DNA of 64,000 nt from sequence record OZ335963.1; one strand, given 5' to 3'. The translations under genes were made by a program, and so were the position numbers. This DNA is from a phage. The notes beneath the pieces are model-generated. The model searched no databases. It was not told the origin of the DNA and worked only from the letters and a program-made list of their open reading frames with translations. How positions within the stretch are numbered: position 1 is the stretch's first letter; every line of letters starts with the position of its first letter. Of the stretch, positions 1-64,000 are shown one piece after another.

Positions 1-195
1 AAATGAACTATTTTCTAATGCAACATTCAACGCATTAATAGATGGAACGCTATGGTACTCATTAACATGAGATTTAATTAATTTGAATGTATTTTTAGCT
101 GGACCACTTTCAAAATATTCTGAATCCATATATGGCCAAACTTTTGAAAAATAAGCTTGATCAAATATGAGATGAGAAAGAATAATTTCTACCAC
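1..195 (-). CDS. 41: DNA helicase gp41, N-terminal 65 codons only (gene continues past window start)
   Basis: GTG start at 193-195 preceded by AAGGAG; translation VVEIILSHLIFDQAYFSKVWPYMDSEYFESGPAKN matches remembered T4 gp41 N-terminus; lies downstream of uvsX/40 as in T4. Confidence 0.7.
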   Translation of the reverse strand, partial: MVEIILSHLIFDQAYFSKVWPYMDSEYFESGPAKNTFKLIKSHVNEYHSVPSINALNVALENSSF

Positions 196-204
196 ACTTA
201 CTCC

Positions 205-567
205 TTAAAAGAATTTAAATTTTTTCTTTGACCTTTTATTAAATGCATCTTGTAGTTGCATTGTAATACATTTTTCTACATGAGGAGCTAACTCAGCTTT
301 TCTTTCTTGGTCAAGAACAGCAAAGTCCATTACAACTTTTCCATCAACCCAATCTAATTTTGTCACATACACAATGTGTGTAGAACCATCTTCTAATTTA
401 ATGACAATCTCCTGGATAACATTTTCCATGGCAGATTTAATTATCTTAAGAGATTCATTAAAAAGACGTTCTTTTCTTTCTTCTTCCCCCTCCGAAGAGG
501 GGGATTCATCGATAATTTCTAGATCTAAATCTAAATCATCTTTATTCATTAAATTCTTCCATATCAC
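205..567 (-). CDS. 40: gp40-like small acidic protein (head vertex assembly chaperone position)
   Basis: 120-aa ORF between uvsX and 41 as in T4; alternative start at 549 (MNKDD) overlaps uvsX stop in ATGA-like coupling. Confidence 0.6.
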   Translation of the reverse strand: MIWKNLMNKDDLDLDLEIIDESPSSEGEEERKERLFNESLKIIKSAMENVIQEIVIKLEDGSTHIVYVTKLDWVDGKVVMDFAVLDQERKAELAPHVEKCITMQLQDAFNKRSKKKFKFF

Positions 568-1723
568 TTAACTGATCTAGGTCAGTTTCTAAATCAGCTG
601 CTGATTTACTTTTACTTTCTGGAGATTTAAATTTTTCAACCTTTGAGTTAATCAATTCATCAACTTCAGCTTCAACAATTTCATTACTATCAATAGCACC
701 TAACTGATAAGCGCGTTTAATAGCATCTCGGAATGGCTGATGCTTAAATAAAGGACCCCAGAATGTAGTGCAGTTGGTATCTTTTGCACGCCAAGATTTT
801 TCTTCGCGAATCATCTCGCCGGTTTCTTCATCAAGAAATTCACGAGCATACCAGCCATTTTTAGGTTTTACCACAAATCCTAATTCAAGAGCCATATCTA
901 ACAATCCAGAATAAGGATCGATACCACCGTCAAATTTAACATCAATAAAGAATTTACTTTTTTCTTTAACGGTACGAGATTTTTCTACATTTAGAACAAA
1001 CTGATACCCCTGAAGATCTGAACCATCTTTAATCTGGCGCTTACCGATAATGAATACGGTATCAGCCGAATACATTACGCCTGTACCACCTGTCATCACA
1101 GTTTTACTAAACATTTCAATTGTTTCAATTGTATGGTTAACCGCAACGCATGGAATGTTTTTAATACTAAAATAAGGAGTAACAATACGGAATAATGACT
1201 TCAGTGATTTAGCACGAGTCATATCTGCCACAGATTTTTCATTCAAGGCATCTTCCGTTTCTTTCTTAGAAGCCATATTACCGATTGAGTCGATGAATAC
1301 AATAACTTTTTCACCGCGCTCAATAGCTTCAAGCTGATTCACCATATCAATTTTCAGCTGTTCAACTGACTGGATTGGTGTATGAATTACTCGTTCCGGG
1401 TCAACTCCCATGGATCGCAAATAAGCTGGAGTAATACCAAATTCGCTATCATAGAATAGACATACCGCGTCAGGATATTTGTTCAAATACGCCGCAACCA
1501 TAGTCAAAGACATATTTGATTTAAAGTGTTTAGAAGGACCTGCAAAAATGGTTAAACCAGACTGCATACCACCATCAATCGCACCAGAAATAGCGATATT
1601 AAGCATTGGGATTTTTGTACGGATTACATCCTTTTCATTAAAGAATTTAGATGTAGTCAGTTCAGCAGTCATTTTAGAAGTGGAAGCTTTAATCAAACGG
1701 GATTTTAAATCTGCAATAGACAT
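542..1723 (-). CDS. uvsX: UvsX RecA-like recombinase
   Basis: 393-aa product, near full-length match to remembered T4 UvsX (MSIADLKSRLIKAS...); RecA-type ATPase core. Confidence 0.95.
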   Translation of the reverse strand: MSIADLKSRLIKASTSKMTAELTTSKFFNEKDVIRTKIPMLNIAISGAIDGGMQSGLTIFAGPSKHFKSNMSLTMVAAYLNKYPDAVCLFYDSEFGITPAYLRSMGVDPERVIHTPIQSVEQLKIDMVNQLEAIERGEKVIVFIDSIGNMASKKETEDALNEKSVADMTRAKSLKSLFRIVTPYFSIKNIPCVAVNHTIETIEMFSKTVMTGGTGVMYSADTVFIIGKRQIKDGSDLQGYQFVLNVEKSRTVKEKSKFFIDVKFDGGIDPYSGLLDMALELGFVVKPKNGWYAREFLDEETGEMIREEKSWRAKDTNCTTFWGPLFKHQPFRDAIKRAYQLGAIDSNEIVEAEVDELINSKVEKFKSPESKSKSAADLETDLDQLSDMEEFNE

Positions 1724-1802
1724 TCATTTTTTCCATAGGCATCATTATATTTTCCTCACTGGTTAAAGATAGAGTAATTATAACACAAAATAAATTTAGG
1801 CA

Positions 1803-2651
1803 TTAATCAACTGCTATTGGATGAATAGCATTAAACTTATGAAATGCTTCTGATTTTTCTTTGCGCGAAACACACATGCGAAGAACCTTTAATGGCTCGT
1901 CTTCTTCACCCAACGATTTTCTCTTTTCAATATTCGATGTTTTCCAACGAGCTTGCTCTGGAAACTCTCTATTGATTTGCTCAAGAGCTCTATTATGTTT
2001 TGAATTACTACGAATTGAACTGCACCCGCCCGGAGCCTGTGCTTTTCCAGATACAACCAGATATTTGAACAAGGCCAAATGCGGATAACCTTGATTAATT
2101 AAATTGAGAAATGCATACATATCTTCGCATAAATCAATTTTTCCATACCCAATTTGTTCTGTTGTAAGTTTCCCAAGGTCATACCATGTATTCGTGAATC
2201 CATATGAATTTTCACGATAATTACCCCAAGATGAAGTAATTTTAAAAATAGGTAAACGAGCATGACCGTGATAATACCCGCAATCCATGGCATCTTCAAC
2301 GTATTGAATCAATTCATAGAACTGTTCACGAGTTAATTGATTAATTTTATCTACGCAGCGACGATCATCTTTCTTTCGCATTGAACTCATACGAATAGTA
2401 GTATCATCATCAATCATCCAAATTCGTTGACCTGCATACATATCAGTAATTGCTTTACGAGTACCAGCAATTCCGTTAACATCATCAGGAATAGTTATAA
2501 TTTTAGCTCTAGACCCGTAAGCGTCATAATAAGCTTTTTCTTCGTGTTCACGTACTACAATATGAGGTTCATAATCAGTCGGAAACATATCAAGGGCAGA
2601 AACTGCCCCTACGCGTTGATAGCTTGGAATTACGAATTGAATCATTTCCAT
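1803..2651 (-). CDS. putative GT-A fold glycosyltransferase occupying the beta-gt locus
   Basis: 282-aa ORF fills the uvsX-42 interval; FVIPSY...PDDVNGIAGTR...IWMIDDDT layout with DxD motif; no resemblance to remembered T4 beta-gt (351 aa). Confidence 0.5.
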   Translation of the reverse strand: MEMIQFVIPSYQRVGAVSALDMFPTDYEPHIVVREHEEKAYYDAYGSRAKIITIPDDVNGIAGTRKAITDMYAGQRIWMIDDDTTIRMSSMRKKDDRRCVDKINQLTREQFYELIQYVEDAMDCGYYHGHARLPIFKITSSWGNYRENSYGFTNTWYDLGKLTTEQIGYGKIDLCEDMYAFLNLINQGYPHLALFKYLVVSGKAQAPGGCSSIRSNSKHNRALEQINREFPEQARWKTSNIEKRKSLGEEDEPLKVLRMCVSRKEKSEAFHKFNAIHPIAVD

Positions 2652-3382
2652 TCACCGTTATAATCTTTTTTCGCAATATGAGTTTCGCCAGTTTTCCACC
2701 AATGGTCAACCAAATAAAAATGACGGGAATACACATGAAGGCTCCCGACATTCCATATAATGGAACCTGCTTTATACTGACGAGTTGAATCACCTGCATT
2801 CAAATCAGATACTAATTTATCTAGTACGTATTTTTGCCATGCATAATCATTACGGAATCCGAAGACTACGTCATTTGAACGCATGCTTACTACTGCATTG
2901 ACTTTCTTATCACGAATCAGGTACTGTACTGTATTCGTACACATGAAATCTGACATACCATCTTTATTGTAGTCAAACTGCATGGATGGACGAGTATAAA
3001 TCATGATACCACGTCGAGAATCAGGATTTTGACCAAGTTCAGCTAAACACATATCATACTGGGCATAGTTATCTTCTGACCAGATAGCCCAACCATAATT
3101 CGAGTTAATTTCGCCTTTAGAAGATGCTACCTGTTGCCAAATCTTCGGTGTTTCACCCGGAATATCTTTAACAAACAGACTTTGAGACTTATACCATTCA
3201 AGTTCACGTTGAATGTATTCATCATTAAGAGCGCCAAAAATAAAAGGTTCATCTGCTACAAATGATGCACCAATAATTTCAATAGTTTTAACACCAGTTT
3301 TATCAATTACGAAATCTTTTTCCTTTAATGCAAGACCCAAATCAAGACGGATTTCTTCAACTGTCATATAATCGTTAATCAT
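2642..3382 (-). CDS. 42: dCMP hydroxymethylase
   Basis: 246 aa, near-identical to remembered T4 gp42. Confidence 0.95.
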   Translation of the reverse strand: MINDYMTVEEIRLDLGLALKEKDFVIDKTGVKTIEIIGASFVADEPFIFGALNDEYIQRELEWYKSQSLFVKDIPGETPKIWQQVASSKGEINSNYGWAIWSEDNYAQYDMCLAELGQNPDSRRGIMIYTRPSMQFDYNKDGMSDFMCTNTVQYLIRDKKVNAVVSMRSNDVVFGFRNDYAWQKYVLDKLVSDLNAGDSTRQYKAGSIIWNVGSLHVYSRHFYLVDHWWKTGETHIAKKDYNGEWK

Positions 3383-3535
3383 TTAAACCTCAATTGATGC
3401 ATTCATATTTAACTTGTAACAGTAATAAACCCCAACCTATAATAAGTGTCGGAATCATACAAGGAACCGTTACGCTATAGTATATACTTATTATAATCAT
3501 CAAAATTAAAAGCAATACTGCTAAAATTTTGCTTT

Positions 3536-3787
3536 TCATTCCTTCTCTCTGATGATAATTACTTGGTTTTGCTGTGCAGATTTTTTAGTTTCACCCGCAA
3601 TTGACCAAATAAATGTAATAAACCAACCAATAATTGACCAATTAAACAGTAAAGATGTGAAAAAGATTCCTACTGTCGATTTTGACCCACGCATCAAGGC
3701 GATGAACCACGGAAGCATGTATATAATAATAGCCAACACGCCTGAAACTAAAACCATAAAAATTGAACCTGCTACTAAAGTTTCCAT
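3536..3787 (-). CDS. imm: Imm superinfection immunity membrane protein
   Basis: 83 aa, two hydrophobic helices, T4 position between 42 and 43. Confidence 0.85.
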   Translation of the reverse strand: METLVAGSIFMVLVSGVLAIIIYMLPWFIALMRGSKSTVGIFFTSLLFNWSIIGWFITFIWSIAGETKKSAQQNQVIIIREKE

Positions 3788-3794
3788 GTTTTCC

Positions 3795-4175
3795 TCACTT
3801 AGTCAAATTTTTTACACATGAATTATAAGAATTCACTACATACTCCATTGGAGCATTTTTACCAGTACGCCATTGGTAATTATTAGCCCAATTAGCCCAA
3901 AGTTCGGCGCAGTAGTTTTCAATTTTTTCTTCGCGTGTAATTACATCTGAATTACGATATGCTTGAGCAGATTCATCTGGACGAATAGCTTCGTCAAAAT
4001 TCGCCTGCATTTGTTCTACTGTCTGTTTTGGAGCTTCTTTATAACACTTGACGTTAGGATTATAAAATTTGCTTGAACAGTTTACAATTTTTCCTACATC
4101 AGATTGATTTACTACTGGTCCTTGAGCTACACAACCAGTAAGACCTAATGCAATAACCAAAATAGCGATTTTCAT
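3795..4175 (-). CDS. predicted lipoprotein (imm.1 position)
   Basis: Start taken at internal Met MKIAILVIALGLTGC (signal peptide plus lipobox cysteine); the longer 189-aa ORF reads through the upstream early promoter. Confidence 0.5.
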   Translation of the reverse strand: MKIAILVIALGLTGCVAQGPVVNQSDVGKIVNCSSKFYNPNVKCYKEAPKQTVEQMQANFDEAIRPDESAQAYRNSDVITREEKIENYCAELWANWANNYQWRTGKNAPMEYVVNSYNSCVKNLTK

Positions 4176-4199
4176 TTCATTCTCCAAATTTGTATTGGT

Positions 4200-4262
4200 T
4201 GATAGTTGTATAGTACCACAGAGGAACAGTCTTGTAAACAGTTTTGTGAAAAAATTTTTAAT
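4200..4262 (-). promoter_or_regulatory. T4-type early promoter (UP element, GTTTAC -35, extended -10)
   Basis: Minus-strand reading AAAAATTTTTTCACAAAACTGTTTACAAGACTGTTCCTCTGTGGTACTATAC; about 60-bp module repeated at 31441 and 46308. Confidence 0.7.
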
Positions 4263-4322
4263 GAATTTAAAGGACCTAGAATCATCTATTTTTCCTAAGT
4301 ATAGATTTATATTACTTGTATG

Positions 4323-4343
4323 AAAAAGGGACCCGGAGGTCCC
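4323..4343 (-). terminator. rho-independent terminator after gene 43
   Basis: GGGACC-TCCG-GGTCCC stem-loop followed by U5 on the minus-strand transcript, directly after the gp43 stop. Confidence 0.7.
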
Positions 4344-4356
4344 TAGATTTATTCTA

Positions 4357-7053
4357 TCAGCCAAACAGGAAGTCTAACGAAGCTTTTTCCTCATAGTCCA
4401 TACCTGCTGATTCACACATGCCAGCAAGCGGTTTAACAAACGATTTTTGGAACAAAGTTGAGTAGTCAATCCAAGACAGTACATCAGAACGAATTTCTTT
4501 TGGAAGTTCTGTACCTGATGGCCAAGCAATGCACTTGTCACCAAATGGATTTCCTTCACGTAATGGAAGAACCATTACCTTATTTCCATCCAAAATTGGA
4601 GCTACACCTAAACCGTTAACAGCTCGACGATAAGTTAGCACACCACGAATATGGAATGGACATTTAAATCCTGGCCAGCCTTTATCATCATATTTCGCTA
4701 TATCGTTCGCAGTTTTTACTTCAGCAATAACTTTATAATCAAGTTGACGATATTCTTTCTCAAAGTTCTTGTAATATTCTTGGACGGACTCTTCGCCTTC
4801 CTGAAGAATACGACGAATACTTTCTTCGAGAGCTTCTTGTACTGCTTTTGGTGTTGAACTCTGCTGAGTTTCCATACCCATGATTTTTAGATGCGGTTCA
4901 GCAAATCGCTTATCTTCCATATCATAAACGTTCAGAGCATAACGTTTTTTCGCTTTCCAAAATCCACCAACACCCTTTGAACCAAGTGGAGGGCAAGAAA
5001 TAGCTTCACGGTCCATATGCATCAGATGCTCGCGGTTATTCATATAATCACATAACTCACGATATGCAACATCAATCATAGGTTCCATCTTTTTCTTACC
5101 AAACTGATTCATGAATTCAACTAAATCATTTTGTTCTTTAAAGCGGTCAAGACCTACTTTTTCAATAACTTTATCTACACAAACGTATACCGAATCAGTA
5201 TCACCTGCTGCGATGAAATCTTCACCATTAGTTCCACACACTTTGTTTAGATACTCATTAATTTTACGAGCAATCCACTGAATACCGACTTGACCGAAAA
5301 TTGTGATAGCAGTAGCATTTCGCAAATCATAGTAGCGGAAATGAATATTACCAAGAGCACCATAAAGACTGTTAATAAGAATTTTACGGTTCAGCTGATT
5401 TGTGTTAGCGAGTGTAGCTGCTTTTTCGCATTCTTCGATCAGACTATTAAGAACAGATTCGGTGTAATTCGATAATTCGTTTAAGAAATCATCACTGAAC
5501 TTAACATATCGTTCAACTTCTGGTTTAGTTGAGCAAGACCCTGCGCCTTTCATAATAATCTTTTTAATAGCTTCGGCATTCATTTCTTCCGCGAACATTT
5601 TCTTTTTCCAATCTTTACGCTGGAAAAATACTTTAGCGATTTCCTTTGGAATGATACCTTCTTGGTGCTTATCATACATCCATCCATTCGGAGAACAAGA
5701 ATATTCATCACTTGGCTTAGGAGCTGTTCCTGCGATATATTCATGAATTGGATGAACTTTAAACTGCCCGCGAATAGTCTCAGGACTAATGTTAACCTGA
5801 CGAATAATGCTAGGATACAGAGACGTCAAGTCAAAACTCATAATGTATCGACGAGCAATCGGTTTAGGTTCAAACACAAATGCACCTGGAAAACTCTGTT
5901 TAACGTGCGAACCTTGTTGAGGAATAACCTTATGTTCACCTTTCAGTGAGTTAAAAATAATAGCATCCCAAGTTTTAATAGGACTCATTACACCAGAAAA
6001 AGGCATTTTAGCGTAATAAGACATACTTAAAACTAGATCGATAAACCCACGAATTTTATCAATTGCTTGAACTGATTCTACGTCAATGATGTTATAACTA
6101 ATGTATCGTTGATGATTAGTCTCACGAAGTTTATTAATAGGACCATCGTACGGCAATTTACCTTTTTTGGTTTCATGTTGAGCAACTGATTCCAAAGAGA
6201 ACGATGGCAAATTAGTAAATGCGAATTTCTTGTATAAATCTAAATAATCAAGAATAGATACGCCATCAATAGAATAAATTTCTTTGCTACCGTACATATT
6301 TTGAATTAGTTTAGATTTTACTCGACCGATTGGAGAGAAGCGTTTCATACTACGTTCACCGAGAACCATTTTAACGCGATTCATGATATACGGAACGTCA
6401 AATCCCTCAATATTCCAACCGGTAAAAATAGCAGGTCGTTTCTGTTCCCAGAGATTAATATATTCCATGAGCATATCACGCTCATTATCAAATGGCATAT
6501 AAATTACTCGGTCAAGAATTTCTTGAGGAACTTCATCACCACCTTCACAGTCAAGCTTAGCAGCTAACTTTGCATCCCATTTTGATACTGAACCGTACAT
6601 TGAATTCAATAAATCAAAGACGTAAAAACGATCGTCAATTGAATCATAATGAGTGATAGCATCAATTTCATATTCTGCTTTCATTGGGTCAGGAAATTTA
6701 TCGCCAGTAACCTCAATGTCACAGTTAGCTACACGAACAAATTTTCGGTCATAAACAATTTCTGAACCATATGTATCACTGATATAAGCGAGTTTAAAAT
6801 CGTTCATACCGAGAGCTTCGAGACCGATGTCTTCCATTCGCTTCATCCAGTCTCGCGCATCTTTCATTGATGGAAATTTTTGAGGAGCGCAATTTTTACC
6901 ATAAATGTCTTTGTATTTTGACTCTTCCTTACAATGCCTAAACATAGTCGGAAGATATTCTACTTCGCGAGTACGTTCCTTTCCGTTTTCATCAATATAA
7001 CGCTCAACAATATTATTTCCGACTGTTTCGATAGAGATATAAAATTCTTTCAT
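4357..7053 (-). CDS. 43: DNA polymerase gp43 (family B)
   Basis: 898 aa, matches remembered T4 gp43 end to end (exonuclease and polymerase motifs). Confidence 0.97.
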   Translation of the reverse strand: MKEFYISIETVGNNIVERYIDENGKERTREVEYLPTMFRHCKEESKYKDIYGKNCAPQKFPSMKDARDWMKRMEDIGLEALGMNDFKLAYISDTYGSEIVYDRKFVRVANCDIEVTGDKFPDPMKAEYEIDAITHYDSIDDRFYVFDLLNSMYGSVSKWDAKLAAKLDCEGGDEVPQEILDRVIYMPFDNERDMLMEYINLWEQKRPAIFTGWNIEGFDVPYIMNRVKMVLGERSMKRFSPIGRVKSKLIQNMYGSKEIYSIDGVSILDYLDLYKKFAFTNLPSFSLESVAQHETKKGKLPYDGPINKLRETNHQRYISYNIIDVESVQAIDKIRGFIDLVLSMSYYAKMPFSGVMSPIKTWDAIIFNSLKGEHKVIPQQGSHVKQSFPGAFVFEPKPIARRYIMSFDLTSLYPSIIRQVNISPETIRGQFKVHPIHEYIAGTAPKPSDEYSCSPNGWMYDKHQEGIIPKEIAKVFFQRKDWKKKMFAEEMNAEAIKKIIMKGAGSCSTKPEVERYVKFSDDFLNELSNYTESVLNSLIEECEKAATLANTNQLNRKILINSLYGALGNIHFRYYDLRNATAITIFGQVGIQWIARKINEYLNKVCGTNGEDFIAAGDTDSVYVCVDKVIEKVGLDRFKEQNDLVEFMNQFGKKKMEPMIDVAYRELCDYMNNREHLMHMDREAISCPPLGSKGVGGFWKAKKRYALNVYDMEDKRFAEPHLKIMGMETQQSSTPKAVQEALEESIRRILQEGEESVQEYYKNFEKEYRQLDYKVIAEVKTANDIAKYDDKGWPGFKCPFHIRGVLTYRRAVNGLGVAPILDGNKVMVLPLREGNPFGDKCIAWPSGTELPKEIRSDVLSWIDYSTLFQKSFVKPLAGMCESAGMDYEEKASLDFLFG

Positions 7054-7090
7054 AGATATTCCTTAGTTTATAGCCCGAGTTATTAGGCTC
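7054..7090 (-). promoter_or_regulatory. gene 43 translational operator (hairpin plus Shine-Dalgarno)
   Basis: mRNA reads GAGCCUAAUAACUCGGGCUAUAAACUAAGGAAUAUCUAUG, the classic gp43 autogenous operator hairpin. Confidence 0.8.
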
Positions 7091-7111
7091 TTGATATATT
7101 ATACTCCAAAT

Positions 7112-7129
7112 AAGGGGCCGAAGCCCCTT
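7112..7129 (-). other. C(UUCG)G tetraloop hairpin (GGGGC-UUCG-GCCCC) on the early transcript
   Basis: Palindrome aaggggccgaagcccctt; minus-strand RNA loop is UUCG. Confidence 0.7.
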
Positions 7130-7131
7130 GC

Positions 7132-7365
7132 TTAAATTAATACCAGTTGTCGGTGAAAAATTGTTAATCCATCTGCATTAATTGACTTAACCACTGCGGT
7201 AAAGTGTTTTTGTTCTGGGTGAACTAATTTTTGAAATTCTACCTGAAATTTTAGTTGGAGGTTTTCTGGTAAATCAAAAAGTGTTTCTGTTGCAGAAAGA
7301 TTATATTTTTCTTTAAGGGACGCCATGTATTCTTGCGGAGTTATAGCAGTCATATTAATTACCAA
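7132..7365 (-). CDS. hypothetical protein, 77 aa, between regA and gene 43
   Basis: ORF start overlaps regA stop; I cannot place it as a T4 gene. Confidence 0.45.
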   Translation of the reverse strand: MVINMTAITPQEYMASLKEKYNLSATETLFDLPENLQLKFQVEFQKLVHPEQKHFTAVVKSINADGLTIFHRQLVLI

Positions 7366-7723
7366 TCGTATATTTAGGAACGAGTTTCCATTCGTGTTTT
7401 TGTTTAAAAGAAATAACTCGGAAGTTATTGGTTAAATCTTTCATAAAAGTTCTTTGACCAGGAACGATTTCAATCAGCCCCCAATCTTCTAACAGCCACG
7501 CAATCGAATCACGACGAACTTCATCTTCTTCTGTCATTTCAACCTGACGGCCATCCATACGAAGCATTTCTTTAAAATGAACGATATAGTATAGTCCTTT
7601 TTTCTGAAGAATATGACAGGACTGATACAGAACTTTATCTTTATTATTAGCAATTCCCATACGAGTCAAGGTTTCTTTTACTTTCAGAAAATCTTCAGGT
7701 TTTTTAAGAGTAATTTCAATCAT
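7355..7723 (-). CDS. regA: RegA translational repressor
   Basis: 122 aa, matches remembered T4 RegA. Confidence 0.93.
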   Translation of the reverse strand: MIEITLKKPEDFLKVKETLTRMGIANNKDKVLYQSCHILQKKGLYYIVHFKEMLRMDGRQVEMTEEDEVRRDSIAWLLEDWGLIEIVPGQRTFMKDLTNNFRVISFKQKHEWKLVPKYTIGN

Positions 7724-7724
7724 T

Positions 7725-8288
7725 TTACCATTCCAATGCTAGTTTTTTGAGTTGTTTCTGTTCTTTTACGTTCTTAGTCACTTCTTTTAAAAAATCATCC
7801 GTGACTAAACCTTTTAGTTCTTTTAATACTAAAGGAAGTTTTCCATTTTTAGTAAGAATTGATTTATAGTTAATTGCATCATTTGTATTAACTTGATACC
7901 GCTTAGCAAGTAACTTAATAATCAATACTTCAGTAGAATCTTCGACCAGTTTTGCCCATTTACCATATCTTTTACCACGAGGAACAGCAGCCATCAGATA
8001 ATTAAAATGGGCTTCATCGCTTAAACCTGATCCAATTAAATTCATAGCATATACAGCTGGCATGCATTCAGGAAATTGTGATAATGCATTCTCAACCATG
8101 TATTTTGAATAATCTTTTTGAGCAATAGAGCATTTAGTTTTATTATTAATAGCTCCAATTATTTCAAAAAATTCATTTTCAGCTTTTTCCTTAAAAGAAT
8201 CAGCAGCAGATTGGACAGCTGTCCAATCTTTTGAATACCAAGCAACTTGATGCTCGTTTAATTGAATATCATCTTCAAATAAGCTCAT
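7725..8288 (-). CDS. 62: clamp loader small subunit gp62
   Basis: 187 aa, T4 position and length. Confidence 0.9.
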
Positions 8289-8289
8289 A

Positions 8290-9249
8290 TCACTTCCACT
8301 GCATTTCGCATGCCAATTGAATGAAAAGATATGCTAAATGTAATTCCGTATTAGCCGCAATTCCATGATACTGGTTATTTTCACCAACAATTTCATACAT
8401 ACGAATAATACTTTGCGGAGTTACGCGTGTATAGATTTCTTCGGCAAGTTTACCTACGAACCACGAATAATCAGCTGCATATTTTGGCGCTAAAGCTCTG
8501 AGCTGTTTAACATCTTTATTTTTGAGAGATTCAAGAACATCATCAATAGCACCACGATCGTTAGTAACCAGTGATAAAATACCAGCATCCAAAACACCTT
8601 TAGATGAATAACTATCGAGCTCGCCAATAGTTTTACGAAAATCAGGAAAATTCTTTTTAACCAAAGCTGCTACAACTTTCATATCAGCTATAGCAATTCC
8701 TTCATGCTTGCAGATTTCAGTCAATCGACGAATCATCTGCTTCATCATTTCAATTTTATCTTCATCAGTCGGTTGACCGAACGTAATAACTCGGCAGCGT
8801 GACTGAAGCGGTTTAATAATACCATCAATATTGTTAGCAGTAATAATAATACTACAGTTTGAACTATAAGCTTCCATAAAGGAACGAAGATGCCGCTGAG
8901 ACTCTGCTAACCCTGAACGGTCAAATTCATCAATAACGATTACTTTTTGACGACCATCAAATGAAGCTGCGCTAGCAAAATTAGTCAAAGGACCACGAAC
9001 GAAATCAATTTTACAATCTGACCCATTTACAAACATCATATCAGCATTTACATCATGACACAATGCTTTTGCTACAGTTGTTTTACCTGTTCCTGGAGAA
9101 GGAGAATGAAGAATAATATGTGGAATCTTACCTTTACTTGTAATAGATTTAAAGGTTTCTTTATCAAAGGCGGGAAGAATACATTCATCGATAGTAGATG
9201 GACGATATTTCTGTTCAAGAATGTGTTCTTTTTCATTTACAGTAATCAT
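8290..9249 (-). CDS. 44: clamp loader ATPase gp44
   Basis: Start at [17 protein letters not shown] with GAGGA Shine-Dalgarno; Walker A GTGKTT; 319 aa. Confidence 0.93.
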
Positions 9250-9281
9250 AATTTCCTCATTCAAGTTTTAGTGTAAATTAT

Positions 9282-9299
9282 AAAGGGCCGAAGCCCTTT
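9282..9299 (-). other. C(UUCG)G hairpin between genes 45 and 44
   Basis: aaagggccgaagcccttt; same element recurs at 13992 and 17632. Confidence 0.7.
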
Positions 9300-9300
9300 A

Positions 9301-9987
9301 TTAAAAATCGTGGGTAGAATCAGCTTCAAGAGCTACTACATAATTCGCATGTTCACCTTCAAATTTAGCAGCACCTTGTTTACCTTTTGCCCAGAGCAGA
9401 AGTTTATAATTTCCTGGTTGCATTTTCATATTTGCCATATTGATAATGAAATTAAATGTATTTTCACCATCATAATCACCAAGAGTCAAAGAATATTTAA
9501 CACGGGTCAAAGCAGAATCTTCTACTTTGTTAAAACCGTTAATTACGATTTTACCTTCTTTTACTGTGATAGCAATTGTATCAATCTGCAGACCACGAGA
9601 TACACGCAACAGCTGTTGAAGGTCTTCAGCTTTAATTTCGGTAACAACAGATGCTACCGGGAATGGAATTGGTTTATTAGGAGCAACTACTGTACTTGGA
9701 TCGGCTGCTGGCCAAAAAATTGTTGAACGAGCATCAGCAATTTTAATATTTCCATCTTCTGACTGGGAAATTTCTGCATCGTCATTAACTAGGGACAGAA
9801 TACCGAGAAAACCGTTCAAATCGTAAATTGCTACATCAAAATCAATGGTGTCAGAAATATTTGCTTCCGCATAAGTTGTACCATTAACTGCGCGAGTCAT
9901 AATAAATTGACCGGATTTAAGCATAATACCAGAGTTAATAGTAGCGAAATTTTTAAGCAGAGCAGTAGTATCTTTAGACAGTTTCAT
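9301..9987 (-). CDS. 45: sliding clamp gp45
   Basis: 228 aa, matches remembered T4 gp45. Confidence 0.95.
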   Translation of the reverse strand: MKLSKDTTALLKNFATINSGIMLKSGQFIMTRAVNGTTYAEANISDTIDFDVAIYDLNGFLGILSLVNDDAEISQSEDGNIKIADARSTIFWPAADPSTVVAPNKPIPFPVASVVTEIKAEDLQQLLRVSRGLQIDTIAITVKEGKIVINGFNKVEDSALTRVKYSLTLGDYDGENTFNFIINMANMKMQPGNYKLLLWAKGKQGAAKFEGEHANYVVALEADSTHDF

Positions 9988-9999
9988 GTAATTTCCTTC

Positions 10000-10043
10000 A
10001 ATTCAAATGAGATTTAATTTTATAACTAATTTAATAAAGCAAT
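10000..10043 (-). promoter_or_regulatory. candidate MotA-dependent middle promoter for gene 45
   Basis: Minus-strand AATTGCTTTA (MotA-box like) about 12 nt upstream of TATAAA -10-like element. Confidence 0.4.
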
Positions 10044-10432
10044 TAACGATTAAAATCGGCAGCAATTGTTTCCGCAACAAGTTGAGCAGCAACAATTAGA
10101 CGTTCATCTGCATTACCGCAATAATCATCTTCAAGGCGTTCACCACATGAAGTCATAATAAATTTAGCACCAGCATTTAAAGATTCTGTCGTATGTTTGC
10201 GCATTAGTTCAATCCATTTATTGCTTACTTCACGATCGATAGCTTCATAATACGCATGACGAGCAGGTGCAGATTTAATTTTATTCTGAATAACTTCCAT
10301 CGCGTTATCAGAAAGAGACAAAACCCATGCTCGACGAATTTTATTTTGATTTTGTGGATTTGATTCAGAACGCACGTGTTTTGGCTGAATATCTTTTACA
10401 TCAACAGTATAATTCACAGTAATTTTAGTCAT
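10043..10432 (-). CDS. rpbA: RNA polymerase binding protein RpbA
   Basis: 129 aa in T4 position upstream of 45. Confidence 0.85.
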
Positions 10433-10441
10433 AATACACCT

Positions 10442-10630
10442 TTAGTCATAATAATCAGTAACAGTCCAAGCTTCATTTCTGTTGGACATTATTTTCGTAT
10501 ATTCTGCTTTAAATGCATTCTTAAGCATAGATTCAGTAACTATATGCTCTTCATTAGAAAAATTATTTCTCAGAATATATCGTTTTATTTCAGGAATAGT
10601 TAATAGATGCTGTCCAGTTGAATATTCCAT
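10442..10630 (-). CDS. 45.2: gp45.2-like small protein
   Basis: 62 aa, T4 position and size. Confidence 0.6.
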   Translation of the reverse strand: MEYSTGQHLLTIPEIKRYILRNNFSNEEHIVTESMLKNAFKAEYTKIMSNRNEAWTVTDYYD

Positions 10631-10685
10631 GTTTTTCCTCCATAGAGATTATACTCTAATAAATTAAAGCATAATCTCTTATAAA

Positions 10686-12368
10686 TTAAACCATTACAGT
10701 AAATCGACCAACTTTCTTCATTTGAAGATGTTGACCGTATGCTTGCGGGTCATGGTCTCTATGTGAAATAACAAAAACATTAGTATTTTTTAAACTATCT
10801 AAAATAGTTGAAATAGCTTTTACGCCTTCAACATCGGTTGCTGAATCAAAAACTTCATCAAGAATTAATGTGTTTATTTTAACACCTGAAACTTTTTCGG
10901 CAATATCACGCCAAGTAAATAAAAGAGCAATATCAATTCGTGCTTTTTCACCTTGACTGAATGAAGCATAACTAAAATCTTCACGACCACGGGATTTAAT
11001 TGTCTCATTAAATTCTTCATCTAATGTAAACACATAATCCGCTTCCATTATTTTAAGATAATGGTTAATCTGCTTATTAAATAATGGAATGTACTTTTTA
11101 ATAATAGCACCTTTAATACCAGAATCTTTGAGCATATCAGTCAAAATTCCTCTGTGGTATTTTTCCATTACTAAATTAGTTTTTGTCTTAACAATTTTAT
11201 CAAGTTCTTCTTGAAGCAGTGCTATTTCATCAGCATGGTCAATAAACTCGGATGATGCTTTTTCTATAGCTGCTTTAACTTTTTTAGCTTTATCTACCGT
11301 CGTGATTAGAGATTGCTTTTTATTGCGAATATCATTCGCCAACGTCTGCTGGGTTTTAATATTATCTCGGTATTCATCAACGAGAACTTTTAAATTATCA
11401 CGATGTGTTGAAAGCTGTTCAAACGAATGCGTGCATTCAGAAACTTTATCTTTAATTTTAGAAACAACTTTATCACCGGAACTTAATTGTGACAAACAGG
11501 TTGGACATAATCCACCTTCGTGATACATATTAATGACTTTATTATACGAGTCAATTTTTGATTTAATTAAAAATGCTTCTTGACCGATTTTATTAAATGC
11601 ATCAGTGGGGTCTTCATCCAAAACAATATTAACTAATCTTTCATTAGCTTCTTCTATTTCCGATTTTAGCGTTCTAGCTTCTTTTGCCAAATCATCATAC
11701 ATATTCTGCAGACGAGTAAGGTTATCACCGGTTAATTTTTTCTGACGTTCAACGTTATCATTATATATTTTAATTTGTTGGATAATACTATCTTTTTTAA
11801 CATCAAGCACTTGGTTTTGTGAATTTAATTCACGTATTAGTGCTTTATTAAGCTTATCCATTTCAGCTAATGTTCCTACCTCGAGTAGGTCTTCGACAAG
11901 CTTTCTTCTTGCAGGAGTGGATAGGCCCATAAAAGGGGTATATCCAGCCGTGCCGAGTACGACGATCTGTTTGAAACTGGCGTATGACATTCCGATAAGC
12001 TGTTCAAATTCTGCTTGGAAATCTTTACTGCTGGCAGATTCATTAAGACGTGTACCGTTAACGGTGATTTCGAAAACATTCGGTTTTTGTCCTCTTTTGA
12101 TATAGTACTTTTTCTCATCATATTCCATCCACAGTTCAACTAAAAGTTCTTTCTTATTTGTGCTGTTTATTAATTGACCTTTCTTTACATCACGAAATGG
12201 CTTGCCAAAAAGCCCAAATGTGATGGCTTCTAACATAGTAGACTTACCACCGCCATTTCGTCCAGTAATAAGAGTTTTTTGAACCTTATCTAGTTGAATG
12301 TCAATAGGATTTCCACCTACTGACATTATATTTTGATACCTAACTCGGTTTAGTTTAAAATTCTTCAC
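10686..12368 (-). CDS. 46: recombination endonuclease subunit gp46 (Rad50/SbcC-like ATPase)
   Basis: 560 aa; Walker A GRNGGGKST, long coiled coil with CPTC zinc hook, C-terminal ABC signature. Confidence 0.93.
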   Translation of the reverse strand: MKNFKLNRVRYQNIMSVGGNPIDIQLDKVQKTLITGRNGGGKSTMLEAITFGLFGKPFRDVKKGQLINSTNKKELLVELWMEYDEKKYYIKRGQKPNVFEITVNGTRLNESASSKDFQAEFEQLIGMSYASFKQIVVLGTAGYTPFMGLSTPARRKLVEDLLEVGTLAEMDKLNKALIRELNSQNQVLDVKKDSIIQQIKIYNDNVERQKKLTGDNLTRLQNMYDDLAKEARTLKSEIEEANERLVNIVLDEDPTDAFNKIGQEAFLIKSKIDSYNKVINMYHEGGLCPTCLSQLSSGDKVVSKIKDKVSECTHSFEQLSTHRDNLKVLVDEYRDNIKTQQTLANDIRNKKQSLITTVDKAKKVKAAIEKASSEFIDHADEIALLQEELDKIVKTKTNLVMEKYHRGILTDMLKDSGIKGAIIKKYIPLFNKQINHYLKIMEADYVFTLDEEFNETIKSRGREDFSYASFSQGEKARIDIALLFTWRDIAEKVSGVKINTLILDEVFDSATDVEGVKAISTILDSLKNTNVFVISHRDHDPQAYGQHLQMKKVGRFTVMV

Positions 12369-12628
12369 AAAAGATTCCTTTTAATGTATCTTTTAGACCA
12401 TTCTATCATATCATCATAATCTAAAAAGTATTCATCAAATTCAGCCATGCAAACAACACCTTGTGCTGCCTTTGATGTGATATAAATTATTCCAACATAT
12501 CTAGAATCTTCTTCGGTGTAATCAATATTTGCTATGAATTCATCGTTAATGTCAAATGTCGAAAACTTCACAGTATGCATCCTTAATACAAGATACAGCC
12601 ATATCTTGTAATGATTTAGGTGTGTCAT
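12365..12628 (-). CDS. hypothetical protein (46.1 position)
   Basis: 87-aa ORF; true start may be the internal Met at 12580. Confidence 0.45.
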   Translation of the reverse strand: MTHLNHYKIWLYLVLRMHTVKFSTFDINDEFIANIDYTEEDSRYVGIIYITSKAAQGVVCMAEFDEYFLDYDDMIEWSKRYIKRNLL

Positions 12629-12815
12629 TATCTAAAATGTTGAAATTAAAAGATACAGCCCAATCAGTGCAGACCGTAACCTTTTTAATACAATTATCTT
12701 CAACCTCTAGCGGTTCAAACCAATATTCAATAATTTCTTTATGCCCAATATCATCTTTTACTTCGCATTCAAAATGCTGACTCATCATAACATTTTTAAA
12801 TTCATCAAAAGTCAT
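12552..12815 (-). CDS. hypothetical protein (46.2 position)
   Basis: 87-aa ORF, start overlaps gene 47 stop. Confidence 0.55.
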   Translation of the reverse strand: MTFDEFKNVMMSQHFECEVKDDIGHKEIIEYWFEPLEVEDNCIKKVTVCTDWAVSFNFNILDNDTPKSLQDMAVSCIKDAYCEVFDI

Positions 12816-13831
12816 TGTGTTGCCTCTACATATAACTGATTTGCATATTGAATAAGTGCTTCGCGGTCAGAATCAGTGATGTCTGGAATTGCATTAATGT
12901 ATTCTTCCATCAACATCTGAAGAGATTGAACTTCAACTTCTTCACTATCATCTGACTCGACAGAGTTATCAATCTTTGACACAACTCGTAATGAATGCAC
13001 AACTTTTTCTAGTTCAGATTCGAACTTCGTTAGATTTTTGTCTACTTCAGTTACTATAACACGCACTGATAGATTTGTAAAATCTTTATAGTCAATTTTT
13101 CCCTTAAATGGATACTGAATTCGACGATGCCAGGTGGTGTTGTTTGGAATAAATTCCATTCGTTCTGTTTCTGTATCAAACATCCAGAACCCGCGAGGGT
13201 CATTCTCGTCACCTGCAGTTAGTGTCCATGGTGTCCCAATATATCTGACGTTAGCAGCCTCAGAGATAGTATGGAAGTGACCAGACCACACCTCTTTATA
13301 AGTCTTAAGGAAATCAGGTTCAAGACCATGAGATTTCATTCCTTTATAAAAATAAAATCCATTCAGTTCCCAGTGACCAACACAAAAAGAAGCAGATGAA
13401 GTTTTGATGTGTTCAAGAATTTCACCAGTATTTTCTTCGCACATCCAAGGAATTAAATCAATCAAACATCCGTCAAAATCTACTGTAGTAGGCTTATCAT
13501 ATACTTTAACATTAGGATATTTAGCCAAAAGCTCAGTAGAAGCATTTGGAGTTAAAGTATTTTTAAAGTGCATATCATGGTTTCCTACAACAGTATGTAG
13601 GGTAATACCAGCATCATCAAGCATTTGAACTATTTCACGGGCGAATTCCATAGTTTTATGCGTGATTGCTTTTCGCACATCAAAAATATCGCCGTATTGA
13701 ATCCATGTAGTAATTCCATTTTTCTTAGAATATTCTATTGCTTGTTTAATTCCATCCAACTGAATGGATTGAACCCACTCATCATCGGCTTTAACACCTA
13801 AATGCCAATCACCTAAATTTAAAATTTTCAT
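12812..13831 (-). CDS. 47: recombination endonuclease subunit gp47 (Mre11/SbcD-like phosphoesterase)
   Basis: 339 aa; calcineurin-like metallophosphatase motifs (GDWH, GNHD, GHWE). Confidence 0.93.
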   Translation of the reverse strand: MKILNLGDWHLGVKADDEWVQSIQLDGIKQAIEYSKKNGITTWIQYGDIFDVRKAITHKTMEFAREIVQMLDDAGITLHTVVGNHDMHFKNTLTPNASTELLAKYPNVKVYDKPTTVDFDGCLIDLIPWMCEENTGEILEHIKTSSASFCVGHWELNGFYFYKGMKSHGLEPDFLKTYKEVWSGHFHTISEAANVRYIGTPWTLTAGDENDPRGFWMFDTETERMEFIPNNTTWHRRIQYPFKGKIDYKDFTNLSVRVIVTEVDKNLTKFESELEKVVHSLRVVSKIDNSVESDDSEEVEVQSLQMLMEEYINAIPDITDSDREALIQYANQLYVEATQ

Positions 13832-13968
13832 ATATCAAGAACCGTCATTGAAATGCAAAATAAAATTATTGAAATAAATCCATCTGGAGTGCTAAAGAAC
13901 CCAATCCAACATGCTCTAGTGAATAGATAAAATGCGAGAAAAAGTATCACATATCCAAGAAATATCAT
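13828..13968 (-). CDS. small hydrophobic protein, 46 aa (47.1 position)
   Basis: MIFLGYVILFLAFYLF...; stop overlaps gene 47 ATG (ATGA); below ORF-track size cut-off. Confidence 0.35.
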   Translation of the reverse strand: MIFLGYVILFLAFYLFTRACWIGFFSTPDGFISIILFCISMTVLDI

Positions 13969-13991
13969 TATATCAAACTCCGTATAAAGCT

Positions 13992-14009
13992 AAAGGGCCG
14001 AAGCCCTTT
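13992..14009 (-). other. C(UUCG)G hairpin overlapping the alpha-gt stop codon
   Basis: aaagggccgaagcccttt. Confidence 0.65.
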
Positions 14010-15210
14010 ATTTTGTAATAATGTCAAACTGTTCTTTAAAGCAGAAGCTTGAATCTTGATGCTGATACAAAAATTCATAAGCTTTTTCGCGTTCACGGTC
14101 ATAAAGATTTCGGTCAGATGACAGTTCTTTAATACGCTCAAATGTTGATTCCATGTCATTTTCATCAAACCAAACGATACCGCTATCATGAGAAATTAAC
14201 GGAGTATTATCAACACGGAATTTTAAATTTTCGCCAGTAGATTTCCAAAATACCGGAATTGTTCCACACGCACCAAGCTCGAGATGAGTATATTCTAAAG
14301 AACGTTGTAGATATTTTTTGTCCAACTTACTCAACTGATAACCAAATCCGGATTTACTCATGCGTTCAAGCATCTCGCTATTTACATAACGGTCAAGAAT
14401 TTGCGTTGGCAAATTAGGAGCAATTTTAATTTGGTCTACTTGATGAAGACGATAATATTCGTATGGAATTCCTTTTTCTTTAATAGGAATGAACGCTGGA
14501 GAACGTTCCAGACCTTCCATAATAGTACTTAGCCCAGCAGGTTTAAGATGTTTTTCGTGAAAATCAAACATCTGATAAAAACCTTTCCATGTAGTCGTAC
14601 GACCAATCCAACGGTTGACATTCATGTTAATTTCAGAAACATCTTTCCAGTAGGTTGATCGAACCTTCGCAATATCCATAGGAGGCTGAAAGTTGTATAC
14701 AGTCGGTGCTTCTTCAATATCGTCAAACAGTGAAACAGTTTCTGGATACCATTCTTTCATCAGAACTTTATTAAAATCACCATTATCAGAATGACTAAAA
14801 ATAACATCAGCTCGGCGAACAGTTTCTTCTAATCCCAAATTTCGGCGCAAAGAAAGAGAAGAATGGTCATGTTGATAAACTACAACACGAACCGAAGGTT
14901 TAATGTTATCAATAATTTTTTTATAGTTATTAATAGTGTCTTCTTCGACTGAAGTAGCAGGAACTGAATTGATAATTAGAATATCACAATCATTTACCAG
15001 CTTAAGTGTTTTATCGTATTCTTTTGCCAATAAAACCGGAATTGAAAATGATTTATAATCATGCGCGCAATTACGGGTAAATGATTTATCTTTAGCATAA
15101 ACCAAAGTTACTTCATGACCATTTTTAATAAACCAATCACGTTGCTCAAGAGAAAATTTAGTTACGCCACAACCTTCAAGACCTCGAGCCATAAAAATGC
15201 ATACTTTCAT
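14008..15210 (-). CDS. a-gt: DNA alpha-glucosyltransferase
   Basis: 400 aa, strong match to remembered T4 alpha-gt with scattered substitutions. Confidence 0.93.
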   Translation of the reverse strand: MKVCIFMARGLEGCGVTKFSLEQRDWFIKNGHEVTLVYAKDKSFTRNCAHDYKSFSIPVLLAKEYDKTLKLVNDCDILIINSVPATSVEEDTINNYKKIIDNIKPSVRVVVYQHDHSSLSLRRNLGLEETVRRADVIFSHSDNGDFNKVLMKEWYPETVSLFDDIEEAPTVYNFQPPMDIAKVRSTYWKDVSEINMNVNRWIGRTTTWKGFYQMFDFHEKHLKPAGLSTIMEGLERSPAFIPIKEKGIPYEYYRLHQVDQIKIAPNLPTQILDRYVNSEMLERMSKSGFGYQLSKLDKKYLQRSLEYTHLELGACGTIPVFWKSTGENLKFRVDNTPLISHDSGIVWFDENDMESTFERIKELSSDRNLYDREREKAYEFLYQHQDSSFCFKEQFDIITK

Positions 15211-15260
15211 TTAATATCCTCATTGTTTTGGTTTATTTTACCAAAAATTTATAAAGCAAT

Positions 15261-15280
15261 ATAGGAGCCGAAGCTCCTAT
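15261..15280 (-). other. C(UUCG)G hairpin (GGAGC-UUCG-GCUCC)
   Basis: ataggagccgaagctcctat. Confidence 0.6.
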
Positions 15281-15450
15281 CCGCATAATACACCATACAG
15301 AGGCTCATTAGAGCTTCTAAATTTTATGCGTTTATGTGTTATAGTTCCTTCTGCTTTAGCTTTATCATGAGACTCTTTAAAGCGTCTCATCATTTCTACT
15401 TTAGAGGAACGAATTTTATTATAATCTATTTCACAAGTCTGGGCGTTCAT
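15277..15450 (-). CDS. small ORF, 57 aa
   Basis: ATG 4 nt after the stop of the upstream ORF; ends in the UUCG hairpin; not in ORF track. Confidence 0.3.
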   Translation of the reverse strand: MNAQTCEIDYNKIRSSKVEMMRRFKESHDKAKAEGTITHKRIKFRSSNEPLYGVLCG

Positions 15451-15453
15451 CTT

Positions 15454-15660
15454 TCACAGTTGCCACCATTTTTTGACTTGATAGGAATCAACCCACACTT
15501 TCATATTAGGGTCTGCTCTTACAATAGGAGGATTAACTTCTTTAATTGAACTATCGTGGTATTCTTTTTCAGAAATTTTCACACAAAGATGACCATTCAA
15601 AGATTCAGTAAATCCTGCATTAATTTTAAGACGCTTGAATTTTACGTGTGTAAGCATCAA
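15454..15660 (-). CDS. hypothetical protein
   Basis: 68-aa ORF in the a-gt-55 interval. Confidence 0.5.
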   Translation of the reverse strand: MMLTHVKFKRLKINAGFTESLNGHLCVKISEKEYHDSSIKEVNPPIVRADPNMKVWVDSYQVKKWWQL

Positions 15661-15943
15661 TCATATCCTCAATCTGCGATCTAGTAGTCTTCCAAAGAAT
15701 ACTAATGAGTTCATCGTTATATGGCTGTTTTAGAATATCCCGACTTTTCTTGATAGCATATTCGTATTGAGCAAAATTATTGTTTTCAGCTGCAATCTGA
15801 GCGTGCTTATAAAGACGGTTCAGTTCGCGTTTGTTTTTAGACAATAACTTATTTGCTTTTCTTTCTGCTTCAAGACGGTTCTTTTCTTCAAGAGAAGAAA
15901 TAAGCTTTTCCACTTCATCATTAATTTCGGGTTTATCAGTCAT
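15626..15943 (-). CDS. hypothetical protein
   Basis: 105-aa ORF, lysine-rich helical. Confidence 0.55.
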   Translation of the reverse strand: MTDKPEINDEVEKLISSLEEKNRLEAERKANKLLSKNKRELNRLYKHAQIAAENNNFAQYEYAIKKSRDILKQPYNDELISILWKTTRSQIEDMIDAYTRKIQAS

Positions 15944-15944
15944 A

Positions 15945-16163
15945 TTATTTCTCTAATATAAAATAAAAATCATCATCTGTTAAATGATACCGATAGTTTA
16001 ATTCTACACCATTAGATTTAAAAGCGGTATCATACGGATTTTCTGGATCAATATCAATGTCAAGAGCTAAAACTTCCCTGAGATACATTTTAAGTAAATA
16101 GGGAATAGCTTCAACTTCAGGTATTTCTTCCAAGAATCCGGAGAGGTTAATCGTTAGCCTCAT
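15945..16163 (-). CDS. hypothetical protein
   Basis: 72-aa ORF, start overlaps gene 55 stop. Confidence 0.55.
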
Positions 16164-16704
16164 ATAAAAAATCCAAACTAGGAGAATCGTCTACAACACT
16201 TTTCTTTTCAGCCCCCGGTGTTCTATAGGTTGATTCTTCGTAATGCGTCATTTTATCGTAGATGTCTTGAATAAAAGTTTCATCTACTAACGCAACCATA
16301 TCGTCGTCACGACTGTCATAGACATTGTGAACGAAGTAACTATATTTCTTTGCAACTTCCTTACGTTCTTTTTTAATACGCTGGACGAATGCATTAAAAC
16401 AAGCTTGAGTTATATATGCATGTGGGTTTTTATATTTCGTTTCATCAAAATTATGAAGCCCCTTAATAGAAGCTTCTATACCATCTGCAATCATTTCTTG
16501 TTTCCAAGATTGGGTGTATCCTGAAAAGTTGAAACGTTTAGATAAGCCTTCTGCGATAAGCATAATGGCTAATCCGATAGTATCATTCTGACGAACTACT
16601 TTATTTGGGTCTTTATTATTTGCTAATTCTGTTTTCCAATCAATAATAGCTTGTAAAAGCTCTTTATTGTTTACGTAATTATATTTAGGCTTAGTTTCTG
16701 ACAT
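16147..16704 (-). CDS. 55: late sigma factor gp55
   Basis: Start taken at [20 protein letters not shown] as in remembered T4 gp55 (185 aa). Confidence 0.93.
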
Positions 16705-16782
16705 TTTCACCTCTTAGCTCAATTCATAGATCTATTATATCATAATATTTGAAGATCTATCTTAAAGCATAGAGGATATCAG

Positions 16783-17052
16783 TTATCTAAGTAAGCAGTA
16801 TGCTTGGAATACTTTCTCCATCATCTTTTTAAATTCATGAATATCTATATAATGACTAGTTAAATCAGCATGATATAAAAAGTCTAAAAACTTTTCATGT
16901 GTGCTAACATATTCACTTTCATTTAATTCAGAAACATGGCTTTCCCAATATCCAACACCAGTCTTATTTGGGAAAAATGAAATTTTCATATATTGGTCAA
17001 CATAGAAAATTCCATAATTTTCAATAGTAATAGAAATATTAATAAATTTCAT
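16783..17052 (-). CDS. hypothetical protein
   Basis: 89-aa ORF upstream of gene 55. Confidence 0.55.
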   Translation of the reverse strand: MKFINISITIENYGIFYVDQYMKISFFPNKTGVGYWESHVSELNESEYVSTHEKFLDFLYHADLTSHYIDIHEFKKMMEKVFQAYCLLR

Positions 17053-17270
17053 ACATTCATCAACTTAGCCGCTTCAAGAGCTGCATCTAGTGAATCAAAT
17101 TGGTCAACGTATTCAATCAATTCGCCGTAATTAGCGTATAACCACCATTGGCTAAATTCATACTCAAGGATGAATCCATTTCCTTCAATTTGAGTTAAAC
17201 CAATGCCGTTTGTATTTACTTCATATCCAGCAAGACGCAAATCGTTAATAAGAGCTTCGTTCATATTCAT
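17049..17270 (-). CDS. hypothetical protein
   Basis: 73-aa ORF, coupled to neighbours. Confidence 0.55.
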   Translation of the reverse strand: MNMNEALINDLRLAGYEVNTNGIGLTQIEGNGFILEYEFSQWWLYANYGELIEYVDQFDSLDAALEAAKLMNV

Positions 17271-17593
17271 ACCTTAGCAATTTTCAGGTCAGCAAATTTT
17301 TTCTTGCGTTGATTTTTCATACGACGAATAGTTTTATCAGAAATTTCATGCTTTTGATAAGCTTTAGATTCTACACCAAAAGCTTTAACATCAAATTCTG
17401 ACAAGATATATTGAACCAACAATTCACGGACAGTATTGCGTCCAATCTTCTGATCATTCTGTTTCATCATCTGATGAAGCTCTTTTTCCCATTTATCCAA
17501 AATTTGAGGAGTTACAATATCGCCTTTTTCTAACAAAGAAACTACTTTATCATATGCGTAAGAATTGATGGCGTTTTTAATTTGAATAGTCAT
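17267..17593 (-). CDS. hypothetical protein
   Basis: 108-aa ORF. Confidence 0.55.
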   Translation of the reverse strand: MTIQIKNAINSYAYDKVVSLLEKGDIVTPQILDKWEKELHQMMKQNDQKIGRNTVRELLVQYILSEFDVKAFGVESKAYQKHEISDKTIRRMKNQRKKKFADLKIAKV

Positions 17594-17631
17594 ACATTAT
17601 CCTCAATTACATTAAAATTTTATTATCCAAA

Positions 17632-17647
17632 AAGGGCCGAAGCCCTT
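17632..17647 (-). terminator. C(UUCG)G hairpin followed by U-run
   Basis: aagggccgaagccctt overlapping the stop of ORF 17646-17846, followed by UUUUGG on the transcript. Confidence 0.55.
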
Positions 17648-17846
17648 AGCTAAACTTTTTGGCACCCTTCCAGCCTTCGTACATCATTGCGGCTGATATT
17701 AATATTGCTCCTGCGCATTTTGAATATTTGTGATTCCAAAACCAGTTTAGAAAAACTTCGTCATCAATACCTTGGGCTATCATATTTTCAAAGAACTGAC
17801 GACGAGATTCAGCAATTCGTTGCGATAATTTAGATTCAGGATTCAT
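17646..17846 (-). CDS. hypothetical protein
   Basis: 66-aa ORF. Confidence 0.5.
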   Translation of the reverse strand: MNPESKLSQRIAESRRQFFENMIAQGIDDEVFLNWFWNHKYSKCAGAILISAAMMYEGWKGAKKFS

Positions 17847-17978
17847 TTAAATTTTCCAGTTACCATTTTCATCAATAAATTTAATCCAGTCATTTACTGA
17901 CCACTTGGTCGTATCGCCCTTTGGAGCAACATTTAAAGTGTATAATCCTTGTTTAAAAAGCATGCGTTTGATATTCAT
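17847..17978 (-). CDS. small ORF, 43 aa
   Basis: Start taken at internal Met MNIKRMLF preceded by GAGGAAA, directly after the stop of the upstream ORF. Confidence 0.35.
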   Translation of the reverse strand: MNIKRMLFKQGLYTLNVAPKGDTTKWSVNDWIKFIDENGNWKI

Positions 17979-17985
17979 ATTTTCC

Positions 17986-18279
17986 TCAGCTGTAACGATA
18001 GCACTCGTTTGATTTACGCTTAGCAACTCGTTGAGAAGTATTGTAATCAAAATCATCGTCAATGTAAACTGATTTTTTCAACTTTCTTACTTCACCACGT
18101 AATTGACGATTTAGCTCATCTTTAACTTCTGAATCGATGCCTTTCATTCTACGCCATTTATCAGAGCGAAAAATGTTTTCAACCATATCTTTATGACTTA
18201 CACCATCAGGAGCTTTACGCTTTCCGAAATAGTCATAATCACGAACTTTCAAGTCTTTACGACGATACGTTTTACCCAT
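17986..18279 (-). CDS. hypothetical basic protein
   Basis: Start taken at MGKTYRRKDLK (97 aa), overlapping the stop of the upstream small ORF. Confidence 0.5.
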   Translation of the reverse strand: MGKTYRRKDLKVRDYDYFGKRKAPDGVSHKDMVENIFRSDKWRRMKGIDSEVKDELNRQLRGEVRKLKKSVYIDDDFDYNTSQRVAKRKSNECYRYS

Positions 18280-18448
18280 GGAGTTTAATTTCCTTAGCAA
18301 CTGAACTAAATACAGCACGGTCACAAATCATCTGTTTATTCCATTTAAGTACAGTATAATGAACATCTAGATCATCTACTGCTGTAACAATAACAATATG
18401 TCCGTTAACACGATAATACTGATCTCTTTTAATCTCTTTATCAACCAT
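18272..18448 (-). CDS. small ORF, 58 aa
   Basis: MVDKEIKRDQYYRVNGH...; stop overlaps the next ATG; not in ORF track. Confidence 0.35.
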   Translation of the reverse strand: MVDKEIKRDQYYRVNGHIVIVTAVDDLDVHYTVLKWNKQMICDRAVFSSVAKEIKLHG

Positions 18449-18480
18449 ATCAAATCCTCAAAGGCAATTCATATGTTAAT

Positions 18481-18530
18481 AATACCACAGTTTGAACTTC
18501 CTGTAACAACTTTGTGAAAATTATTTTAGG
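18481..18530 (-). promoter_or_regulatory. candidate early promoter
   Basis: Shares the ...TTTGTGAAAATTATTTTA upstream module with the promoters at 50745 and 51075; -35 is GTTACA rather than GTTTAC. Confidence 0.35.
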
Positions 18531-18585
18531 GAACGATAAGAAGGGAACGATAGCTTAGAATGGTAATATACAGAATGTGAGAAAG

Positions 18586-18601
18586 AAAGGCCCAGAGGGC
18601 C
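18586..18601 (-). terminator. rho-independent terminator after the nrdH-like gene
   Basis: GGGCCC-UCU-GGGCC stem followed by UUUCUUUC. Confidence 0.6.
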
Positions 18602-18605
18602 CGTC

Positions 18606-18929
18606 TTAATCTTCTATGATATCTCTATCATATCCAAGTGAAATGAGAGTTTCTTTGAAGTGTTTAATGTTCTTTTGTCTAGAATCATTAATGAAAATGA
18701 CTGGATAACGAATGTTAAGAGATGTGAATCCAGCGCGTTTAGCAAGAGATACGATTAAAGGACGGTCGTATTCAATCTTACCATTATTAGTGAGGACTTT
18801 ATAAAATGTATAAGGAGCATTGAGCTCCTTTAAAAGTTTTGTAACAGTATAACATCCTGGACAACGTCCTACTTCTTCAGGGATGCCATAAATTTCAATC
18901 TTGTTCTTTAAGTTCGAGTTTTGTTCCAC
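18606..18929 (-). CDS. nrdH: NrdH-like glutaredoxin
   Basis: CPGC redox motif (EVGRCPGCYTVTK); no in-frame ATG before the domain; proposed GTG start at 18927-18929 with AAGGAA upstream; overlaps preceding ORF by 35 nt. Confidence 0.55.
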   Translation of the reverse strand: MEQNSNLKNKIEIYGIPEEVGRCPGCYTVTKLLKELNAPYTFYKVLTNNGKIEYDRPLIVSLAKRAGFTSLNIRYPVIFINDSRQKNIKHFKETLISLGYDRDIIED

Positions 18930-19212
18930 GAGAAATAATTCCTTGGTAAGCCCAATACGGTGGGTTAACAGAATCATCACCAGAATTTTCTTCAGGAAAA
19001 TAAACCTGGATAACAAATCCGGATGCATCAAAGGTAAAATAAACCGTAGGTAATTCACCTAACAATTCGGCACGATTATTAATTTCTTCGAGTTCTCTTT
19101 CACGTCCGGCCCAAAAACTAGGATTTAGACTACATTCATAGAAATAATAGTCATTACCGAACATATCAAAACCTTTCCAACTCTCTACCACATACCGCTC
19201 AAAACTAATCAT
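18895..19212 (-). CDS. hypothetical protein
   Basis: 105-aa ORF upstream of nrdH. Confidence 0.5.
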   Translation of the reverse strand: MISFERYVVESWKGFDMFGNDYYFYECSLNPSFWAGRERELEEINNRAELLGELPTVYFTFDASGFVIQVYFPEENSGDDSVNPPYWAYQGIISRGTKLELKEQD

Positions 19213-19214
19213 AA

Positions 19215-19430
19215 TTAAGCCTTTTTATCAAGAACAGAATTCAGTTTATTAGTAATTTTGTCCAAACGTTCATTGAATTCGCTGGAGGATAAACCCTTTT
19301 CAGGAGAAATTAAACTAATCAAGAAAAATACAACAGTAAAAGGAATAAGAAAAATAGCTCCAACTGCCATAAACAAAAAGAATGTTACGGTTGTAAGAAA
19401 ATCAGCTAAACCTTTACGAAATTTATACAT
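19215..19430 (-). CDS. small membrane protein
   Basis: 71 aa with one long hydrophobic helix. Confidence 0.5.
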   Translation of the reverse strand: MYKFRKGLADFLTTVTFFLFMAVGAIFLIPFTVVFFLISLISPEKGLSSSEFNERLDKITNKLNSVLDKKA

Positions 19431-19546
19431 ATTTTAACCCTTAATTGATTAACCAAGCATTGATAAGCACTAAACTATATTGTGAATAAAATTCTGGACC
19501 AAAATGAAAAATCATATCATTTATAGTGTCCATAATATAATTCAAT

Positions 19547-20017
19547 TTAATCATGTTTCCACACCCCATCGGTATTTGACCAAAGTCGCTGATTATCTGA
19601 TCCTCGCCACAGCTTTTTGGTCGGAAGATTTTTCTCATACTTCCCATCAATAATAACATCAACATATTTAAGCATTTCTAGTTGTTTAATATCTTCAAAC
19701 TTATATCCTGTCCACAACCAAATGCTTTTATTTGGATAAAGATTTTTTACTGTTTGAACAATGCAATGAATAACATCTCGGTTATCAGGATAAAGAGGGT
19801 CACCTCCAGTTATAGTTAATCCTTCTATATAATCATTATTCAAACATTCAATTAATTGTTCTAGTGTTTCACCAGTGAATGGAACGCCATTTCTAGCGTT
19901 CCATGTTGATTTATTATAACATCCTTCACATTTATGCAAACAACCTGTAACGAAAAGAACGACCCTGCATCCAGGGCCATTCACAAAATCGCAAGGATAA
20001 AATCTATCATAATTCAT
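19547..20017 (-). CDS. nrdG: anaerobic ribonucleotide reductase activase NrdG (radical SAM)
   Basis: 156 aa; cysteine cluster CLHKCEGC; start overlaps nrdD stop. Confidence 0.9.
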   Translation of the reverse strand: MNYDRFYPCDFVNGPGCRVVLFVTGCLHKCEGCYNKSTWNARNGVPFTGETLEQLIECLNNDYIEGLTITGGDPLYPDNRDVIHCIVQTVKNLYPNKSIWLWTGYKFEDIKQLEMLKYVDVIIDGKYEKNLPTKKLWRGSDNQRLWSNTDGVWKHD

Positions 20018-21831
20018 TGGTGTTTAATCCTATGCATGATTTCTTTATTTTTACCGAGATTAAATCCGCGTTCGTTCGGATTTCCCAAATAACCACAAGT
20101 TCTTCTTATTGTGTTCATCTTTTTAGGATCAGTTTCTCCACAAATAGAACAAACAAACCCGTTTTCAGTAGGAGTCATTTCATGTGTACTTCCGCATGTA
20201 AAACATTTATCTACTGGCATATTAACACCAAAATAATCTAAATGTTGTGCAGCATAATCCCATACAGCCTCAAGACCTTTTAGGTTATTTTTCATATCAG
20301 GAAGTTCAACATAAGAAATGTGACCACCTGTCGCAATGAAATGATATGGTGCTTCTCGAGAAATCTTTTCAAACGGAGTAATATTTTCTTCTACTGAAAC
20401 GTGGAAACTATTAGTGTACCATCCTTTATCAGTAACATCTTTTACACTTCCATATTTCTCAGTATCAAGTTTACAGAAGCGATAGCACAGGTTTTCAGCA
20501 GGTGTAGAATACAAACTAAAAGCAAAACCAGTTCTTTCAGTCCACTGCTTAAGACGAGCATTCATTTTAGTCAAAATTTCCTGTCCAATATCACGACCGA
20601 CAAGAATATTCAATTCGTGAATACCAATGTATCCTAGGGACACTGAACTTCTACCGTTTTTAAATAACTCAATTATGTCGTCATCAGGTTTAAGACGAAC
20701 CCCGAATGCACCTTCTTGGTAAAGAATAGGAGCAACAGTCGCTTTAACTCCTTTTAAGGAACTAATTCTACACATCAAAGCTTCAAAACACAAATCCATT
20801 CGTTCATTGAACAATTCGGCAAATTTCTGTTCATTGAATTGTGTTCCAATATAAGAATCTAACGCAATACGAGGAAGATTCAGTGTTACAACACCAAGAT
20901 TATTACGTCCATCAAGAATTTCATTACCAGTCGAATCTTTCCATACGCTTAAGAAACTACGGCAACCCATTGGAGAAACAGGAATAGATGAACCGGTGAT
21001 AGCTTTATTGTTCTTAGCTGAAATAATATCAGGATACATTCTTTTGCTTGCACACTCTAAAGCAAGCTGCTTAATATCATAGTTCGGATCATCTTTATAA
21101 AGATTAACACCTTCTTCAACGAACATAACAAGTTTAGGGAAAATAGGAGTTATCCCATCGCGACCAAGGCCTTTAATACGATTTTTCAGAATTGCTTTCT
21201 GAATCATTCGTTCAGTCCAGTCAGTTCCAGTACCAAATGTAATTGTTACAAAAGGCGTTTGTCCGTTTGAACTAAAGAGAGTATTTACTTCATATTCATA
21301 AGCTTGGAATGCATCGTATACGTCTTTTTCTGTTTTAGATTGGGCATAATTCAATGCATCGGCGATTTGCCATTTTTCTGCATCCTCAATATGTTTTGCA
21401 TAGGTGCGTTTAACATAAGGAGAAAGTACTTTATCTACATTCGCAAAAGTCGTTCCGCCATATTGATGAGAAGCAACCTGCGCAGTAATTTGTGCCATAA
21501 TTGCAGTAGCAACGCCGATTGATTTAGGAGTTTCAATCTGCGCATTACCGAGCTTAAATCCGTTCTCAAGCATTCCTTTTAAATCTACTAAACAGCAATT
21601 AGTAAATGGAAGAGCAGGGGAATAATCAATATCGTGGAAATGGATAATTCCGCTTTCATGCGCTTTCATAATAAAAGACGGGACCATATTTTTGGCAATG
21701 TGTTTAGACACAATACCAGCCATAAGGTCCCGTTGAGTTGGAAAAACACGAGAATCTTTATTAGCATTCTCGTTTAAAAGGTCTTTATTAGTTTTATGAA
21801 TCAATCCTTCAATTTCTTTTTCAATTGTCAT
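20014..21831 (-). CDS. nrdD: anaerobic ribonucleoside-triphosphate reductase NrdD, uninterrupted
   Basis: 605-aa continuous ORF; C-terminal glycyl-radical motif RRTCGYLG and CxxC zinc site; no intron. Confidence 0.93.
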   Translation of the reverse strand: MTIEKEIEGLIHKTNKDLLNENANKDSRVFPTQRDLMAGIVSKHIAKNMVPSFIMKAHESGIIHFHDIDYSPALPFTNCCLVDLKGMLENGFKLGNAQIETPKSIGVATAIMAQITAQVASHQYGGTTFANVDKVLSPYVKRTYAKHIEDAEKWQIADALNYAQSKTEKDVYDAFQAYEYEVNTLFSSNGQTPFVTITFGTGTDWTERMIQKAILKNRIKGLGRDGITPIFPKLVMFVEEGVNLYKDDPNYDIKQLALECASKRMYPDIISAKNNKAITGSSIPVSPMGCRSFLSVWKDSTGNEILDGRNNLGVVTLNLPRIALDSYIGTQFNEQKFAELFNERMDLCFEALMCRISSLKGVKATVAPILYQEGAFGVRLKPDDDIIELFKNGRSSVSLGYIGIHELNILVGRDIGQEILTKMNARLKQWTERTGFAFSLYSTPAENLCYRFCKLDTEKYGSVKDVTDKGWYTNSFHVSVEENITPFEKISREAPYHFIATGGHISYVELPDMKNNLKGLEAVWDYAAQHLDYFGVNMPVDKCFTCGSTHEMTPTENGFVCSICGETDPKKMNTIRRTCGYLGNPNERGFNLGKNKEIMHRIKHQ

Positions 21832-22301
21832 TTTAAACTCTTTCTAAGCTGCTTCTTAAATGAAGCTATTAATTGTGTTTTAGTGTCAGATTCATTATAT
21901 TCAAATCCTCTTTGAAGCATCTCAGCCATCATTTCCTCTTTTCCTAAACGAGAAAATTCCTTTGATTTATCTCCAACGAAGTTAGGGTGAATATTATTTT
22001 GGGTGTAATCGGATTTTAAATAAGTAAGTAAATTTTCTAACCATTCAAGATAATCAACACCTTGTCCCTTTAAGCCAGAACGATTAAATTTATGCTTCAT
22101 TTGACCTTCCGCTGCATTGCAGAGATTACAGAGCAATCCACGTACCTTTCCTGCTTTTGGTCCATTTAATTCATGGTCATGGTCAAGGTGATTAGCTTGA
22201 ACATCAGGATTTAGTTCTCGTTGGCAAATTAAGCATTTACCGTTTTGTGCATCATAAAATTTCTGTTTTTCTTCTTTGTATAATTTGCCAGTCAATAACA
22301 T
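21828..22301 (-). CDS. 49: endonuclease VII (Holliday junction resolvase)
   Basis: 157 aa, matches remembered T4 gp49 (MLLTGKLYKEEKQKFYDAQNGKCLICQ...). Confidence 0.93.
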   Translation of the reverse strand: MLLTGKLYKEEKQKFYDAQNGKCLICQRELNPDVQANHLDHDHELNGPKAGKVRGLLCNLCNAAEGQMKHKFNRSGLKGQGVDYLEWLENLLTYLKSDYTQNNIHPNFVGDKSKEFSRLGKEEMMAEMLQRGFEYNESDTKTQLIASFKKQLRKSLK

Positions 22302-22350
22302 AATAAAACCCTTACCTTGAATAGATAAGGGTATTTATTATTTTCAAGTA

Positions 22351-22815
22351 TTAAAATGCTCGGCCAGAAAAAGAATTTTGAGTTTCAAGCCATTCAATAT
22401 ATTCTGCTGCAGCTTGCATTAAATTTCCTTCATAACCATCATTATTTTCTTGTGCAGCTAATTTAGCTAATGCATATGAAATACGTTCACCTTGAAAAGC
22501 AGCTTCAGGCTTCCGAATAACTTGATCAACTCGTTCTACAACTTCTTCAATTTCGCCATTTTCTACTGATTCAGTATTCCACAAGCACCAATAGGCAGTT
22601 GGCTTATCGTAGATGTTAATAATCTTTCCATCAGAAAGTTCAATTTCAATAATTCCAGTATCAGGTTCTATATCATCTTCGCATTCTTTTGCAAGTTCAC
22701 GAACTTTAAAGACAGTACCTGCACTAAGTTCCGGCCAGTAATTACACAGCTCTTTATCAGCACGATTAATTCTAAACCACTTATCTACTACAATCATATC
22801 CCATCTCCATATCAA
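22351..22815 (-). CDS. hypothetical protein
   Basis: 154-aa acidic ORF downstream of gene 49; likely real start at the internal Met (22797). Confidence 0.5.
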   Translation of the reverse strand: MIWRWDMIVVDKWFRINRADKELCNYWPELSAGTVFKVRELAKECEDDIEPDTGIIEIELSDGKIINIYDKPTAYWCLWNTESVENGEIEEVVERVDQVIRKPEAAFQGERISYALAKLAAQENNDGYEGNLMQAAAEYIEWLETQNSFSGRAF

Positions 22816-22920
22816 TTAAGTCGTTTATCGTTGGTTCATTATATACTGTTTCTTCATCAGTGTAAACCGGTTCTTCCGGCTCTGGCTCTACTGTTTCCCA
22901 TCTAGCCGCCCACCAGGGTT

Positions 22921-23241
22921 TTATAGCGTAATCCATTCTCGTATTGTCTGAGTTACTACACGTTCACGGGGCTCGACTAGTTCAACAGTCGGAACTGCAT
23001 AATACCAGTCAGAATGGTAAGAACCTGAGCGAGATTCATTTACAGACACATGAACGTTATGTTTTGGACTAAAATAAACACACTGCCGATATTGGCATTT
23101 GCCATCTTGTACCCAATCTTCTATTTCGACAGGTTTAAGATAATCCGAAAAATCGAAATCATAATTTTCTGAAAATGCATCATGGTCTTCGATGATTTCA
23201 CTCAGAACTGCATCAACATCTAATTTATTTTCAATAGTCAT
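22921..23241 (-). CDS. hypothetical protein
   Basis: 106-aa ORF. Confidence 0.5.
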   Translation of the reverse strand: MTIENKLDVDAVLSEIIEDHDAFSENYDFDFSDYLKPVEIEDWVQDGKCQYRQCVYFSPKHNVHVSVNESRSGSYHSDWYYAVPTVELVEPRERVVTQTIREWITL

Positions 23242-23546
23242 TTGTCACACCACCAATTCGATACTTCAAAATCAGGTTCACCGTTTTCCCAATACCAAGG
23301 ACCCACCGGATGCCAATCACCATGCTCATCTTCTTCAAATTCTTCAGATTCAAGCCCAACATATTGCCATTGGACTTCATAAGCGGTATCACCGATTACA
23401 ACCGTGTTCTCACCATACGGATTAGCCACAACAAAGTCAATACCTTCTGCTTTAGCCAACCAAACCATGTATTCATAGAGTTTATATTCTAGGTCGTCTT
23501 CGGTGCCATCACCTAGAAAAATGGTTTGTTCGTTTAACCCAATCAT
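23238..23546 (-). CDS. hypothetical protein
   Basis: 102-aa acidic, Trp-rich ORF. Confidence 0.5.
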   Translation of the reverse strand: MIGLNEQTIFLGDGTEDDLEYKLYEYMVWLAKAEGIDFVVANPYGENTVVIGDTAYEVQWQYVGLESEEFEEDEHGDWHPVGPWYWENGEPDFEVSNWWCDK

Positions 23547-23731
23547 AATTCCACCATAAATTCAAATAACTGGTCGCGTACACAAGTATCAGTCCAACCC
23601 CATTCGTTGGCTTCTTCTTTTAACCAATCCGGGAGATTTGCTAATACGGTTTCTTTACTAGGGGCAGGAGTATCAAACTCTCTCGCCAACTCTCTTGCGC
23701 AGGTTTTATAGGCCATATCAAATTCAGTCAT
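23543..23731 (-). CDS. hypothetical protein
   Basis: 62-aa ORF coupled to nrdC. Confidence 0.45.
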   Translation of the reverse strand: MTEFDMAYKTCARELAREFDTPAPSKETVLANLPDWLKEEANEWGWTDTCVRDQLFEFMVEL

Positions 23732-23991
23732 TTGAAATATGCTCGCAGTTCGTCAAATCCGCCAATAGAAGTTCCATCAGGAGCAAATACCTGAGGCATC
23801 GTCAATCCGATTTGAGTATCACGACCTAGTTTCGTCAGAAGCTCAGCGATTTTCTCATCATCAAAAACGCCTTTTTCCGGCATAATGTTGATAAATTCAA
23901 ACGGCTGTTTCTTCACAGTCAAAAGACGTTTTGCATTATCGCAATACACACATTTGTGGATGTTGCTATCATAACCATATACTTTAAACAT
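23728..23991 (-). CDS. nrdC: thioredoxin/glutaredoxin NrdC
   Basis: 87 aa, CVYC active site, matches remembered T4 NrdC. Confidence 0.93.
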   Translation of the reverse strand: MFKVYGYDSNIHKCVYCDNAKRLLTVKKQPFEFINIMPEKGVFDDEKIAELLTKLGRDTQIGLTMPQVFAPDGTSIGGFDELRAYFK

Positions 23992-24220
23992 ATTATTCCT
24001 TAATTCCTAGTACTTGTTTAAAAGTCTCGTCGTAATCAAGACTTTGGCCCGTTTGTTCTTTATGTTTGTATATAATATCACTTACTTCTGATAGCATATT
24101 TTATATGAACGAGTTAAAGCAGATTTAAGCACGCTGTATCTATCAGGAAATTTACCATGTTCATTATAATACGCTATTGCTAATTCACGGACTGCCTTTT
24201 CAGCAATCTCCATATATTCT

Positions 24221-24538
24221 TTACGCTTGGTCATTTTCTTCTCGGTCAAATCGGTGTTTGCAATGACGACATTTATAACGAAGATTACTAGTCTGCCAAT
24301 GGACTAATTGAACCTGTTCAGTACCGCATTCAGGACAATTAGGAACGTTTTTAGAAGCCCTTTCGCGACGTTCAACCATAGCCATAATGGCATCCCAAGC
24401 TGGAGGTTTAAAGTCTAAATCATCACAATCATGAATCTTTCCACGCATTTCCAGATCGTCTTCTTCACCAGCCATAATAATTTTAATTAGACTGGAATTA
24501 CTTGAAGCTGCGATATCTTCTAATAGACGCTTTTTCAT
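24221..24538 (-). CDS. hypothetical zinc-ribbon protein
   Basis: 105 aa with CPECG...CRHCKH four-cysteine motif. Confidence 0.5.
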
Positions 24539-25464
24539 TTTAATACCTCAATAGCATTACGTAAACCATTTGCTTTTGCATTAAGAGCTTTTAACAATTT
24601 GGTGTGTTCGGCAATCTGGGCTTCAACTTCAATTAAGCGAGCATTGAGATATTCACGTTCTTCGCTCAAGTTATCAATCTTTTCTACTTTAGGCTCTTTT
24701 ACAACTGTCTTATATGTATTAGGGTTCTTCAGTTTAATTAGAATGCGTGAACTGTATAACATTGAACCATTATCTTCGGTTTCGTCATACATTTCTACTA
24801 CGTCCATGATTTTTAGCATCATGCGGAGTTTATAAGACAACGAACGAATAGTTTTGTTGTGCTTATTAATTTCTTTAGAGTTCATGGTGCCGAGATTACG
24901 TGAGTAATAATAAGGAACCTGGATATCAATTGACAATGATGCGTTACCATTACCAGTTGGTTTGAATACTGCAGTAACCCAATCTTTAACATGAACTTTA
25001 TTTGTACGGTCATCGCCAGCGGTAAATAGTTTACGAGCATGCTTAAAAAGCATATTCACTTGGTCATTGAATTGACAAGAGAATTTATCAGCAAATTTAG
25101 TTTCAGGAATGGTAGATAGCCAATCAGCCAAATGGGTCTTTTTAACATCGTTAACAATAGTAAATTCAACCAAATCGGTTATAGATGTCGTAGATTTAAT
25201 GAAGCTCGGCTTCATAAAGTTTTTAATGTTATCGCGAGCTACAGTAGAAGATAACATACGAGAACGTTTAAACCATTCAAGCAAATTGCCTAATGAATGA
25301 GAATAGGCGTTCTGAGTATCTTTACAGATATGATTTTCCTGGCCAACATATTGAAGGAAATCACGAAGAATATTATTGATTACTGCTCTGTGTCCGATAT
25401 TATAATTACGGTGTTTAGTAATAAGACTGTCAAAATAATCAATATAATGTTTACGAGTTTTCAT
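24535..25464 (-). CDS. coiled-coil-tailed protein, paralogue A
   Basis: 309 aa; C-terminal heptad-rich segment; shares the KIMDVV/KYMDVV block with paralogue C. Confidence 0.6.
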   Translation of the reverse strand: MKTRKHYIDYFDSLITKHRNYNIGHRAVINNILRDFLQYVGQENHICKDTQNAYSHSLGNLLEWFKRSRMLSSTVARDNIKNFMKPSFIKSTTSITDLVEFTIVNDVKKTHLADWLSTIPETKFADKFSCQFNDQVNMLFKHARKLFTAGDDRTNKVHVKDWVTAVFKPTGNGNASLSIDIQVPYYYSRNLGTMNSKEINKHNKTIRSLSYKLRMMLKIMDVVEMYDETEDNGSMLYSSRILIKLKNPNTYKTVVKEPKVEKIDNLSEEREYLNARLIEVEAQIAEHTKLLKALNAKANGLRNAIEVLK

Positions 25465-25516
25465 GTTCTTCTCACTTGGTTAATGATTTATACTCCGAGC
25501 CATCCATGGCTTTAAA

Positions 25517-26518
25517 TTACTTAATTAACTGTAAAGCTTGTTCAAGACGATCCAGGCGATTAACAGATTCTTCCCAAATCCTTTTAGCCTGCTCATAATC
25601 TTTCTGCGCTTTATTAGAAATTTCTAGAGCTTCTTTATAAGCTTTTTCTAATGCAATAACTTCTGGACGAATTTCTACCGATTCAGGTGAATCATCAAGA
25701 TTATCCATTAGTTCCTCAGGGGTAGTTTCTTCTTTAGGAGTATTCACAATTTCCTCACATTTTTGTTGATAAATTTCTTTATCAGTCGGTGAGTACGCGC
25801 ACTTTACTTCACGAAGACTAACTACAATTTTGTATCCTTCCCAACCGCACATATTTTTAAAAGGATAAGTATAAATATTTTCTACTGTTTCCATACAAAG
25901 TAGTGCAGTCTCTAATTGACGAGTTATATCGCTAGCGATTGAGAAAAATTTATTAATGTTCTTTTGATTAGCTTCTGGTGTAAAAAATTCATAATTCACA
26001 AAAATAGCTGCTTTATTTTTATCAAGCTCATATTCTTTTATGATAATCATATCAGAAGCCCAAGGATGGATTTGACGATAATCGCCATAGCATAATTTAG
26101 AAGCTGATTTTAGAATTTGCTTCTTGAAAAGTCTAAAATTACTAATCCAACGACGAGTAAAAATATTCTCAGGGTCTTCTTTAATATTAAGATGATAAGA
26201 ATTAACATCACCGAACCAATTGTATCCTACTACATCTTTAGTTCGTTTAATTTCTTTCCCAAATTTACTAAGAATATCTTGATTAACTAAATATGAAAGA
26301 AGACGAGACCCTTTAAAGGTTTCCTTAATATCATCTTTATATTCGCGACTAGAAATTTTATGAACTTCATGAATAAATTTGTTGGAAGAAACAATACTTG
26401 CATCAGTATTATTGAGCCATTGATTGATAATGGAAATAACACTATTCTGACTAGACATAGGTTTAACTTTATCATCAATAACACTATTGAACGATTTGAT
26501 ATATTCGTTACGAGTCAT
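25517..26518 (-). CDS. coiled-coil-tailed protein, paralogue B
   Basis: Start at MTRNEY with GAGGAG Shine-Dalgarno (333 aa); FRLFKKQILKSASKL block shared with paralogue C. Confidence 0.6.
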   Translation of the reverse strand: MTRNEYIKSFNSVIDDKVKPMSSQNSVISIINQWLNNTDASIVSSNKFIHEVHKISSREYKDDIKETFKGSRLLSYLVNQDILSKFGKEIKRTKDVVGYNWFGDVNSYHLNIKEDPENIFTRRWISNFRLFKKQILKSASKLCYGDYRQIHPWASDMIIIKEYELDKNKAAIFVNYEFFTPEANQKNINKFFSIASDITRQLETALLCMETVENIYTYPFKNMCGWEGYKIVVSLREVKCAYSPTDKEIYQQKCEEIVNTPKEETTPEELMDNLDDSPESVEIRPEVIALEKAYKEALEISNKAQKDYEQAKRIWEESVNRLDRLEQALQLIK

Positions 26519-26544
26519 ATTAATCTCCTCAGTAGAAAGTAAGA

Positions 26545-26580
26545 ACATTATACCACATCCTTGTGGCAAAGTAAACTAGT
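26545..26580 (-). promoter_or_regulatory. early promoter
   Basis: Minus-strand GTTTAC, 15-nt spacer, TGGTATAAT. Confidence 0.55.
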
Positions 26581-27604
26581 TTAGTGCATTTAGTGCATTG
26601 TTCAGTTTAGAACGTTGCTTCGTGAGATTTTTGACTTTTTCTTGAGCTTTTTCTAGCATCTTTTCAGCTTCTAACACTTCATTAGTTGCTTTAACGAGTT
26701 CATCATCTACTGCCTTGATAGACTTCTCAATCGCATCTGCATGCCATTTTTCAACAGGTTTAAGACTCGGATTTTCAACAGGAAGAAAATTCGCTTTATT
26801 GAATTTCCATGCATCCTTATTACCTGAACTATACATCCAAAATTTAGGATCGTTTGATGAGCAATTGGATAAATTTAAGTTATAGTTATCTTGTACTTCC
26901 TGCTTTTTCTCTTGCGGGATTTCGTCCTTTCTCAAAAAATCATATTTAAATGAAACGATCATATCAAGTTCATATGTTGTTGTGTCTAATTTAAATCGTT
27001 CGAAATGCTGTGAAATCTTAGACTGAACAGCAGCAACAACATCCATATACTTAAATGCTTCTGTCAACTGCGATTTAAGGCATTCGCAAATTGAAAGAGA
27101 ATTTTTTGTATTAGGTTTAAAGCTAATTCGTGCAGTTCTATTATTTTCTTTTAATGGTCTTACTTCCATCTGAAGAGTATAACCATCAAATTTCAGATTC
27201 TTTAAATTAATGTCAGAACCTTTTAATCGACTAGCCGTCGACAAAATTTGTTTTAATTGTTTACGGAATAGAGCAATAAATCTCCATTCAATACGATAAT
27301 GATTTGGATTGAAAAATCCAGATGATAAATCGACCTTACTTTGACCAACGCCTTGAACAAATAGAGGATTTTTATAATCAATAGTTTTACAGAAATCGGT
27401 GAGCTGCTCACGAGCCGTCATTTGTGTAATATACCCCGCTTTACTAAAATTACTCACCCATTCACTGCTATTTAGATATTTAAAGTGATGAATAGCACGA
27501 TTAACTTTATCAGGGTCTAAATTATTTTCACACAAAAATGTCATAACATTACGAGTATCGCTGGCAGTACGAACCATATCTTCAATTTGAGAACGAGTTT
27601 TCAT
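26576..27604 (-). CDS. coiled-coil-tailed protein, paralogue C
   Basis: 342 aa; ALFRKQLKQILSTASRL block; C-terminal coiled coil. Confidence 0.6.
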   Translation of the reverse strand: MKTRSQIEDMVRTASDTRNVMTFLCENNLDPDKVNRAIHHFKYLNSSEWVSNFSKAGYITQMTAREQLTDFCKTIDYKNPLFVQGVGQSKVDLSSGFFNPNHYRIEWRFIALFRKQLKQILSTASRLKGSDINLKNLKFDGYTLQMEVRPLKENNRTARISFKPNTKNSLSICECLKSQLTEAFKYMDVVAAVQSKISQHFERFKLDTTTYELDMIVSFKYDFLRKDEIPQEKKQEVQDNYNLNLSNCSSNDPKFWMYSSGNKDAWKFNKANFLPVENPSLKPVEKWHADAIEKSIKAVDDELVKATNEVLEAEKMLEKAQEKVKNLTKQRSKLNNALNALN

Positions 27605-27612
27605 GGTGTTCC

Positions 27613-28518
27613 TTAAGATTTAAGTAAATCAACAATTTTAATTAACTTTTCACGCTCAGATTTAGCTTTACTACTCAATCCAGATAGTCTGAAAATTTCA
27701 TCATCATATTGTTGAATAGAAATATTCAGCTCTTCAATTTGCTTATTAAAATAATCAATTTGTTCAGAATGTTTTTCATTACTACTAATTGGTACAGGTT
27801 TCGTAGGTAATGTAGTTGAACTGGATTCATCCGGGCGGTAAATTAAAATACAACTTGAACCAATAGGGCATTTTGCACCAGATGAATATTCTAATGTTCC
27901 AGATTCTTTTAAAACTTCAAAAGCTAAACAGAGATGATGCCCCATATTAACATAATCTGTGGAGCGAGCTCTGATGTAATAATCATCGCCACGAATACTA
28001 AATTTAAAGCATTTAAGGTCTTCCGTATTATTGGTCTTAAAAATCATTTGTTTATCTAGACCTTTAGCTAATCGAGCGCCTAATGCTAATAATCGTCGTT
28101 GATTTTCCCACAAATCCGCAATCATTTGATCGAATGATAATTTCGGCATTAGTCGACCATAAAGGTCATATCCTTTATTATAATTACGAAGGATTTCACT
28201 CGCGTTAATACGAGACAATGCTCCAATTTTATTAAGAGCTTTCATAATGCGATTAGATAAACTCATTCCAGACCCATTTGTTCGCTGTAAATGTTTTTCT
28301 AATCCAAATCCAATATCAACTTTAAACTTATCTAAAATTTCTGCATGAACATCTCTGTCGATAACATTCAAATCCAAAGTTGGGTTAAATCTATGAAAAA
28401 ATTTATCTGGCTCTGCACTGCGAAATACAGTCCATTCATTCATCATTTTTTTATTAACTAAAGATTTAATTACTGCATTGACATTATTAATTACTACTGA
28501 CATATTTTCCTCACTCAA
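27613..28518 (-). CDS. coiled-coil-tailed protein, paralogue D
   Basis: 301 aa; RRLLALGARLAKG block; C-terminal coiled coil. Confidence 0.55.
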   Translation of the reverse strand: MSEENMSVVINNVNAVIKSLVNKKMMNEWTVFRSAEPDKFFHRFNPTLDLNVIDRDVHAEILDKFKVDIGFGLEKHLQRTNGSGMSLSNRIMKALNKIGALSRINASEILRNYNKGYDLYGRLMPKLSFDQMIADLWENQRRLLALGARLAKGLDKQMIFKTNNTEDLKCFKFSIRGDDYYIRARSTDYVNMGHHLCLAFEVLKESGTLEYSSGAKCPIGSSCILIYRPDESSSTTLPTKPVPISSNEKHSEQIDYFNKQIEELNISIQQYDDEIFRLSGLSSKAKSEREKLIKIVDLLKS

Positions 28519-28922
28519 TCAATTTCAATTTTACTAAATATACAGAATAAGATGGAACAGACTATATAAGCACCACACACAGATTGAACTAATACCATTC
28601 CAAAGAACCAAACAATATTATCAAACAATGTCTGTTTTACGTCGAAAGGACGTAAACTTACAGTAATATTATCACCTTTTTCTATTGAAGAATACATCTC
28701 TGGGGAAATATATTCACTAAATCTATAACCGTCTTTGAGTTCATATACGGCAATAAACGATAAACTAGACCCTTTTCCTTGTGTTCCTGTAATGGTATTA
28801 ACTACAGTAACATCATAATCTTTATAATGCATATAATCATTAATTGCGTAATAACCATATGCAACTACTACACATAAACAACATATCAATAAATTCAATC
28901 TTCTAATTATCAACCGTTTCAT
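28515..28922 (-). CDS. membrane protein
   Basis: 135 aa with N- and C-terminal hydrophobic helices. Confidence 0.55.
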   Translation of the reverse strand: MKRLIIRRLNLLICCLCVVVAYGYYAINDYMHYKDYDVTVVNTITGTQGKGSSLSFIAVYELKDGYRFSEYISPEMYSSIEKGDNITVSLRPFDVKQTLFDNIVWFFGMVLVQSVCGAYIVCSILFCIFSKIEID

Positions 28923-28940
28923 AATAATCTCAATTAAAAG

Positions 28941-28985
28941 GGCTTAGAACCATTATACCATCCTTGGTATAAAGCGGTTATGCGA
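28941..28985 (-). promoter_or_regulatory. candidate early promoter (extended -10 TGGTATAAT)
   Basis: Strong extended -10 on the minus strand, weaker -35. Confidence 0.4.
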
Positions 28986-29505
28986 GTACCGTCTTTAACC
29001 GTTCTTCAAACTTCCGAAGAGTATTTTGGCGTTCAGCTCTTTGCTTTTTGTAAGTTTCAATACGCTCTGAAATGAGAGAGTATCGTTCATTTACTGATTC
29101 TTTCATAAAATCAGGAATTTCACGAGAAGCTTTAATCTCGTCAAATTTATCAATAACAGCTTGCTCTTCAGCAATTAAGTTATCATACATTAAAATATCT
29201 TTCTTGATGAACTCAATATCTTCTTGAGTTACACGAGATAATTTAGATGCTTTATCCTTTTTGTACTGTTCGTTAGTATCACGAGACCAGTGTAATGTAC
29301 GATTTTTATTCGTATTTTTGTAAATTTCTACAATACCGATCTCATCAATAATAACGATCCAATTCCAACGGGATTTGTAAATTTGTCCTCCATCAACAGT
29401 GATTTCACCTCCGATTGAGATGTCATTAAAGAACTTGCTTTGTGCTTCAGATTTAAATTTACCATCATTGTAATTTACCAAGTTGAAAATATCTTTAGCG
29501 TTCAT
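28978..29505 (-). CDS. hypothetical protein
   Basis: 175-aa ORF with helical C-terminus, directly downstream of an early promoter. Confidence 0.55.
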   Translation of the reverse strand: MNAKDIFNLVNYNDGKFKSEAQSKFFNDISIGGEITVDGGQIYKSRWNWIVIIDEIGIVEIYKNTNKNRTLHWSRDTNEQYKKDKASKLSRVTQEDIEFIKKDILMYDNLIAEEQAVIDKFDEIKASREIPDFMKESVNERYSLISERIETYKKQRAERQNTLRKFEERLKTVLA

Positions 29506-29520
29506 TTTCTGTTCCTCCGT

Positions 29521-29572
29521 AGTTGATAGAGTAATAATACCACAGAGGAACAGTCTTGTAAACCACTAAAAG
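29521..29572 (-). promoter_or_regulatory. T4-type early promoter
   Basis: Minus-strand GTTTACAAGACTGTTCCTCTGTGGTATTATTAC, same core as the promoter at 4200. Confidence 0.65.
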
Positions 29573-29880
29573 AAACTTCTTTCACAATTTTTTCCACTGA
29601 ACCATGCACTTACCGCTTTCTTAGTCTCAGGAGCAGTGTTATCCATAAACCATTCAAAGGCAGCCTTTTTATGATTCTGGAGGGCTTCTCGGGCTTTAAT
29701 CTGTTCACGGTCTATTAACACTAACATATGAGCCTTTCTTGTCACCATGGGCTTCTTATGATTTTTTGAATACTCCCAATCATTTGTCCATCGCATTGTC
29801 GTTGCGAACTGAAATACTGCTTCTTTAATTTTAGTTTCGTAAATTTCACGAGCCTTTGAGTATAACATCACTACCTCCAT
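29566..29880 (-). CDS. hypothetical protein
   Basis: 104-aa ORF. Confidence 0.5.
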   Translation of the reverse strand: MEVVMLYSKAREIYETKIKEAVFQFATTMRWTNDWEYSKNHKKPMVTRKAHMLVLIDREQIKAREALQNHKKAAFEWFMDNTAPETKKAVSAWFSGKNCERSFF

Positions 29881-29969
29881 TCACCAGTTTAATTCTAGTC
29901 ATCTTTTTAATGGCAGTCCATATAATCTATTTCTGAACTGCCTTTTTGTCATAGAAGTCCTCTTATGAA

Positions 29970-30956
29970 TTATTTCAGAAGAGTAACCTCAGCGATTTCT
30001 TCCCAACCGTTTTTGTCGGTCATAATAAAGTCAGCAAGATAAAGAGCAGTACGCAGTGAAACATTGCGTAAACGATTAACATTAACTTTCATCCATGATA
30101 ATGCTTTATAAGTTTCTTCATCAGAAAGACCGCGCTTTTGCATCATGTCAGTTGAAAGAATAACATCTTCAACCCTGACCATAATTTCTTCATTAGTATG
30201 AACACCCAAATCCAAATAAACCGAGCGGGACACTAATGCTTGTAAATGTGGAGCAAGTTTAGTACCACGGTCTAATTCGCGGTCAATGTCAACGTTTGTG
30301 ATAAAAACAATCGTTCCTTTAAATTCAAACTCACGCTCAATGCCTTTTTCTTCTAAGTAAGAAGACGCAGTGCTCCAGCAGACTTTACGGGTCTCTCCAG
30401 TGTCCAGAGCAGCTTTTAGAAGATTAAGAATGTCCATATCAGAGAAAACATCCACATCATCAATCAAAAGGACAGAATTCTCTTCACGATTATTCCAAAG
30501 CTGTTCATAAAGACCAATACCAGAGATTTTACCATTAATGCTTTTATATTCAATGTATCCAATATCATTTGCTTTATTCAAAGCTTTATCTAAAGAATAC
30601 GTTTTACCAATACCTGCTGCGCCAGAGATAATTAATGAACGAATATTTCCATTAATAATACCATTCGTCATCATTCCCATAACATTAAATCTTTTATTAA
30701 TGCGGGTTTTCATATCTTCATACGATTCTTTAACTTCTTCAACTTTTACACCATCATATGAAATATCTGATTTGTAAACCCAAACACCGCGACGTTTACC
30801 GTCAATTTCAACAAAAACTTTACCATCTCCTTGTGCATCTACCGGAGCATTATCTGGGAACCATTCGCCTAAGAGCTCAAAAGTTCCAGAGATTTCTTTA
30901 CCGAAGTAGATACCCTTATTGATAGTTACAGTTTTCATTTTATTCTCCAATTTCAC
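29970..30956 (-). CDS. P-loop ATPase
   Basis: 328 aa; Walker A GAAGIGKT and Walker B VLLIDDVD preceded by about 100-aa N-terminal domain. Confidence 0.6.
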   Translation of the reverse strand: MKLENKMKTVTINKGIYFGKEISGTFELLGEWFPDNAPVDAQGDGKVFVEIDGKRRGVWVYKSDISYDGVKVEEVKESYEDMKTRINKRFNVMGMMTNGIINGNIRSLIISGAAGIGKTYSLDKALNKANDIGYIEYKSINGKISGIGLYEQLWNNREENSVLLIDDVDVFSDMDILNLLKAALDTGETRKVCWSTASSYLEEKGIEREFEFKGTIVFITNVDIDRELDRGTKLAPHLQALVSRSVYLDLGVHTNEEIMVRVEDVILSTDMMQKRGLSDEETYKALSWMKVNVNRLRNVSLRTALYLADFIMTDKNGWEEIAEVTLLK

Positions 30957-30962
30957 ATTTGT

Positions 30963-31015
30963 TTTGATAGGGTAATAGTATCACACTACTACCCTACTGT
31001 AAACAATTTATTTTA
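30963..31015 (-). promoter_or_regulatory. early promoter
   Basis: Minus-strand GTTTACAGTAGGGTAGTAGTGTGATACTAT. Confidence 0.5.
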
Positions 31016-31271
31016 GTGTTTGCCAAATTTTTACTGCTTCGCGACGAGATACTTCTACAGCTCCAAGTTCTACGGCTTTTTGACGTCGGCGAGCATGTAA
31101 GTCATAATGTTTAATGCGTTTATCTTGAAACCAAGAACGTTTCATTCCTATTGCTTCTGCCATTTCATGGAGCTCTTCAATATCTCCATCAGTGAACATA
31201 TGACAATTTTTAGTTAGATGACCGCGAAGTTTCCATCCATGATTCATTAAAACATCTACGTAAACTGTCAT
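31008..31271 (-). CDS. hypothetical protein (conserved small protein, possible DUF4031-like)
   Basis: 87 aa, MTVYVDVLMNHGW...HMFTD...ELHEMAEAIG...HYDL pattern; family assignment from memory only. Confidence 0.45.
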   Translation of the reverse strand: MTVYVDVLMNHGWKLRGHLTKNCHMFTDGDIEELHEMAEAIGMKRSWFQDKRIKHYDLHARRRQKAVELGAVEVSRREAVKIWQTLK

Positions 31272-31417
31272 TGATTCTGCTCCAAATATGTTTCTATAAT
31301 TTTCTGAGCGAGATAAACTGCGTTATCTTCAGTTGCGTCTTCTAAGAAATTTTCAAAATAAGCTGAAATTTCTTCTGTGTCAATCAACTTTTTTACTTCA
31401 ATTAACGTAGTTTTCAT
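31268..31417 (-). CDS. small ORF, 49 aa
   Basis: Start at MKTTLIEVKK directly downstream of the 31441 early promoter; the longer 105-aa ORF reads through that promoter. Confidence 0.4.
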   Translation of the reverse strand: MKTTLIEVKKLIDTEEISAYFENFLEDATEDNAVYLAQKIIETYLEQNQ

Positions 31418-31440
31418 TTTATTCCCCAAATCCGTATCAG

Positions 31441-31502
31441 TTGATAGTTGTATAGTACCATAAAGCTTTATGCTTGTAAACCGTTTTGTGAAAAAATTTT
31501 TG
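31441..31502 (-). promoter_or_regulatory. T4-type early promoter (repeat of the module at 4200 and 46308)
   Basis: AAAAATTTTTTCACAAAACGGTTTACAAGCATAAAGCTTTATGGTACTATAC on the minus strand. Confidence 0.7.
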
Positions 31503-31512
31503 AAATAAAAAA

Positions 31513-31530
31513 GGGAGCCCGAAGGCTCCC
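31513..31530 (-). terminator. C(UUCG)G hairpin terminator
   Basis: GGGAGCC-UUCG-GGCUCCC followed by U-run. Confidence 0.7.
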
Positions 31531-31532
31531 TA

Positions 31533-32543
31533 TCATTTATAATAACTTCGGTGGTTTTCAAGATAAACCCTCTCAAGGAAGTCATCCCAGAAACCCATGT
31601 CTACTTTTTGCTGCATACCGTTCTTAGAAGCTTCAATAGATGCTGCTTCTACTTGATCGACCACATCTTCCAAAAACTCTTGAACAGTTTTAAATGGATG
31701 TTTACCCAACTTCACGTCGAGAATAAATGGAGCGTCTTGAAGTGGATAGACTAAGTCACCAGTTTTGTAAATTTCCAATAGTTGGAGTCCGCCACGACAA
31801 GCATGACTTAGAGCTTTCCAGTCAATGCCCTCATTCGCTTCAGCCTTACGAGCGCGTTCGCCGTATTCAGCATCTAATTTGTTCAGTGACTGCTTAAGCT
31901 CGATAAGAGAAAGCGTTGTCTGATATTTACGGCCCAACACAGTGTAGAACGTTTGTGGGCCTGTTTTCTCATGATTATGGAATACCCATTCACAGAATTC
32001 GTTCTCTGGAAGACGATGCTTAATATCTTCAACTTTAGTTCGACGCTGCTTAATGGAACCGTCTTCTTGGTAATCAACCCATTGCTCAGGGATTTGATTA
32101 ACTACTTTCAATACATCACGCAATGCGGCCAAACGAGAACCCTTGACACCATATTTAGAAGCTTGCTTGCGGACATATCCTAAATAAGATTTCATGTTAG
32201 TTGTATAAAAACGAGAACGATTGTCTTGAATAAATTTCCATACATCAGGCAAATCAGATTTAACTACCAGTTCAGGTGGAGTGTGAAGCATATCTAATGC
32301 TACGGTTTCACCATCTACTGCTAATTTAAAGAAATATTTAAGACTGTATAGTTCATGGTCAATATCATCTTTAGTGTTTTTAGATGATGTGTTGTTGGTA
32401 TTTTTACTCATATGCTCTTTAACATTTCCGATAAGAATATCACGAGCAGGAGGAACAAAGATTTCTTTAAAATCTACATCAGATTCTGGTGTAGAAGTTC
32501 CATAAAGATGACTACCGAAATAGCTTTTCATTACTGTTTTCAT
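31533..32543 (-). CDS. putative nucleotidyltransferase (Pol-beta superfamily)
   Basis: N-terminal YFGSHLYGTSTPESDVDF fits the hG[GS]x9-13Dh[DE] NTase signature; 336 aa. Confidence 0.55.
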   Translation of the reverse strand: MKTVMKSYFGSHLYGTSTPESDVDFKEIFVPPARDILIGNVKEHMSKNTNNTSSKNTKDDIDHELYSLKYFFKLAVDGETVALDMLHTPPELVVKSDLPDVWKFIQDNRSRFYTTNMKSYLGYVRKQASKYGVKGSRLAALRDVLKVVNQIPEQWVDYQEDGSIKQRRTKVEDIKHRLPENEFCEWVFHNHEKTGPQTFYTVLGRKYQTTLSLIELKQSLNKLDAEYGERARKAEANEGIDWKALSHACRGGLQLLEIYKTGDLVYPLQDAPFILDVKLGKHPFKTVQEFLEDVVDQVEAASIEASKNGMQQKVDMGFWDDFLERVYLENHRSYYK

Positions 32544-32986
32544 TTAACATCCTTAAATTCTATCATAGGGCAGATTTTAGATTTACTAGCTTTAAGGTAT
32601 TCAACGATTACACTATTAGGATGTTCAATACCGTTTTCTTCGTCTTGTTGACGCTTCCACGCTCTATCATACCTGACTCCTTCCCATAAACCTGAAATCT
32701 TAGCTACAATATATGCTATACCTACTGCAATAACGACAATCGTAGCAAATATCAGTACACCAAATACGGTTCCGCCTGCGTGTAGAAGCCAGAATCCTGT
32801 AACACCAAATTGACTTAAAATAGCTTGTCCTACCACCCAACTACCTAATAGCCCCGATGTGCAAATAACACCGATAACTAAGAACGTCCACGCCATTTTC
32901 CAGAAATATTTACACAAAGAATTCGGACGCTGCCAGTAAAAGAAATCATGCATACGAACGTGCCAAGAGTTTTCATTAATAATCAT
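32540..32986 (-). CDS. membrane protein
   Basis: 148 aa, three predicted hydrophobic helices. Confidence 0.55.
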   Translation of the reverse strand: MIINENSWHVRMHDFFYWQRPNSLCKYFWKMAWTFLVIGVICTSGLLGSWVVGQAILSQFGVTGFWLLHAGGTVFGVLIFATIVVIAVGIAYIVAKISGLWEGVRYDRAWKRQQDEENGIEHPNSVIVEYLKASKSKICPMIEFKDVK

Positions 32987-32988
32987 AA

Positions 32989-33510
32989 TTATCCTTTCAT
33001 TGAAGGTGTAACAGTTGTTAAATACTTAATCATAGCTTCAGCTTCTGATTTTGATAATGAAATTTCTCCATTGTTTTGACGAATAGAAATAAAATCCGGA
33101 TGATGGTCACCACCAGCTTTTAAAATACACATATAAGTATCAGTTTCATCTTCAATATCTGAAATGATTGAAGCAGTTCCACATGAATGTGGTTTTTGAT
33201 AAATCAATACAGCTTTTCTTCCACCGTTTGACTGTTCATAAACTTTTAACACATCAAACAAATCACTTCTTTTATCAATAGCTAAGATGTTGTTTTCATC
33301 TTCAATGTTAAATCCTTCGGATACTTCATAAAGTGTCACCCATAAATCACCAATATCAATAACAGCGTTCACTTTTCCATGACTTTCAAGAGCATTACAA
33401 ATTTTCTTGATTTCATCATAACTCATTTTAATAATATCATCTCCTTGAATAAAGAAGATGTCATTTTTAAATTCAACACGAATTAAACCACTTCCACTTG
33501 AAATAAACAT
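32989..33510 (-). CDS. hypothetical protein, paralogue of 33517-34083
   Basis: 173 aa; C-terminus SEAEAMIKYLTTVTPSM resembles DEAIALKTYLDSVIPTM in the neighbour. Confidence 0.55.
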   Translation of the reverse strand: MFISSGSGLIRVEFKNDIFFIQGDDIIKMSYDEIKKICNALESHGKVNAVIDIGDLWVTLYEVSEGFNIEDENNILAIDKRSDLFDVLKVYEQSNGGRKAVLIYQKPHSCGTASIISDIEDETDTYMCILKAGGDHHPDFISIRQNNGEISLSKSEAEAMIKYLTTVTPSMKG

Positions 33511-33516
33511 ATTTCC

Positions 33517-34083
33517 TCACTTTGAAATCATAGTTGGAATGACAGAATCAAGATAAGTCTTTAGCGCAATAGCTTCGTCTTTGGTAAATGTGACAATATG
33601 CGATCGAAAATCGTCAATTTGACGAATAGTTAAGACATCTCCATCTTCATAGCATTTTGACACATTTAAAACAGTTTCATCATTTTGATCGCACTGATCG
33701 CAAGCGTTAGTAATAATAGCATTGCAATTTTTGAGCCATTTTAAACTATGTTTTCTTTCATTAGAATAATAAAAATATTTAATGTAAGTTATAAAATTAT
33801 CCCAATTATTAATTGATAAGCACATTGACTCACTTTTAATATTAAATCCTGGGCATGAAGAATAAAAATGAATTTTGTGCTCATCATTGATGCTTACTAT
33901 TTTATCAGTATAAGGATATTCAATTTGGGTTAAATGAATGATTTCACTAGGCATAAAATACAGCATATCGTCTTCTTGTGTCAAACGATACATGTTATTT
34001 ACTTTTTCTATAGCCAATTCACCAAAAAGCGGACTAACTTCTAATACTAATCGTTTCATATTGATTCTCTTCGACTCACTCAC
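33517..34083 (-). CDS. hypothetical protein, paralogue of 32989-33510
   Basis: 188 aa; Cys-rich (CDQCDQ). Confidence 0.55.
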   Translation of the reverse strand: MSESKRINMKRLVLEVSPLFGELAIEKVNNMYRLTQEDDMLYFMPSEIIHLTQIEYPYTDKIVSINDEHKIHFYSSCPGFNIKSESMCLSINNWDNFITYIKYFYYSNERKHSLKWLKNCNAIITNACDQCDQNDETVLNVSKCYEDGDVLTIRQIDDFRSHIVTFTKDEAIALKTYLDSVIPTMISK

Positions 34084-34189
34084 AATTACATACTCCTTTG
34101 AATAATATCAATAATGTTGTTCACCAGATTATAAGTAAACATTGGATAATTATATTGAATCATCACATACACAACAAACAAAACTTTCA

Positions 34190-34250
34190 TTCTCTTCTCC
34201 TTGGCAGTTGACAAGATTACTATATCATAACCTTGCCAACTTGTAAACCA
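34190..34250 (-). promoter_or_regulatory. candidate early promoter
   Basis: Minus-strand GTTTAC, 18-nt spacer, TATAGT. Confidence 0.4.
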
Positions 34251-34413
34251 TTAAATGACGTTTTCAATAAAATTCTGAAGCTTTGTGTGAGCATCAACCA
34301 TGATTTTCATTTCTTCCTTTGCGAAAGCTGTACCTCTTTCTCGAGCAGAATACTCATAGTCAGAAACTGCATTAGCATATTCTTCAATTAGCTTCATTAA
34401 AAACATCTGCTTT

Positions 34414-34608
34414 TCAGTTTTCATTATTCCACCTAATCATTTCAAGATATTGAACTAACTTAGCTTTGGATTTATCCAAATCTCTTTTAGCTGCTTCTAT
34501 ACCGTCGTATGAATATCCTTCACAATGCTCAACTGCCAATTGGTATGAATCTATTTCAATATCACGTGCTAATTTGATGATTTTTTCAAACTGTTCGCGT
34601 GTTAGCAT
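34414..34608 (-). CDS. hypothetical protein
   Basis: 64-aa ORF. Confidence 0.45.
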   Translation of the reverse strand: MLTREQFEKIIKLARDIEIDSYQLAVEHCEGYSYDGIEAAKRDLDKSKAKLVQYLEMIRWNNEN

Positions 34609-34610
34609 AC

Positions 34611-34829
34611 TTAAACTCTCGTATTATGATTGATAATTTCATCAAGAAACATGTCTAAAGCTTCTACAGCATTATCAACTTTAGCTTCAAGTTCTTCAAT
34701 GCCTGACGAAGCAAAGTTAATGCGTTCCTCATCTGCTTTGCGAATTAAAGCTACCAATTCTTTAAATTTATCTGCTTGTTCAATGCTAATCATTATTCCA
34801 CCACGTATGAAAGAGAGAATATTGCACAC
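34611..34829 (-). CDS. hypothetical protein
   Basis: 72-aa ORF; start may be the internal Met at 34793. Confidence 0.45.
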
Positions 34830-35026
34830 GCCATATGAGTTGCAGCTTCATCACACATATCATAACGTTTCTTAAGAAGTTCTACAAGTTCTTCACTAGT
34901 AACTTCATCCATGTCGACGAAAAAATCACCATTAATGATGACGTAGATATTTCCTTCTTGATTGAGTGCTTCAATTTTCATGATGTTCTCCTCTTTATCC
35001 GATAGTTGTATAGTATCACAGCTCAA
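34793..35026 (-). CDS. hypothetical protein
   Basis: 77-aa acidic ORF. Confidence 0.45.
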
Positions 35027-35052
35027 ATGGAAAGTAAACCGGTAAAATGAAA
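35001..35052 (-). promoter_or_regulatory. early promoter
   Basis: Minus-strand GTTTAC...TGTGATACTATAC. Confidence 0.5.
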
Positions 35053-35055
35053 AAA

Positions 35056-35071
35056 GTCTCCCGAAGGAGAC
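35056..35071 (-). terminator. C(UUCG)G hairpin terminator
   Basis: GUCUCC-UUCG-GGAGAC followed by U6. Confidence 0.7.
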
Positions 35072-35076
35072 TAATG

Positions 35077-35463
35077 TTATTCGAGGGAAAGAAGATATTT
35101 GCTCTGGTAAAACATCCCAGTAATATCATCTATCGTGCTTTGAATGGCTGGAGGCATTTCTTTATAAATGCTGTTAGATTGGTCTAGTATGTGATCAATC
35201 ATTTTAATTGTGTCGGTAGGAAGTTTACTAGCATCTGGAATTGAAGGTGTGTATTTTCTACCAGAATACCCCAAATATTGCTCACCAAATTTATCAATCA
35301 AATCTGGCAACTCAGAGAAAATAAAATCGTATGCTTTGTGTCTAGCATAACTTTTAGTTTCAAAATGCGCAGAATGAAAATAAGCTTGTGCAGCCATTAA
35401 TAAACCTAAGTATTCATCTGCCTTTGAAGGTTTTCCACTTTGTGAAAAGTCGCTGAATTTCAT
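35077..35463 (-). CDS. hypothetical protein (rI.-1 position)
   Basis: 128-aa ORF directly downstream of rI. Confidence 0.55.
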
Positions 35464-35753
35464 TCAGTCTCCAATTTAATGTTCATAATTCTAGCGTATG
35501 ATTGTGCCATCTCCGCGCCTCGCTCTATACATTCAAAATCGGAAGAGCACGGGTCATTTTTATAAGTCGTTCGCATAAAACTATAGAACTGTTCAGATGA
35601 TTCTACGCTTTTATTTTCAAAAAGCATATAAACGTGTCTAATACCAGATTCCATAAATTTATCAAAATGAGGATCGACATTCGCTTCAATTGGTGGAGAC
35701 AAAGCAAACGCTAATCCTAGCATGGCAAATAGTGCCGTTGCTTTTAAGGCCAT
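35460..35753 (-). CDS. rI: lysis inhibition regulator RI (periplasmic antiholin)
   Basis: 97 aa with N-terminal signal-anchor MALKATALFAMLGLAFA; T4 position near tk. Confidence 0.85.
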   Translation of the reverse strand: MALKATALFAMLGLAFALSPPIEANVDPHFDKFMESGIRHVYMLFENKSVESSEQFYSFMRTTYKNDPCSSDFECIERGAEMAQSYARIMNIKLETE

Positions 35754-35765
35754 AAAGGCCTCCTA

Positions 35766-35978
35766 TCATTTTTGTCCTGTATTTACTTTATGCCGATGCA
35801 CGGCCTTAACTTTATCAAGGTATTTTTCAAAATTTCGCAATCTAGTATAGTCTGCCGGAGATTGGTTGAGTGATACTTCTCGACGCAAAGCTGAAATGAT
35901 ATTTCCAACTTCCCTACGAATTTCATCTAATTGAAGAACAGTAAGATTGCGAAGTTGCTTTTCAGTTAATTGTAGCAT
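35766..35978 (-). CDS. hypothetical protein (rI.1 position)
   Basis: 70-aa ORF. Confidence 0.5.
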
Positions 35979-36020
35979 ATATACCCCTTTAGTTAGATAA
36001 ACCTATTTATAACTTTTGCA

Positions 36021-36602
36021 CTAACCGAGCTTTTTAGTTAATTCATTCCAATGTTTTCTACACAAAGAAACATAAATTTCATCACCAATACAGATTTGAT
36101 TACCTTCTTTAACTGGCGTTCCATCTTCCATTAATCGAGCTGTCATAATAGCTTTTTTACCACAATGACAAACTGCTTTTAGTTCAATAAGTTTATCTGC
36201 AATCGCCAAAAGTTCTTTAGAACCTTCAAATAATTTTCCAGCGAAATCAGTCCTTAGCCCATAAGCCATAACAGGAACATTATATGTATCAACAATTCGG
36301 CTTAATTGATGCACCTGTTCAGTTTTTAAAAACTGGGCTTCATCTACAAATACACAATGAATATCTTTTTGTGCTTCAGCCCATTTATAGAACTCAAAAA
36401 TATCCATATCATCCGTAATAATATTCGCTTCCTGTTTAATTCCAATGCGAGAAACGACTTCACAGACAGAATCACGAGTATCAATAGCAGGCTTAAGAAC
36501 TAATACACTCATTCCGCGTTCTTTATAATTATGCGCAGCAGTCAAAAGAGAAGCAGATTTTCCAGCATTCATTGCTGCATAAGTAAAAATTAAACTCGCC
36601 AT
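36021..36602 (-). CDS. tk: thymidine kinase
   Basis: 193 aa; P-loop GKSASLL and C-terminal zinc-ribbon cysteines typical of type II TK. Confidence 0.93.
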   Translation of the reverse strand: MASLIFTYAAMNAGKSASLLTAAHNYKERGMSVLVLKPAIDTRDSVCEVVSRIGIKQEANIITDDMDIFEFYKWAEAQKDIHCVFVDEAQFLKTEQVHQLSRIVDTYNVPVMAYGLRTDFAGKLFEGSKELLAIADKLIELKAVCHCGKKAIMTARLMEDGTPVKEGNQICIGDEIYVSLCRKHWNELTKKLG

Positions 36603-36611
36603 ATCACCTTC

Positions 36612-36797
36612 TTAAAGCGTATTCACATAAGCTATTAATTCGTTTTCTTTCTTATCAAACCGATCAGCAAATTCTTCTTGCTGATCGGGAGATAGCGGGC
36701 CATATTCATCATAAAAGGTGTTTGCTTCTGTATGCTCATCTAGAAGTTCATGGATAAGCTCAAACAATTTATCTTTTTGTTCTTTACTCAGACTCAT
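36612..36797 (-). CDS. hypothetical protein
   Basis: 61-aa acidic ORF. Confidence 0.45.
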   Translation of the reverse strand: MSLSKEQKDKLFELIHELLDEHTEANTFYDEYGPLSPDQQEEFADRFDKKENELIAYVNTL

Positions 36798-36967
36798 ATA
36801 TTAATTTCCAGGAGTTTTAAAATAATTCGCTTTTGCTTAAATATTTCCACAGTTAAATGATCAGTATCTTTTTGACCGATTCCAATGGCAAAACCTTTAT
36901 TAACAGCGAGTTCAATTAAATTATCAAGTTCACGTAACACTTCATATTGTAGCTCAGAACTATTCAT
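36797..36967 (-). CDS. small ORF, 56 aa
   Basis: MNSSELQYEVLRELDNLIEL...; ATGA-type overlaps at both ends; not in ORF track. Confidence 0.35.
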
Positions 36968-37176
36968 TTCGGTTTACCTTCTTTAACGAAATCAGGATAA
37001 GGATAAAATCCTGAATAAAATCCTTCACCTTTATGATTGATACATCCTTTATTAGAACAATAGCACCAATAATCGAAATCACAAGCCATTTCATCATTAC
37101 ATAAAGCAAAAACAACCGGCCATTCGCACTTTTCGCAGTGGGCATTTTTAAGAATACTAGTTTGACTCATAACCAT
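36964..37176 (-). CDS. small Cys-rich protein
   Basis: Start taken at MVMSQ; nine cysteines in 70 aa (CEKCEW...CNDEMACDFDYWCYC...CINH). Confidence 0.45.
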   Translation of the reverse strand: MVMSQTSILKNAHCEKCEWPVVFALCNDEMACDFDYWCYCSNKGCINHKGEGFYSGFYPYPDFVKEGKPK

Positions 37177-37379
37177 GTAACCTTTAAGCAATATTCTTCT
37201 ACGTGCTGTTTACGACCTTTCTTATCAATAAAGGTATATTCAACGAATGTTCCAATATAATCTTTATCTACATCATGCGGACTATTAATTGGGCATTTAG
37301 TACGGCAAATGCGTTCCCATTGACGAATAATTTCCACTTTGTTTTTAGGATCAAACGGATGCGGGTAATGTACTTTCAT
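37167..37379 (-). CDS. hypothetical protein
   Basis: 70-aa ORF. Confidence 0.45.
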   Translation of the reverse strand: MKVHYPHPFDPKNKVEIIRQWERICRTKCPINSPHDVDKDYIGTFVEYTFIDKKGRKQHVEEYCLKVTWL

Positions 37380-37830
37380 AATCCACCACTATTAAATCAA
37401 TATCAGGAGTAAACATGTCGATTAATTTAGAAACCTTATCCCAATCACCGCCAGCAATACCACAACCTATGCGTGGAATGTAAATTACTGGTTTAAACAA
37501 AAGGGTTTCTGCCTGTTGATTTAATTCTATCATACAGTTTACTAAAGCACCATAATCAAGATTAGGACCCGGTTCGTATTGCGTATACAGGTTATAGCAT
37601 ATACCAAATCCCGTAGGACTATGTTTAAAAACAATAGACATATCGCCTAATTTATCGCGAGAACCGTACTCGGTAGTGGTTTTATCTATTTCTAAAATTT
37701 TGGGATAGGCTCTTGCTAATTGACCTGCTACACCAGAGCCCATTGTGTGGAAGCAATTGCACCCGTGCGCAATAATATTACCTTGAAGAAATAGGGCGAC
37801 AATATCGCCCTTGATATATTTTACAATCAT
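37351..37830 (-). CDS. macro-domain protein (ADP-ribose binding/processing fold)
   Basis: KGDIVALFLQGNIIAHGCNCFHTMGSGVAGQLARAYP and IYIPRIGCGIAGGDW resemble macro-domain motifs. Confidence 0.6.
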   Translation of the reverse strand: MIVKYIKGDIVALFLQGNIIAHGCNCFHTMGSGVAGQLARAYPKILEIDKTTTEYGSRDKLGDMSIVFKHSPTGFGICYNLYTQYEPGPNLDYGALVNCMIELNQQAETLLFKPVIYIPRIGCGIAGGDWDKVSKLIDMFTPDIDLIVVDYESTLPASV

Positions 37831-38174
37831 CTAGTACTCAATCCTCGATTATAAGAATCTACTAAACGGTCAACCATTGAATGACAAGCGGCTTTATCTT
37901 TCTCCTCCGCAACTGAACATTCTAAGGTATTCCACTTTTTAGCATATCGTTTTAACAATGTATCATTTTTATATCTGCTTGATTTATCTCTTTCTCCGTC
38001 TTTATATGCATATATTAATTTCTGTGCAAATTCAGCTTGGCATGCTTTATTTTTCCCGCAATAATCCGCGGCAGTACGGTTTACATACTCTCTAATTTCA
38101 GTATATGATGTATCTGCTGATGCAGAAGCAGAAAATGAAATTAATCCTATACATAAAACCAAAATTTTAGTCAT
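37827..38174 (-). CDS. secreted small protein (signal peptide)
   Basis: MTKILVLCIGLISFSASASA signal peptide; 115 aa with four cysteines. Confidence 0.5.
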   Translation of the reverse strand: MTKILVLCIGLISFSASASADTSYTEIREYVNRTAADYCGKNKACQAEFAQKLIYAYKDGERDKSSRYKNDTLLKRYAKKWNTLECSVAEEKDKAACHSMVDRLVDSYNRGLSTR

Positions 38175-38712
38175 TTACTATTTCCAAAAGTTTATTATTT
38201 TTAAGGTAGTTAGCCTTTTCTAGGACTTCAGAAGCATATTTAGAACCTGCTTTAACATTCCATCCCGAATTATAAGAGGATATTGCTTTTCTTATATCGC
38301 CCTTATGTATATTTAACCAATAAGAAAGTTCAATGTACGCCCAGGAAGCTGAATTGGACCGTTTATTCAACATTCTTTTTATTTCAGCATCGGTCATATT
38401 ATAACCAAGTTCCTTAACTCTTGCTCGCATGGTTGGCAAATAATTTTGGAACATTCCATAGGCATGATGCTTTGGTTTAGATTTTAAATTAACTCCGGCA
38501 GAGCTTTCTTGCCATAAAATAGCAGCCATTATATGACCTAATCCGCTCTTGTGGATGTTTTTGTGTGTTTTATATTTTCCATCCTTAGAAAATTGTTCCC
38601 CGAATTGATATGCGTAACGCATGTTATCGAGTTGGACATTACTGAAAGTATGCTCGGAGCTATGTGCCATCATTGAAATGGCCAATAGACCAGCGAGTAG
38701 TGCTTTTCTCAT
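38167..38712 (-). CDS. secreted lytic-transglycosylase-like protein
   Basis: Signal peptide MRKALLAGLLAISMMAHS; WQESS...AYGMFQ resembles SLT-domain catalytic motifs. Confidence 0.5.
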   Translation of the reverse strand: MRKALLAGLLAISMMAHSSEHTFSNVQLDNMRYAYQFGEQFSKDGKYKTHKNIHKSGLGHIMAAILWQESSAGVNLKSKPKHHAYGMFQNYLPTMRARVKELGYNMTDAEIKRMLNKRSNSASWAYIELSYWLNIHKGDIRKAISSYNSGWNVKAGSKYASEVLEKANYLKNNKLLEIVND

Positions 38713-38719
38713 GCTTACC

Positions 38720-39181
38720 TCATTGAGTTTTAATTACTGCTTTAGAAGCCTTTCCTGGTAAACGACGACTGTTGATAATTGCCATCCTGCATTGAAGCGA
38801 CGGGTCTTTGAACTTCGCATTAGGTTTACAAACTGTAAATCCAAGCCAAAGATTTCCATCTGTGATTTCTAAACGTCCAGGACGATATTCAACCCCATCA
38901 ATAAAATCCTCGTCAATGTCAGGACGTGGAGGCATACTCAGGAATTCATTAACTTCTAAAACATGGTCTTTTATTTTATGGAATAATTCAAAAACATATG
39001 TCTCATCAATCTCCCGTTGAATTGCACGATCAAGAAGATGCTGAGAATATTTTAGATGAAACGATGAGACTCCTGCTGCTTTTGATGCCTCACGAATCTC
39101 ATTGTTAATTTGACGAAACTCCGACTCAAAGTGACGACGGAGCTTATTTCGACGGATAAAAACTTCTGTGTTGATAGTCAT
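38720..39181 (-). CDS. regB: RegB endoribonuclease
   Basis: 153 aa, matches remembered T4 RegB. Confidence 0.9.
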   Translation of the reverse strand: MTINTEVFIRRNKLRRHFESEFRQINNEIREASKAAGVSSFHLKYSQHLLDRAIQREIDETYVFELFHKIKDHVLEVNEFLSMPPRPDIDEDFIDGVEYRPGRLEITDGNLWLGFTVCKPNAKFKDPSLQCRMAIINSRRLPGKASKAVIKTQ

Positions 39182-39194
39182 GTTATTCTCCTCT

Positions 39195-39245
39195 TAACTG
39201 ATAGAAAAATTATACCACAGTCAAGAGGAAAAGTAAACAGTTATT
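39195..39245 (-). promoter_or_regulatory. early promoter upstream of regB
   Basis: Minus-strand GTTTAC, 17-nt spacer, TGGTATAAT. Confidence 0.65.
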
Positions 39246-39519
39246 CTTTAAATCTAATCAATTTATTCATAGACTTTGAAACTTCTGCACGGACCTCATG
39301 TAGGTTTTTAAGCTGTTCAAGACGTTGCTCATAGTAAGCAATTTCATCTTCTTCAAGACAGTCCTGTGAGTCTTCTTTAAGATAACGTGCATAGTCCTGG
39401 AAAGCTTTACGGACTACTTCCTGGAAGTCATCAAGACTTTGAATTTTCTTAGGAGCAACAGATACACGACGAGGGGCAGTATAATACTCATAACCAAACC
39501 CTGCGCTTAATTGAGCCAT
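39241..39519 (-). CDS. hypothetical protein
   Basis: Start taken at MAQLSAGFG (92 aa), TAATG-coupled to the upstream ORF. Confidence 0.45.
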
Positions 39520-39785
39520 TAGTATTTTTCCTCTGGTTGAAACACAGCACGACAAGCCCACATACTGGCTTCTTTGAGTTTCGTTTTAGCAATAGTTAAC
39601 TGATCGAGGCTTTCAGCATAATTCTTCGTGAATTCACAGTCTTCACAATTATCTAGTGCTTCCCAGAATTCATCATATAAAGCATCAAAGATAAGTCCTA
39701 AACGAACTTCAGCATCTTTGATAGCATTCACTTTACTGATTTTATCGTCAGTATGTGGCTTATAACCTTTAATGTCTTCAATCAT
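39519..39785 (-). CDS. hypothetical protein (vs.4 position; candidate Acb2-like)
   Basis: 88-aa ORF between regB and the GrcA-like gene; assignment by position only. Confidence 0.4.
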
Positions 39786-39999
39786 ATTTTACTTCCTCAC
39801 CTGTTCCCAAATCATATTCAACTAAACGAATAGGTTCATGAATGCCATATCCTTGAACAGAAATTTCTGTCGTAGGATAAATTCCATTAATATCACCCAT
39901 GGTCCACGCTTCATTAAATTGCTGTTCGCCTGAATTACTAAACCACTCGGCGAAAGCATTTAACACATCTTTAGAACCTTCAATAATTATCTTTGCCAT
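39778..39999 (-). CDS. hypothetical protein
   Basis: 73-aa ORF. Confidence 0.45.
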   Translation of the reverse strand: MAKIIIEGSKDVLNAFAEWFSNSGEQQFNEAWTMGDINGIYPTTEISVQGYGIHEPIRLVEYDLGTGEEVKYD

Positions 40000-40361
40000 T
40001 ACAAGCTCTCAGTAAAGGTACGAGCGATAACGTCGCGCTGCTGTTCCGGAGTCAGAGAGTTAAAGCGAACTGCATAACCGGATACACGGATGGTCAGCTG
40101 CGGATATTTTTCCGGATGCTTAACTGCATCTTCCAGAGTTTCACGACGCAGAACGTTAACGTTCAGGTGTTGACCACCTTCAATTTTAACTGTAGGCTGT
40201 GGTTCAATTTCAATTTCACGGGTGTGCAAACCGTAGAAAATTTCTGGGTCTACAAAAGAGTCCTCTTTAAAGGTTTTAGAAACAATAATTCGTGCTTGAA
40301 TACCATCTTCAAAATAAATAGTACCTTTATGTGTGCCTTCAAGAATTTGATATGCTTTCAT
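39999..40361 (-). CDS. autonomous glycyl-radical cofactor (GrcA/YfiD-like)
   Basis: C-terminal 60 aa near-identical to remembered E. coli GrcA, including glycyl-radical motif RVSGYAV; start at MKAYQILEG with GAGG Shine-Dalgarno. Confidence 0.85.
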
Positions 40362-40369
40362 ATAACCTC

Positions 40370-40699
40370 TCAATTAGAAAATAAATTTATCCAAGATTGC
40401 TCTTTAATTAAAAATGGCTCAGAATCATATGCCATTAAACTTTGGGTGATTAGTCCTTTAAAAGGTCCATCAATAAATTCCATGGTAAAATATGGAATTT
40501 TATTCATTAATCTTGCATTAGGAGCAGTGCACAAAACTCTGCATCCTTTGAATACGCCTTTTTGTAATTTGTACTGCTTAGGATAAAATTCGCTCAAGAC
40601 GTTGTTATTTGCCAAAATTTCAAAATGATTCACCAACTTATTTTTAATAGTTTTTGGCGAAAAATAAAGATATTCGAAAAGTTGCGTATCTGTCATCAT
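40370..40699 (-). CDS. hypothetical protein
   Basis: About 110 aa from [10 protein letters not shown]; overlaps stop of the upstream P-loop ORF. Confidence 0.45.
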
Positions 40700-41286
40700 T
40701 GCATTCCAATTACGAAAAACTGCGGACGAGTAATACCACCAATGCGGCATTTACTATTGCAGCAGTGTTGCACAGTTTCAATATGAATATCATAAATTTT
40801 ATCCATATCAGGAGATTTAACAGGCTCATCGATTATATACAAAATTCGAGAAAGCGATAAACCTCTGAACTTGCTACCTCTATTACCAACAAAACTACGG
40901 ACAGAATCGGTAAATAAGCGGAATCGAATATCATCGCTAGAATAACGAGAAAATTCTTTTTTAATGTGGCCCGCAGAAATTTTAGCGTAAGCTGAAGTAT
41001 TAGAAAGAACAATAACTGTTCCACCGTCATACAACCAATTAGCGGCAAAATTAGTTACTGCAGTTGATTTACCGGATTGACGTCCACCATCTAGTCGAAG
41101 TGTACAGTATTCTTTAAATAAATGTGGCGAATCAGGTACATAAAATCCACTATTACAAATTTCTTCTACTCTAGCATCAGAATGGTGTGTAAAAGCATTC
41201 ATCAGGGATAGATAAGGACCAGTTAAAAATGTTCTCATTTTATTCTCTCTAAATTTGGGCCATTCCATGGCGCATGAATTATCCAT
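40696..41286 (-). CDS. P-loop NTPase
   Basis: Walker A GGRQSGKST and Walker B ILYIIDEP; start may be the internal Met MRTFLTG at 41238. Confidence 0.55.
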   Translation of the reverse strand: MDNSCAMEWPKFRENKMRTFLTGPYLSLMNAFTHHSDARVEEICNSGFYVPDSPHLFKEYCTLRLDGGRQSGKSTAVTNFAANWLYDGGTVIVLSNTSAYAKISAGHIKKEFSRYSSDDIRFRLFTDSVRSFVGNRGSKFRGLSLSRILYIIDEPVKSPDMDKIYDIHIETVQHCCNSKCRIGGITRPQFFVIGMQ

Positions 41287-41465
41287 TTCTGTATTTACCC
41301 ATTACCGCACTTGGGCTCGACCTTATTACAGGTTGGCGGGAATCCCTCATAGAATCATGAGGTCCAGGTTGTTCCCATGTTATTTGAATGTAAATATTTT
41401 TGCCGTAATACTATACCAGTGTGGCTTCATTAAAATTTTTTCATTGAGTCATTTTACCTCTCCAA

Positions 41466-41520
41466 GTAATTATGAATATACTATCACAATTTTAGGAGAA
41501 AGTAAACTGCTATTTACCTT
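41466..41520 (-). promoter_or_regulatory. early promoter
   Basis: Minus-strand GTTTAC...TGTGATAGTATATTC. Confidence 0.5.
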
Positions 41521-41812
41521 TAATTACTTTAGCTGCTTCGATAGCCGCTTGCTGAAGGTCGTCCATAGACATACCGAATTTAGAAGCAAAGTTATCAATT
41601 TTCTTTTCGACAGCATTCAAAGGCTTGGCCTGTTTACCTTCATTAGCGCCAGGAAGAGCGAGAATACGCTCTTTGTCAATATAAAGGCTTACAAGTTTCT
41701 TACGGTCTTTATCGGACAAATCATGAAATGAATGAGCCTTTTTATTTATAGCGGCTTCTAATTTACTCGCAGTTACGCGGGCTTCAGTGATAAATTCTTG
41801 ATAGGTTTTCAT
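41510..41812 (-). CDS. ipII: internal protein II
   Basis: 100 aa with capsid targeting sequence MKTYQEFITEA. Confidence 0.85.
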   Translation of the reverse strand: MKTYQEFITEARVTASKLEAAINKKAHSFHDLSDKDRKKLVSLYIDKERILALPGANEGKQAKPLNAVEKKIDNFASKFGMSMDDLQQAAIEAAKVIKGK

Positions 41813-41853
41813 ATGTTTCCTTTAAATGTAAATAGGCCTAAGTATCGGCCTTA

Positions 41854-42429
41854 TTAATTACCACGGGCTGCATTAGCAACGGCATAAGCATACTGAACAT
41901 TAGCGTCTTTAAACGTACCTTTAGAGGTATCTATTTCTGCCTTAAAGCCGCCTTTAGCCATAACATCGGCGAATTCTTTACGGAAAGCCATTGCATCAAG
42001 ACCTTTCCATGTTGATTTGTGCTTGGCGAATTCAAGACCAGCGTAGTTGACAGCTTTAGCCAATTTATTATCAATGACCCATTTACCGGCTTTAGGCACA
42101 AACTTCGGACCTTTTTGTTTAGAGAACAGTTTTAAATTCCAGCGACGAAGATCACTATCGGCTTTAACAAAAGCTGCGTCTAAGTTACTAGCAACAACAT
42201 CTTCAATATGAGCAAATTTAAGTCCGTCAACTTCAATATTTAGATCGTTACGCCAGCGAAGTCCTTCCCAAGCGAAAGCTTTAAAATCAGAAGCTTTTGT
42301 GGCTAGATATCGTTCAAGCGGAGCAGTTTTAGGGTCAAAGCCGTTTCCTCGGTAAGTCCACTCATCTTTATTAATGCCTTTGGCCTTTTCCGCAGAAGCT
42401 TCAGCGATAAATTCTTTATACGTTTTCAT
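41854..42429 (-). CDS. ipIII: internal protein III
   Basis: 191 aa with capsid targeting sequence MKTYKEFIAEA. Confidence 0.85.
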   Translation of the reverse strand: MKTYKEFIAEASAEKAKGINKDEWTYRGNGFDPKTAPLERYLATKASDFKAFAWEGLRWRNDLNIEVDGLKFAHIEDVVASNLDAAFVKADSDLRRWNLKLFSKQKGPKFVPKAGKWVIDNKLAKAVNYAGLEFAKHKSTWKGLDAMAFRKEFADVMAKGGFKAEIDTSKGTFKDANVQYAYAVANAARGN

Positions 42430-42454
42430 GTGTTTCCTTTAAATATTTTAATTA

Positions 42455-43031
<577 letters not shown>

Positions 43032-43487
43032 TTAAAAGAGGTTGTTCATTATTCGGTAAAGTGAAGGACCCATCACATATTGCCACTGGGTACGAGGAAT
43101 AAGAGCAAAAGCATCCATCTCTGGAATCATAACGCCATCTTTATTTTCAAAATAAGACCCACAATGGCAATTTCTAAACATCTCATGCTCTACTGGAATC
43201 GTATAATAAAATAACTGCAAGTCTTTATTACTAGAATATTTAAATACACCTAGGTCTTCTAAAAGGTCTGGATTATAATTGTTAAAGCCAGTCTCTTCTA
43301 AACATTCTCTTCGTGCTGCATCTAGTGCGCTTAAATCAGAATTTTCTACACGGCCCTTTGGAATATCCCAGCGATGGGCCATCATTCCAGACTTACGAGA
43401 ACCAGTAACTCGTCCCATAAATAAATCTTTATCTTCTGTCATAAAGATAATACCAGCTGATAATGTTTTCATTTTAATTTCCTGCAT
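43032..43487 (-). CDS. nudE: Nudix hydrolase NudE
   Basis: 151 aa; Nudix box GRVENSDLSALDAARRECLEETGF. Confidence 0.88.
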   Translation of the reverse strand: MQEIKMKTLSAGIIFMTEDKDLFMGRVTGSRKSGMMAHRWDIPKGRVENSDLSALDAARRECLEETGFNNYNPDLLEDLGVFKYSSNKDLQLFYYTIPVEHEMFRNCHCGSYFENKDGVMIPEMDAFALIPRTQWQYVMGPSLYRIMNNLF

Positions 43488-43858
43488 TCAGTGATAAAGT
43501 TATTTAAATTTTGAGTATATTTCTTTTCATCAAAAATCTTTTGTTGTCTGCGTAGCCGCCATGGCATTTCAATGAACGTGTACCATATCCCAGATAATAT
43601 TGCTGCTGTCAAAATATTAACAAGTATGGTTAAAAGAATCCAATCTTCTATTCTGTCCATTGGATTTTTTATGAAAAAGTAAAATACGAATGATGTCACA
43701 GGAAGACTAATAATATACCACAGAATCATAATTTTATCTGTGAACCAATCAGCGTTCGTTAACTTAGCGCGACCGTTATGAATACACACGAATTTATCGT
43801 CTGTTATAATAGATGGCTTAACTGGTTGATATCCCATTCTAAACTCCCTAATCAGCAA
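43469..43858 (-). CDS. small membrane protein, e.x family member 1
   Basis: 129 aa; two TM helices; C-terminal FITECRKLK shared with the next two ORFs. Confidence 0.55.
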   Translation of the reverse strand: MLIREFRMGYQPVKPSIITDDKFVCIHNGRAKLTNADWFTDKIMILWYIISLPVTSFVFYFFIKNPMDRIEDWILLTILVNILTAAILSGIWYTFIEMPWRLRRQQKIFDEKKYTQNLNNFITECRKLK

Positions 43859-43952
43859 ATTTTCATATCTTCGGAACAGCCATTCCAGTCAACTCCATCA
43901 ACTGAAATGCCATCGTCCCCATCATCTAAATCATACCAGCGAGTTTTTAAAA

Positions 43953-44315
43953 TCATTTGATTTTCCTGCAATCATTCACGAATTCTTTCATTGATTCATT
44001 TTCAATATAAGACATGTAGTTATTATATTCTTTTAATTGTATTTTGTAATCCTTTTTTCTTTGCCAATTTATTTTAAAATTATCATAATGAAAAAATAGC
44101 ATGGTACCAAAGAATGAAAATAATGAAATCGCTATAGTAAAACGAAGTTCACTCCAAACATCTGTTATAATTGCTGAACTATCGATGTTTAAAATAATAC
44201 AGTCAATCATTAATCCAATAAGACTACCCGCAAGAGCTACAGCCAACGCCACAGCAAAAATTAAAAATGACTCAGAAAAAGAATATTTGACTTTATTTAG
44301 TTTTGGCTTTTGCAT
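43953..44315 (-). CDS. small membrane protein, e.x family member 2
   Basis: 120 aa; two TM helices; C-terminal FVNDCRKIK. Confidence 0.55.
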   Translation of the reverse strand: MQKPKLNKVKYSFSESFLIFAVALAVALAGSLIGLMIDCIILNIDSSAIITDVWSELRFTIAISLFSFFGTMLFFHYDNFKINWQRKKDYKIQLKEYNNYMSYIENESMKEFVNDCRKIK

Positions 44316-44710
44316 CGTGATTCCTTAACAAATTTCATAATTTCATTAAATTCATACATATTTAGTTTAAGCTGGTGTTCCTTTTTAATCTTTTTACACT
44401 GAGCTTTCCATTCACGTACACGTTTACGATAATGTCTTCCTTGATACCAATATCCTACCCAATTTACAGGTACTAATAAAAATGGAACTACTAATGGAAG
44501 AATTAATACTAACAGAAATATTATGCCAGATTCAATATCAGTCATAAAGTCTATAACCATTCCAACAATCAATAGAATTACAAATGATATAGCTGTCACA
44601 GGACCTATTAATACATCAGTAGGAATTATCTGACGCTTTAGTTCATACTTCACAGGTTTACTTGGAAGGTATAGTGATGGCTTTGACATATTCTCTACAT
44701 TCCTTAACAA
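44297..44710 (-). CDS. small membrane protein, e.x family member 3
   Basis: 137 aa; two TM helices; C-terminal FVKESRCKSQN. Confidence 0.55.
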   Translation of the reverse strand: MLRNVENMSKPSLYLPSKPVKYELKRQIIPTDVLIGPVTAISFVILLIVGMVIDFMTDIESGIIFLLVLILPLVVPFLLVPVNWVGYWYQGRHYRKRVREWKAQCKKIKKEHQLKLNMYEFNEIMKFVKESRCKSQN

Positions 44711-45272
44711 ATTTTTCTAATAATAAATCGCTTTCAAAATTAGGATTTTCCACGAATTTATCAAAAAGATCATCAACAATAGTTAAGATATTCTTTTTAC
44801 TAAGAATACGCTTATTTTCATATTTTGTTTCAGAGTCAACTATAAGAGTAAAGAAATATTTCTTTCCCTGAAATTTTACCGTAGTATCAATATAAAATAA
44901 ATTTGACTTTTGTAAATTACGTTTAAACCATGCGTCACTTAAACTATAAACGCCAAGATAATCATAATCGTCATTTAAATAACAAACTGTCCATTCAGGA
45001 GAAATGAAATCAGTAAATTCAACATCAAAATCACATGTCAATGAATGAATTGATTCAATACTTTTAATGAGTATTCCAGGACGTATTAAAGACTTTTTAC
45101 CTCTAGAAAATCTTCCGGAAAGGCTTTCATCAGTTTCATATGAAGACTCCCAATAGTAATTACGTCCTTCTGCCATGCGTTTAAGAGCATTTAGTAATTG
45201 GTCTGGAACATCAACCTGTCTTTGGAACTCTTCAAACATTGAATTGAAATCACTTTGCATTTTCATTTTCAT
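44658..45272 (-). CDS. hypothetical protein
   Basis: 204-aa soluble ORF. Confidence 0.55.
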   Translation of the reverse strand: MKMKMQSDFNSMFEEFQRQVDVPDQLLNALKRMAEGRNYYWESSYETDESLSGRFSRGKKSLIRPGILIKSIESIHSLTCDFDVEFTDFISPEWTVCYLNDDYDYLGVYSLSDAWFKRNLQKSNLFYIDTTVKFQGKKYFFTLIVDSETKYENKRILSKKNILTIVDDLFDKFVENPNFESDLLLEKFVKECREYVKAITIPSK

Positions 45273-45291
45273 TCCTATTTACTCCAAGTAT

Positions 45292-45309
45292 AAGGGGCCG
45301 AAGCCCCTT
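45292..45309 (-). other. C(UUCG)G hairpin
   Basis: aaggggccgaagcccctt between two ORFs. Confidence 0.65.
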
Positions 45310-45313
45310 ATCA

Positions 45314-45907
45314 TTATTTCAGAGAATTAATGTATTCCTGAACATCGGCAGAGGTAGTTTCAACCCCAGAAATATTACCGTTAAAGGTTTCAACTCGAGC
45401 AAGGGTATCTTCAATATCAACCTTAGTCAGTGCTGCAATTTCAACTACATCATCAGCAGTACTAATTCCAAGGGCATTTGCTGCACGAGTTTCACGGATA
45501 TATTCCAATTTAACCGCAAGTTCTTGACGAGCATCATCTAACTCAACTACTTTCTTGGCGATTTCAATTCGCATTTCAGCATAACCGTCAGCCTTAGTAG
45601 TCAACTGCTCAGCTGTTCGACGATATAGTAAACCGAGTTTAGCATGCATTGTTACATCTTGGCCTTCGGAAAGAAGTTTACGAATTTCACGCTCTTTTGA
45701 TTCGGCCTGTCGATTCTTTTCGATAACAAGTTCACGAATACGTTTTTCTTCGTTAATAGATTTAACAGAAGCAGTTTTTAGATCTTTAATTTTATCAAGT
45801 AGTTTTGCTGCTGCAGCAGTATACTGTTCTTCGACAGATAGATTTTTAGCCATAGCAGAACCAAGTTTAGTGCGAATAAACTCAACAATTTTCTTCAGTG
45901 TGTTCAT
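45314..45907 (-). CDS. coiled-coil protein, possibly PspA/IM30-like
   Basis: 197 aa, largely helical/charged; N- and C-terminal segments loosely resemble PspA; family call tentative. Confidence 0.5.
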
Positions 45908-46011
45908 AGTATTTCCTTAGGTTGATTAAGATTTAAAATCCGTAAAAGTAGTATTATACTCTATCATCAAGTTACAGGCTCATAATATCTCAATCATGAG
46001 CCTATGTAAAC

Positions 46012-46275
46012 TTATTTCATATTATTGAAATATTCTTCTGCAATTTCGTCGTTATCGTGGTAAACTTTAGAAGACAGTTTAACATAACCTTCAGCAGTGA
46101 ACATATTAATCACAACCTTTACAGTATACCACTGTCCGTCTTCATTACCCATTACTGCGTAAGTTTCAAACATCGGATGATCAGGACCGATAACTTTAAT
46201 ATCATTCACTGTACGACCGAAATCTTCTGAAACGCATTTCATAAAGAAGTTGAACAGTTCGCCGTAATTATCCAT
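46012..46275 (-). CDS. hypothetical protein
   Basis: Start at MDNYGELFNFF (87 aa) downstream of the 46308 early promoter. Confidence 0.5.
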   Translation of the reverse strand: MDNYGELFNFFMKCVSEDFGRTVNDIKVIGPDHPMFETYAVMGNEDGQWYTVKVVINMFTAEGYVKLSSKVYHDNDEIAEEYFNNMK

Positions 46276-46307
46276 TTCATTCTCCAAGTTGTTTTTCTGT
46301 ATCAGTA

Positions 46308-46372
46308 GTTGATAGTTGTATAGTACCATGGAAGAACAGGGATGTAAACAGTTTTGTGAAAAAATTTTTAAA
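46308..46372 (-). promoter_or_regulatory. T4-type early promoter (third copy of the module)
   Basis: AAAAATTTTTTCACAAAACTGTTTACATCCCTGTTCTTCCATGGTACTATAC on the minus strand. Confidence 0.7.
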
Positions 46373-46482
46373 AAGTTTTAGGGAATTCTAGGGCAGGGAG
46401 GGGCAATTAAAGGATAGGATAATATATTATAAAGGGTAGAAACTAAATGATGCCTAGAGAGGTCCAGAAAGGTCTAGATACC

Positions 46483-46507
46483 AAAAAGCCCTATCATTTA
46501 GATAGGG
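46483..46507 (-). terminator. rho-independent terminator
   Basis: CCCTATC-UAAAU-GATAGGG stem followed by CUUUUU, just after the stop of ORF 46516-47079. Confidence 0.6.
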
Positions 46508-46515
46508 ATTTAAAA

Positions 46516-47079
46516 TTATTTACCTAGTTTAGTTATTATAGCTTCGGCAGCAGCTTTTAGCTTAGATGCGGTGTTAATACGATTTTTAATTTCAGTATAC
46601 GCATCGCCAAGAACATCAAGGCTATCAGAATAAACACTTACACTATTGCGTTCGCTATTTGAAATAGAACCTTTAGTTTTACGATCAAAATCGGTGTACA
46701 CGTCTTGAAGATCACGGGCTGCCTTCTTTGCATCATCCAATGCGTCAAGAGCTTTATTTAAAGCATTAACATATTTTTTAGTGTCAAACATATTCTTAGA
46801 AATTTTAACAGGTGCACGTTCAGGAGTAGCTAATGCAGATTTAGGAACCTGAGCGCCAGATGCCAGTTTCTTAGAAATTTTGAAAAATGCTTTATTGAAT
46901 TTATTTTCTTGACTCATCGTAAAAGAACTATTATCGATGTTATACATTTCAATAGCTTTAGCTTTCCACTTAAGAAAATCGCCGCGGTCTTTTGGGTCTA
47001 ATTGGAAGAATACTTTAGTAAGATCTGCTTCAGATGGTAATTTTGCTGCTTCGGTTAAAAATTCGGCATAGGTTTTCAT
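46516..47079 (-). CDS. internal-protein-like (capsid targeting sequence)
   Basis: 187 aa starting MKTYAEFLTEA, the prohead-protease cleaved targeting signal shared with IPII/IPIII. Confidence 0.6.
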   Translation of the reverse strand: MKTYAEFLTEAAKLPSEADLTKVFFQLDPKDRGDFLKWKAKAIEMYNIDNSSFTMSQENKFNKAFFKISKKLASGAQVPKSALATPERAPVKISKNMFDTKKYVNALNKALDALDDAKKAARDLQDVYTDFDRKTKGSISNSERNSVSVYSDSLDVLGDAYTEIKNRINTASKLKAAAEAIITKLGK

Positions 47080-47168
47080 TTAAAATCCTTGAAATAATTT
47101 ATCGGTTGGTTATTAATTATTTATTACTTTGTTATTATCCGTAACAGCATTCTATATGTGATTCAAAC

Positions 47169-47197
47169 TAAAAAGCCCCAACCTTTTGGTCGGGGCT
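47169..47197 (-). terminator. rho-independent terminator (copy 1 of 34-bp repeat)
   Basis: GCCCCGACC-AAAA-GGUUGGGGC followed by U5. Confidence 0.7.
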
Positions 47198-47204
47198 AAG
47201 AATG

Positions 47205-47678
47205 TTATTTGATTTGTTTAGCAGACCAAATGCGGTCTTTAATAATTTTTTGGATGTCTTCAACATACTCAAGAGAGTGAACATGTGGATTATCTTTGAA
47301 ACTATAAGCACGGGCTAACTTTTGGCCTTCGGTTTTGATTACTAAAAGCTCTTTAAGGATAGCTTCATATTTAGCAATAATTCCTTTAACGATATTTTTT
47401 TCTTGTGCCGCTTTAGGATCTGCTTTAGGAGCAGGTTTACCCGAAGCCTTTGCAAAAGCAGCGCCAGTAGCAACTAGACTTTTCCAGGCCATACTAACTG
47501 CATTTCCCGTAAATCCTTCTGCTTTCATGTCGCGAGCAAATTGGAATCGTGATTCGTCAGAAGCATCTTTATAGGAATATTTACCCGCTGCAATGGCTGC
47601 TTTTGCGACAGCTTGAATTTCGGTGCTAGATGCTTCATTTAACACCGCTTCATTTAAAAATTGAGCATATGATTTCAT
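47205..47678 (-). CDS. internal-protein-like (capsid targeting sequence)
   Basis: 157 aa starting MKSYAQFLNEA; late promoter upstream. Confidence 0.6.
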   Translation of the reverse strand: MKSYAQFLNEAVLNEASSTEIQAVAKAAIAAGKYSYKDASDESRFQFARDMKAEGFTGNAVSMAWKSLVATGAAFAKASGKPAPKADPKAAQEKNIVKGIIAKYEAILKELLVIKTEGQKLARAYSFKDNPHVHSLEYVEDIQKIIKDRIWSAKQIK

Positions 47679-47718
47679 CTTATTTCCTGTTTTAATTCGT
47701 GGATTTAATATACTACTG

Positions 47719-47726
47719 TATTTATA
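47719..47726 (-). promoter_or_regulatory. late promoter TATAAATA
   Basis: Exact TATAAATA on the minus strand about 40 nt upstream of the 47678 start. Confidence 0.5.
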
Positions 47727-47727
47727 C

Positions 47728-47756
47728 TAAAAAGCCCCAACCTTTCGGTCGGGGCT
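47728..47756 (-). terminator. rho-independent terminator at the end of the tRNA/stable-RNA transcript (copy 2 of repeat)
   Basis: GCCCCGACC-GAAA-GGUUGGGGC followed by U5. Confidence 0.7.
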
Positions 47757-47759
47757 AAG

Positions 47760-48072
47760 CCTTGCGGCAACCTTGTCGGGGTTCCACCTGCTAAGGCAAG
47801 TGTTTGTACGAAACGCCGGGATTTGAACCCGGTTATTAAGTAGTTGACGCTACTCAATATTTTTAAAAGGCCATATCTCGACCATATCCGAACGTTCCGT
47901 CAAAAACGCTACTCGGCTTACGGCAAAGATATTTCCTCGAATCGATAATTCTGTGCGCCGTTTCAGCTGTGATGTAAGGGGGCATTAACAGATCGTAAAG
48001 ATTTGTTAATGCCAGTCCTTACCCAGGGAACATCAGTCCGACGACTTACCGGTAGCGACCCGGTTTCTTGTT
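47760..48072 (-). ncRNA. candidate stable structured RNA(s) distal to the tRNA cluster
   Basis: No ORF; tRNA-like T-arm CCGGGTTCAAATCCCGG without an acceptor stem; 10-bp hairpin GGCATTAACA/TGTTAATGCC. Confidence 0.3.
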
Positions 48073-48148
48073 TGGTCGAGGCAGTAGGGATCGAACCTAC
48101 GACCTAGGACTTAGAAGGTCCTTGCTCTTCCTTCTGAGCTATGCCTCG
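48073..48148 (-). tRNA. tRNA-Arg (UCU)
   Basis: Hand-folded cloverleaf: acceptor CGAGGCA/TGCCTCG, anticodon loop CUUCUAA, T-arm GGTTCGATCC, CCA encoded. Confidence 0.8.
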
Positions 48149-48152
48149 TATT

Positions 48153-48227
48153 TGGCGGACATGCATGGATTCGAACCATGGACCAATTGATTAACAGTCA
48201 ACTGCTCTACCACTGAGCTACACATCC
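48153..48227 (-). tRNA. tRNA-Asn (GUU)
   Basis: Hand-folded: D-arm TAGCTCAGTGGTAGAGC, anticodon loop CUGUUAA, T-arm GGTTCGAATCC, CCA encoded; acceptor has two G-U pairs. Confidence 0.65.
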
Positions 48228-48231
48228 AAAT

Positions 48232-48318
48232 TGGTGGGGAGTGATGGAGTCGAACCACCCGAGTCGCAATGACAATGGATTTACAGTCCACACCGCTACC
48301 TCTACGGGATAACTCCCC
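48232..48318 (-). tRNA. tRNA-Tyr (GUA)
   Basis: Hand-folded: acceptor GGGGAGT/ACTCCCC, anticodon loop CUGUAAA, long variable arm, CCA encoded. Confidence 0.65.
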
Positions 48319-48331
48319 TTAATTCTTAATT

Positions 48332-48406
48332 TGGTGGCCCTGGGTGGAATTGAACCACCATCTGGCGATTATGAGTCGCTTGCTTGAACCTTCCAGCTAC
48401 AGGGCC
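48332..48406 (-). tRNA. tRNA with CAU anticodon (Ile or Met)
   Basis: Hand-folded: acceptor GGCCCTG/CAGGGCC, anticodon loop CUCAUAA, T-arm GGTTCAATTCC, CCA encoded. Confidence 0.7.
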
Positions 48407-48407
48407 T

Positions 48408-48483
48408 TGGTGCTGATTGACGGAATCGAACCGCCGACATCCTCATTACAAGTGAGGTGCTCTACCTACTGAGCTAAATCAGC
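48408..48483 (-). tRNA. tRNA-Thr (UGU)
   Basis: Hand-folded: acceptor GCTGATT/AATCAGC, anticodon stem CCTCA/TGAGG, loop CUUGUAA, CCA encoded. Confidence 0.8.
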
Positions 48484-48488
48484 AAAAC

Positions 48489-48578
48489 TGGCGGAGGCGA
48501 TAGGATTTGAACCTATGAGTCGCCGGAGCGACTGCCGGTTTTCAAGACCGGTGCATTAAACCACTCTGCCACGCCTCC
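48489..48578 (-). tRNA. tRNA-Ser (UGA)
   Basis: Hand-folded: acceptor GGAGGCG/CGCCTCC, anticodon loop CUUGAAA, long variable arm, CCA encoded. Confidence 0.8.
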
Positions 48579-48580
48579 AG

Positions 48581-48654
48581 TCTCCGCGGCAGGATTTGAA
48601 CCTGCGACATTCTGCTCCCAAAGCAGACGCTCTACCAAACTGAGCTACACGGAG
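48581..48654 (-). tRNA. tRNA-Pro (UGG), CCA not encoded
   Basis: Hand-folded: anticodon stem TCTGC/GCAGA, loop UUUGGGA; 3' end abuts tRNA-Ser with 2-nt spacer. Confidence 0.8.
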
Positions 48655-48664
48655 TAAATTAAAT

Positions 48665-48738
<74 letters not shown>

Positions 48739-48743
48739 AAATT

Positions 48744-48830
48744 TGGTGCGAGAAGTGGGACTCGAACCCACAAGGAAATCATTCCGCAGCATTTTAAGTG
48801 CTGTGCCTTTACCAATTTGACCATTCTCGC
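48744..48830 (-). tRNA. tRNA-Leu (UAA)
   Basis: Hand-folded: acceptor GCGAGAA/TTCTCGC, anticodon loop CUUAAAA, long variable arm, CCA encoded. Confidence 0.8.
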
Positions 48831-48831
48831 G

Positions 48832-48904
48832 CTGGGAATAAAGGACTCGAACCTTTGCATCTAGCAGTCAAAGTGCTATGCCTTACCAACTTGGCTAATT
48901 CCCA
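48832..48904 (-). tRNA. tRNA-Gln (UUG), CCA not encoded
   Basis: Hand-folded: acceptor TGGGAAT/ATTCCCA, anticodon loop CUUUGAC; 3' end 1 nt from tRNA-Leu 5' end. Confidence 0.8.
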
Positions 48905-48990
48905 ATTATTAACAAAGGCTCTCAAACAAGAACCCTTGATGATAGAGGGTATTAATCAGTGCGATATGAGTTAATAATAACAAATAATTC

Positions 48991-49506
48991 TTAAAGCAAA
49001 TTAAACATTTTAACGGTCGGTAAAACAATTTCTTCTTCGATATAAGCAAATTCTACATGTTCAACTACACGCAAGAAATCATATTCGCAGTATTCAGAAG
49101 CATGACCAAGAATATCAATGAGGCCTTCAGATATCTTATTACCATTCACAAAGAATAAGTCAAATACGCGTTCTTCATCTTCTTCGGATTTATTACCAAG
49201 GTCAACTTCTATATCAAAGACCTTTTTAATGAATTCTGGATAAAGTTGGTCTGAGAACAGTCCTTCAACCAAATATTCATATATAAAAAGCTCTTGCTCG
49301 CTGAATAAACCATTGCCGCAATAACGGTCAGCTTTGGTGCTAGAATGACGGCTCTTAAACTTCTTCAAAAGATATTTAAATTGTTGGAGCTCATGCTCTT
49401 CTACGCCAAACAGTGTTTTAGTTTTATAGTTGTCACCATCATTTTCATAGGTAGTGACATCAATTACGTAACCCTTAGGAATTGTGCTGCCTAAACGAAT
49501 ATACAT
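48991..49506 (-). CDS. hypothetical protein
   Basis: 171-aa acidic ORF between tRNA cluster and ipI. Confidence 0.55.
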   Translation of the reverse strand: MYIRLGSTIPKGYVIDVTTYENDGDNYKTKTLFGVEEHELQQFKYLLKKFKSRHSSTKADRYCGNGLFSEQELFIYEYLVEGLFSDQLYPEFIKKVFDIEVDLGNKSEEDEERVFDLFFVNGNKISEGLIDILGHASEYCEYDFLRVVEHVEFAYIEEEIVLPTVKMFNLL

Positions 49507-49802
49507 TTGCTCACCATATTAATGTAAGTATATTTAATACATTCAAGACCCAAAGGATTCTTGAAAATATCATATTCAAGAGGACCTTTTTCTGTTTCAA
49601 TAAAGAAATCAAAATTTACTGTATTAAATTTACGGTCTTCCTTTACTAATTTAACCTGTGAAGACGAACGGTCAATGTAAACCTTTTCAACTTCAAAACA
49701 CGTTAAAATGTCATAATCATCAATCAAGGCTTTAGCTGCTTCTTGATCATATTTATATCCATTTTCAATGGATGATACTTTCGCATAAAGAATCATTATC
49801 AA
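49491..49802 (-). CDS. hypothetical protein
   Basis: 103-aa ORF. Confidence 0.5.
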   Translation of the reverse strand: MIMILYAKVSSIENGYKYDQEAAKALIDDYDILTCFEVEKVYIDRSSSQVKLVKEDRKFNTVNFDFFIETEKGPLEYDIFKNPLGLECIKYTYINMVSKCIFV

Positions 49803-50218
49803 CCTTCATCAATAATAGTATGCGTATTGGCATTTACAATTTGCCACCAATCAAAGCGATTGGAACCATACATCGGTTTGTTTTCATTTTCTTTGATGAT
49901 GTCACGGAGTTCATCTTCAGTGGCGGCTTTCGCGATTAAATCAGCATATCCACCACGAGGATAATAATTATCACCTGCAAAAAGTAAAAAGTTTGGTTTA
50001 ATGTTATTGAACTCTTCAAGAGTAATAACTTTTCCTGACGGTTGAACAATCTCTACATATTTATATCCCAATTTTTGAGCCGCATCTACTGCTTCAAGCA
50101 AAGTATCATGAGCCCATCCAATTTGACAACCTGGCTTTTCAGATGGATTAGCCTGATAATCCGCATACACTTTATACATTCTATTCACCTTTAGAAATTT
50201 TATCCATAACAATAGCAA
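49799..50218 (-). CDS. hypothetical protein
   Basis: 139-aa ORF, probably starting at MYKVYADYQ. Confidence 0.5.
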   Translation of the reverse strand: MLLLWIKFLKVNRMYKVYADYQANPSEKPGCQIGWAHDTLLEAVDAAQKLGYKYVEIVQPSGKVITLEEFNNIKPNFLLFAGDNYYPRGGYADLIAKAATEDELRDIIKENENKPMYGSNRFDWWQIVNANTHTIIDEG

Positions 50219-50366
50219 TTAAACCAATTAAAAATGCTACTACAAGTGAAAACACATTTTCTGCTGTAGTCAATAATCCGCATATAAATCCAACAAACAT
50301 TGAAAAACTAAAAGCGGAAGCAGAAATTGCAATAGCAACATTTCGAATTAATTCACAACGTTTCAT
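50181..50366 (-). CDS. small membrane protein
   Basis: 61 aa, two hydrophobic helices; GGAG Shine-Dalgarno; early promoter upstream. Confidence 0.5.
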   Translation of the reverse strand: MKRCELIRNVAIAISASAFSFSMFVGFICGLLTTAENVFSLVVAFLIGLIAIVMDKISKGE

Positions 50367-50380
50367 TTTATTCTCCTCGG

Positions 50381-50445
50381 TAGTTGATAGGGTAATAGTA
50401 TCACAACTAAAACCCTATGTAAACAACTTTGTGAAATATTTATTA
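50381..50445 (-). promoter_or_regulatory. early promoter
   Basis: Minus-strand GTTTACATAGGGTTTTAGTTGTGATACTATTACC. Confidence 0.6.
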
Positions 50446-50730
50446 CAAAAGATTTTTAGCAATAATCTTGAGATGTGCCGCAGAAATGTGTTTAGCTTTA
50501 AACAACGCAGTTTCTTCAGCAGGAGAGATAATGATTGTAGCACCATCCTTTTTAGCAGACCACCCATCACCTAGGTAAACAGTACCTTTGATTTCTTCGC
50601 CATCAACCAGACTAATCATTGGTTTACCTTCTCGTCCTTTATTTGCTTTAATAACTTCAGAAGTAAGAGTAGCTTCGGTAATAGTAGAAACTGGGGTAGT
50701 TGTAGAAGTAAATTCTTTAAATGTTTTCAT
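50443..50730 (-). CDS. ipI: internal protein I (IPI, anti-restriction)
   Basis: 95-aa precursor with 19-residue targeting sequence MKTFKEFTSTTTPVSTITE before Ala20; T4 position upstream of 57B. Confidence 0.75.
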   Translation of the reverse strand: MKTFKEFTSTTTPVSTITEATLTSEVIKANKGREGKPMISLVDGEEIKGTVYLGDGWSAKKDGATIIISPAEETALFKAKHISAAHLKIIAKNLL

Positions 50731-50744
50731 TTTATTTTCCTAAT

Positions 50745-50810
50745 TAATTTTGATGAGATAATGGTATCACAACTAAAACCCTGTGTAAACAGCTTTGTGA
50801 AATTATTTTA
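50745..50810 (-). promoter_or_regulatory. early promoter (duplicated leader module, copy 1)
   Basis: Minus-strand GTTTACACAGGGTTTTAGTTGTGATACCATTATC; flanking 5' leader duplicated at 51075. Confidence 0.6.
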
Positions 50811-51060
50811 AATCTTCTAATCGTTTCTTCATCTTAGAACCGTTCTTAGCGATTTCGCCTGCATCAGAGCATAATGCTAAAAGAGCTTTAACTTTAGTTT
50901 GGTCTCCTTTAAAAGATGAAGGATCGACTGCAGCAGCAAGTTCTTTAATACGAGAGAAAAGACGCTCAGCTTCAGCTAAAGCCATTCCAAGCTTTACTTC
51001 CATACCGTGGGAAGATTCAGTAATAGTAGTTTTTGTAGCAAACTCTTTGAAAGTTTTCAT
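50803..51060 (-). CDS. internal-protein-like (capsid targeting sequence)
   Basis: 85 aa starting MKTFKEFATKTTITE; 5' leader and first codons duplicated from ipI. Confidence 0.55.
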   Translation of the reverse strand: MKTFKEFATKTTITESSHGMEVKLGMALAEAERLFSRIKELAAAVDPSSFKGDQTKVKALLALCSDAGEIAKNGSKMKKRLEDLK

Positions 51061-51074
51061 TTTATTTTCCTAAT

Positions 51075-51829
<755 letters not shown>

Positions 51830-51830
<1 letters not shown>

Positions 51831-52555
51831 TATAGTACCTTTAGTGTATTTTTAATTTTAGAAAAAAGTTCTTCAAGAGAACCATCGTTTGTAATTACTA
51901 AATCGCCATCACGAATTGGCAATCCAGCTTCTGTAATATGAGTATCATTGGATTTTTGACCAGGACGAACTACATGAATTACTGTAGCACCCATCGCCCT
52001 AGCCGCATCCATTTCATGATCTTGACGAGTATCAGGAACGATATAATAATCATAGCCTGAGTTAAATTTATCAAGATAATCTAAAGCAAATAATTTTACC
52101 CAATACATGCGGTCGAAGTTATTAACAATCAAATCCGTACCTAGGGCTTGCATCAGACGACGGACTGACCATTGATCTTCAATATTATTTATAACATCAG
52201 CAATCTTGTTAAATGCTACGAAAGTAACTGATTCTTTTCCTTCGTCATCAAAAACAAACACGCCTTTAATTGGGCTTTTACTATTAAGATAGCAAAATGC
52301 TTGTTCCATAATCGTAATTACTTCTAATTTAGTCAGATTTAAATTAGTCTCACGATCATAGTCAATTCCTTCAAACTCTTTACGAGTTAAGCAAGGATAG
52401 TCAGTGTTTGCAGCAAACACGCCCCATGCATAAGCCAATGCATCTTTAATAGGACCAGCAAGTTGATATTTAGCTGCAGAATAATTATTCATGATAAAAT
52501 CTGCAGTAGTATCTTTTCCACTACGCTTTACACCACTTAAAAAGATTAGTTTCAT
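51830..52555 (-). CDS. 1: deoxynucleoside monophosphate kinase gp1
   Basis: 241 aa; P-loop GVKRSGKDT; matches remembered T4 gp1 start MKLIFLSGVKRSGKDTTADFI. Confidence 0.93.
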
Positions 52556-52604
52556 ATGTTTCTCCTCAAATTTAGTTAAGATTATAACACATGAAACTGA
52601 AGCA

Positions 52605-53135
52605 TTAAACTTCTGCTATAATTTTACCATCTTTTTCTACTTGAAAATACGTATAAGGAATCGTTGCTGTACATACTAAAGCTGGATCTGAATCTTCTGT
52701 GTAGCTAAATTCTACTTCAGACAGGTCAGAAACCCAGGGCTTATAAAAATTTATTGACATCACGATTTCAGTTTTACTATTATCTAAAATGTAAAGCGTA
52801 ATGTATTCAGGACCTGTTTTTTGGGCAGTATTTTCACCTGTAAGATAGTTACTAGTTCCTAGCATCCATTCATACATTCCTATCCACGACTTAAGCTCTT
52901 CATCAACTATAAATCTCACGATGAGTGGATCGTACTCAAATGTAACTCCTGGACGCTGTGCTCGGCCTAGTCCAAACGGCCCAGTCACGGTATCAGTAAC
53001 AGGTATTCTAATTCCTGGAATAGGAACTGACTGAGCATTTAAAGTAAAAGCAGATGTAGTATTACTATGCGGTATTGATACTACAAAGTTAGTTGTATTT
53101 GCTTGGTTAAAAATTTGTTGCAGAGCTTGTGACAT
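52605..53135 (-). CDS. 3: tail completion/sheath stabiliser gp3
   Basis: Start at MSQALQQIF with GAGGAA Shine-Dalgarno gives 176 aa as in T4; T4 order 1-3-2-4. Confidence 0.8.
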   Translation of the reverse strand: MSQALQQIFNQANTTNFVVSIPHSNTTSAFTLNAQSVPIPGIRIPVTDTVTGPFGLGRAQRPGVTFEYDPLIVRFIVDEELKSWIGMYEWMLGTSNYLTGENTAQKTGPEYITLYILDNSKTEIVMSINFYKPWVSDLSEVEFSYTEDSDPALVCTATIPYTYFQVEKDGKIIAEV

Positions 53136-53241
53136 ATATTCCTCATAATGCTTTATAAATGTTGGTGGTATAATGGGTCTAAGTCCCTTCCATTCAATTC
53201 CAATTAGAACAAACAATAGAAAAGAATGGAAGATAATAGAA

Positions 53242-54066
53242 TTAGATATTTGACCAGACTTTGTTTGCAGAGAAACGTTTTCCTTTTGAAACGAACTGCT
53301 GAAGTGGCATTAACACAACGTTCGCCCAGTCTTTCGGGGCGATTTCAACAAGGCTACCCATAATATTACCAGGTATATATGCCTTAATCATTTGGTCTGC
53401 ACCCCTAAATCCTTTCACTTGACTCCAATCAATTTTTAATTTTGTTTTATTAGTAATAGTAGGTGTATTTGAATATTGCTTTAAAAGCTCTTCTAGAAAT
53501 TGCTGACGAGCTTTAGGTGGAATATAGTGCAAGTTCAATCCGTACATTAAATTATGTTTACCTAAACCAAGATAAATTATCAAAGGAAATTTATCCCAGT
53601 AAGGAAGAGTTTCCTTGTGTTTAGCATCATAAGCAAAAGCATATATTCGTCCCGGCTGCGGGCGAACAACTTTATGTCCTTTTACTTGCTTAATAGTTTC
53701 AGCAAACCACTTTCTGGTTTTATTATTAATTGCTGCGCCTTCATTACGAATTTTATCACGCAATGTTTGCCTGAATGAATTTATCATAAGCAGTTGTCTT
53801 TCTTGCTTATTGAGTTTATTCATTGGTTTTGATTCAAGCTTTTGAATCTTTTCAGCTGTTTTAATTCCTGAAGCATATTTTGACATTGCCGAAGTAAACG
53901 TAGAGTATTTGATTCCTCTTTCTTCAGCAAATTGCTTTCCTGTCATTCCTTTTGCTTTGGCCTTTCTGTATTCAAGACCTATCTGAATCCATTTCTTTTC
54001 GTTTAATGATTGCTTAACCTTTGGAACTTGGGGAGTGCTTTCATTAATTATTTGAAAAATAGCCAT
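53242..54066 (-). CDS. 2: DNA end protector gp2
   Basis: 274 aa, T4 length and position. Confidence 0.85.
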
Positions 54067-54518
54067 TATGCCCCCTTAAAGCCAAGAGCTCGTAATCCAT
54101 CTTCTGTTAGAATTCTAAATTTTATTCCACGCTTTTCAGCTAAAGCTTGTGCTGCTTTCCATTTGTCAGTATTAACGGAATATGTATAAATTTCATTCAT
54201 AAATCTTTTCTTCGCTGCAGTTGTTAGATGTGACGGTTTAACTGGTGGTTGTGTTTCTTTTTTAGGTTTTATTTCAATAAAAAATTCTTGTCCAGAAGAA
54301 TCTTTCATCCAAATATCCATGAAGTATCTACGTTTTTTCCCTTCTGCATTACAAAAATAAGGAATTACTGCTGTTTCACTACCCCATGCAATAATTTCTG
54401 GATTTTTATCTAACCATTCAAAAAAGAATTTTTCCCAATTTGATCTATACGTAATTTTTTTAGGGTCACCTCTATATTTTGATATATTTTTAGGAACCCA
54501 TTTTCCAGAATATGCCAT
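54066..54518 (-). CDS. 4: head completion protein gp4
   Basis: 150 aa, T4 length and position; start overlaps gp2 stop. Confidence 0.85.
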
Positions 54519-54529
54519 TGGATTCTCCT

Positions 54530-54537
54530 TATAAATA
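54530..54537 (+). promoter_or_regulatory. late promoter TATAAATA for gene 53
   Basis: Exact TATAAATA 29 nt upstream of the gene 53 ATG. Confidence 0.6.
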
Positions 54538-54544
54538 GATAATA

Positions 54545-54552
54545 TATTTATA
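54545..54552 (-). promoter_or_regulatory. late promoter TATAAATA for genes 4-2-3 (divergent)
   Basis: Exact TATAAATA on the minus strand upstream of the gene 4 ATG. Confidence 0.5.
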
Positions 54553-54565
54553 AACAGGAGGGCCC

Positions 54566-55156
54566 ATGCTCTTTACATTTTTTGATCCGATTGAATATGC
54601 GGCCAAAACGGTGAATAAAAACGCGCCGACTATTCCTATGACAGATATTTTTAGAAACTATAAAGACTATTTCAAACGTGCTCTTGCAGGATACCGCTTA
54701 CGCACTTATTATATTAAAGGTTCACCACGCCCGGAAGAATTAGCAAATGCTATATATGGAAATCCGCAGTTGTATTGGGTTTTATTGATGTGTAATGATA
54801 ATTATGATCCGTATTATGGATGGATTACTTCGCAAGAAGCTGCTTATCAAGCATCTATACAAAAATACAAAAACGTAGGTGGAGACCAAATAGTATATCA
54901 TGTGAATGAGAACGGTGAAAAATTTTATAATTTAATATCATACGATGATAATCCATATGTTTGGTATGACAAAGGTGATAAAGCTAGAAAATATCCTCAA
55001 TATGAAGGAGCACTTGCCGCGGTCGATACGTATGAAGCTGCTGTTCTTGAAAATGAAAAACTTCGTCAAATAAAAATAATAGCAAAATCAGACATCAATT
55101 CATTTATGAACGACCTTATACGTATAATGGAGAAATCTTATGGAAATGATAAGTAA
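54566..55156 (+). CDS. 53: baseplate wedge protein gp53
   Basis: 196 aa, T4 length and position. Confidence 0.88.
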   Translation: MLFTFFDPIEYAAKTVNKNAPTIPMTDIFRNYKDYFKRALAGYRLRTYYIKGSPRPEELANAIYGNPQLYWVLLMCNDNYDPYYGWITSQEAAYQASIQKYKNVGGDQIVYHVNENGEKFYNLISYDDNPYVWYDKGDKARKYPQYEGALAAVDTYEAAVLENEKLRQIKIIAKSDINSFMNDLIRIMEKSYGNDK

Positions 55157-56870
55157 TAACCTTAATTGGTTTGTTGGTGTTGTTGAAGATAGAATGGACC
55201 CATTAAAATTAGGTCGTGTTCGTGTTCGTGTAGTTGGTCTGCATCCACCTCAAAGAGCGCAAGGCGACGTAATGGGTATTCCAACTGATAAATTACCATG
55301 GATGTCAGTTATTCAACCTATAACTTCTGCAGCAATGTCTGGAATTGGAGGCTCCGTTACTGGTCCAGTAGAAGGAACTAGAGTTTATGGTCATTTTTTA
55401 GACAAATGGAAAACTAACGGAATTGTTCTTGGCACATATGGCGGAATAGTTCGCGAAAAACCTAATAGACTTGAAGGATTTTCTGACCCAACTGGACAGT
55501 ATCCTAGACGTCTAGGAAATGATACTAACGTATTAAACCAAGGAGGAGAAGTAGGATATGATTCGTCTTCTAATATTATCCAAGATAGCAATCTAGACAC
55601 TGCGATAAATCCTGATGATAGACCATTATCAGAAATTCCAACTGATGATAATCCAAATATGTCAATGGCTGAAATGCTTCGCCGTGATGAAGGATTAAGA
55701 CTAAAAGTTTATTGGGATACAGAAGGATATCCGACAATTGGTATTGGTCATCTTATCATGAAGCAGCCAGTTCGTGATATGACCCAAATTAATAAAGTTT
55801 TATCAAAACAAGTTGGTCGCGAAATTACTGGAAATCCAGGTTCTATTACAATGGAAGAAGCGGTAACTTTATTTGAGCGTGATTTGGCTGATATGCAACG
55901 TGACATTAAATCACATTCTAAAGTTGGCCCAGTTTGGCAAGCAGTTAATCGTTCTCGTCAAATGGCATTAGAAAATATGGCATTTCAGATGGGCGTTGGT
56001 GGTGTAGCTAAATTTAACACAATGTTAACTGCTATGTTAGCCGGAGATTGGGAAAAAGCATATAAAGCTGGTCGTGATTCATTGTGGTATCAACAAACAA
56101 AAGGCCGTGCATCTCGTGTTACCATGATTATTCTTACAGGGAATTTGGAATCATACGGTATTGAAGTGAAAACACCGGCTAGGTCTTTGTCTGCAATGGC
56201 TGCTGCTGCTGTAGCAAAGTCTTCTGATCCAGCTGACCCTCCTATTCCGAATGATTCGAGAATTTTATTTAAAGAACCTGTTTCTTCATATAAAGGTGAA
56301 TATCCGTATGTTCATACAATGGAAACTGAAAGCGGTCATATTCAGGAATTTGATGATACCCCCGGGCAAGAACGATACAGATTAGTTCATCCGACTGGAA
56401 CATATGAGGAAGTATCACCTTCAGGAAGAAGAACAAGAAAAACTGTTGATAATTTGTATGATATAACAAATGCTGATGGTAATTTTTTGGTAGCTGGCGA
56501 TAAAAAGACTAACGTCGGTGGGTCAGAAATTTATTACAACATGGATAATCGTCTCCACCAAATAGATGGAAGCAATACAATATTTGTGCGTGGAGATGAA
56601 ACTAAGACAGTTGAAGGTAATGGAACTATCCTAGTAAAAGGCAATGTTACTATTGTAGTTGAAGGTAATGCTGACATTACAGTTAAAGGAGATGCTACCA
56701 CTTTAGTTGAAGGAAATCAGACTAATACAGTAAATGGAAATCTTTCTTGGAAAGTTGCTGGGACAGTTGATTGGGACGTTGGTGGTGATTGGACAGAAAA
56801 AATGGCATCTATGAGTTCTATTTCATCTGGTCAATACACAATTGATGGATCGAGGATTGACATTGGCTAA
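55140..56870 (+). CDS. 5: baseplate hub/cell-puncturing protein gp5 with lysozyme domain
   Basis: 576 aa; internal lysozyme domain (MAEMLRRDEGLRLKVYWDTEGYPTIGIGH) paralogous to gene e; C-terminal beta-helix repeats (VEGN...). Confidence 0.95.
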   Translation: MEMISNNLNWFVGVVEDRMDPLKLGRVRVRVVGLHPPQRAQGDVMGIPTDKLPWMSVIQPITSAAMSGIGGSVTGPVEGTRVYGHFLDKWKTNGIVLGTYGGIVREKPNRLEGFSDPTGQYPRRLGNDTNVLNQGGEVGYDSSSNIIQDSNLDTAINPDDRPLSEIPTDDNPNMSMAEMLRRDEGLRLKVYWDTEGYPTIGIGHLIMKQPVRDMTQINKVLSKQVGREITGNPGSITMEEAVTLFERDLADMQRDIKSHSKVGPVWQAVNRSRQMALENMAFQMGVGGVAKFNTMLTAMLAGDWEKAYKAGRDSLWYQQTKGRASRVTMIILTGNLESYGIEVKTPARSLSAMAAAAVAKSSDPADPPIPNDSRILFKEPVSSYKGEYPYVHTMETESGHIQEFDDTPGQERYRLVHPTGTYEEVSPSGRRTRKTVDNLYDITNADGNFLVAGDKKTNVGGSEIYYNMDNRLHQIDGSNTIFVRGDETKTVEGNGTILVKGNVTIVVEGNADITVKGDATTLVEGNQTNTVNGNLSWKVAGTVDWDVGGDWTEKMASMSSISSGQYTIDGSRIDIG

Positions 56871-56904
56871 TATACTTCCAATGAGCGCTGATTTAGGAGA
56901 ATCC

Positions 56905-57399
56905 ATGGAAGGTTCTTCTATCGACGTCACCTTTACCGCTCAATTAGAAACAGGTGAAACGTTAGTATCTATAAATATAACTAGTTACGAAGAAACTCCT
57001 GGGGTTTTAGTAGAAGAAAATCGTTTATATGGAACGTATGAATCTGTATTTGGATTTGGAAATGACGCATTGAAATATCGTTTAGATGATGAATTTAAAA
57101 CTGCTGCTTCATGGGAAGACCTTCCAACTGATTCTAATACTCAGTTATATCTATGGAAAGCTCCTCAAAACCTCCAGAAGATATTCACTTATGAAGTAAC
57201 ATTAATATATGACTACCAAGAACAAAGTGAATCTGGAGGTTCTGGCAGTAATTCTAGGTCATCTTCTGATACTACTGAACCAACCGATCCTCCAACTCCA
57301 ATAAGAAAAACTCTTGTTAAAAATTACACAAAAACTATAGTTGGAAATTGGAGTCGTTGGGCTGATAAATTAAGAAGCTACGTATATGAGAGGCAATAA
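56905..57399 (+). CDS. 5.1: gp5.1-like protein
   Basis: Start at MEGSSIDV with AGGAG Shine-Dalgarno; alternative starts at 56881 or 56842. Confidence 0.6.
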
Positions 57400-57692
57400 T
57401 GTCAGGATTAAGTTATGATAAGTGTGTTACTGCTGGCCATGCTTCATGGCCTCCAACGGTTGTGAATGCTACACAAAGTAAAGTATTCACTGGAGGAATT
57501 GCTGTTCTCGTAGCAGGTGATCCAATTACAGAACATACAGAAATTAAAAAGCCATATGAAACACATGGCGGAGTGACACAACCTAGAACTTCTAAGGTAT
57601 ATGTCACTGGAAAGAAAGCTGTTCAAATGGCTGATCCAATATCATGCGGTGATACTGTGGCTCAGGCATCATCTAAAGTATTCATTAAATAG
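57399..57692 (+). CDS. 5.4: gp5.4 PAAR-repeat spike tip protein
   Basis: 97 aa, T4 size and position between 5.1 and 6. Confidence 0.85.
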
Positions 57693-57700
57693 GATTTAAA

Positions 57701-59683
57701 ATGGCAAATACCCCTGTAAATTATCAATTAACACGAACAGCAAATGCTATTCCCGAGATATTCGTCGGGGGTACATTTGCTGAAATAAAACAAAACCTCA
57801 TTGAATGGCTTAATGGCCAAAATGAATTTTTGGATTATGATTTTGAAGGTTCAAGATTAAACGTTCTGTGTGACCTTTTAGCTTATAATACGTTGTACAT
57901 TCAGCAGTTTGGTAATGCTGCCTTGTATGAAAGCTTTATGCGTACTGCTAATTTGCGTAGTTCAGTAGTTCAAGCTGCACAAGATAATGGATATTTACCT
58001 ACTTCAAAATCAGCTGCTCAAACTGAAATTATGTTAACTTGCACAGACGCATTGAATAGAAATTACATTACTATTCCTCGCGGTACTCGTTTTTTAGCAT
58101 ATGCAAAAGATACTTCTGTTAATCCTTATAACTTTGTCTCTACCGAAGATGTTATTGCTATTCGTGATAAAAATAACCAATATTTTCCACGATTAAAATT
58201 GGCTCAGGGACGTATAGTAAGAACTGAAATCATTTATGATAAATTAACACCGATTATCATTTATGACAAAAATATAGATAGAAACCAAGTTAAACTATAC
58301 GTTGATGGAGCAGAATGGATTAACTGGACAAGAAAGTCAATGGTTCATGCTGGTTCTACATCAACAATTTACTACATGCGTGAAACTATTGATGGAAATA
58401 CTGAATTTTATTTTGGTGAAGGTGAGATTTCCGTTAATGCGGCAGAAGGAGCATTGACCGCTAATTATATTGGAGGTCTTAAACCTACCCAGAACTCTAC
58501 GATTGTTATTGAGTACATCAGTACTAACGGTGCAGATGCGAATGGCGCAGTCGGATTTTCATATGCAGATACATTAACAAATATAACTGTCATCAATATT
58601 AATGAAAATCCAAACGACGACCCAGATTTCGTTGGAGCAGACGGCGGTGGTGACCCAGAAGATATTGAGCGTATTCGCGAATTGGGTACTATTAAACGCG
58701 AAACCCAACAACGCTGCGTAACTGCGACTGATTATGATACATTCGTTTCAGAGAGATTTGGTTCTATTATTCAAGCAGTTCAAACTTTCACTGATTCTAC
58801 AAAACCCGGTTATGCATTTATTGCTGCTAAACCTAAATCAGGTCTGTATTTAACTACTGTACAGCGTGAAGATATTAAAAATTATCTCAAAGACTATAAT
58901 TTAGCTCCTATTACACCATCAATTATTTCTCCTAATTACCTTTTTATTAAGACTAATTTAAAAGTCACATATGCTTTAAATAAGCTGCAAGAATCCGAAC
59001 AGTGGCTCGAAGGTCAAATAATTGATAAAATTGATCGTTATTATACCGAAGATGTAGAAATTTTTAACTCATCTTTCGCTAAATCTAAGATGTTGACATA
59101 TGTAGATGATGCAGATCATTCTATCATTGGCTCATCAGCGACAATTCAAATTGTTCGTGAAGTACAAAACTTCTATAAAACGCCTGAAGCAGGTATTAAA
59201 TACAATAATCAAATAAAAGACCGTTCTATGGAATCTAATACGTTTTCATTTAATTCTGGACGAAAGGTTGTAAATCCTGATACTGGTTTAGAAGAAGATG
59301 TATTATATGATGTTCGCATAGTATCAACAGACCGAAATTCTAAAGGAATTGGTAAAGTTATTATTGGTCCATTTGCTTCTGGCGATGTTACAGAAAATAA
59401 AAACATTCGTCCATATACAGGCAACGATTTTAATAAATTAGCAAATTCTAGTGGACGCGACAAATACTATGTTATCGGTGAAATAAATTATCCAGCTGAT
59501 ATGATTTATTGGAATATCGCTAAAATTAATTTAACATCCGATAAATTTGAGGTTCAGACTATTGAACTATATTCTGACCCAATAGACGATGTTATTTTCA
59601 CACGTGATGGTTCACTGATTGTATTTGAAAATGATTTACGCCCGCAATACTTAACTATCGATTTGGAGCCTATATCACAATGA
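57701..59683 (+). CDS. 6: baseplate wedge protein gp6
   Basis: 660 aa, T4 length and order. Confidence 0.93.
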   Translation: MANTPVNYQLTRTANAIPEIFVGGTFAEIKQNLIEWLNGQNEFLDYDFEGSRLNVLCDLLAYNTLYIQQFGNAALYESFMRTANLRSSVVQAAQDNGYLPTSKSAAQTEIMLTCTDALNRNYITIPRGTRFLAYAKDTSVNPYNFVSTEDVIAIRDKNNQYFPRLKLAQGRIVRTEIIYDKLTPIIIYDKNIDRNQVKLYVDGAEWINWTRKSMVHAGSTSTIYYMRETIDGNTEFYFGEGEISVNAAEGALTANYIGGLKPTQNSTIVIEYISTNGADANGAVGFSYADTLTNITVININENPNDDPDFVGADGGGDPEDIERIRELGTIKRETQQRCVTATDYDTFVSERFGSIIQAVQTFTDSTKPGYAFIAAKPKSGLYLTTVQREDIKNYLKDYNLAPITPSIISPNYLFIKTNLKVTYALNKLQESEQWLEGQIIDKIDRYYTEDVEIFNSSFAKSKMLTYVDDADHSIIGSSATIQIVREVQNFYKTPEAGIKYNNQIKDRSMESNTFSFNSGRKVVNPDTGLEEDVLYDVRIVSTDRNSKGIGKVIIGPFASGDVTENKNIRPYTGNDFNKLANSSGRDKYYVIGEINYPADMIYWNIAKINLTSDKFEVQTIELYSDPIDDVIFTRDGSLIVFENDLRPQYLTIDLEPISQ

Positions 59684-62600
59684 CAGTAAAAGCACCTTCA
59701 GTCACTAGTCTCAGAATTTCCAAGTTATCCGCAAATCAGGTGCAAGTACGCTGGGATGACGTTGGTGCTAATTTCTACTATTTTGTAGAAATCGCTGAGA
59801 CAAAAACAAACTCGGGGGAAAATCTCCCGAGCAATCAATACCGATGGATTAACTTAGGATATACTGCAAATAACAGCTTCTTTTTTGATAATGCTAATCC
59901 ATTGACATCGTACATTATTAGAGTAGCTACAGCTGCACAGGATTTTGAGCAGTCTGATTGGATTTATACCGAAGAGTTTGAAACTTTTGCTACAAACGCT
60001 TATACATTTCAAAACATGATTGAAATGCAATTAGCTAATAAATTCATTCAGGAAAAATTTACTCTTAATAATTCTGACTATGTTAATTTTAATAATGATA
60101 CTATAATGGCTGCATTGATGAATGAATCATTCCAATTCAGCCCATCATATGCTGATGTTTCATCAATAAGTAATTTTATTATTGGTGAAAATGAGTATCA
60201 TGAAATACAAGGTTCTATTCAGCAAGTATGTAAGGATATTAATCGAGTTTATTTGATGGAATCAGAAGGGATTCTATATCTTTTTGAGCGTTATCAACCT
60301 GTAGTTAAAGTATCCAATGATAAAGGTCAAACCTGGAAAGCTGTAAAGCTCTTCAATGACCGTGTAGGATATCCTTTATCTAAGACTGTATATTACCAAT
60401 CTGCGAGCACAACATACGTTCTAGGATACGACAAGATTTTCTATGGCCGCAAATCTACTGATGTTAGATGGTCAGCTGATGATGTTAGATTTAGTTCACA
60501 GGATATAACATTTGCTAAACTTGGTGATCAACTTCATTTGGGATTTGATGTTGAAATCTTTGGTACTTATGCTACATTACCTGCAAACGTGTATCGTATA
60601 GCTGAAGCTATTACTTGCACCGATGATTACATTTACGTTGTCGCCAGAGACAAAGTTAGATACATAAAAACAAGCAATGCACCTATAGATTCTGACCCAT
60701 TATCTCCAACATATTCGGAAAGGCTTTTTGAACCTGATACAATGACTATAACTGGAAATCCTAAAGCAGTATGCTATAAAATGGATTCTATCGGTGATAA
60801 AGTTTTTGCTCTTATTATTGGTGAAGTTGAAACATTAAATGCTAATCCTAGAACATCAAAAATAATTGATTCTGCTGATAAAGGAATATATGTTTTAAAT
60901 CATGGCACAAAAACGTGGAAAAGAGTTTTTGGCAATACTGAAGAAGAAAGAAGACGTATTCAACCCGGGTATGCGAATATGTCAACTGATGGTAAATTAG
61001 TTTCGCTATCTTCAAGTAATTTTAAATTTTTAAGTGATAATATTGTTAATGACCCTGAAACTGCAGCAAAATATCAGTTAATTGGTGCCGTTAAATATGA
61101 ATTTCCTCGTGAATGGTTAGCTGATAAGCATTATCATATGATGGCATTTATAGCAGATGAAAAATCTGATTGGGAAACTTTTACTCCTCAGCCAATGAAA
61201 TATTATGCAGAACCATTCTTTAACTGGTCTAAAAAATCTAACACACGGTGTTGGATAAACAACTCTGATAGAGCTGTAGTAGTTTATGCTGATTTAAAAT
61301 ACACTAAAGTTATTGAAAATTTTCCAGAAACATCTCCAGACAGATTAGTTCATGAATACTGGGATGACGGCGATTGCACTATAGTAATGCCAAACGTTAA
61401 ATTCACTGGATTTAAAAAATATGCGTCTGGGATGCTTTTTTATAAATCCTCCGGTGAAATAATTTCTTATTATGATTTTAACTATCGAGTGAGAGACACG
61501 GTTGAAATAATTTGGAAGCCAACTGGAATATTTTTAAAAGCATTTTTACAAAACCAAGAGCGTGAAACTCCTTGGTCACCAGAAGAAGAGCATGGATTAG
61601 CTGACCCTGATTTAAGACCATTAATTGGCACAATGATGCCTGATTCTTATTTACTACAAGATTCGAATTTTGAGGCATTTTGCGAAGCATATATTCAGTA
61701 TCTTTCTGATGGATATGGAACTCAGTATAACAATTTACGAAATTTAATTCGTAACAAATATCCACGAGAAGAGCATGCATGGGAATATTTGTGGTCAGAG
61801 ATATATAAAAGAAACATTTATTTAAATGCTGACAAACGTGATGCTGTTACAAGATTTTTCGAATCACGTAGCTATGATTTTTATTCTACTAAAGGAATTG
61901 AAGCATCATACAAATTTCTTTTTAAAGTTCTTTATAATGAAGAAGTTGAAATTGAAATTGAATCTGGGGCTGGTACTGAATATGATATAATCGTTCAATC
62001 TGATTCTTTGACCGAAGACTTAGTAGGACAAACGATTTATACAGCTACAGGAAGATGTAATGTTACTTATATAGAAAGAAGCTATTCTAATGGTAAATTG
62101 CAATGGACCGTAACTATTCATAATCTTTTGGGAAGATTAATTGCCGGTCAAGAAGTTAAAGCAGAAAGACTCCCTAGTTTCGAAGGCGAAATTATTCGCG
62201 GGGTTAAAGGAAAGGATTTGCTTCAAAATAATATAGACTATATTAATAGAAGTAGATCATATTATGTAATGAAAATTAAATCCAATTTACCTTCTTCCCG
62301 CTGGAAATCTGACGTTATTCGTTTTGTTCATCCAGTAGGATTTGGATTTATAGCAATTACTCTTTTAACAATGTTTATTAATGTTGGTTTAACTCTTAAA
62401 CATACAGAGACTATAATTAATAAATACAAAAACTACAAATGGGATTCTGGATTGCCTACTGAATATGCTGATAGAGTAGCTAAATTAACTCCAACTGGTG
62501 AAATTGAACATGATTCAGTAACAGGAGAAGCAATTTATGAACCTGGCCCAATGGCTGGTGTAGAATATCCTCTTCCTGATGACTATAATGCTGAAAATAA

Positions 62601-62778
62601 CAATTCAATATTTCAAGGTCAATTGCCGTCTGAACGACGCAAATTAATGAGTCCTTTATTTGATGCATCTGGAACAACATTTGCACAATTTAGAGATTTA
62701 GTTAATAAACGTCTAAAAGATAATATAGGAAATCCAAGAGACCCTGAAAATCCAACACAGGTTAAAATAGATGAATGA
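59680..62778 (+). CDS. 7: baseplate wedge protein gp7
   Basis: 1032 aa, T4 length; start overlaps gp6 stop (ATGA). Confidence 0.93.
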   Translation: MTVKAPSVTSLRISKLSANQVQVRWDDVGANFYYFVEIAETKTNSGENLPSNQYRWINLGYTANNSFFFDNANPLTSYIIRVATAAQDFEQSDWIYTEEFETFATNAYTFQNMIEMQLANKFIQEKFTLNNSDYVNFNNDTIMAALMNESFQFSPSYADVSSISNFIIGENEYHEIQGSIQQVCKDINRVYLMESEGILYLFERYQPVVKVSNDKGQTWKAVKLFNDRVGYPLSKTVYYQSASTTYVLGYDKIFYGRKSTDVRWSADDVRFSSQDITFAKLGDQLHLGFDVEIFGTYATLPANVYRIAEAITCTDDYIYVVARDKVRYIKTSNAPIDSDPLSPTYSERLFEPDTMTITGNPKAVCYKMDSIGDKVFALIIGEVETLNANPRTSKIIDSADKGIYVLNHGTKTWKRVFGNTEEERRRIQPGYANMSTDGKLVSLSSSNFKFLSDNIVNDPETAAKYQLIGAVKYEFPREWLADKHYHMMAFIADEKSDWETFTPQPMKYYAEPFFNWSKKSNTRCWINNSDRAVVVYADLKYTKVIENFPETSPDRLVHEYWDDGDCTIVMPNVKFTGFKKYASGMLFYKSSGEIISYYDFNYRVRDTVEIIWKPTGIFLKAFLQNQERETPWSPEEEHGLADPDLRPLIGTMMPDSYLLQDSNFEAFCEAYIQYLSDGYGTQYNNLRNLIRNKYPREEHAWEYLWSEIYKRNIYLNADKRDAVTRFFESRSYDFYSTKGIEASYKFLFKVLYNEEVEIEIESGAGTEYDIIVQSDSLTEDLVGQTIYTATGRCNVTYIERSYSNGKLQWTVTIHNLLGRLIAGQEVKAERLPSFEGEIIRGVKGKDLLQNNIDYINRSRSYYVMKIKSNLPSSRWKSDVIRFVHPVGFGFIAITLLTMFINVGLTLKHTETIINKYKNYKWDSGLPTEYADRVAKLTPTGEIEHDSVTGEAIYEPGPMAGVEYPLPDDYNAENNNSIFQGQLPSERRKLMSPLFDASGTTFAQFRDLVNKRLKDNIGNPRDPENPTQVKIDE

Positions 62779-63775
62779 TTCAAGTGTTATCTATCGTGCG
62801 ATAGTTACTTCAAAATTTAGAACAGAAAAAATGTTGAATTTTTATAATTCAATTGGAAGTGGTCCAGATAAAAACACTATCTTTATCACATTTGGAAGAT
62901 CAGAACCGTGGTCATCAAATGAAAATGAGGTGGGCTTTGCTCCACCTTATCCAACTGATTCTGTATTGGGTGTAACTGACATGTGGACTCATATGATGGG
63001 AACTGTAAAGGTTCTTCCATCTATGCTTGATGCAGTTATTCCTCGTAGAGATTGGGGAGATACTAGATATCCGGATCCATACACATTTAGAATTAACGAT
63101 ATTGTAGTGTGTAACTCAGCTCCTTACAATGCTACCGAATCAGGCGCAGGCTGGTTAGTATATCGTTGTTTAGATGTTCCTGATACAGGAATGTGCTCAA
63201 TTGAGTCTTTAACTAATAAGGATGAATGCCTTAAGTTAGGTGGAAAATGGACTCCTTCTGTTAGGTCAATGACTCCTCCTGAAGGTCGAGGAGACGCGGA
63301 AGGAACAATCGAACCCGGAGACGGATATGTTTGGGAATATCTTTTTGAGATTCCGCCTGATGTATCTATAAATAGATGCACGAATGAGTATATCGTGGTT
63401 CCTTGGCCTGAGGAATTAAAAGAAGACCCGGCTAGATGGGGTTATGAAGATAATCTCACTTGGCAACAAGATGATTTCGGATTAATTTATCGCGTTAAGG
63501 CAAACACTATACGTTTTAAAGCATATTTAGATTCAGTTTATTTTCCGGAAGCTGCATTGCCTGGAAATAAAGGATTTAGACAAATATCAATAATCACGAA
63601 TCCTCTTGAAGCTAAAGCTAATCCAAATGACCCAAACGTTAAAGCTGAAAAGGATTATTATGATCCGGAAGATTTAATGAGGCATTCGGGCGAAATGATT
63701 TATATGGAAAATAGGCCACCTATTATCATGGCAATGGATCAAACAGAAGAAATCAATATTCTGTTTACATTTTAA
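62771..63775 (+). CDS. 8: baseplate wedge protein gp8
   Basis: 334 aa, T4 length and order. Confidence 0.93.
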   Translation: MNDSSVIYRAIVTSKFRTEKMLNFYNSIGSGPDKNTIFITFGRSEPWSSNENEVGFAPPYPTDSVLGVTDMWTHMMGTVKVLPSMLDAVIPRRDWGDTRYPDPYTFRINDIVVCNSAPYNATESGAGWLVYRCLDVPDTGMCSIESLTNKDECLKLGGKWTPSVRSMTPPEGRGDAEGTIEPGDGYVWEYLFEIPPDVSINRCTNEYIVVPWPEELKEDPARWGYEDNLTWQQDDFGLIYRVKANTIRFKAYLDSVYFPEAALPGNKGFRQISIITNPLEAKANPNDPNVKAEKDYYDPEDLMRHSGEMIYMENRPPIIMAMDQTEEINILFTF

Positions 63776-63780
63776 CTTAA

Positions 63781-63804
63781 GGGAGCCCATGGGCTCCCTT
63801 TTTC
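63781..63804 (+). terminator. rho-independent terminator after gene 8
   Basis: GGGAGCCC-AUG-GGCUCCC stem followed by U-run. Confidence 0.7.
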
Positions 63805-63806
63805 TT

Positions 63807-63814
63807 TATAAATA
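63807..63814 (+). promoter_or_regulatory. late promoter TATAAATA for gene 9
   Basis: Exact TATAAATA 25 nt upstream of the gene 9 ATG. Confidence 0.6.
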
Positions 63815-63838
63815 CTATAAACTCATAAGGAAACCGCT

Positions 63839-64000
63839 ATGTTCATTCAAGAACCAAAGAAATTGATTGATACCGGCGAAATTGGTAACGCTTCTACTGG
63901 TGATATCTTATTCGACGGTGGTAATAAAATTAATAGTGATTTTAACGCAATTTATAATGCGTTTGGCGATCAGCGCAAAATGGCAGTAGCAAATGGCACT
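63839..64000 (+). CDS. 9: baseplate wedge/tail fibre socket gp9 (N-terminal 54 codons, truncated by window end)
   Basis: MFIQEPKKLIDTGEIGNASTGDILFDGGNKINSDFNAIYNAF matches remembered T4 gp9 N-terminus. Confidence 0.85.
   Translation, partial: MFIQEPKKLIDTGEIGNASTGDILFDGGNKINSDFNAIYNAFGDQRKMAVANGT

Follow-up and report, generated by a model that had tools for sequence, protein, structure and literature searches.

A gene between uvsX and gene 42 that very probably encodes a T2/T6-type beta-glucosyl-HMC-alpha-glucosyltransferase

Glucosylation of hydroxymethylcytosine in T2, T6 and T4

The beta-glucosyl-HMC-alpha-glucosyltransferase of phages T2 and T6 (ba-gt, also ggt or TAGT) is a long-known enzyme, and these genes were reportedly first cloned by Winkler and Rueger in 1993. 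Both phages lack the beta-glucosyltransferase (beta-gt or b-gt) and carry an alpha-glucosyltransferase (alpha-gt or a-gt) that glucosylates ~75% of the hydroxymethylcytosine (hmC), and gentiobiosyl-hmC, in which a second glucose is joined by a beta-1,6 bond to alpha-glucosyl-hmC, makes up 5% of the hmC in T2 and 72% in T6 (PMC6024577; PMC13216743; bioRxiv 10.64898/2026.02.25.707755). When g-gt is deleted from T6, ~75% alpha-glucosyl-hmC replaces the gentiobiosyl-hmC (bioRxiv preprint 10.64898/2026.02.25.707755). LC-MS of ten natural Tequatrovirus phages that carry alpha-gt and TAGT found beta-glucosyl-hmC in none of them; the ratio of hmC, alpha-glucosyl-hmC and gentiobiosyl-hmC was ~1:2:2 in EL, BGP and Geo, and Solly, TB37, QOTSP, NR1, CP, Some and EH2 contained ~1/3 hmC and 2/3 gentiobiosyl-hmC (PMC13390438).

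In T4, the interval between uvsX and gene 42 holds a 351-aa b-gt, as the initial annotation of the locus studied here had stated, and also the GIY-YIG homing endonuclease segA, which that annotation did not mention. An alpha- and a beta-glucosyltransferase occur together only in T4 and its close relatives, which account for 6 of the 753 phage genomes (PMC13216743).

Position, family and start codon of the gene at 1803..2651

We analysed a stretch of 64,000 nucleotides of phage DNA from record OZ335963.1, hereafter the window. As the initial annotation had described, a single 282-aa ORF with an ATG start fills the interval between uvsX and gene 42, at 1803..2651 on the minus strand. Downstream lies the gene for the uvsX recombinase (542..1723; Pfam T4_UVSX_C, 4.7e-39), and upstream lies gene 42 for dCMP hydroxymethylase (2642..3382; Pfam Thymidylat_synt, 1.1e-15), whose product gp42 is annotated at the syntenic place in T6, T2 and T4; all three genes are on the minus strand. 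The gene order 43 / imm.1 / imm / 42 / ba-gt / uvsX / 40 / 41 is shared with T2 and T6. Like the window and these two phages, six Durham phages (BGP, EL, Geo, Solly, QOTSP and TB37) have ba-gt between uvsX and gene 42, in the place of beta-gt. Only 79 nt (1724-1802) separate ba-gt from uvsX, and segA is absent here as well as in T2 and T6. Hundreds of Tequatrovirus genomes match positions 1..4400 with 97-99% nucleotide identity, led by Shigella phage sb3 at 99.4%, and many close Tequatrovirus genomes already name the gene beta-glucosyl-HMC-alpha-glucosyltransferase.

A profile search matched the protein to PHROG 842 ('beta-glucosyl-HMC-alpha-glucosyltransferase') with E=1.9e-89 over residues 2-277. 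The protein also matched Pfam PF20691 TAGT (TET-associated glycosyltransferase) over residues 5-209 and profile positions 2-205 of 205, with 38.8 bits against a gathering cut-off of 27.5 bits, and most of its homologues (P0001-P0011) carry the same domain. Over the full length, it is 98.2% identical to the T2 protein (AP018813) and 97.5% identical to that of T6 (MH550421, ggt). It is reached from T2 by the substitutions H11R, R92K, V101I and S251P (4 in 280 residues) and from T6 by N40Y, G55D, R92K, V101I and H106R, and it is 98-99% identical, as a 280-aa product, to the enzymes of the six Durham phages. With the T2/T6 ba-gt it shares the length, the position between uvsX and gene 42, an ATGA overlap with gene 42, the alpha-gt partner, the DDD motif and the predicted GT-A fold. 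The alpha-gt gene, at 14008..15210 on the minus strand, is indeed intact, with a 400-aa ORF that matches Pfam AGT PF11440 with 781 bits (E=1.6e-235) and is 98.8% identical to the T2 a-gt. Hence the supplier of the acceptor and the dCMP hydroxymethylase both co-occur with ba-gt in the window, and all three genes are present and intact.

From the identity of the gene, its family, its predicted fold and its partner genes, all established here, and from the chemistry given in the literature, we conclude with high confidence that the ORF at 1803..2651 encodes a T2/T6-type beta-glucosyl-HMC-alpha-glucosyltransferase, an inverting enzyme of the GT-A (GT2-like) class that would yield alpha-gentiobiosyl-hmC together with gp42 and alpha-gt. 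This is the textbook T2/T6 configuration, found in most of the genus and in the majority of T4-like coliphages, and it is already covered by annotation and the recent literature: two 2026 papers (PMC13390438, PMC13216743) describe its synteny and GT-A fold and report LC-MS on near-identical phages.

The window enzyme and T4 beta-gt (PF09198, one of the GT63/GT72-type phage enzymes in CAZy) occupy the same interval next to gene 42, and each of them uses UDP-glucose to modify hmC DNA and creates a beta linkage. They differ in size (280 aa for the window product and 351 aa for T4 beta-gt), in fold, which is GT-B for T4 beta-gt (PMC13216743) and predicted to be GT-A for the window enzyme, and in acceptor, which is naked hmC for the former and, by analogy with T2 and T6, would be alpha-glucosyl-hmC for the latter. 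The initial annotation saw no resemblance between the two, and BLASTP of the window ORF against T4 b-gt detected no similarity (best E=3.4); likewise, tblastn of T4 b-gt against every frame of the 64-kb window gave no match at E<=10.

The same annotation viewed the locus as a beta-gt slot that holds a different gene. The gene does differ from that of T4, but ba-gt is the usual occupant of the slot and T4 beta-gt the rare one, according to the record counts and a published survey (PMC13216743). A tblastn search of 50,697 phage records found ba-gt in 690, and in 472 of these the identity was >=95%, compared with only 29 records that hold a T4-type beta-gt at >=90% identity. The homologues are full-length (>=80% of the query) in 686 records; 14 of the 690 fall below 60% identity, and the weakest among those listed has 24% identity over 81% of the query.

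During these searches, several unusual arrangements and labels were observed. TAGT pairs with beta-gt too, in Enterobacter (Karamvirus-like) phages; in myPSH1140 (NC_055739), for example, a beta-gt homologue (~49% identical to that of T4) adjoins a TAGT homologue. Escherichia phage vB-Eco-KMB26 (OR539218) has a beta-gt homologue with 55% identity; another feature covered by this match is labelled glucosyl transferase, and a different part of the record encodes an alpha-gt that is 99% identical to that of the window. In the T4-like record of RB55 (KM607002), a true b-gt is mislabelled 'beta-glucosyl-HMC-alpha-glucosyl-transferase'.

The product of the gene is most likely 280 aa rather than 282 aa long and translationally coupled to gene 42, as judged from the start region, with coding positions 1806..2645 and the stop codon at 1803..1805. 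In T2 and T6, the first ATG of the maximal ORF (2651) reads GTG. The second ATG (2645) is conserved, and together with the stop codon of gene 42, which it overlaps, it forms ATGA. In addition, a GGTGA Shine-Dalgarno-like element is placed 6 nt upstream of the second ATG, while the first ATG abuts this element, and the two T2 records, like those of the Durham phages, annotate a 280-aa protein that starts at the second ATG. The shorter product is preferred because of this conservation, overlap, spacing and annotation.

A scan for promoters and terminators around ba-gt gave counts no higher than in shuffled sequence. One terminator-like hairpin with 9 pairs, TAGGGGCAGTTTCTGCCCTTG, lies at 2591-2611 on the minus strand within the 5' coding part of ba-gt (codons 14-20); it is probably due to chance, since such sites are no commoner than in shuffled sequence. 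Upstream of imm, the mechanically called 189-aa ORF of imm.1, which starts with TTG (3795-4364, minus strand), is too long. In relatives, imm.1 has 126 aa (381 nt) and starts with MKIAILVIALGLTGC, which resembles the signal of a lipoprotein, including a lipobox Cys. The RefSeq label 'iduronate sulfatase' on the T4 imm.1 orthologue looks like an annotation error.

Predicted fold and candidate catalytic residues

Searching the PDB with the window protein sequence gave only noise (E>0.7), so a model was needed to assign the fold. We built an AlphaFold2 model from an alignment with ten homologues, down to 29% identity. The model has moderate confidence overall (mean pLDDT 70.7, pTM 0.75), with three poorly defined loops, while the N-terminal Rossmann part (residues 1-80) has block means of 76-93. 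A Foldseek search against the PDB gave 45 matches at E<=1e-3, of which the first 29 were all GT-A, GT2-type glycosyltransferases, and the same-fold nucleotidyltransferases KdsB and RmlA appeared from rank 30 on. The top matches were AvpGT (9jn3), WrtF (9omn), RmlT (8bz6), the chondroitin polymerase K4CP (2z87), TarS (5tzi) and SpsA (1h7q); the GT2-type matches had E values of 1e-5 to 3e-4 and TM-scores of only moderate size (~0.45-0.5). The protein is therefore predicted to be a single Rossmann-like alpha/beta/alpha GT-A domain of the GT2-like type, in agreement with the GT-A-like layout proposed in the initial annotation. An AF3 model of the T6 TAGT was assigned independently to GT-A, with GT2 as its sister group (PMC13216743).

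The motifs on which that proposal was based were found at the expected places in the 282-aa ORF: FVIPSY at residues 6-11, PDDVNGIAGTR at 55-65, and IWMIDDDT, which includes the DxD motif, at 77-84. The DDD codons lie at 2403..2411 on the minus strand and encode residues 81-83 of the 282-aa ORF, or D79, D80 and D81 of the 280-aa product. These three residues are invariant in the homologue alignment and are placed at the end of a predicted strand (E74-79). By analogy with GT-A enzymes such as SpsA, they may bind Mn2+ and UDP. In GT2 enzymes such as SpsA, the catalytic base is located ~95 residues after the DxD motif. About 95 residues after DDD, the window protein has a nearly invariant E174 and an invariant D175, and we infer from the same analogy that E174/D175 is the candidate catalytic base. 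GT2 enzymes also invert the anomeric configuration, which agrees with the formation of a beta-1,6 bond from UDP-alpha-glucose.

The bacterial GT2 enzymes (SpsA, TarS, TarP, RmlT, K4CP, WrtF and AvpGT) represent the closest solved folds to the window enzyme. They share with it an N-terminal 'xxIPxY' strand, a DxD motif where beta4 ends and, ~95 residues further on, an acidic ED pair. However, the identity is only 10-15%, and their acceptor is polysaccharide or teichoic acid instead of a sugar on duplex DNA.

Alleles, rival readings and the expected DNA sugar pattern

To place the window allele among those with published DNA compositions, we aligned it with T2, T6 and the six Durham phages. The two Durham LC-MS groups correspond to two TAGT alleles that differ at I50V, M89I, R95K, C97R, V101I, A202S and Q203H (L005:11199-12038, L007:9122-9961 and L008:8872-9711 versus L006:108-947, L010:7716-8555 and L012:4302-5141). 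The BGP/EL/Geo allele, associated with the 1:2:2 ratio, has I50V, M89I, R95K, C97R, A202S and Q203H plus I101, and the Solly/QOTSP/TB37 allele, associated with ~2/3 gentiobiosyl-hmC, has the consensus residues. The window matches the latter at 6 of the 7 diagnostic positions (50, 89, 95, 97, 202 and 203) and has I101 in common with the former. Its K92 (R92K) is a private, conservative change in a low-confidence loop of the AF2 model.

The T2 ba-gt (AP018813, L003:2507-3346; LC348380, L013:795-1637) differs from the Solly/TB37 allele in only two positions, R11H and P251S. All ten aligned family members, down to 29% identity, have the invariant R11, which follows the 'IPSY' strand; this strand may contact the nucleotide as in GT2 enzymes. 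In the whole phage collection, the H11 codon context was confined to seven T2 records and SV76, whose genome is exactly as long as that of T2 and which is presumably a copy of it. The window keeps both R11 (codon ~2613-2615) and P251.

Since the window has R11, which is lost in T2, and six of the seven high-conversion residues, we infer that a high, T6- or Solly-like conversion is on balance the likelier outcome in this phage. This expectation comes from a correlation over eight phages, and the T2 (5%) and T6 (72%) enzymes are nearly identical, so that the extent of conversion is not readable from the sequence. It is conceivable, though we would hold it only tentatively, that small differences between ba-gt alleles, instead of the presence or absence of the gene, set the ratio of mono- to diglucosylation. 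The T2-private R11H and P251S would then be hypomorphic and lead to 5%, the BGP/EL/Geo allele would lead to 1:2:2, and the window allele, with R11, P251 and the Solly-type residues, would give a T6-like, near-complete conversion of alpha-glucosyl-hmC to gentiobiosyl-hmC. The T2, T6 and Durham ratios could equally well stem from differences in alpha-gt, in expression level or in other genes.

The same gene might instead be a weak, T2-like allele, so that the DNA would be mostly alpha-monoglucosylated with a few percent gentiobiosyl-hmC. In favour of such an allele, the T2 protein has just 4 differences in 280 residues from the window and yet is found with ~5% gentiobiosyl-hmC (PMC6024577), and at the T6-specific positions 40, 55 and 106 the window agrees with T2. 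But Solly, QOTSP and TB37 are also T2-like at these three positions and nevertheless have ~2/3 gentiobiosyl-hmC, and both T2-private substitutions, R11H and P251S, are absent from the window, H11 being confined to the T2 records and SV76. We therefore consider a weak allele unlikely. A TAGT-family enzyme with another sugar donor, or with an acceptor other than alpha-glucosyl-hmC, is conceivable in a family this diverse, whose members occur beside beta-gt, as in the Enterobacter phages, or without any alpha- or beta-gt (PMC13216743); it is very unlikely here, given the 97.5-99% identity to enzymes of phages with gentiobiosyl-hmC and the same alpha-gt partner. Finally, the PDB chains were undetectable by sequence alone, which would also suit an ORF that is there by chance or a protein of another fold that is not a glycosyltransferase. 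We give this practically no weight, as it is refuted by the 690 records, the Pfam and PHROG matches, the invariant DDD and the first 29 fold matches, none of which points to a non-glycosyltransferase fold. We also considered and rejected an arabinosyl-type modification like that of RB69/Mosigvirus, since gene 42, alpha-gt and TAGT each belong to the Tequatrovirus type.

With a T2/T6-type beta-glucosyl-HMC-alpha-glucosyltransferase as the preferred reading, gp42 would produce hm-dCMP and the polymerase would then incorporate hmC. Alpha-gt would add an alpha-linked glucose to ~3/4 of the hmC residues, and ba-gt would use host UDP-glucose to attach a second glucose, beta-1,6 to the first, giving alpha-gentiobiosyl-hmC as in T2 and T6. 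Because the 64-kb window contains no beta-gt, beta-glucosyl-hmC would not be made, and the virion DNA would contain naked hmC, alpha-glucosyl-hmC and gentiobiosyl-hmC side by side. A beta-gt in the part of the genome beyond the window is improbable, as so few phage genomes (6 of 753) combine it with alpha-gt. The initial annotation had predicted a sugar pattern different from that of T4, naming gentiobiosyl addition of the T2/T6 type as its first example and another sugar as the alternative. The gentiobiosyl part is upheld by the identity to the T2 and T6 enzymes, by the PHROG 842 and TAGT matches and by the predicted GT-A/GT2 fold, whereas the other sugar is without support. The prediction and the proposed LC-MS have in effect already been carried out on phages with a 98-99% identical enzyme.

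In addition to the T2-private R11H allele, the comparison revealed that both deposited T6 genomes have a lesion in ggt; these two observations are a mildly new by-product that concerns other phages only. In MH550421 (L001:2501-3349), the 282-aa frame contains TAG at codon 12, and the annotated protein has 261 aa from an internal Met and is without the first beta-strand. We rejected this internal Met22 start as an artefact of the amber codon of that record. In AP018814 / NC_054907 (L004:108-944), a 3-nt deletion removes one Asp of DDD (DxD). These lesions may be stock-specific mutations or sequencing errors, and the RefSeq T6 protein used as a family reference may be the DD version. Neither lesion of the sequenced T6 stocks, the amber codon or the deletion in DDD, occurs in the window gene.

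The assignment is of use for annotation, as several close records still label ba-gt 'hypothetical protein'. The identity of the gene also helps to predict the sensitivity of the phage to defence. DNA with gentiobiosyl-hmC remains a target of GmrSD, while BapA does not deglucosylate it; a proposed role of the second glucose is to aid evasion of glycosylases directed at alpha-glucosyl-hmC, such as Brig1 (PMC13216743; bioRxiv 10.64898/2026.02.25.707755).

Follow-up and report, generated by a model that had tools for sequence, protein, structure and literature searches.

The interval between regA, the gene of a translational repressor, and gene 43, that of the DNA polymerase, raises a simple question in the phage of sequence record OZ335963.1: is the reading frame that fills it a new gene, a known one, or no gene at all? 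The stretch of DNA analysed here (the window, 64,000 nt) is a T4-like (Tequatrovirus) segment whose replication cluster lies on the minus strand, as read from its list of open reading frames (ORFs); no identical record was found in the databases, the top matches having ~97-97.7% identity over 24 kb. An initial annotation, made from the letters of the window, had pointed to a 77-aa ORF at this place, and the frame is indeed there: for the 301 nt that separate regA from gene 43 the sole long open frame is 7132-7365 on the minus strand, 77 codons counted from a TTG in the ORF list, and this TTG overlaps, in another frame, the final regA codons and stop, as had also been noted. The features of the locus, from the upstream end of the cluster to gene 43, are these:

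9301-9987, minus strand: gene 45 (ORF list)
8290-9264, minus strand: gene 44 (ORF list)
7725-8288, minus strand: gene 62 (ORF list)
7355-7723, minus strand: regA, translational repressor, the upstream cistron (ORF list)
7354-7365, minus strand: 5' extension of the frame to TTG, overlapping the regA 3' end (ORF list only)
7351-7357, minus strand: regA stop/orf43.1 start junction, UAA-U-AUG (read from the sequence)
7132-7353, minus strand: orf43.1 coding sequence, 73 codons and TAA, ATG at 7353-7351 and stop at 7134-7132 (Pfam, PHROG, GenBank, pN/pS)
7112-7129, minus strand: hairpin AAGGGGC(UUCG)GCCCCUU, in which 7129-7123 pairs with 7118-7112 around a UUCG loop (minimum free energy fold)
7098-7107, minus strand: GGAGTATAAT, a conserved -10-like element, 3' of the hairpin and 5' of the gene 43 operator (conservation)
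7072-7089, minus strand: gene 43 translational operator hairpin, 18 nt, with a 5-bp stem and the loop AAUAACUC (fold)
4357-7053, minus strand: gene 43, DNA polymerase of 898 aa, the downstream gene (ORF list and GenBank annotations of matching records)

Identity, start codon and selection

The frame had been taken as unplaced and perhaps new, a view that did not survive comparison with the family databases. Pfam PF25760, "Phage RB18 ORF43.1 protein", recognises the 73-aa product with a score of 101.5 bits (the curated Pfam gathering threshold is 27 bits), residues 5-73 aligning to profile positions 1-69 of 69, and PHROG 3826, a family of unknown function, does so with an E value of 2.4e-37 over residues 1-73 of 73. 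The gene is annotated in hundreds of T4 relatives: in the GenBank record of ime09 it is gp43.1, "uncharacterized protein ORF43.1, in regA 3' region", and in those of RB14 and RB51 it is "similar to RB18 43.1". The window protein is 96-100% identical to orf43.1 of RB18, ime09 and HMD-9. Like the RB18-type product it has 73 aa, and its gene likewise sits between regA and gene 43; the two differ by a few conservative substitutions in the C-terminal strand, and the window form is a member of this type with no material difference. Judged from these matches, the window ORF is orf43.1, an already named accessory gene of T-even-type phages and a real gene of 73 codons. The name presumably traces to Miller and Jozwik, who in the Journal of Bacteriology in 1990 reportedly described a conserved regA as against a variable orf43.1. 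A literature search on orf43.1 and PF25760 returned no relevant match, a search of NCBIfam no match, and the defence-system models of PADLOC no match at E up to 1 for three orf43.1 alleles. With the gene annotated as hypothetical in hundreds of genomes, and Pfam and PHROG families in existence, its presence is of little value as a finding in itself.

On the minus strand the junction with regA reads ATT GGT AAT TAA T ATG ACT, with an ATG 1 nt past the regA TAA. This ATG is the start annotated in GenBank for near-identical phages, at the same coordinates in ime09, HY01, RB14 and others, and orf43.1 of Kanagawavirus and Karamvirus has no in-frame start codon upstream of it. Because GenBank annotations use the ATG and it is conserved across genera, translation almost certainly begins at the ATG at 7353 (73 aa), not at the TTG at 7365, and the TTG extension at 7354-7365 is probably an artefact of mechanical ORF calling that lies outside the translated orf43.1.

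Length alone is weak evidence of a gene at this locus, as a stop-free run of at least 73 codons arose in 333 of 5000 shuffles (6.7%) of the 301-nt interval, and the case rests on conservation and codon-position pattern. Among 11 alleles of the window type there are 27 polymorphic sites, which fall 8:2:17 on codon positions 1, 2 and 3 and yield a pooled pN/pS of 0.11; a comparison of 8 sequences gave a pN/pS of 0.12 at a pS of 0.14 for orf43.1 and, at similar pS, values of 0.025 for regA and 0.008 for the 5' end of gene 43. The gene is under purifying selection, weaker than that on its essential neighbours. Alleles from five genera, whose DNA can hardly be aligned, are 16-49% identical in protein and share one motif pattern, LK..(Y/F)GL....Q(T/S)(L/V)FDL(P/S)E..QIEFQKEF..L..P..K.F.A.VK....DG.....R.T(V/I)EI. 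A frame without function, whether open by chance, decaying, or serving as spacer RNA between regA and the hairpin, would accommodate the equally long runs in the shuffles, the absence of the ORF from half of the close relatives, the nonsense and frameshift mutations of some isolates and the lack of an assigned function. It is nevertheless extremely improbable in view of the distribution of polymorphism over codon positions with its low pN/pS (0.11-0.12), of a protein family that can be recognised across five genera at such low identity, and of a confident predicted fold that BFVD models of distant members reproduce (see below). A chance ORF is rejected on the codon-position and cross-genus evidence, not on length.

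Distribution of orf43.1 and the ORF-less state of T4

The flanks formed by regA and gene 43 match ~505 Tequatrovirus records, 178 of which carry the RB18-type allele of the window and 69 an RB51-type allele of 78 aa, ~40% identical to that of the window; the remaining roughly half, T4, T2, T6 and AR1 among them, have a 78-nt intergenic region and no ORF. The interval is variable among T-even phages, with two alleles and an ORF-less state, and the view that T4 has no gene here was correct, there being 78 nt and no ORF between its regA and gene 43. The accompanying doubt, that an identical ORF might already be annotated in T4, proved unfounded for T4 itself and justified for its relatives, hundreds of which have an equivalent annotated ORF. 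From the hairpin through GGAGTATAAT, the operator hairpin and the Shine-Dalgarno sequence to the start of gene 43, T4 and the window are base-for-base identical; the difference is that the regA TAA of T4 is joined directly to GCAAGGGG, whereas the window has 223 extra nt, comprising the ORF and the junction.

The RB51-type protein and gp047 of JS98 (71 aa) belong to the same Pfam family, with scores of 104-105 bits, occupy the same slot and both end in (I/V)EI-stop, after which come GCAA and the UUCG hairpin, yet they are only 40-42% identical to the window protein. Relative to the window, five residues are inserted in helix 1 of the RB51 type, and a 10-nt gap that carries a UAAGGU Shine-Dalgarno sequence takes the place of the 1-nt junction, UAAUAUG. 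For the RB18 type the nearest form is that of Kanagawavirus, for the RB51 type that of Dhakavirus (~49%, versus ~40% between the two types), an affinity that is only suggestive over ~70 residues. orf43.1 may have been exchanged laterally as a cassette through its conserved flanks.

Beyond Tequatrovirus, members of PF25760 occupy the slot in JS98 (Dhakavirus), VR25 (Gaprivervirus), IME523 (Kanagawavirus) and CkP1 (Karamvirus), and the order regA, ORF, hairpin, gene 43 is kept in Tequatrovirus (with both alleles), in these four genera and in two metagenomic contigs. The examples of Mosigvirus, Jiaodavirus and Krischvirus have no ORF in the slot, and the family was found outside the regA-gene 43 slot in none of the contexts examined. 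An exhaustive profile search of 1.84 billion representatives recovered 7 family clusters at 50% identity (two long proteins that also matched were spurious), word-indexed searches recovered 7 clusters for each of two alleles, and an IMG/VR single-protein scan one locus only. With only 7 clusters in the exhaustive search, the family is confined to these phages.

The initial annotation had suggested a lineage-specific insertion into the replication operon, which probably has the direction of change wrong. In alignment, the window sequence with the ORF cut out between the stop contexts TAATTAA and TAATTTAA is the T4 sequence: GGTAATTAA|TATG...TTAATTTAA|GCAAGGGG becomes GGTAATTAAGCAAGGGG, with a junction that reads GGTAATTAA|GCAAGGGG. 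The Klebsiella phage P545 (Marfavirus, L007) likewise has no ORF and bears a relic, GATTTAAGCAA, after the regA stop; its post-regA sequence TAAAGATTTAAGCAATGGGAC retains ATTTAAGCAA, which follows orf43.1 in other genera, and looks like the footprint of the 3' end of a deleted orf43.1. Since the family fills the same slot in at least five genera of Tevenvirinae and Marfavirus has this relic, the ORF-less state of T4 is more likely a loss, and the gene would be old at this site and probably ancestral. The T4 arrangement, with its clean deletion junction, would have arisen by precise removal of the ORF between the two stop-codon contexts.

Degenerate forms also occur. PhiZZ23, a Citrobacter phage (L021), has a stop at Q41 (CAA to TAA at nucleotide 121 of the ORF); frameshifted forms of 55 and 62 aa are found in JB75 and in a metagenomic form; and the 127-aa annotation in KK4/GADU22 reads through the orf43.1 stop into the hairpin and the operator. 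Any of these disruptions may be a sequencing error and not a mutation. Because the gene is absent from T4, T2, T6 and about half of Tequatrovirus and is broken in a few isolates, it is dispensable.

In Enterobacter phage KMB20 (Karamvirus, L010:1566-1727) a 53-aa ORF in the slot overlaps the regA stop and is not matched by PF25760, while its EEQIERQKE stretch and AAQI-stop end recall the orf43.1 family. Its candidacy as an orf43.1 homologue was dropped at an hhalign probability of 9% against the family profile, too weak a value; it may be a degenerate remnant.

Intercistronic regions are known targets of homing endonuclease genes (PMC2993671), and presence or absence of orf43.1 with clean junctions at short repeats, deeply diverged alleles within near-identical flanks and the HNH endonuclease gene that a Gelderlandvirus has between regA and gene 43 are what might be expected if it were carried as cargo by a homing-endonuclease cassette with the regA-gene 43 region as its target, or were what is left of one, and persisted selfishly. 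This is very improbable: neither Pfam nor NCBIfam detects a nuclease domain or motif in the protein, which at 73 aa is too small to be one, no endonuclease gene adjoins orf43.1 in any carrier genome examined, and the HNH gene is inserted elsewhere, downstream of the hairpin and the -10 element.

The latter gene, in Salmonella phage CF-SP2 (Gelderlandvirus, L009:1615-2319), is a 234-aa HNH ORF (PF01844) between regA and gene 43. It follows a UACG hairpin and a -10 element, with its ATG overlapping TATAAT, and no operator sequence of the T4 type can be made out ahead of gene 43 in this phage.

The regA junction and the downstream hairpin

Leaving the RB51 type aside, at most 1 nt separates the start of orf43.1 from the regA stop in the genera and contigs that keep this gene order, with a 1-nt gap or a 1-nt overlap in JS98, VR25, IME523, CkP1 and the loci L025 and L026, and in the window the only Shine-Dalgarno sequence available to it is a GGU ~8-10 nt upstream. 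The coupled T4 cistrons 44-62-regA, with their UAAUG or UAANAUG junctions, have the same stop-start gap of at most 1 nt, a weak Shine-Dalgarno sequence and a shared transcript, and the window pairs 44/62 and 62/regA also have 1-nt gaps; for regA/orf43.1, coupling is predicted. Because the AUG lies 1 nt past the UAA and has almost no Shine-Dalgarno sequence, reinitiation by ribosomes that finish regA is the most likely way for orf43.1 to be translated, and the junction is likely a termination-reinitiation (translational coupling) site. In the prereplicative 45-44-62-regA transcription unit orf43.1 would come last, its output tied to RegA synthesis. Escherichia phage G9062 (L019) has a 5-nt duplication, TAATTAAATTAATATG, that widens the gap between regA and orf43.1 from 1 to 6 nt, a natural variant that can be used to test translational coupling.

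RegA might itself act at this junction. Its operators, including that of dexA, AAAAUUUAAUGUUU, are quoted in PMC3014915. A RegA operator is unstructured and AU-rich, takes in the AUG and carries an A tract on its 5' side, with the SELEX consensus AAAAUUGUUAUGUAA. Compared by eye with the quoted operators (PMC3014915), the start region of orf43.1, GGUAAUUAAUAUGACU, shows AU-richness and contains the AUG, with no poly(A) tract; it is possible, from this loose likeness, that RegA represses orf43.1 too.

A closer relation, in which the orf43.1 product is a partner of RegA that modulates its RNA-binding specificity or its dimer-monomer balance and is made in fixed ratio to it through coupling, would suit the stop/start junction with regA that is conserved in all carrier genera, the failure to find the family at any other site, and the start region UAAUUAAUAUG, AU-rich like the dexA operator (PMC3014915). 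Covariation with RegA and gp43 was checked over two allele classes and one ORF-less state, a sample in which subtle co-adaptation might be missed. RegA of the window phage is 100% identical to that of T4, which has no ORF and in which RegA works all the same; in RB51-type phages the last 66 nt of regA are ~98% identical even though the ORF is ~40% identical; and the N-terminus of gp43 is almost invariant among phages with the window allele. Because RegA hardly varies across the ORF states, a co-evolved interface with it is unlikely, and we consider this partnership quite improbable.

Downstream, the stop of orf43.1 sits 2 nt upstream of the C(UUCG)G hairpin, where the initial annotation had the frame end. 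In a fold taken over 7040-7145 of the minus strand the hairpin at 7112-7129 has a 7-bp GC-rich stem, a UUCG loop and the tail UUAUUUGG, and a consensus scan found no terminator. It is kept in all genera examined, always 2-4 nt past the preceding stop, be it that of regA or of orf43.1, so that in T4 the same hairpin stands directly 3' of the regA stop. Base changes in its stem compensate one another (GGGGC/GCCCC in some genera, GGGAC/GTCCC in others; either A-U or U-A as the closing pair), and IME523 and CF-SP2 have a UACG loop on a different stem. The hairpin would mark where the regA/orf43.1 unit ends, either by stabilising the RNA or by weak termination; the message would end or be stabilised there, 2 nt past the orf43.1 stop.

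Beyond the hairpin the order is GGAGTATAAT, operator hairpin, Shine-Dalgarno sequence and gene 43 ATG. GGAGTATAAT is invariant in Tequatro-, Dhaka-, Mosig-, Marfa-, Jiaoda-, Karam- and Kanagawavirus and is replaced by GTAGTATAAT in VR25; a sigma-70 scan found no -35 partner for it, and we regard it as a candidate promoter element of gene 43. As a block, the UUCG hairpin, GGAGTATAAT and the operator are conserved in at least seven genera of Tevenvirinae. The operator hairpin is identical in T4, RB51 and the window, the 18-base T4 gene 43 operator having been described earlier (PMC3014915). Being upstream of both the hairpin and GGAGTATAAT, orf43.1 would belong to the regA unit and lie outside the gene 43 leader.

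The DNA of the hairpin loop, GCTTCG, stands at about -33 to -28 relative to TATAAT (window 7098-7129, minus strand). The MotA box is TGCTTtA, and the hairpin DNA, at the position of such a box, may double as part of a middle promoter of gene 43.

Over the whole window, 9 of the 19 occurrences of CTTCGG on the minus strand, and none of the 16 on the plus strand, are flanked by at least four further complementary bases on each side, a strong bias to the minus (sense) strand that agrees with the sense-strand bias reported for C(UUCG)G in T4 (PMC7165471). Most of these hairpins stand where a gene finishes, as between genes 45 and 44:

488-501, minus strand: C(UUCG)G hairpin
7114-7127, minus strand: C(UUCG)G hairpin
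9284-9297, minus strand: C(UUCG)G hairpin
13994-14007, minus strand: C(UUCG)G hairpin
15264-15277, minus strand: C(UUCG)G hairpin
17633-17646, minus strand: C(UUCG)G hairpin
31515-31528, minus strand: C(UUCG)G hairpin
35057-35070, minus strand: C(UUCG)G hairpin
45294-45307, minus strand: C(UUCG)G hairpin

Predicted fold and possible roles of the protein

The AlphaFold2 model of the orf43.1 protein (pLDDT 87.3, pTM 0.69) has helices at residues 6-16 and 30-44 and strands at 50-58 and 64-72, a predicted compact helix-helix-beta-hairpin domain. BFVD models of family members superpose on it at TM 0.82-0.91, the BFVD fold matches being only family members and uncharacterised proteins of Edwardsiella phage PEi26 and phage VR25, and no relative of the predicted fold was found among solved structures. 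Members of PF25760 have ~68-79 aa and end in (V/I)E(I/L/V), most of them in VEI, where the window protein ends in VLI; the protein is neutral to acidic (pI 4.8-6.6) and shows no catalytic or nucleic-acid-binding signature.

The amino acid polymorphism of the RB18-type allele (L63M, H67T, L70M/I, V71A) lies nearly all in the C-terminal beta-strand (window 7132-7167, minus strand, the last 11 codons). Residues 1-43 are invariant in amino acid sequence in all 11 sequences save for the PhiZZ23 Q41stop, despite a pS of ~0.14.

Because the protein is small, neutral to acidic and free of catalytic or nucleic-acid-binding signatures, it would most likely act stoichiometrically, by binding another protein. 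Taken together, we consider it quite probable that orf43.1 is an accessory gene under purifying selection, coupled to regA and encoding a protein-binding product, and that the state of T4 came about by precise deletion. As to the partner, a host or competitor factor, which would make orf43.1 an accessory function of conditional use, is more likely than a core replisome component; we infer this because RegA is identical in phages with the window allele and in T4, regA of the RB51 type is ~98% identical over its last 66 nt, and the gp43 N-terminus is almost invariant among phages with the window allele.

The replisome itself is the other place to look. In every genome examined orf43.1 lies inside the clamp, clamp-loader and polymerase operon, a strict synteny across genera that could point to some replication-linked role, and its near-invariant T-L-F-D-L-P-E motif (Q-x-[LVI]-F-D-L in other alleles) resembles both the clamp-binding tail of RB69 gp43, SLFDMFDF, and the QLxLxL clamp motifs of bacteria; gp43 of the window ends in SLDFLFG. 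An accessory that binds gp45 or the host beta clamp through [ST]-[LV]-F-D-L and so competes with or tunes polymerase loading can be envisaged from these likenesses, against which the model places TLFDLPE internally (residues 24-30), in a folded segment (pLDDT ~88-91) that supplies the turn and the N-cap for helix 2. With its hydrophobic staple residues, D-L-P-E makes a typical helix capping box, and this accounts structurally for its conservation; VR25 has W-I-N-L-P instead, and known clamp tails have a second aromatic residue that the motif lacks. Together with the dispensability of the gene, and with gp43 and RegA that stay constant regardless of its presence, this makes clamp binding improbable in our estimate, and the motif idea was down-weighted since the motif is internal and accounted for by the capping box. 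That orf43.1 is, more generally, a dedicated regulator of the replication cluster, which is made in step with RegA, binds clamp, polymerase or RegA and alters replisome assembly or translational repression in about half of the T-even phages, those that have it, we regard as unlikely.

T4 is the only well-profiled phage of the group and has no orf43.1, and at the regA-gene 43 locus it is not representative of its genus. The locus offers a clean natural experiment, with two alleles ~40% identical and an absent state within flanks ~98% identical, and the three states would allow an easy isogenic comparison through which a function could be assigned. The upside would be modest if the protein acts on the replication or translation-control machinery encoded alongside it; were the gene a regulator of the replication cluster, T4 would be a natural knockout of a conserved component of the replication operon.

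Follow-up and report, generated by a model that had tools for sequence, protein, structure and literature searches.

The discovery of RNA repair was made in phage T4, whose Pnk and Rnl1 reverse cleavage by the anticodon nuclease PrrC. [quoted passage not shown] RlaP has been predicted to restore excised nucleotides of the RloC kind (PMC7824862). PfRlaP and PaRlaP, encoded in RtcB operons of Pseudomonas, were reported in a preprint to add 1-2 NMP to an RNA 3'-OH with no activity on DNA or protein, to favour Mn2+ and the 5' half of cleaved tRNA, and to restore aminoacylation to a tRNA lacking one anticodon-loop nucleotide (10.64898/2025.12.29.696909). According to the same work, canonical RlaP requires an RNA primer, shows little NTP specificity, prefers an anticodon-side break over the acceptor end, and labels many E. 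coli RNAs, intact tRNA and rRNA included, while E. coli proteins stay unlabelled (10.64898/2025.12.29.696909). This preprint of December 2025 also assigned T4 NrdC.11 to cluster 5 of the PF10127 SSN, canonical RlaP forming cluster 1a (10.64898/2025.12.29.696909).

The nrdC.11 gene and its transcription unit

We analysed a 64,000-nucleotide stretch of phage DNA (OZ335963.1), referred to here as the window, in which an open reading frame on the minus strand had been taken for a Pol-beta-type nucleotidyltransferase (NTase) gene from its sequence alone. The frame is a real gene of 336 codons plus stop, begins MKTVMKSYFGSHLYGTSTPESDVDF, and shares 329 of its 336 residues with T4 NrdC.11 (NP_049709.1), a protein of the same length named nucleotidyltransferase in RefSeq. 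This answers the question, left open in the sequence-only reading, of whether T4 carries the gene. In addition to the RefSeq annotation, the 2025 preprint names the T4 protein as an RlaP; gene, family and predicted role are already known from Pfam, RefSeq and the literature. The gene, its signals and its downstream neighbours are as follows.

31533..32543, minus strand: coding sequence of the T4 NrdC.11 ortholog, an RlaP-family (PF10127) Pol-beta nucleotidyltransferase (98% identity, Pfam, PHROG 388)
32550..32554, minus strand: Shine-Dalgarno sequence AAGGA, 6 nt 5' of the NrdC.11 ATG
31503..31531, minus strand: strong intrinsic terminator with a G+C-rich 8-bp stem, UUCG tetraloop and U-run, 2 nt past the stop codon
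31268-31423: 51-aa gene (phrog_6888)
31008-31271: DUF4031 protein gene (PF13223, E 1e-21)
29970-30956: AAA-type ATPase gene (nrdC.10), with weak AAA matches and PHROG 1250 at E 1e-166

The window gene takes the same position and orientation as in T4, where nrdC.11 sits between nrdC.10 and mobD (the nrdC.10 - mobD/rI region). The two loci differ in that the 51-aa and DUF4031 genes are inserted between nrdC.11 and nrdC.10 in the window, and in that a gene for a 148-aa membrane protein stands upstream in place of the homing endonuclease gene mobD; the TGA stop of this upstream gene shares ATGA with the nrdC.11 start codon. The two larger downstream genes had been placed correctly before, while the 51-aa gene had been overlooked. 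The UUCG terminator that had been ascribed to the gene was borne out by folding: the structure AGGGAGCC-UUCG-GGCUCCCU followed by UUUUUUAUUU, running from 31531 to 31503 on the minus strand, has 8 pairs of which 6 are G-C and a folding energy of −17.7 kcal/mol (z = −3.9), a stability that none of 200 shuffles matched. A terminator is annotated at the equivalent site in the related phage G9062. The nrdC.11 gene is the final gene of an early transcription unit closed by its own terminator.

A Pol-beta core in a long subtype of RlaP

NrdC.11 matched the Pfam family PF10127 (RlaP) with 42.6 bits and an E-value of 7.9e-11, against a curated gathering threshold of 23, over residues 6-134 (profile positions 23-142 of 249), and it matched PHROG 388 'nucleotidyltransferase' at E 3.8e-136. 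In an alignment of 144 diverse homologs (33-84% identical), 143 matched PF10127 too; G10 and S11 were invariant and D22, D24 and D62 nearly invariant, with D22 and D24 kept in at least 90% of the sequences. These residues fall into the Pol-beta signature F9-G10-S11...D22-V-D24, with the spacing of hG[GS]...Dh[DE], and the profile scores together with the residue conservation indicate that the motif is not a chance match. In an AlphaFold (AF2) model of high confidence (pLDDT 94.6), a minimal Pol-beta NTase domain is followed by a helical domain with a beta-rich insert. The features of the protein are as follows.

32139..32543, minus strand: minimal NTase domain, N-terminal, aa 1-135, with beta1-alpha-beta2...beta4 topology
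32472..32519, minus strand: motif FGSHLYGTSTPESDVD, aa 9-24, with the hG[GS] loop and the D22xD24 metal-binding carboxylates
32358..32360, minus strand: D62, near-invariant, on predicted strand beta4 (aa 61-67)
32133..32177, minus strand: conserved basic motif YVRKQASKYGVKGSR, aa 123-137
31536..32138, minus strand: C-terminal domain, mostly helical and HEPN/KNTase-C-like, aa 136-336
31920..32084, minus strand: beta-rich insert in the C-terminal domain, aa 154-208, marking the 'long' NrdC.11 subtype
31794..31829, minus strand: signature motif GIDWKALSHACR, aa 239-250, with H247 and R250 invariant

From its conservation and its place on a predicted strand, D62 is likely the third catalytic carboxylate; it is retained in T4 NrdC.11, which has N60 in place of D60. 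Within the basic motif YVRKQASKYGVKGSR, Y131 is invariant and Y123, Q127, K130, G135 and R137 are nearly so. The C-terminal domain is helical and basic and ends in a helix predicted with high confidence (aa 316-335), while the insert, whose strands in the model are 154-158, 164-168, 184-191, 195-202 and 205-208, is variable in sequence, with poorly conserved columns among the 144 homologs. Fold matches of the model were all Pol-beta NTases (HalB, 3c18 and kanamycin/ANT NTases), none attaining E 1e-3 in Foldseek and none being a cGAS/DncV-like chain, and short viral NTases aligned structurally over their full length with a TM of up to 0.7 on the target. Searches of the PDB by sequence, with the single protein or the 144-sequence profile, returned nothing meaningful from a set that apparently lacks the PfRlaP crystal structure. 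Pfam, PHROG, residue conservation, predicted structure and fold matches therefore agree that NrdC.11 is a nucleotidyltransferase of the Pol-beta superfamily.

HalB of the Hailong system (PDB 9dbh/9dbj) is a defence NTase that synthesises oligodeoxyadenylate, and NrdC.11 could by analogy be a nucleotide-signal or anti-defence enzyme, either making a HalB-like oligodeoxyadenylate that silences the host effector HalA or interfering with CBASS or Thoeris. However, HalB has 217 residues against the 336 of NrdC.11, is only 14-16% identical to it, falls short of E 1e-3 in Foldseek with little in common beyond the generic NTase core, and comes from another genomic context with no sequence-family link. 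Neither PADLOC nor the CD-NTase families matched NrdC.11, the gene context described below points to RNA repair, and extension by canonical RlaP depends on an RNA primer and does not occur on DNA, so that we regard a signalling role as very improbable. A CD-NTase (CBASS) or other defence NTase was rejected as a family assignment because PADLOC, Pfam and cGAS/DncV-like folds gave no match. A further reading is that NrdC.11 transfers nucleotides to a protein or a small molecule, in the manner of ANT/KNTase antibiotic transferases, MNT-HEPN AMPylation or GlnE. Kanamycin/ANT NTases and MNT-HEPN pairs use antibiotics or a HEPN toxin tyrosine as acceptors and have no sequence-family match to NrdC.11, in which the HEPN Rx4-6H motif is absent and H-x2-R is found instead. 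With E. coli proteins left unlabelled by canonical RlaP, and with conserved basic surface motifs and RNA-repair neighbourhoods indicating a nucleic-acid acceptor, little credence can be given to this activity either. The MNT/AbiEii toxin-antitoxin assignment was likewise rejected, as neither a family match nor a HEPN/AbiEi partner gene was found. For NCBIfam, as for PADLOC, there was no match for the NTase or its neighbours.

Canonical RlaP and NrdC.11 share their Pfam family, their catalytic motifs and the plan of an N-terminal NTase followed by a C-terminal helical domain, and relatives of either type are linked to RtcB, RtcA and Pnkp/Hen1 operons. By contrast, NrdC.11 is about 80 residues longer and carries the extra beta-rich insert at aa 154-208. 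Aligned by hhalign with 15 canonical RlaPs, NrdC.11 matched over aa 1-130 only (94% probability, E 1e-7), whereas no significant match for its C-terminal 200 residues emerged when the C-terminal halves were aligned globally with the same program (E 0.12). NrdC.11 is thus a distinct 'long' subtype of RlaP that matches the canonical enzyme over the NTase half only, a distinction that is new here. A K-x3-[H/Y]-x2-R motif occurs in both C-terminal domains, and the signature of the long subtype, GIDWKALSHACR, written as DWKAxSHAxR, fell in register with the canonical KxYxYALR motif in that same global alignment (E 0.12), a correspondence that is suggestive only. The C-terminal 200 residues presumably set the acceptor specificity. 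Of the 80 cellular loci described below, 17-19 carry a long and a canonical short form in tandem, which argues against functional interchangeability, so that the canonical biochemistry may not transfer to NrdC.11. The two are paralogs, probably with distinct roles.

Genomic context and a probable RNA acceptor

For the cellular context we took 80 loci from bacteria or archaea whose full-length homologs share 32-54% identity with NrdC.11, and considered neighbours within 6 kb. RNA-repair genes were found in 16 of these loci, often directly abutting (RtcB in 9, Pnkp in 6, Hen1 in 5, Ro60/TROVE in 3 and RtcA in 2), and the remaining 64 had no recognisable RNA-repair neighbour. Viral contigs presented related arrangements: besides the adjoining HD-domain and CCA-enzyme genes described below, three contigs other than those with the HD gene have the order NrdC.11-type gene, ATP-dependent ligase, RtcB, and five contigs in all have an RtcB match within 2.5 kb. 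Homologs of NrdC.10 or DUF4031 neighboured none of the 80 cellular NrdC.11-type genes, and in the Vibrio phages nt-1, D485 and R16F neither adjoins the NrdC.11 homolog. Because of this, and because a terminator and two early-type promoters stand between nrdC.11 and the nrdC.10 and DUF4031 genes, both were rejected as functional partners, and the link to the downstream ATPase that had been suggested from the sequence is weak. In the window itself no second RlaP gene was found and, with Rnl1, Pnk, RtcB, RtcA, Pnkp, Hen1, Ro60 and CCA enzyme as seeds, no RNA-repair gene.

Modification of tRNA 3' ends is another activity proposed earlier; as maturation or repair, it would have NrdC.11 supplying CCA to phage tRNAs that do not encode it or to tRNAs whose acceptor ends a host toxin has trimmed. 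Ten tRNA genes are present in the window and two of them, for Pro and Gln, indeed lack encoded CCA. The class II CCA-adding enzyme is likewise a template-independent Pol-beta NTase working on RNA 3' ends (NrdC.11 by analogy with canonical RlaP), and its pairing of NTase and HD domain is recreated in viral contigs by an NrdC.11-type protein and a separate HD protein. Among 80 diverse viral contigs, 14 have a small HD-domain phosphohydrolase gene, resembling the domain fused to class II CCA enzymes, directly beside the NrdC.11-type gene; in 13 of the 14 it follows within 371 bp, and in the other it lies just upstream. Labelling of full-length tRNA by canonical RlaP in vitro also agrees with this activity. 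However, NrdC.11 has no PF01743 (PolyA_pol) head and none of the neck and body domains of the class II enzyme, and on the missing PF01743 match the assignment as a CCA-adding enzyme was rejected. Canonical RlaP, moreover, is poorly NTP-specific, halts after 1-2 nt and prefers the anticodon-side break. A full CCA-adding/repair enzyme adjoins the homolog in two phages, Vibrio phage vB_VpaM_R16F and contig L088, and genes neighbouring the homologs in contigs L005 and L088 match PF01743; such adjacency may be counted in favour of work on the acceptor end, but the homolog is retained beside the genuine enzyme and does not replace it, suggesting a different job. The T4 tRNAs without CCA reportedly rely on the host CCA enzyme, as described by Deutscher, Foulds and McClain in 1974. 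Taken together, we consider a role in CCA addition unlikely.

Alternatively, NrdC.11 might tail the 3' ends of host tRNA, rRNA or mRNA for inactivation or decay during shut-off, in the manner of MenT or a poly(A) polymerase. The broad labelling of E. coli RNAs by canonical RlaP, even of intact tRNA and rRNA, the location of nrdC.11 in the early accessory region and the similarity of its fold to MNT-type NTases are all in line with such tailing. Against it, the phage relies on the translation machinery of its host, cellular relatives of NrdC.11 lie in repair operons (RtcB, RtcA, Pnkp/Hen1, Ro60) and not in toxin operons, and neither an antitoxin-like partner nor a PADLOC match was seen, so that we consider host RNA tailing improbable. 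Of the activities offered in the sequence-only reading, modification of nucleic-acid 3' ends is thus favoured by the evidence, while the CCA-adding, CD-NTase and MNT/AbiEii identities give way to RlaP as the family.

Predicted nucleotide restoration in tRNA repair

By analogy with the RlaP branch to which it belongs, we propose, with a probability of about 0.6, that NrdC.11 refills trimmed 5' tRNA halves after Pnk has healed the ends and before Rnl1 seals them. In the proposed pathway, a host anticodon nuclease would cut and trim a tRNA, RloC with its removal of the wobble nucleotide being a candidate, and T4 Pnk would first turn the 2',3'-cyclic or 3'-phosphate end into a 3'-OH. Next, NrdC.11 would add back the missing nucleotides on the 5' tRNA half, its likely substrate, and Rnl1 would seal the refilled tRNA. 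A fraction of the tRNA repaired in this way would be functional, which would defeat a defence irreversible by simple heal-and-seal. T4 encodes both heal-and-seal partners, Pnk and Rnl1, with rnlA and pseT lying about 80 kb from nrdC.11. Genus by genus of the host, NrdC.11, Rnl1 and Pnk have near-identical numbers of phage records, a co-distribution that may reflect no more than shared Straboviridae ancestry. If NrdC.11 does refill gaps, the classic two-enzyme pathway would become a three-enzyme one, and a widespread host defence would gain a known counter-measure.

More tentatively, NrdC.11 might represent a functionally distinct long subtype, with its own C-terminal domain, insert and DWKAxSHAxR signature and its frequent tandem occurrence with canonical RlaP in bacteria, that in T-even phages restores nucleotides between the Pnk and Rnl1 steps and so reverses excision of the RloC type; we consider this less likely than not. 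Were it true, T4 could reverse nucleases thought to be repair-proof, such as RloC. T4 tolerates deletion of nrdC.11 (PMC9825161); under laboratory conditions the gene is dispensable, and it is easily deleted. About 1500 sequenced phages carry it, with homologs counted in 1520 phage records.

The nrdC.11 ortholog and its transcription unit

A 3.2-kb region of the window is 95-97% identical to many Tequatrovirus (T-even) genomes, and the source of the window is a Tequatrovirus. The nucleotidyltransferase (NTase) gene encodes a protein identical to T4 NrdC.11 at 329 of 336 residues (98%), and T4 NrdC.11 lies in the same position, with the RefSeq annotation 'nucleotidyltransferase'. This makes it T4 nrdC.11, a gene already known from its RlaP assignment in Pfam, from that RefSeq label and from a 2025 preprint that discusses it under this name. 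Many records of its orthologs are mislabelled 'thioredoxin' and one 'putative HNH homing endonuclease' in GenBank and UniRef names, which appears to be name bleed from the flanking nrdC and mobD.

Features of the window (coordinates, strand, description)
29970-30956, minus: NrdC.10 ortholog, AAA-type ATPase (PHROG 1250; Pfam AAA_14 and nSTAND3 sub-threshold only)
31003..30975, minus: second T4-early-type promoter-like site, 5' of the ATPase gene
31008-31271, minus: DUF4031 protein (PF13223, Pfam)
31268-31423, minus: 51-aa gene (phrog_6888)
31480..31452, minus: T4-early-type promoter, TTTACA-N17-TACTAT with TG extension, directly past the NTase terminator and serving the 51-aa/DUF4031 pair
31533-32543, minus: nrdC.11 ortholog, NTase coding sequence, 336 aa, N-terminus MKTVMKSYFGSHLYGTSTPESDVDF
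32540-32986, minus: 148-aa predicted membrane protein (phrog_944)
48073-48904, minus: ten tRNA genes (Arg, Asn, Tyr, Met/Ile-CAU, Thr, Ser, Pro, Gly, Leu, Gln)

The open reading frame called in the sequence-only reading was confirmed, with an AAGGA ribosome-binding site 6 nt 5' of its ATG and an ATGA shared between this start and the TGA of the membrane-protein gene upstream. The UUCG terminator assigned to the gene in that reading was likewise borne out: it begins 2 bases past the stop codon as AGGGAGCC-UUCG-GGCUCCCU followed by UUUUUUAUUU, folds at -17.7 kcal/mol (z = -3.9, equalled by none of 200 shuffles) and matches in position a terminator annotated in the close relative phage G9062. With this terminator and two early-type promoters between them, the genes for the NTase, the two small proteins and the ATPase form three separate transcription units, the NTase gene being placed in an early unit with a terminator of its own. 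The two downstream neighbours described earlier, a small protein and an ATPase, stand as the DUF4031 and AAA-type genes, but the 51-aa gene had been overlooked. These 51-aa and DUF4031 genes fill an interval between nrdC.11 and nrdC.10 that in T4 is merely a 115-bp gap, whereas the T4 slot of the HNH homing endonuclease gene mobD is taken by the membrane-protein gene. The NrdC.10 ATPase was considered as a partner of NrdC.11 and rejected, since their synteny, kept in Tevenvirinae and Acinetobacter phages, is absent in Vibrio phages, and no NrdC.10 or DUF4031 homolog lies near the NrdC.11-type (long) gene at any of 80 cellular loci.

Family membership, fold and relation to canonical RlaP

Of 50,697 phage records searched by tblastn, 1520 contain NrdC.11 homologs, with identities falling to about 30%; their carriers are T4-like phages that infect Escherichia, Klebsiella, Shigella, Aeromonas, Acinetobacter, Vibrio and other hosts. 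HMMER, run exhaustively against 1.84 billion cluster representatives, gave 3403 matches at E <= 1e-3 (825 at E <= 1e-30), and nearly all of the best 150 of these were full length (300-360 aa). The Pfam family PF10127, RlaP ('RNA repair pathway DNA polymerase beta family'), scored 42.6 bits (curated cut-off 23) and matched 143 of 144 diverse homologs, and PHROG 388 ('nucleotidyltransferase') matched at E 3.8e-136; CCA-enzyme head domains and CD-NTase models in Pfam, PADLOC defence profiles and NCBIfam gave no match to the ortholog. We regard the assignment of the window gene to NrdC.11 and the RlaP family as practically certain.

In an alignment of the 144 homologs (33-84% identical to the window protein), G10, S11, Y131, H247, R250 and P267 were invariant and the catalytic candidates D22, D24, D62 and D84 nearly so, with conserved basic motifs at residues 127-137 (QAxKYGxKGSR), 227-231 (YGxRA) and 239-250 (GxDWKAxSHAxR), and a VKxG motif. 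The AlphaFold2 model built from this alignment (pLDDT 94.6, pTM 0.83) comprises an N-terminal alpha/beta NTase domain (about residues 1-135) and a mostly helical C-terminal domain split by a five-stranded beta insert of variable sequence (residues 154-208). A predicted structure lacking the Pol-beta fold had been named earlier as refuting the nucleotidyltransferase call; the model does have that fold, and together with the family matches and catalytic motifs it supports the call. Foldseek matches were Pol-beta NTases (HalB, 3c18, kanamycin/ANT), none of them below E 1e-3; PDB sequence searches found nothing, and a viral structure library gave 35 matches at E <= 1e-3, including shorter phage 'nucleotidyltransferases' aligned over their whole length.

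Two canonical RlaPs encoded in RtcB operons of Pseudomonas have been characterised in a December 2025 preprint by Carruthers, Fatma and Huang (10.64898/2025.12.29.696909). They put 1 or 2 NMPs onto an RNA 3'-OH from any NTP and also dATP, prefer Mn2+ and leave DNA and protein unmodified. The 5' half of anticodon-cleaved tRNA is a favoured substrate, and a tRNA lacking one anticodon-loop nucleotide partly recovers its aminoacylation through their action; the crystal structure shows an NTase and a helical domain. The same preprint proposes that RlaP is the antidote against 'smart' ribotoxins, RloC for example, a prediction already made by Burroughs and Aravind (2016; quoted in PMC7824862), and its PF10127 similarity network places 'T4NrdC.11' in cluster 5 and the assayed enzymes in cluster 1a (10.64898/2025.12.29.696909). 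Judged by sequence comparison, NrdC.11 falls outside the canonical RlaPs. Its match to PF10127 is confined to the NTase half (profile positions 23-142 of 249), and profile-profile comparison with 15 canonical RlaPs, each a full-length PF10127 match (E 1e-51 to 1e-79), aligned residues 1-130 only (94% probability, E 1e-7), with no significant alignment between the C-terminal halves. A non-significant global alignment puts K243-x3-H247-x2-R250 in register with the canonical KxYxYALR.

Gene neighbourhoods of long-type genes

The long subtype is not restricted to phages: when the genomes of 185,579 species were scanned, 156 copies were confirmed, and 80 of these cellular loci were examined. The homologs there have full length and 32-54% identity and come from Desulfobacterales, Nitrospirota, Alphaproteobacteria and a small number of archaeal MAGs; many lie on contigs of megabase size. 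Neighbours within 6 kb at the 80 loci were clustered and annotated with Pfam.

RNA-repair genes within 6 kb of the long-type gene (80 cellular loci)
RtcB: 9
Pnkp: 6
Hen1: 5
Ro60/TROVE: 3
RtcA: 2
Any of these: 16

These neighbours often directly adjoin the NTase gene. Pnkp overlaps it or sits just 5' of it at three loci (L057, L077, L084), two of which also carry Hen1 (L057, L084), and an uncultured Nitrosospira has a composite operon, Ro60/TROVE-RtcB-RtcA-long-short-Hen1 (L046:3555-11158). A canonical (short) RlaP of about 255 aa with a full-length PF10127 match lies immediately 3' of the long gene at 17-19 of the 80 loci (L011, L013, L023, L024, L029, L039, L046, L057, L059, L060, L063, L072, L075, L076 and L081 among them, at about 8000-9800 in most), so the two are paralogs that probably do different jobs or work jointly.

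Small HD-domain genes directly adjoin the NrdC.11-type gene in bacteria (L019:8909-9541, L083:8951-9484) and, among 80 diverse IMG/VR viral contigs, in 14, where the HD phosphohydrolase (160-190 aa; L090:8902-9381, L095:9223-9756, L129:8879-9394 and 11 further loci) lies no more than 371 bp 3' of the NTase gene in 13 contigs and just 5' of it in the remaining one. This is the NTase and HD pairing of bacterial CCA-adding/repair enzymes, here as two genes. Given the long/short tandems and this HD partnership, a role akin but not identical to that of canonical RlaP is suggested. Three contigs (L160:3798-7473, L164:7968-12483, L166:2525-6495) carry the NTase gene, an ATP-dependent ligase (DNA_ligase_A_M), small ORF(s) and RtcB in that order. 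As read from gene content, an NTase, a putative HD 3'-end phosphoesterase and a ligase form the set expected for healing, refilling and sealing.

The HD neighbours, the complete CCA-adding/repair enzyme that adjoins the long-type gene in two phages, and the Pro and Gln tRNA genes, which are the two noted earlier, without names, as lacking an encoded 3' CCA, could also point to repair of CCA ends by NrdC.11. We consider this unlikely, as NrdC.11 has no CCA-enzyme domains, genuine CCA enzymes are kept alongside the long-type gene and T4 tRNAs rely on the host CCA enzyme.

Proposed role in RNA repair

By analogy with the family biochemistry, NrdC.11 would add 1-2 nucleotides to an RNA 3'-OH without a template. 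Gene context and established T4 biology point to tRNA halves trimmed by a host nuclease as the putative substrate, and to an order in which the T4 tRNA-repair enzyme Pnk would act first (3' healing, 5' phosphorylation) and NrdC.11 second, before sealing by Rnl1. We put the probability of this mechanism as a whole, a refill of 1-2 nt between Pnk and Rnl1, at about 0.6; our chief doubt concerns the presumed acceptor-binding half of NrdC.11, which is unlike that of the assayed canonical RlaPs. The fold would fit tailing of host RNA, which we hold to be improbable, and also synthesis or mimicry of a signal (including HalB-like oligo-dA activity) or nucleotidylylation of a protein or small molecule, both very improbable; each of the three is at odds with the gene contexts.

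The refill between Pnk and Rnl1 was also considered in its T-even setting. A search of the 64-kb window with seeds for Rnl1, Pnk, RtcB, RtcA, Pnkp, Hen1, Ro60 and a CCA enzyme found no RNA-repair gene, and a further RlaP besides NrdC.11 was likewise not found; on the T4 map nrdC.11 lies at 55 kb, pseT (Pnk) at 134 kb and rnlA (Rnl1) at 136 kb, and T4 tolerates deletion of nrdC.11 (PMC9825161). The near-equal counts per host genus are consistent with one pathway, common descent being equally possible.

Phage records with NrdC.11, Rnl1 and Pnk, by host genus
Escherichia: 611, 637, 636
Klebsiella: 286, 287, 286
Shigella: 83, 83, 83
Aeromonas: 75, 77, 77
Acinetobacter: 69, 69, 70

What the first reader, a model, noticed from the sequence alone, without database searches (positions are those of the whole stretch)
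37351..37830. Macro-domain protein in the tk-regB interval
The 159-aa product has the two glycine-rich macro-domain motifs (GDIVALFLQGNIIAHGCNCFHTMGSGVAGQLA and IYIPRIGCGIAGGDW). Macro domains bind or hydrolyse ADP-ribose, O-acetyl-ADP-ribose or ADP-ribosylated substrates. In a T-even phage this could reverse host ADP-ribosylating defences or degrade NAD-derived immune signals, or act alongside the phage's own ADP-ribosyltransferases.
Basis: partly seen in the sequence, partly recalled or inferred. Interest (0 to 1): 0.55.

Follow-up and report, generated by a model that had tools for sequence, protein, structure and literature searches.

The report
T-even phage tk.4/adfM macrodomain gene
This is a real macro-domain gene, the counterpart of phage T4 gene tk.4 (recently renamed adfM), which T4 needs to grow on bacteria carrying the DNA-ADP-ribosylating DarTG2 defence; the finding is correct but already known.

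Summary

New details from this work:
- The catalytic Lys of DarG/TARG1 is an invariant Gln (Gln84) in this family, as in Streptomyces SCO6735, which removes ADP-ribose from thymidine in DNA. The adjoining loop is short, as in TARG1.
- This copy is only 58% identical to T4 Tk.4, while flanking genes are 93-100% identical. Synonymous divergence is saturated and dN/dS is 0.18, so it is an old, functional variant brought in by recombination. It occurs in about 315 phage records.

No biochemistry exists for any Tk.4 protein. Hydrolysis of thymidine-linked ADP-ribose is inferred. Verdict: already known, low interest.

The parts
37351..37830 (-). tk.4/adfM coding sequence (159 codons plus TGA stop): a stand-alone macrodomain protein
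   Evidence: ORF list and translation; Pfam Macro above threshold; AF2 model pLDDT 94.5; same position as T4 tk.4
37842..37846 (-). GAGGA Shine-Dalgarno-like sequence, 11 nt upstream of the ATG
   Evidence: read directly from the sequence; identical in T4
37827..37830 (-). ATGA overlap: the tk.4 start codon overlaps the vs stop codon, an arrangement typical of translational coupling (inferred)
   Evidence: ORF coordinates and sequence
37804..37809 (-). codons for Gly8-Asp9. This is the conserved Gly-Asp at the domain's N-terminus, which contacts the adenine of ADP-ribose in solved macrodomains (established knowledge)
   Evidence: aligned with G-D of TARG1, SCO6735, BT1257 and ALC1; G8 is at least 90% conserved in the family
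37726..37767 (-). codons 22-35, HGCNCFHTMGSGVA: first active-site/glycine-rich loop. H22, N25 and G33 are invariant. N25 aligns with the Asn whose mutation (N23A) weakens PhiKZ AdfM
   Evidence: family alignment; alignment to reference proteins; PMC13309987
37579..37581 (-). CAA codon of Gln84. It sits at the position of the catalytic Lys of TARG1 (K84) and DarG (K80) and of the essential Gln85 of SCO6735
   Evidence: MAFFT and three hhalign comparisons; invariant in 91 of 91 homologues; SCO6735 Q85A is inactive (PMC9411070)
37441..37476 (-). codons 119-130, PRIGCGIAGGDW: second glycine-rich (diphosphate-binding) loop, nearly identical to PRIGCGLAGG(T/K)W of SCO6735 and BT1257
37320..37815 (.). 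tract where DNA identity to T4 drops to 0.33-0.83, while both flanks are 0.93-1.0: a recombination-bounded gene-variant swap
   Evidence: sliding identity; per-gene identity; dS about 2.1 here against 0.09-0.15 in tk, vs, vs.1 and regB
37167..37379 (-). tk.3 (70 aa), the downstream neighbour. Its start overlaps the last 29 nt of tk.4. Included as synteny context
   Evidence: 92.9% identical to T4 Tk.3; PHROG 2008
37827..38174 (-). vs (valyl-tRNA synthetase modifier, 115 aa), the upstream neighbour. Included as synteny context
   Evidence: 100% identical to T4 Vs; PHROG 1256
37793..37811 (-). 8-bp GC-rich hairpin inside codons 7-13 of tk.4, followed by a U-rich run. Its significance is uncertain
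   Evidence: terminator-like scan; fold (centroid -12.9 kcal/mol, but region z-score only -1.08); sequence identical in T4

Best explanation
The gene is the Tequatrovirus orthologue of T4 tk.4, recently named adfM (anti-DarT factor, macrodomain). It encodes a 159-residue stand-alone macrodomain of the TARG1/DarG/SCO6735 (ALC1-like) class. The most likely function runs as follows. When a host DarTG2 system is triggered, its toxin DarT2 attaches ADP-ribose to thymidines in single-stranded phage DNA and blocks replication. Tk.4 binds the ADP-ribose with its Gly-Asp and its two glycine-rich loops, hydrolyses the ribose-thymine bond, and restores replicable DNA. It thus acts as an orphan antitoxin that needs no contact with the toxin. 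The chemistry is probably of the SCO6735 type, in which a Gln orients the distal ribose and a water molecule, and not the Lys-dependent DarG/TARG1 type. What is shown: the ORF, the fold class, the Gln at the catalytic position, the synteny, and (in T4, by others) the genetic requirement on a DarTG2 host. What is inferred: that this 58%-identical version does the same job, that it acts by hydrolysis, and which residues do the catalysis.
For: - The ORF and both motifs are present, and Pfam Macro scores above its threshold.
- The AF2 model has pLDDT 94.5 and pTM 0.89.
- The gene has the same position and orientation as T4 tk.4, between tk.3 and vs, and is 58% identical over its full length (E=2e-71).
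- In T4, tk.4 was the only significant hit on a DarTG2 host, and a clean knockout was sensitised. T2 and T4 stay DarTG2-resistant without adfA or adfN.
- Gln84 aligns with SCO6735 Gln85 and with the catalytic Lys of DarG and TARG1 in four alignments. It is invariant in 91 homologues.
- SCO6735 removes DarT-made ADP-ribose from thymidine in DNA, and its Q85A mutant is inactive.
- An unrelated-lineage phage macrodomain, PhiKZ gp104, was shown in vitro to remove DarT2 ADP-ribose from DNA. It is just as acidic: pI 5.05 against 5.03 here.
- The window version keeps the family consensus at all 40 highly conserved columns, and dN/dS is 0.18.
Against: - No Tk.4 protein has been assayed biochemically, and the T4 genetics is in a preprint.
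- The window version is only 58% identical to the tested one.
- The catalytic Lys of DarG/TARG1 is absent, and TARG1 Asp125 is Ala126 here.
- ALC1, a non-catalytic ADP-ribose reader, also has Gln at this position, so Gln alone does not prove catalysis.
- Two features linked to SCO6735's activity on DNA are missing: the extended mobile loop with Lys89, and Val25, which is Gly23 here.
- The protein is acidic, while SCO6735, DarG and TARG1 are basic.
- The equivalence of Gln84 rests on sequence and profile alignments, not on a residue-level structural superposition, which the tools did not provide.
Confidence: 0.7

Rival explanations
1. Tk.4 neutralises DarTG2 without hydrolysis. It would either bind and block DarT2 ('interaction-inhibition') or bind ADP-ribosylated DNA as a reader.
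For: Catalytically dead SCO6735 Q85A still inhibits DarT in vitro, more strongly than DarG or TARG1 mutants. ALC1, a reader, shares the Gln. The protein is acidic (pI 5.0), as would be expected for a mimic of DNA. Other phage anti-DarT factors, such as AdfB of ICP1, act by direct binding.
Against: The active-site residues (H22, N25, Q84 and both Gly loops) are invariant or nearly so over 91 homologues down to 38% identity, which fits conserved catalysis better than toxin-specific binding. The protein lacks the C-terminal DarT-binding domain of DarG, matching only positions 2-142 of the 338-position model. The equally acidic PhiKZ AdfM is a true hydrolase.
Confidence: 0.1
2. The main substrate is not DarT2-modified DNA but another ADP-ribosylated macromolecule. 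This could be RNA or protein modified by other host toxins, or by the phage's own Alt, ModA or ModB enzymes. The window version may differ from the T4 version in this respect.
For: SCO6735 and TARG1 also act on protein substrates. The two Tk.4 versions are anciently diverged and are exchanged among near-identical genomes, which would fit differing targets. The T4 version has unusual changes in the second Gly loop: A126G, G127K and D129N.
Against: The only phenotype on record is DarTG2 sensitivity. T-even phages remain strongly restricted by the mRNA ADP-ribosyltransferase system CmdTAC although they carry tk.4 (abstract). T4 Alt, ModA and ModB modify arginine, a linkage that macrodomains of this class are not known to cleave (established knowledge, not tested here).
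Confidence: 0.08
3. It is a small-molecule enzyme, as the common 'phosphatase' annotation implies: a Poa1p-like ADP-ribose-1''-phosphate phosphatase or an O-acetyl-ADP-ribose deacetylase.
Against: The label descends from domain naming, not from an assay. T4's own RNA repair pathway does not generate ADP-ribose-1''-phosphate (established knowledge). Such an activity would not explain the DarTG2 phenotype.
Confidence: 0.05
4. It degrades or sequesters NAD-derived immune signals, for example Thoeris ADP-ribose-derived messengers.
Against: There is no experimental hint of this. The closest relatives by sequence and fold are all glycohydrolases of macromolecular ADP-ribosylation.
Confidence: 0.02

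Closest known systems
Phage T4 Tk.4 / AdfM (NP_049723; preprint 10.1101/2025.11.20.689424)
   Same: It has the same genomic slot between tk.3 and vs, the same strand and nearly the same length (155 against 159 aa). It is 58% identical without gaps, falls in the same PHROG, and has the same invariant residues including Gln84.
   Different: 65 of 155 residues differ, and synonymous sites are saturated. The window version keeps the family consensus in the second Gly loop (GCGIAGGDW), whereas T4 has GAGIGKGNW. The window version has four extra C-terminal residues and overlaps tk.3 by 29 nt instead of 4. Only the T4 version has been tested genetically.
Streptomyces coelicolor SCO6735 (PDB 5e3b) and Bacteroides BT1257 (PDB 2afc/2fg1)
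   Different: The window protein's loop after the Gln is 5 residues shorter and lacks Lys89. Val25 is Gly23 here, and WGKG is MGSG. The window protein is acidic (pI 5.0) rather than strongly basic (pI 9.7). SCO6735 and BT1257 are bacterial chromosomal genes, not phage genes.
DarG antitoxin macrodomain (PDB 5m3i, 5m31, 7omu; NCBIfam NF048014)
   Different: The window protein has Gln in place of the catalytic Lys80. It has no C-terminal DarT-binding domain and no adjacent darT gene. It scores 29.7 bits against the family cut-off of 250.
PhiKZ gp104 'AdfM' of chimalliviruses (PMC13309987)
   Same: It is also a stand-alone, acidic phage macrodomain of about 160 aa. It was shown to remove DarT2-made ADP-ribose from DNA and to protect the phage. 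The conserved Asn (N23 there, N25 here) is shared.
   Different: It belongs to a different lineage. It is DarG-like with the FPTK lysine. BLASTP finds only a 33-residue local match, and hhalign gives 95.7% probability with 22% identity. It is imported into a phage nucleus, which T-even phages lack. The two groups gave the same name to two non-orthologous proteins.
Human TARG1/OARD1 (PDB 4j5r, 2lgr)
   Same: It is the top Foldseek hit (E=1.3e-9, TM 0.72-0.83). It aligns without gaps through the catalytic strand, loop and helix (Q84 to K84, Y93 to Y93). It can also reverse DarT modification.
   Different: The Lys84/Asp125 catalytic pair is Gln84/Ala126 here.

Membership tests
Macro domain superfamily (Pfam PF01661) | Sequence match above the curated gathering score | tested here: met
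   33.9 bits against a cut-off of 22, E=3.4e-8, covering positions 2-117 of the 118-position model
Macro domain superfamily (Pfam PF01661) | Macro fold: a mixed beta-sheet flanked by helices | tested here: met
Macro domain superfamily (Pfam PF01661) | ADP-ribose-binding elements: N-terminal Gly-Asp and two glycine-rich loops | tested here: met
   G8-D9, MGSGVA (residues 30-35) and GCGIAGG (residues 122-128) align with the corresponding elements of TARG1, SCO6735 and DarG, and are conserved in the family
Macro domain superfamily (Pfam PF01661) | Actual binding of ADP-ribose | not testable with these tools
   This needs ITC, a thermal shift assay or a co-crystal
ALC1-like / TARG1-like macrodomain class (TARG1, DarG, SCO6735, BT1257, Poa1p) | Closest structural neighbours all belong to this class, with a clear gap to other classes | tested here: met
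T4 Tk.4 / AdfM orthologous group | Conserved position between tk.3 and vs, same strand | tested here: met
   Window tk.3 and vs are 92.9% and 100% identical to T4's and flank the gene. The same order is annotated in phage ime09.
T4 Tk.4 / AdfM orthologous group | Full-length sequence homology to T4 Tk.4 | tested here: met
   58% identity over 155 residues with no gaps, E=2e-71; same PHROG 335 at E=1e-71
T4 Tk.4 / AdfM orthologous group | Required for growth on a DarTG2 host | not testable with these tools
   Shown only for the T4 version. It needs a deletion or version swap and plaque assays.
DarG antitoxin (NCBIfam NF048014 equivalog) | Score at or above the curated cut-off | tested here: not met
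   29.7 bits against a cut-off of 250; PADLOC DarG model E=1.6e-7 over the macro part only
DarG antitoxin (NCBIfam NF048014 equivalog) | C-terminal DarT-binding domain | tested here: not met
   The 159-aa protein matches only model positions 2-142 of 338
DarG antitoxin (NCBIfam NF048014 equivalog) | Catalytic lysine (Lys80 of T. aquaticus DarG) | tested here: not met
   Gln84 occupies that column and is invariant in the family
DarG antitoxin (NCBIfam NF048014 equivalog) | Adjacent darT toxin gene | tested here: not met
   The neighbours are vs and tk.3. A bacterial homologue (Pelagimonas) also has no DarT-like neighbour.
SCO6735/BT1257 subclass | Gln at the catalytic position (Gln85) | tested here: met
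   Q84 aligns with Q85 of SCO6735 and with the Gln of MIGQHG in BT1257
SCO6735/BT1257 subclass | Extended 'mobile loop' (5 residues longer than in DarG/TARG1) carrying Lys89 | tested here: not met
   hhalign needs a 5-residue gap in the window protein. The loop aligns without gaps to TARG1, and Gly88 takes the place of Lys89.
SCO6735/BT1257 subclass | Val or Ile at position 25, described as specific to SCO6735 homologues | tested here: not met
   Gly23 in the window protein, invariant in the family; criterion taken from PMC9411070
Poa1p-like ADP-ribose-1''-phosphate phosphatase | Sequence and fold similarity to yeast Poa1p | tested here: met
Poa1p-like ADP-ribose-1''-phosphate phosphatase | Phosphatase activity on Appr-1''-p | not testable with these tools
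   The 'phosphatase' label in PHROG and RefSeq derives from the old domain name A1pp, not from an assay

The most novel reading that the evidence does not exclude
The window-type and T4-type Tk.4 proteins may be two old variants that T-even phages exchange by recombination because they differ in what they neutralise. The difference could lie in the DarT2 variants they counter, or in the ADP-ribosylated substrate (DNA base, RNA or protein). In that case tk.4 would be a swappable specificity cassette in the arms race over ADP-ribosylation. Alongside this, the whole Tk.4 family would form its own branch of the TARG1/DarG class: Gln at the catalytic position, a short loop, and an acidic protein. 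Its chemistry would then be neither strictly DarG-like nor strictly SCO6735-like.
Probability: 0.2. Interest if true: 0.45.

Novelty: already known. Interest (0 to 1): 0.2.

Why it matters
The practical value is correct annotation. Most of the roughly 315 phage records that carry this version call it 'hypothetical protein' or 'phosphatase'. The evidence points instead to an anti-defence enzyme against DarTG2. Two points may help people working on AdfM. First, the catalytic lysine of DarG is replaced by an invariant glutamine, so mutagenesis should target Gln84, Asn25 and His22 rather than a lysine. Second, T-even phages carry at least two deeply diverged versions in otherwise near-identical genomes. 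This gives a natural experiment on whether the versions differ in target range. Neither point changes the overall picture.

Tried and rejected
- Pairwise phmmer alignments to BT1257 shift the catalytic strand, placing BT1257's Gln opposite Cys78. The hhalign comparison with PhiKZ gp104 is offset by two residues in the same low-confidence stretch. I did not rely on these. A MAFFT L-INS-i alignment with 91 homologues and hhalign against SCO6735, TARG1 and TaqDarG agree with each other and with the secondary-structure register of the model.
- A C-terminal-only query meant to force alignments to SCO6735 and DarG around Gln84 returned only the second Gly loop.
- Terminator-like hairpin inside codons 7-13: the stem is strong locally, but the region's z-score is -1.08. 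The sequence is identical in T4, so there is no covariation to test. I left it as an observation.
- The sigma-70 promoter scan is not enriched over shuffles: 19 sites found against 20.9 expected. I built no claim on it beyond noting one good match upstream of regB.
- Membership in DarG proper is rejected: the score is far below the cut-off, and there is no C-terminal domain, no catalytic Lys and no darT neighbour.
- I looked for a toxin partner next to a bacterial homologue (Pelagimonas). None was found, and the gene is solitary.
- I searched the literature for biochemistry on Tk.4. Only the HIDEN-SEQ preprint links tk.4 to an ADP-ribosylation function. ICP1 AdfB turned out not to be a macrodomain.
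- The single residue private to this window (Gln105, against Leu in ime09 and other records) lies in a variable column and has no evident consequence.
- I did not run the search of 1.84 billion representative proteins, further fold libraries or metagenome scans. They would not change the verdict.

Full report
OBSERVATION. The window holds an ATG-started ORF of 159 codons at 37351..37830 on the minus strand. The plus strand of the interval is full of stops. The start codon overlaps the stop of the upstream gene in an ATGA, with a GAGGA 11 nt upstream. The last 29 nt overlap the start of the next gene. The window is a Tequatrovirus: 3.2 kb around the gene is 98-99% identical to many T4-like Escherichia and Shigella phages. 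The flanking genes are tk (99.5% identical to T4 Tk), tk.3 (92.9%), vs (100%), vs.1 (99.4%) and regB (99.3%). The description 'tk-regB interval' is therefore correct, and the gene sits exactly where T4 has tk.4.

IS IT A MACRODOMAIN? Yes.
- Pfam Macro (PF01661) matches nearly end to end at 33.9 bits against a cut-off of 22.
- Sequence search of the PDB finds BT1257, yeast Poa1p, SCO6735, M. tuberculosis DarG and human TARG1.
- An AlphaFold2 model built on 91 homologues is confident (pLDDT 94.5, pTM 0.89).
- Foldseek ranks TARG1, Poa1p, BT1257 and DarG first.
The protein therefore belongs to the TARG1/DarG/SCO6735 ('ALC1-like') class.

WHAT IS ALREADY KNOWN.
- The T4 record annotates tk.4 as 'phosphatase; contains A1pp phosphatase motif'.
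- A 2006 comparison of T4-like genomes already reported A1pp (macro) matches for tk.4 orthologues (PMC1524935).
- Records carrying this same version at 99.4% identity label it 'macro domain protein', 'phosphatase' or 'hypothetical protein'.
- A November 2025 preprint (10.1101/2025.11.20.689424) screened a T4 transposon library on a DarTG2 host. It found tk.4 as the single significant hit, showed that a clean knockout is sensitised, and renamed the gene adfM. Enzymatic removal of ADP-ribose from DNA was proposed there, not shown.
- This fits earlier work showing that T2 and T4 remain DarTG2-resistant without adfA or adfN, which implied a further factor (PMC11825919).
- A Cell Reports 2026 paper independently used the name AdfM for PhiKZ gp104. 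It showed in vitro that this protein removes DarT2-made ADP-ribose from a TNTC oligonucleotide, and that an Asn mutant is weakened (PMC13309987).
- In the held library, no other paper connects tk.4 with an ADP-ribosylation function.

ACTIVE SITE. I recovered real sequences of the reference proteins from PDB alignments. I also checked my recalled TARG1 sequence against PDB 2lgr, and it is identical over residues 2-152.
- A MAFFT alignment with the 91-member family puts window Gln84 in the column of SCO6735 Gln85, of the Gln in BT1257 and ALC1, and of the catalytic Lys of TARG1 (K84), DarG (K80) and PhiKZ AdfM.
- Three profile comparisons agree. SCO6735 gives 98.7% probability, with a 5-residue gap in the phage protein just after the Gln. 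TARG1 gives 98.3% with no gaps from the strand through Tyr93. TaqDarG gives 97.4%.
- Gln84 is invariant in 91 of 91 homologues, together with H22, G23, N25, C26, G33, A35, D49, N80, Y82, P119 and W130.
- TARG1 Asp125 corresponds to Ala126.
- According to PMC9411070, SCO6735 lacks the Lys/Asp residues, needs Gln85 (Q85A is inactive), removes ADP-ribose from thymidine in DNA faster than DarG or TARG1, and also blocks DarT by binding.
The phage protein thus shares three features with SCO6735 and BT1257: the Gln, the H-x-C-N motif and the PRIGCG(L/I)AGGxW loop. It lacks their extended mobile loop with Lys89 and their Val/Ile25, which is Gly23 here. It has the short loop, the MGxG first loop and the preceding Thr of DarG and TARG1. 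It is acidic (pI 5.0), unlike SCO6735 (9.7), DarG macro (9.0) and TARG1 (8.6). PhiKZ AdfM is also acidic (5.05) and does act on DNA. It is not a DarG: NCBIfam's DarG model gives 29.7 bits against a cut-off of 250 and covers only the macro part. It is not an orthologue of PhiKZ AdfM either. The residue equivalences rest on sequence and profile alignments plus the secondary-structure register of the model. I could not obtain a residue-level superposition.

A DIVERGENT VERSION.
- The protein is only 58% identical to T4 Tk.4, although its neighbours are almost identical to T4's.
- DNA identity to T4 is 0.93-1.0 on both sides and falls to 0.33-0.83 only between about 37320 and 37815, which is the gene itself.
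- Synonymous divergence is saturated (pS 0.70, dS about 2.1), against dS of 0.09-0.15 in tk, vs, vs.1 and regB. dN/dS is 0.18. This indicates an old, selectively maintained variant brought in by recombination, not decay or a recent burst of change.
- About 315 phage records carry the window type at 80% identity or more. 224 carry the T4 type at 90% or more, including T2, and a further 159 at 80-90%. Intermediate versions at 62-82% identity exist in metagenomes.
- The window type matches the family consensus at all 40 columns that are at least 80% conserved. T4's version departs at four of them (A126G, G127K, D129N, I137L), three of which lie in the second glycine loop.
- The one residue private to this window (Gln105, against Leu in ime09) lies in a variable column.

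DISTRIBUTION. Homologues occur in 2794 phage records across Straboviridae and other large myoviruses of enterobacteria, Vibrio, Pseudomonas, Acinetobacter and Aeromonas. 776 protein clusters match in the metagenomic collection. A bacterial homologue in Pelagimonas is a solitary chromosomal gene with no DarT-like neighbour, like SCO6735.

MECHANISM AND RIVALS. The best-supported reading is an orphan, antitoxin-like ADP-ribosylglycohydrolase. It would strip DarT2's ADP-ribose from thymidines in phage single-stranded DNA, using a Gln-based, SCO6735-like active site (confidence 0.7).
- Shown: the gene, the fold class, the active-site composition, the synteny, and (by others, for the T4 version) the genetic requirement.
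- Inferred: that this version has the same role, that it acts by hydrolysis, and which residues are catalytic.
- Rivals: non-catalytic neutralisation by binding DarT2 or the lesion (0.1); another ADP-ribosylated RNA or protein substrate, possibly specific to one version (0.08); Poa1p-like small-molecule processing, which is the source of the 'phosphatase' label (0.05); and destruction of immune signals (0.02).

VERDICT. The remaining value lies in three points: the Gln-for-Lys detail, the fact that two non-orthologous phage macrodomains now share the name AdfM, and the sharply bounded exchange of gene versions. Interest is 0.2.

Noticed in passing
window 36612..37191 (minus strand): The stretch between tk and tk.3 does not match T4. 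T4 tk.1 is absent, and orf61 (36612..36797) is only 54% identical to T4 Tk.2. Two small ORFs have no counterpart in the T4 stretch compared. These are orf57 (36794..36967, PHROG 3452) and a Cys-rich ORF (PHROG 2306). The Cys-rich ORF probably starts at the ATG at 37170, which overlaps the tk.3 stop, giving 68 aa with the motif CEKCEW...CNDEMACDFDYWCYCSNKGCINH. Phage ime09 has yet another arrangement (tk, tk.2, tk.3, tk.4), so this is a variable small-gene region. Functions are unknown.
   Followed up: partly
window 37793..37811 (minus strand): A perfect 8-bp GC-rich hairpin (AGGGCGA-TAT-TCGCCCT) followed by a U-rich run lies inside codons 7-13 of tk.4. It is identical in T4, where the tail is UUUU. 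One public record annotates a 'terminator' under this gene. It could attenuate read-through from vs or stabilise the mRNA, but the regional folding z-score is only -1.08.
   Followed up: partly
window 39519..39785 (minus strand): An 88-aa ORF is 95% identical to T4 Vs.4, which the literature equates with the anti-CBASS cyclic-nucleotide sponge Acb2 (the papers listed hold both names). Two anti-defence genes therefore lie within 2 kb of each other in this early-gene cluster.
   Followed up: partly
L001 (T4) 5923..6390, compared with window 37441..37476: T4's own Tk.4 departs from the family consensus in the second glycine-rich loop (GAGIGKGNW instead of GCGIAGGDW). Lys127 is found in only 3 of 91 homologues. 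The genetically tested T4 protein is thus the less typical version.
   Followed up: yes
literature (PMC13309987 and 10.1101/2025.11.20.689424): The name AdfM has been given independently to two non-orthologous phage macrodomains. PhiKZ gp104 is DarG-like with the catalytic Lys. T4 Tk.4 has Gln at that position. They share about 22% identity over the profile alignment. This invites annotation mix-ups.
   Followed up: yes
window 39209..39237 (minus strand): The best sigma-70-like match in the region (TTTACT-17-TATAAT with an upstream TG, 10 of 12) lies just upstream of regB. It could drive a regB-vs.1-vs-tk.4-tk.3 transcript whose genes overlap at their start and stop codons. Overall the promoter scan is not enriched over shuffles.
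   Followed up: no
window 39241..39561 (minus strand): The mechanical ORF for the vs.3 homologue is 106 aa from a GTG, whereas T4 Vs.3 is 92 aa (97.8% identical over 92 residues). The real start is probably the internal ATG.
   Followed up: no
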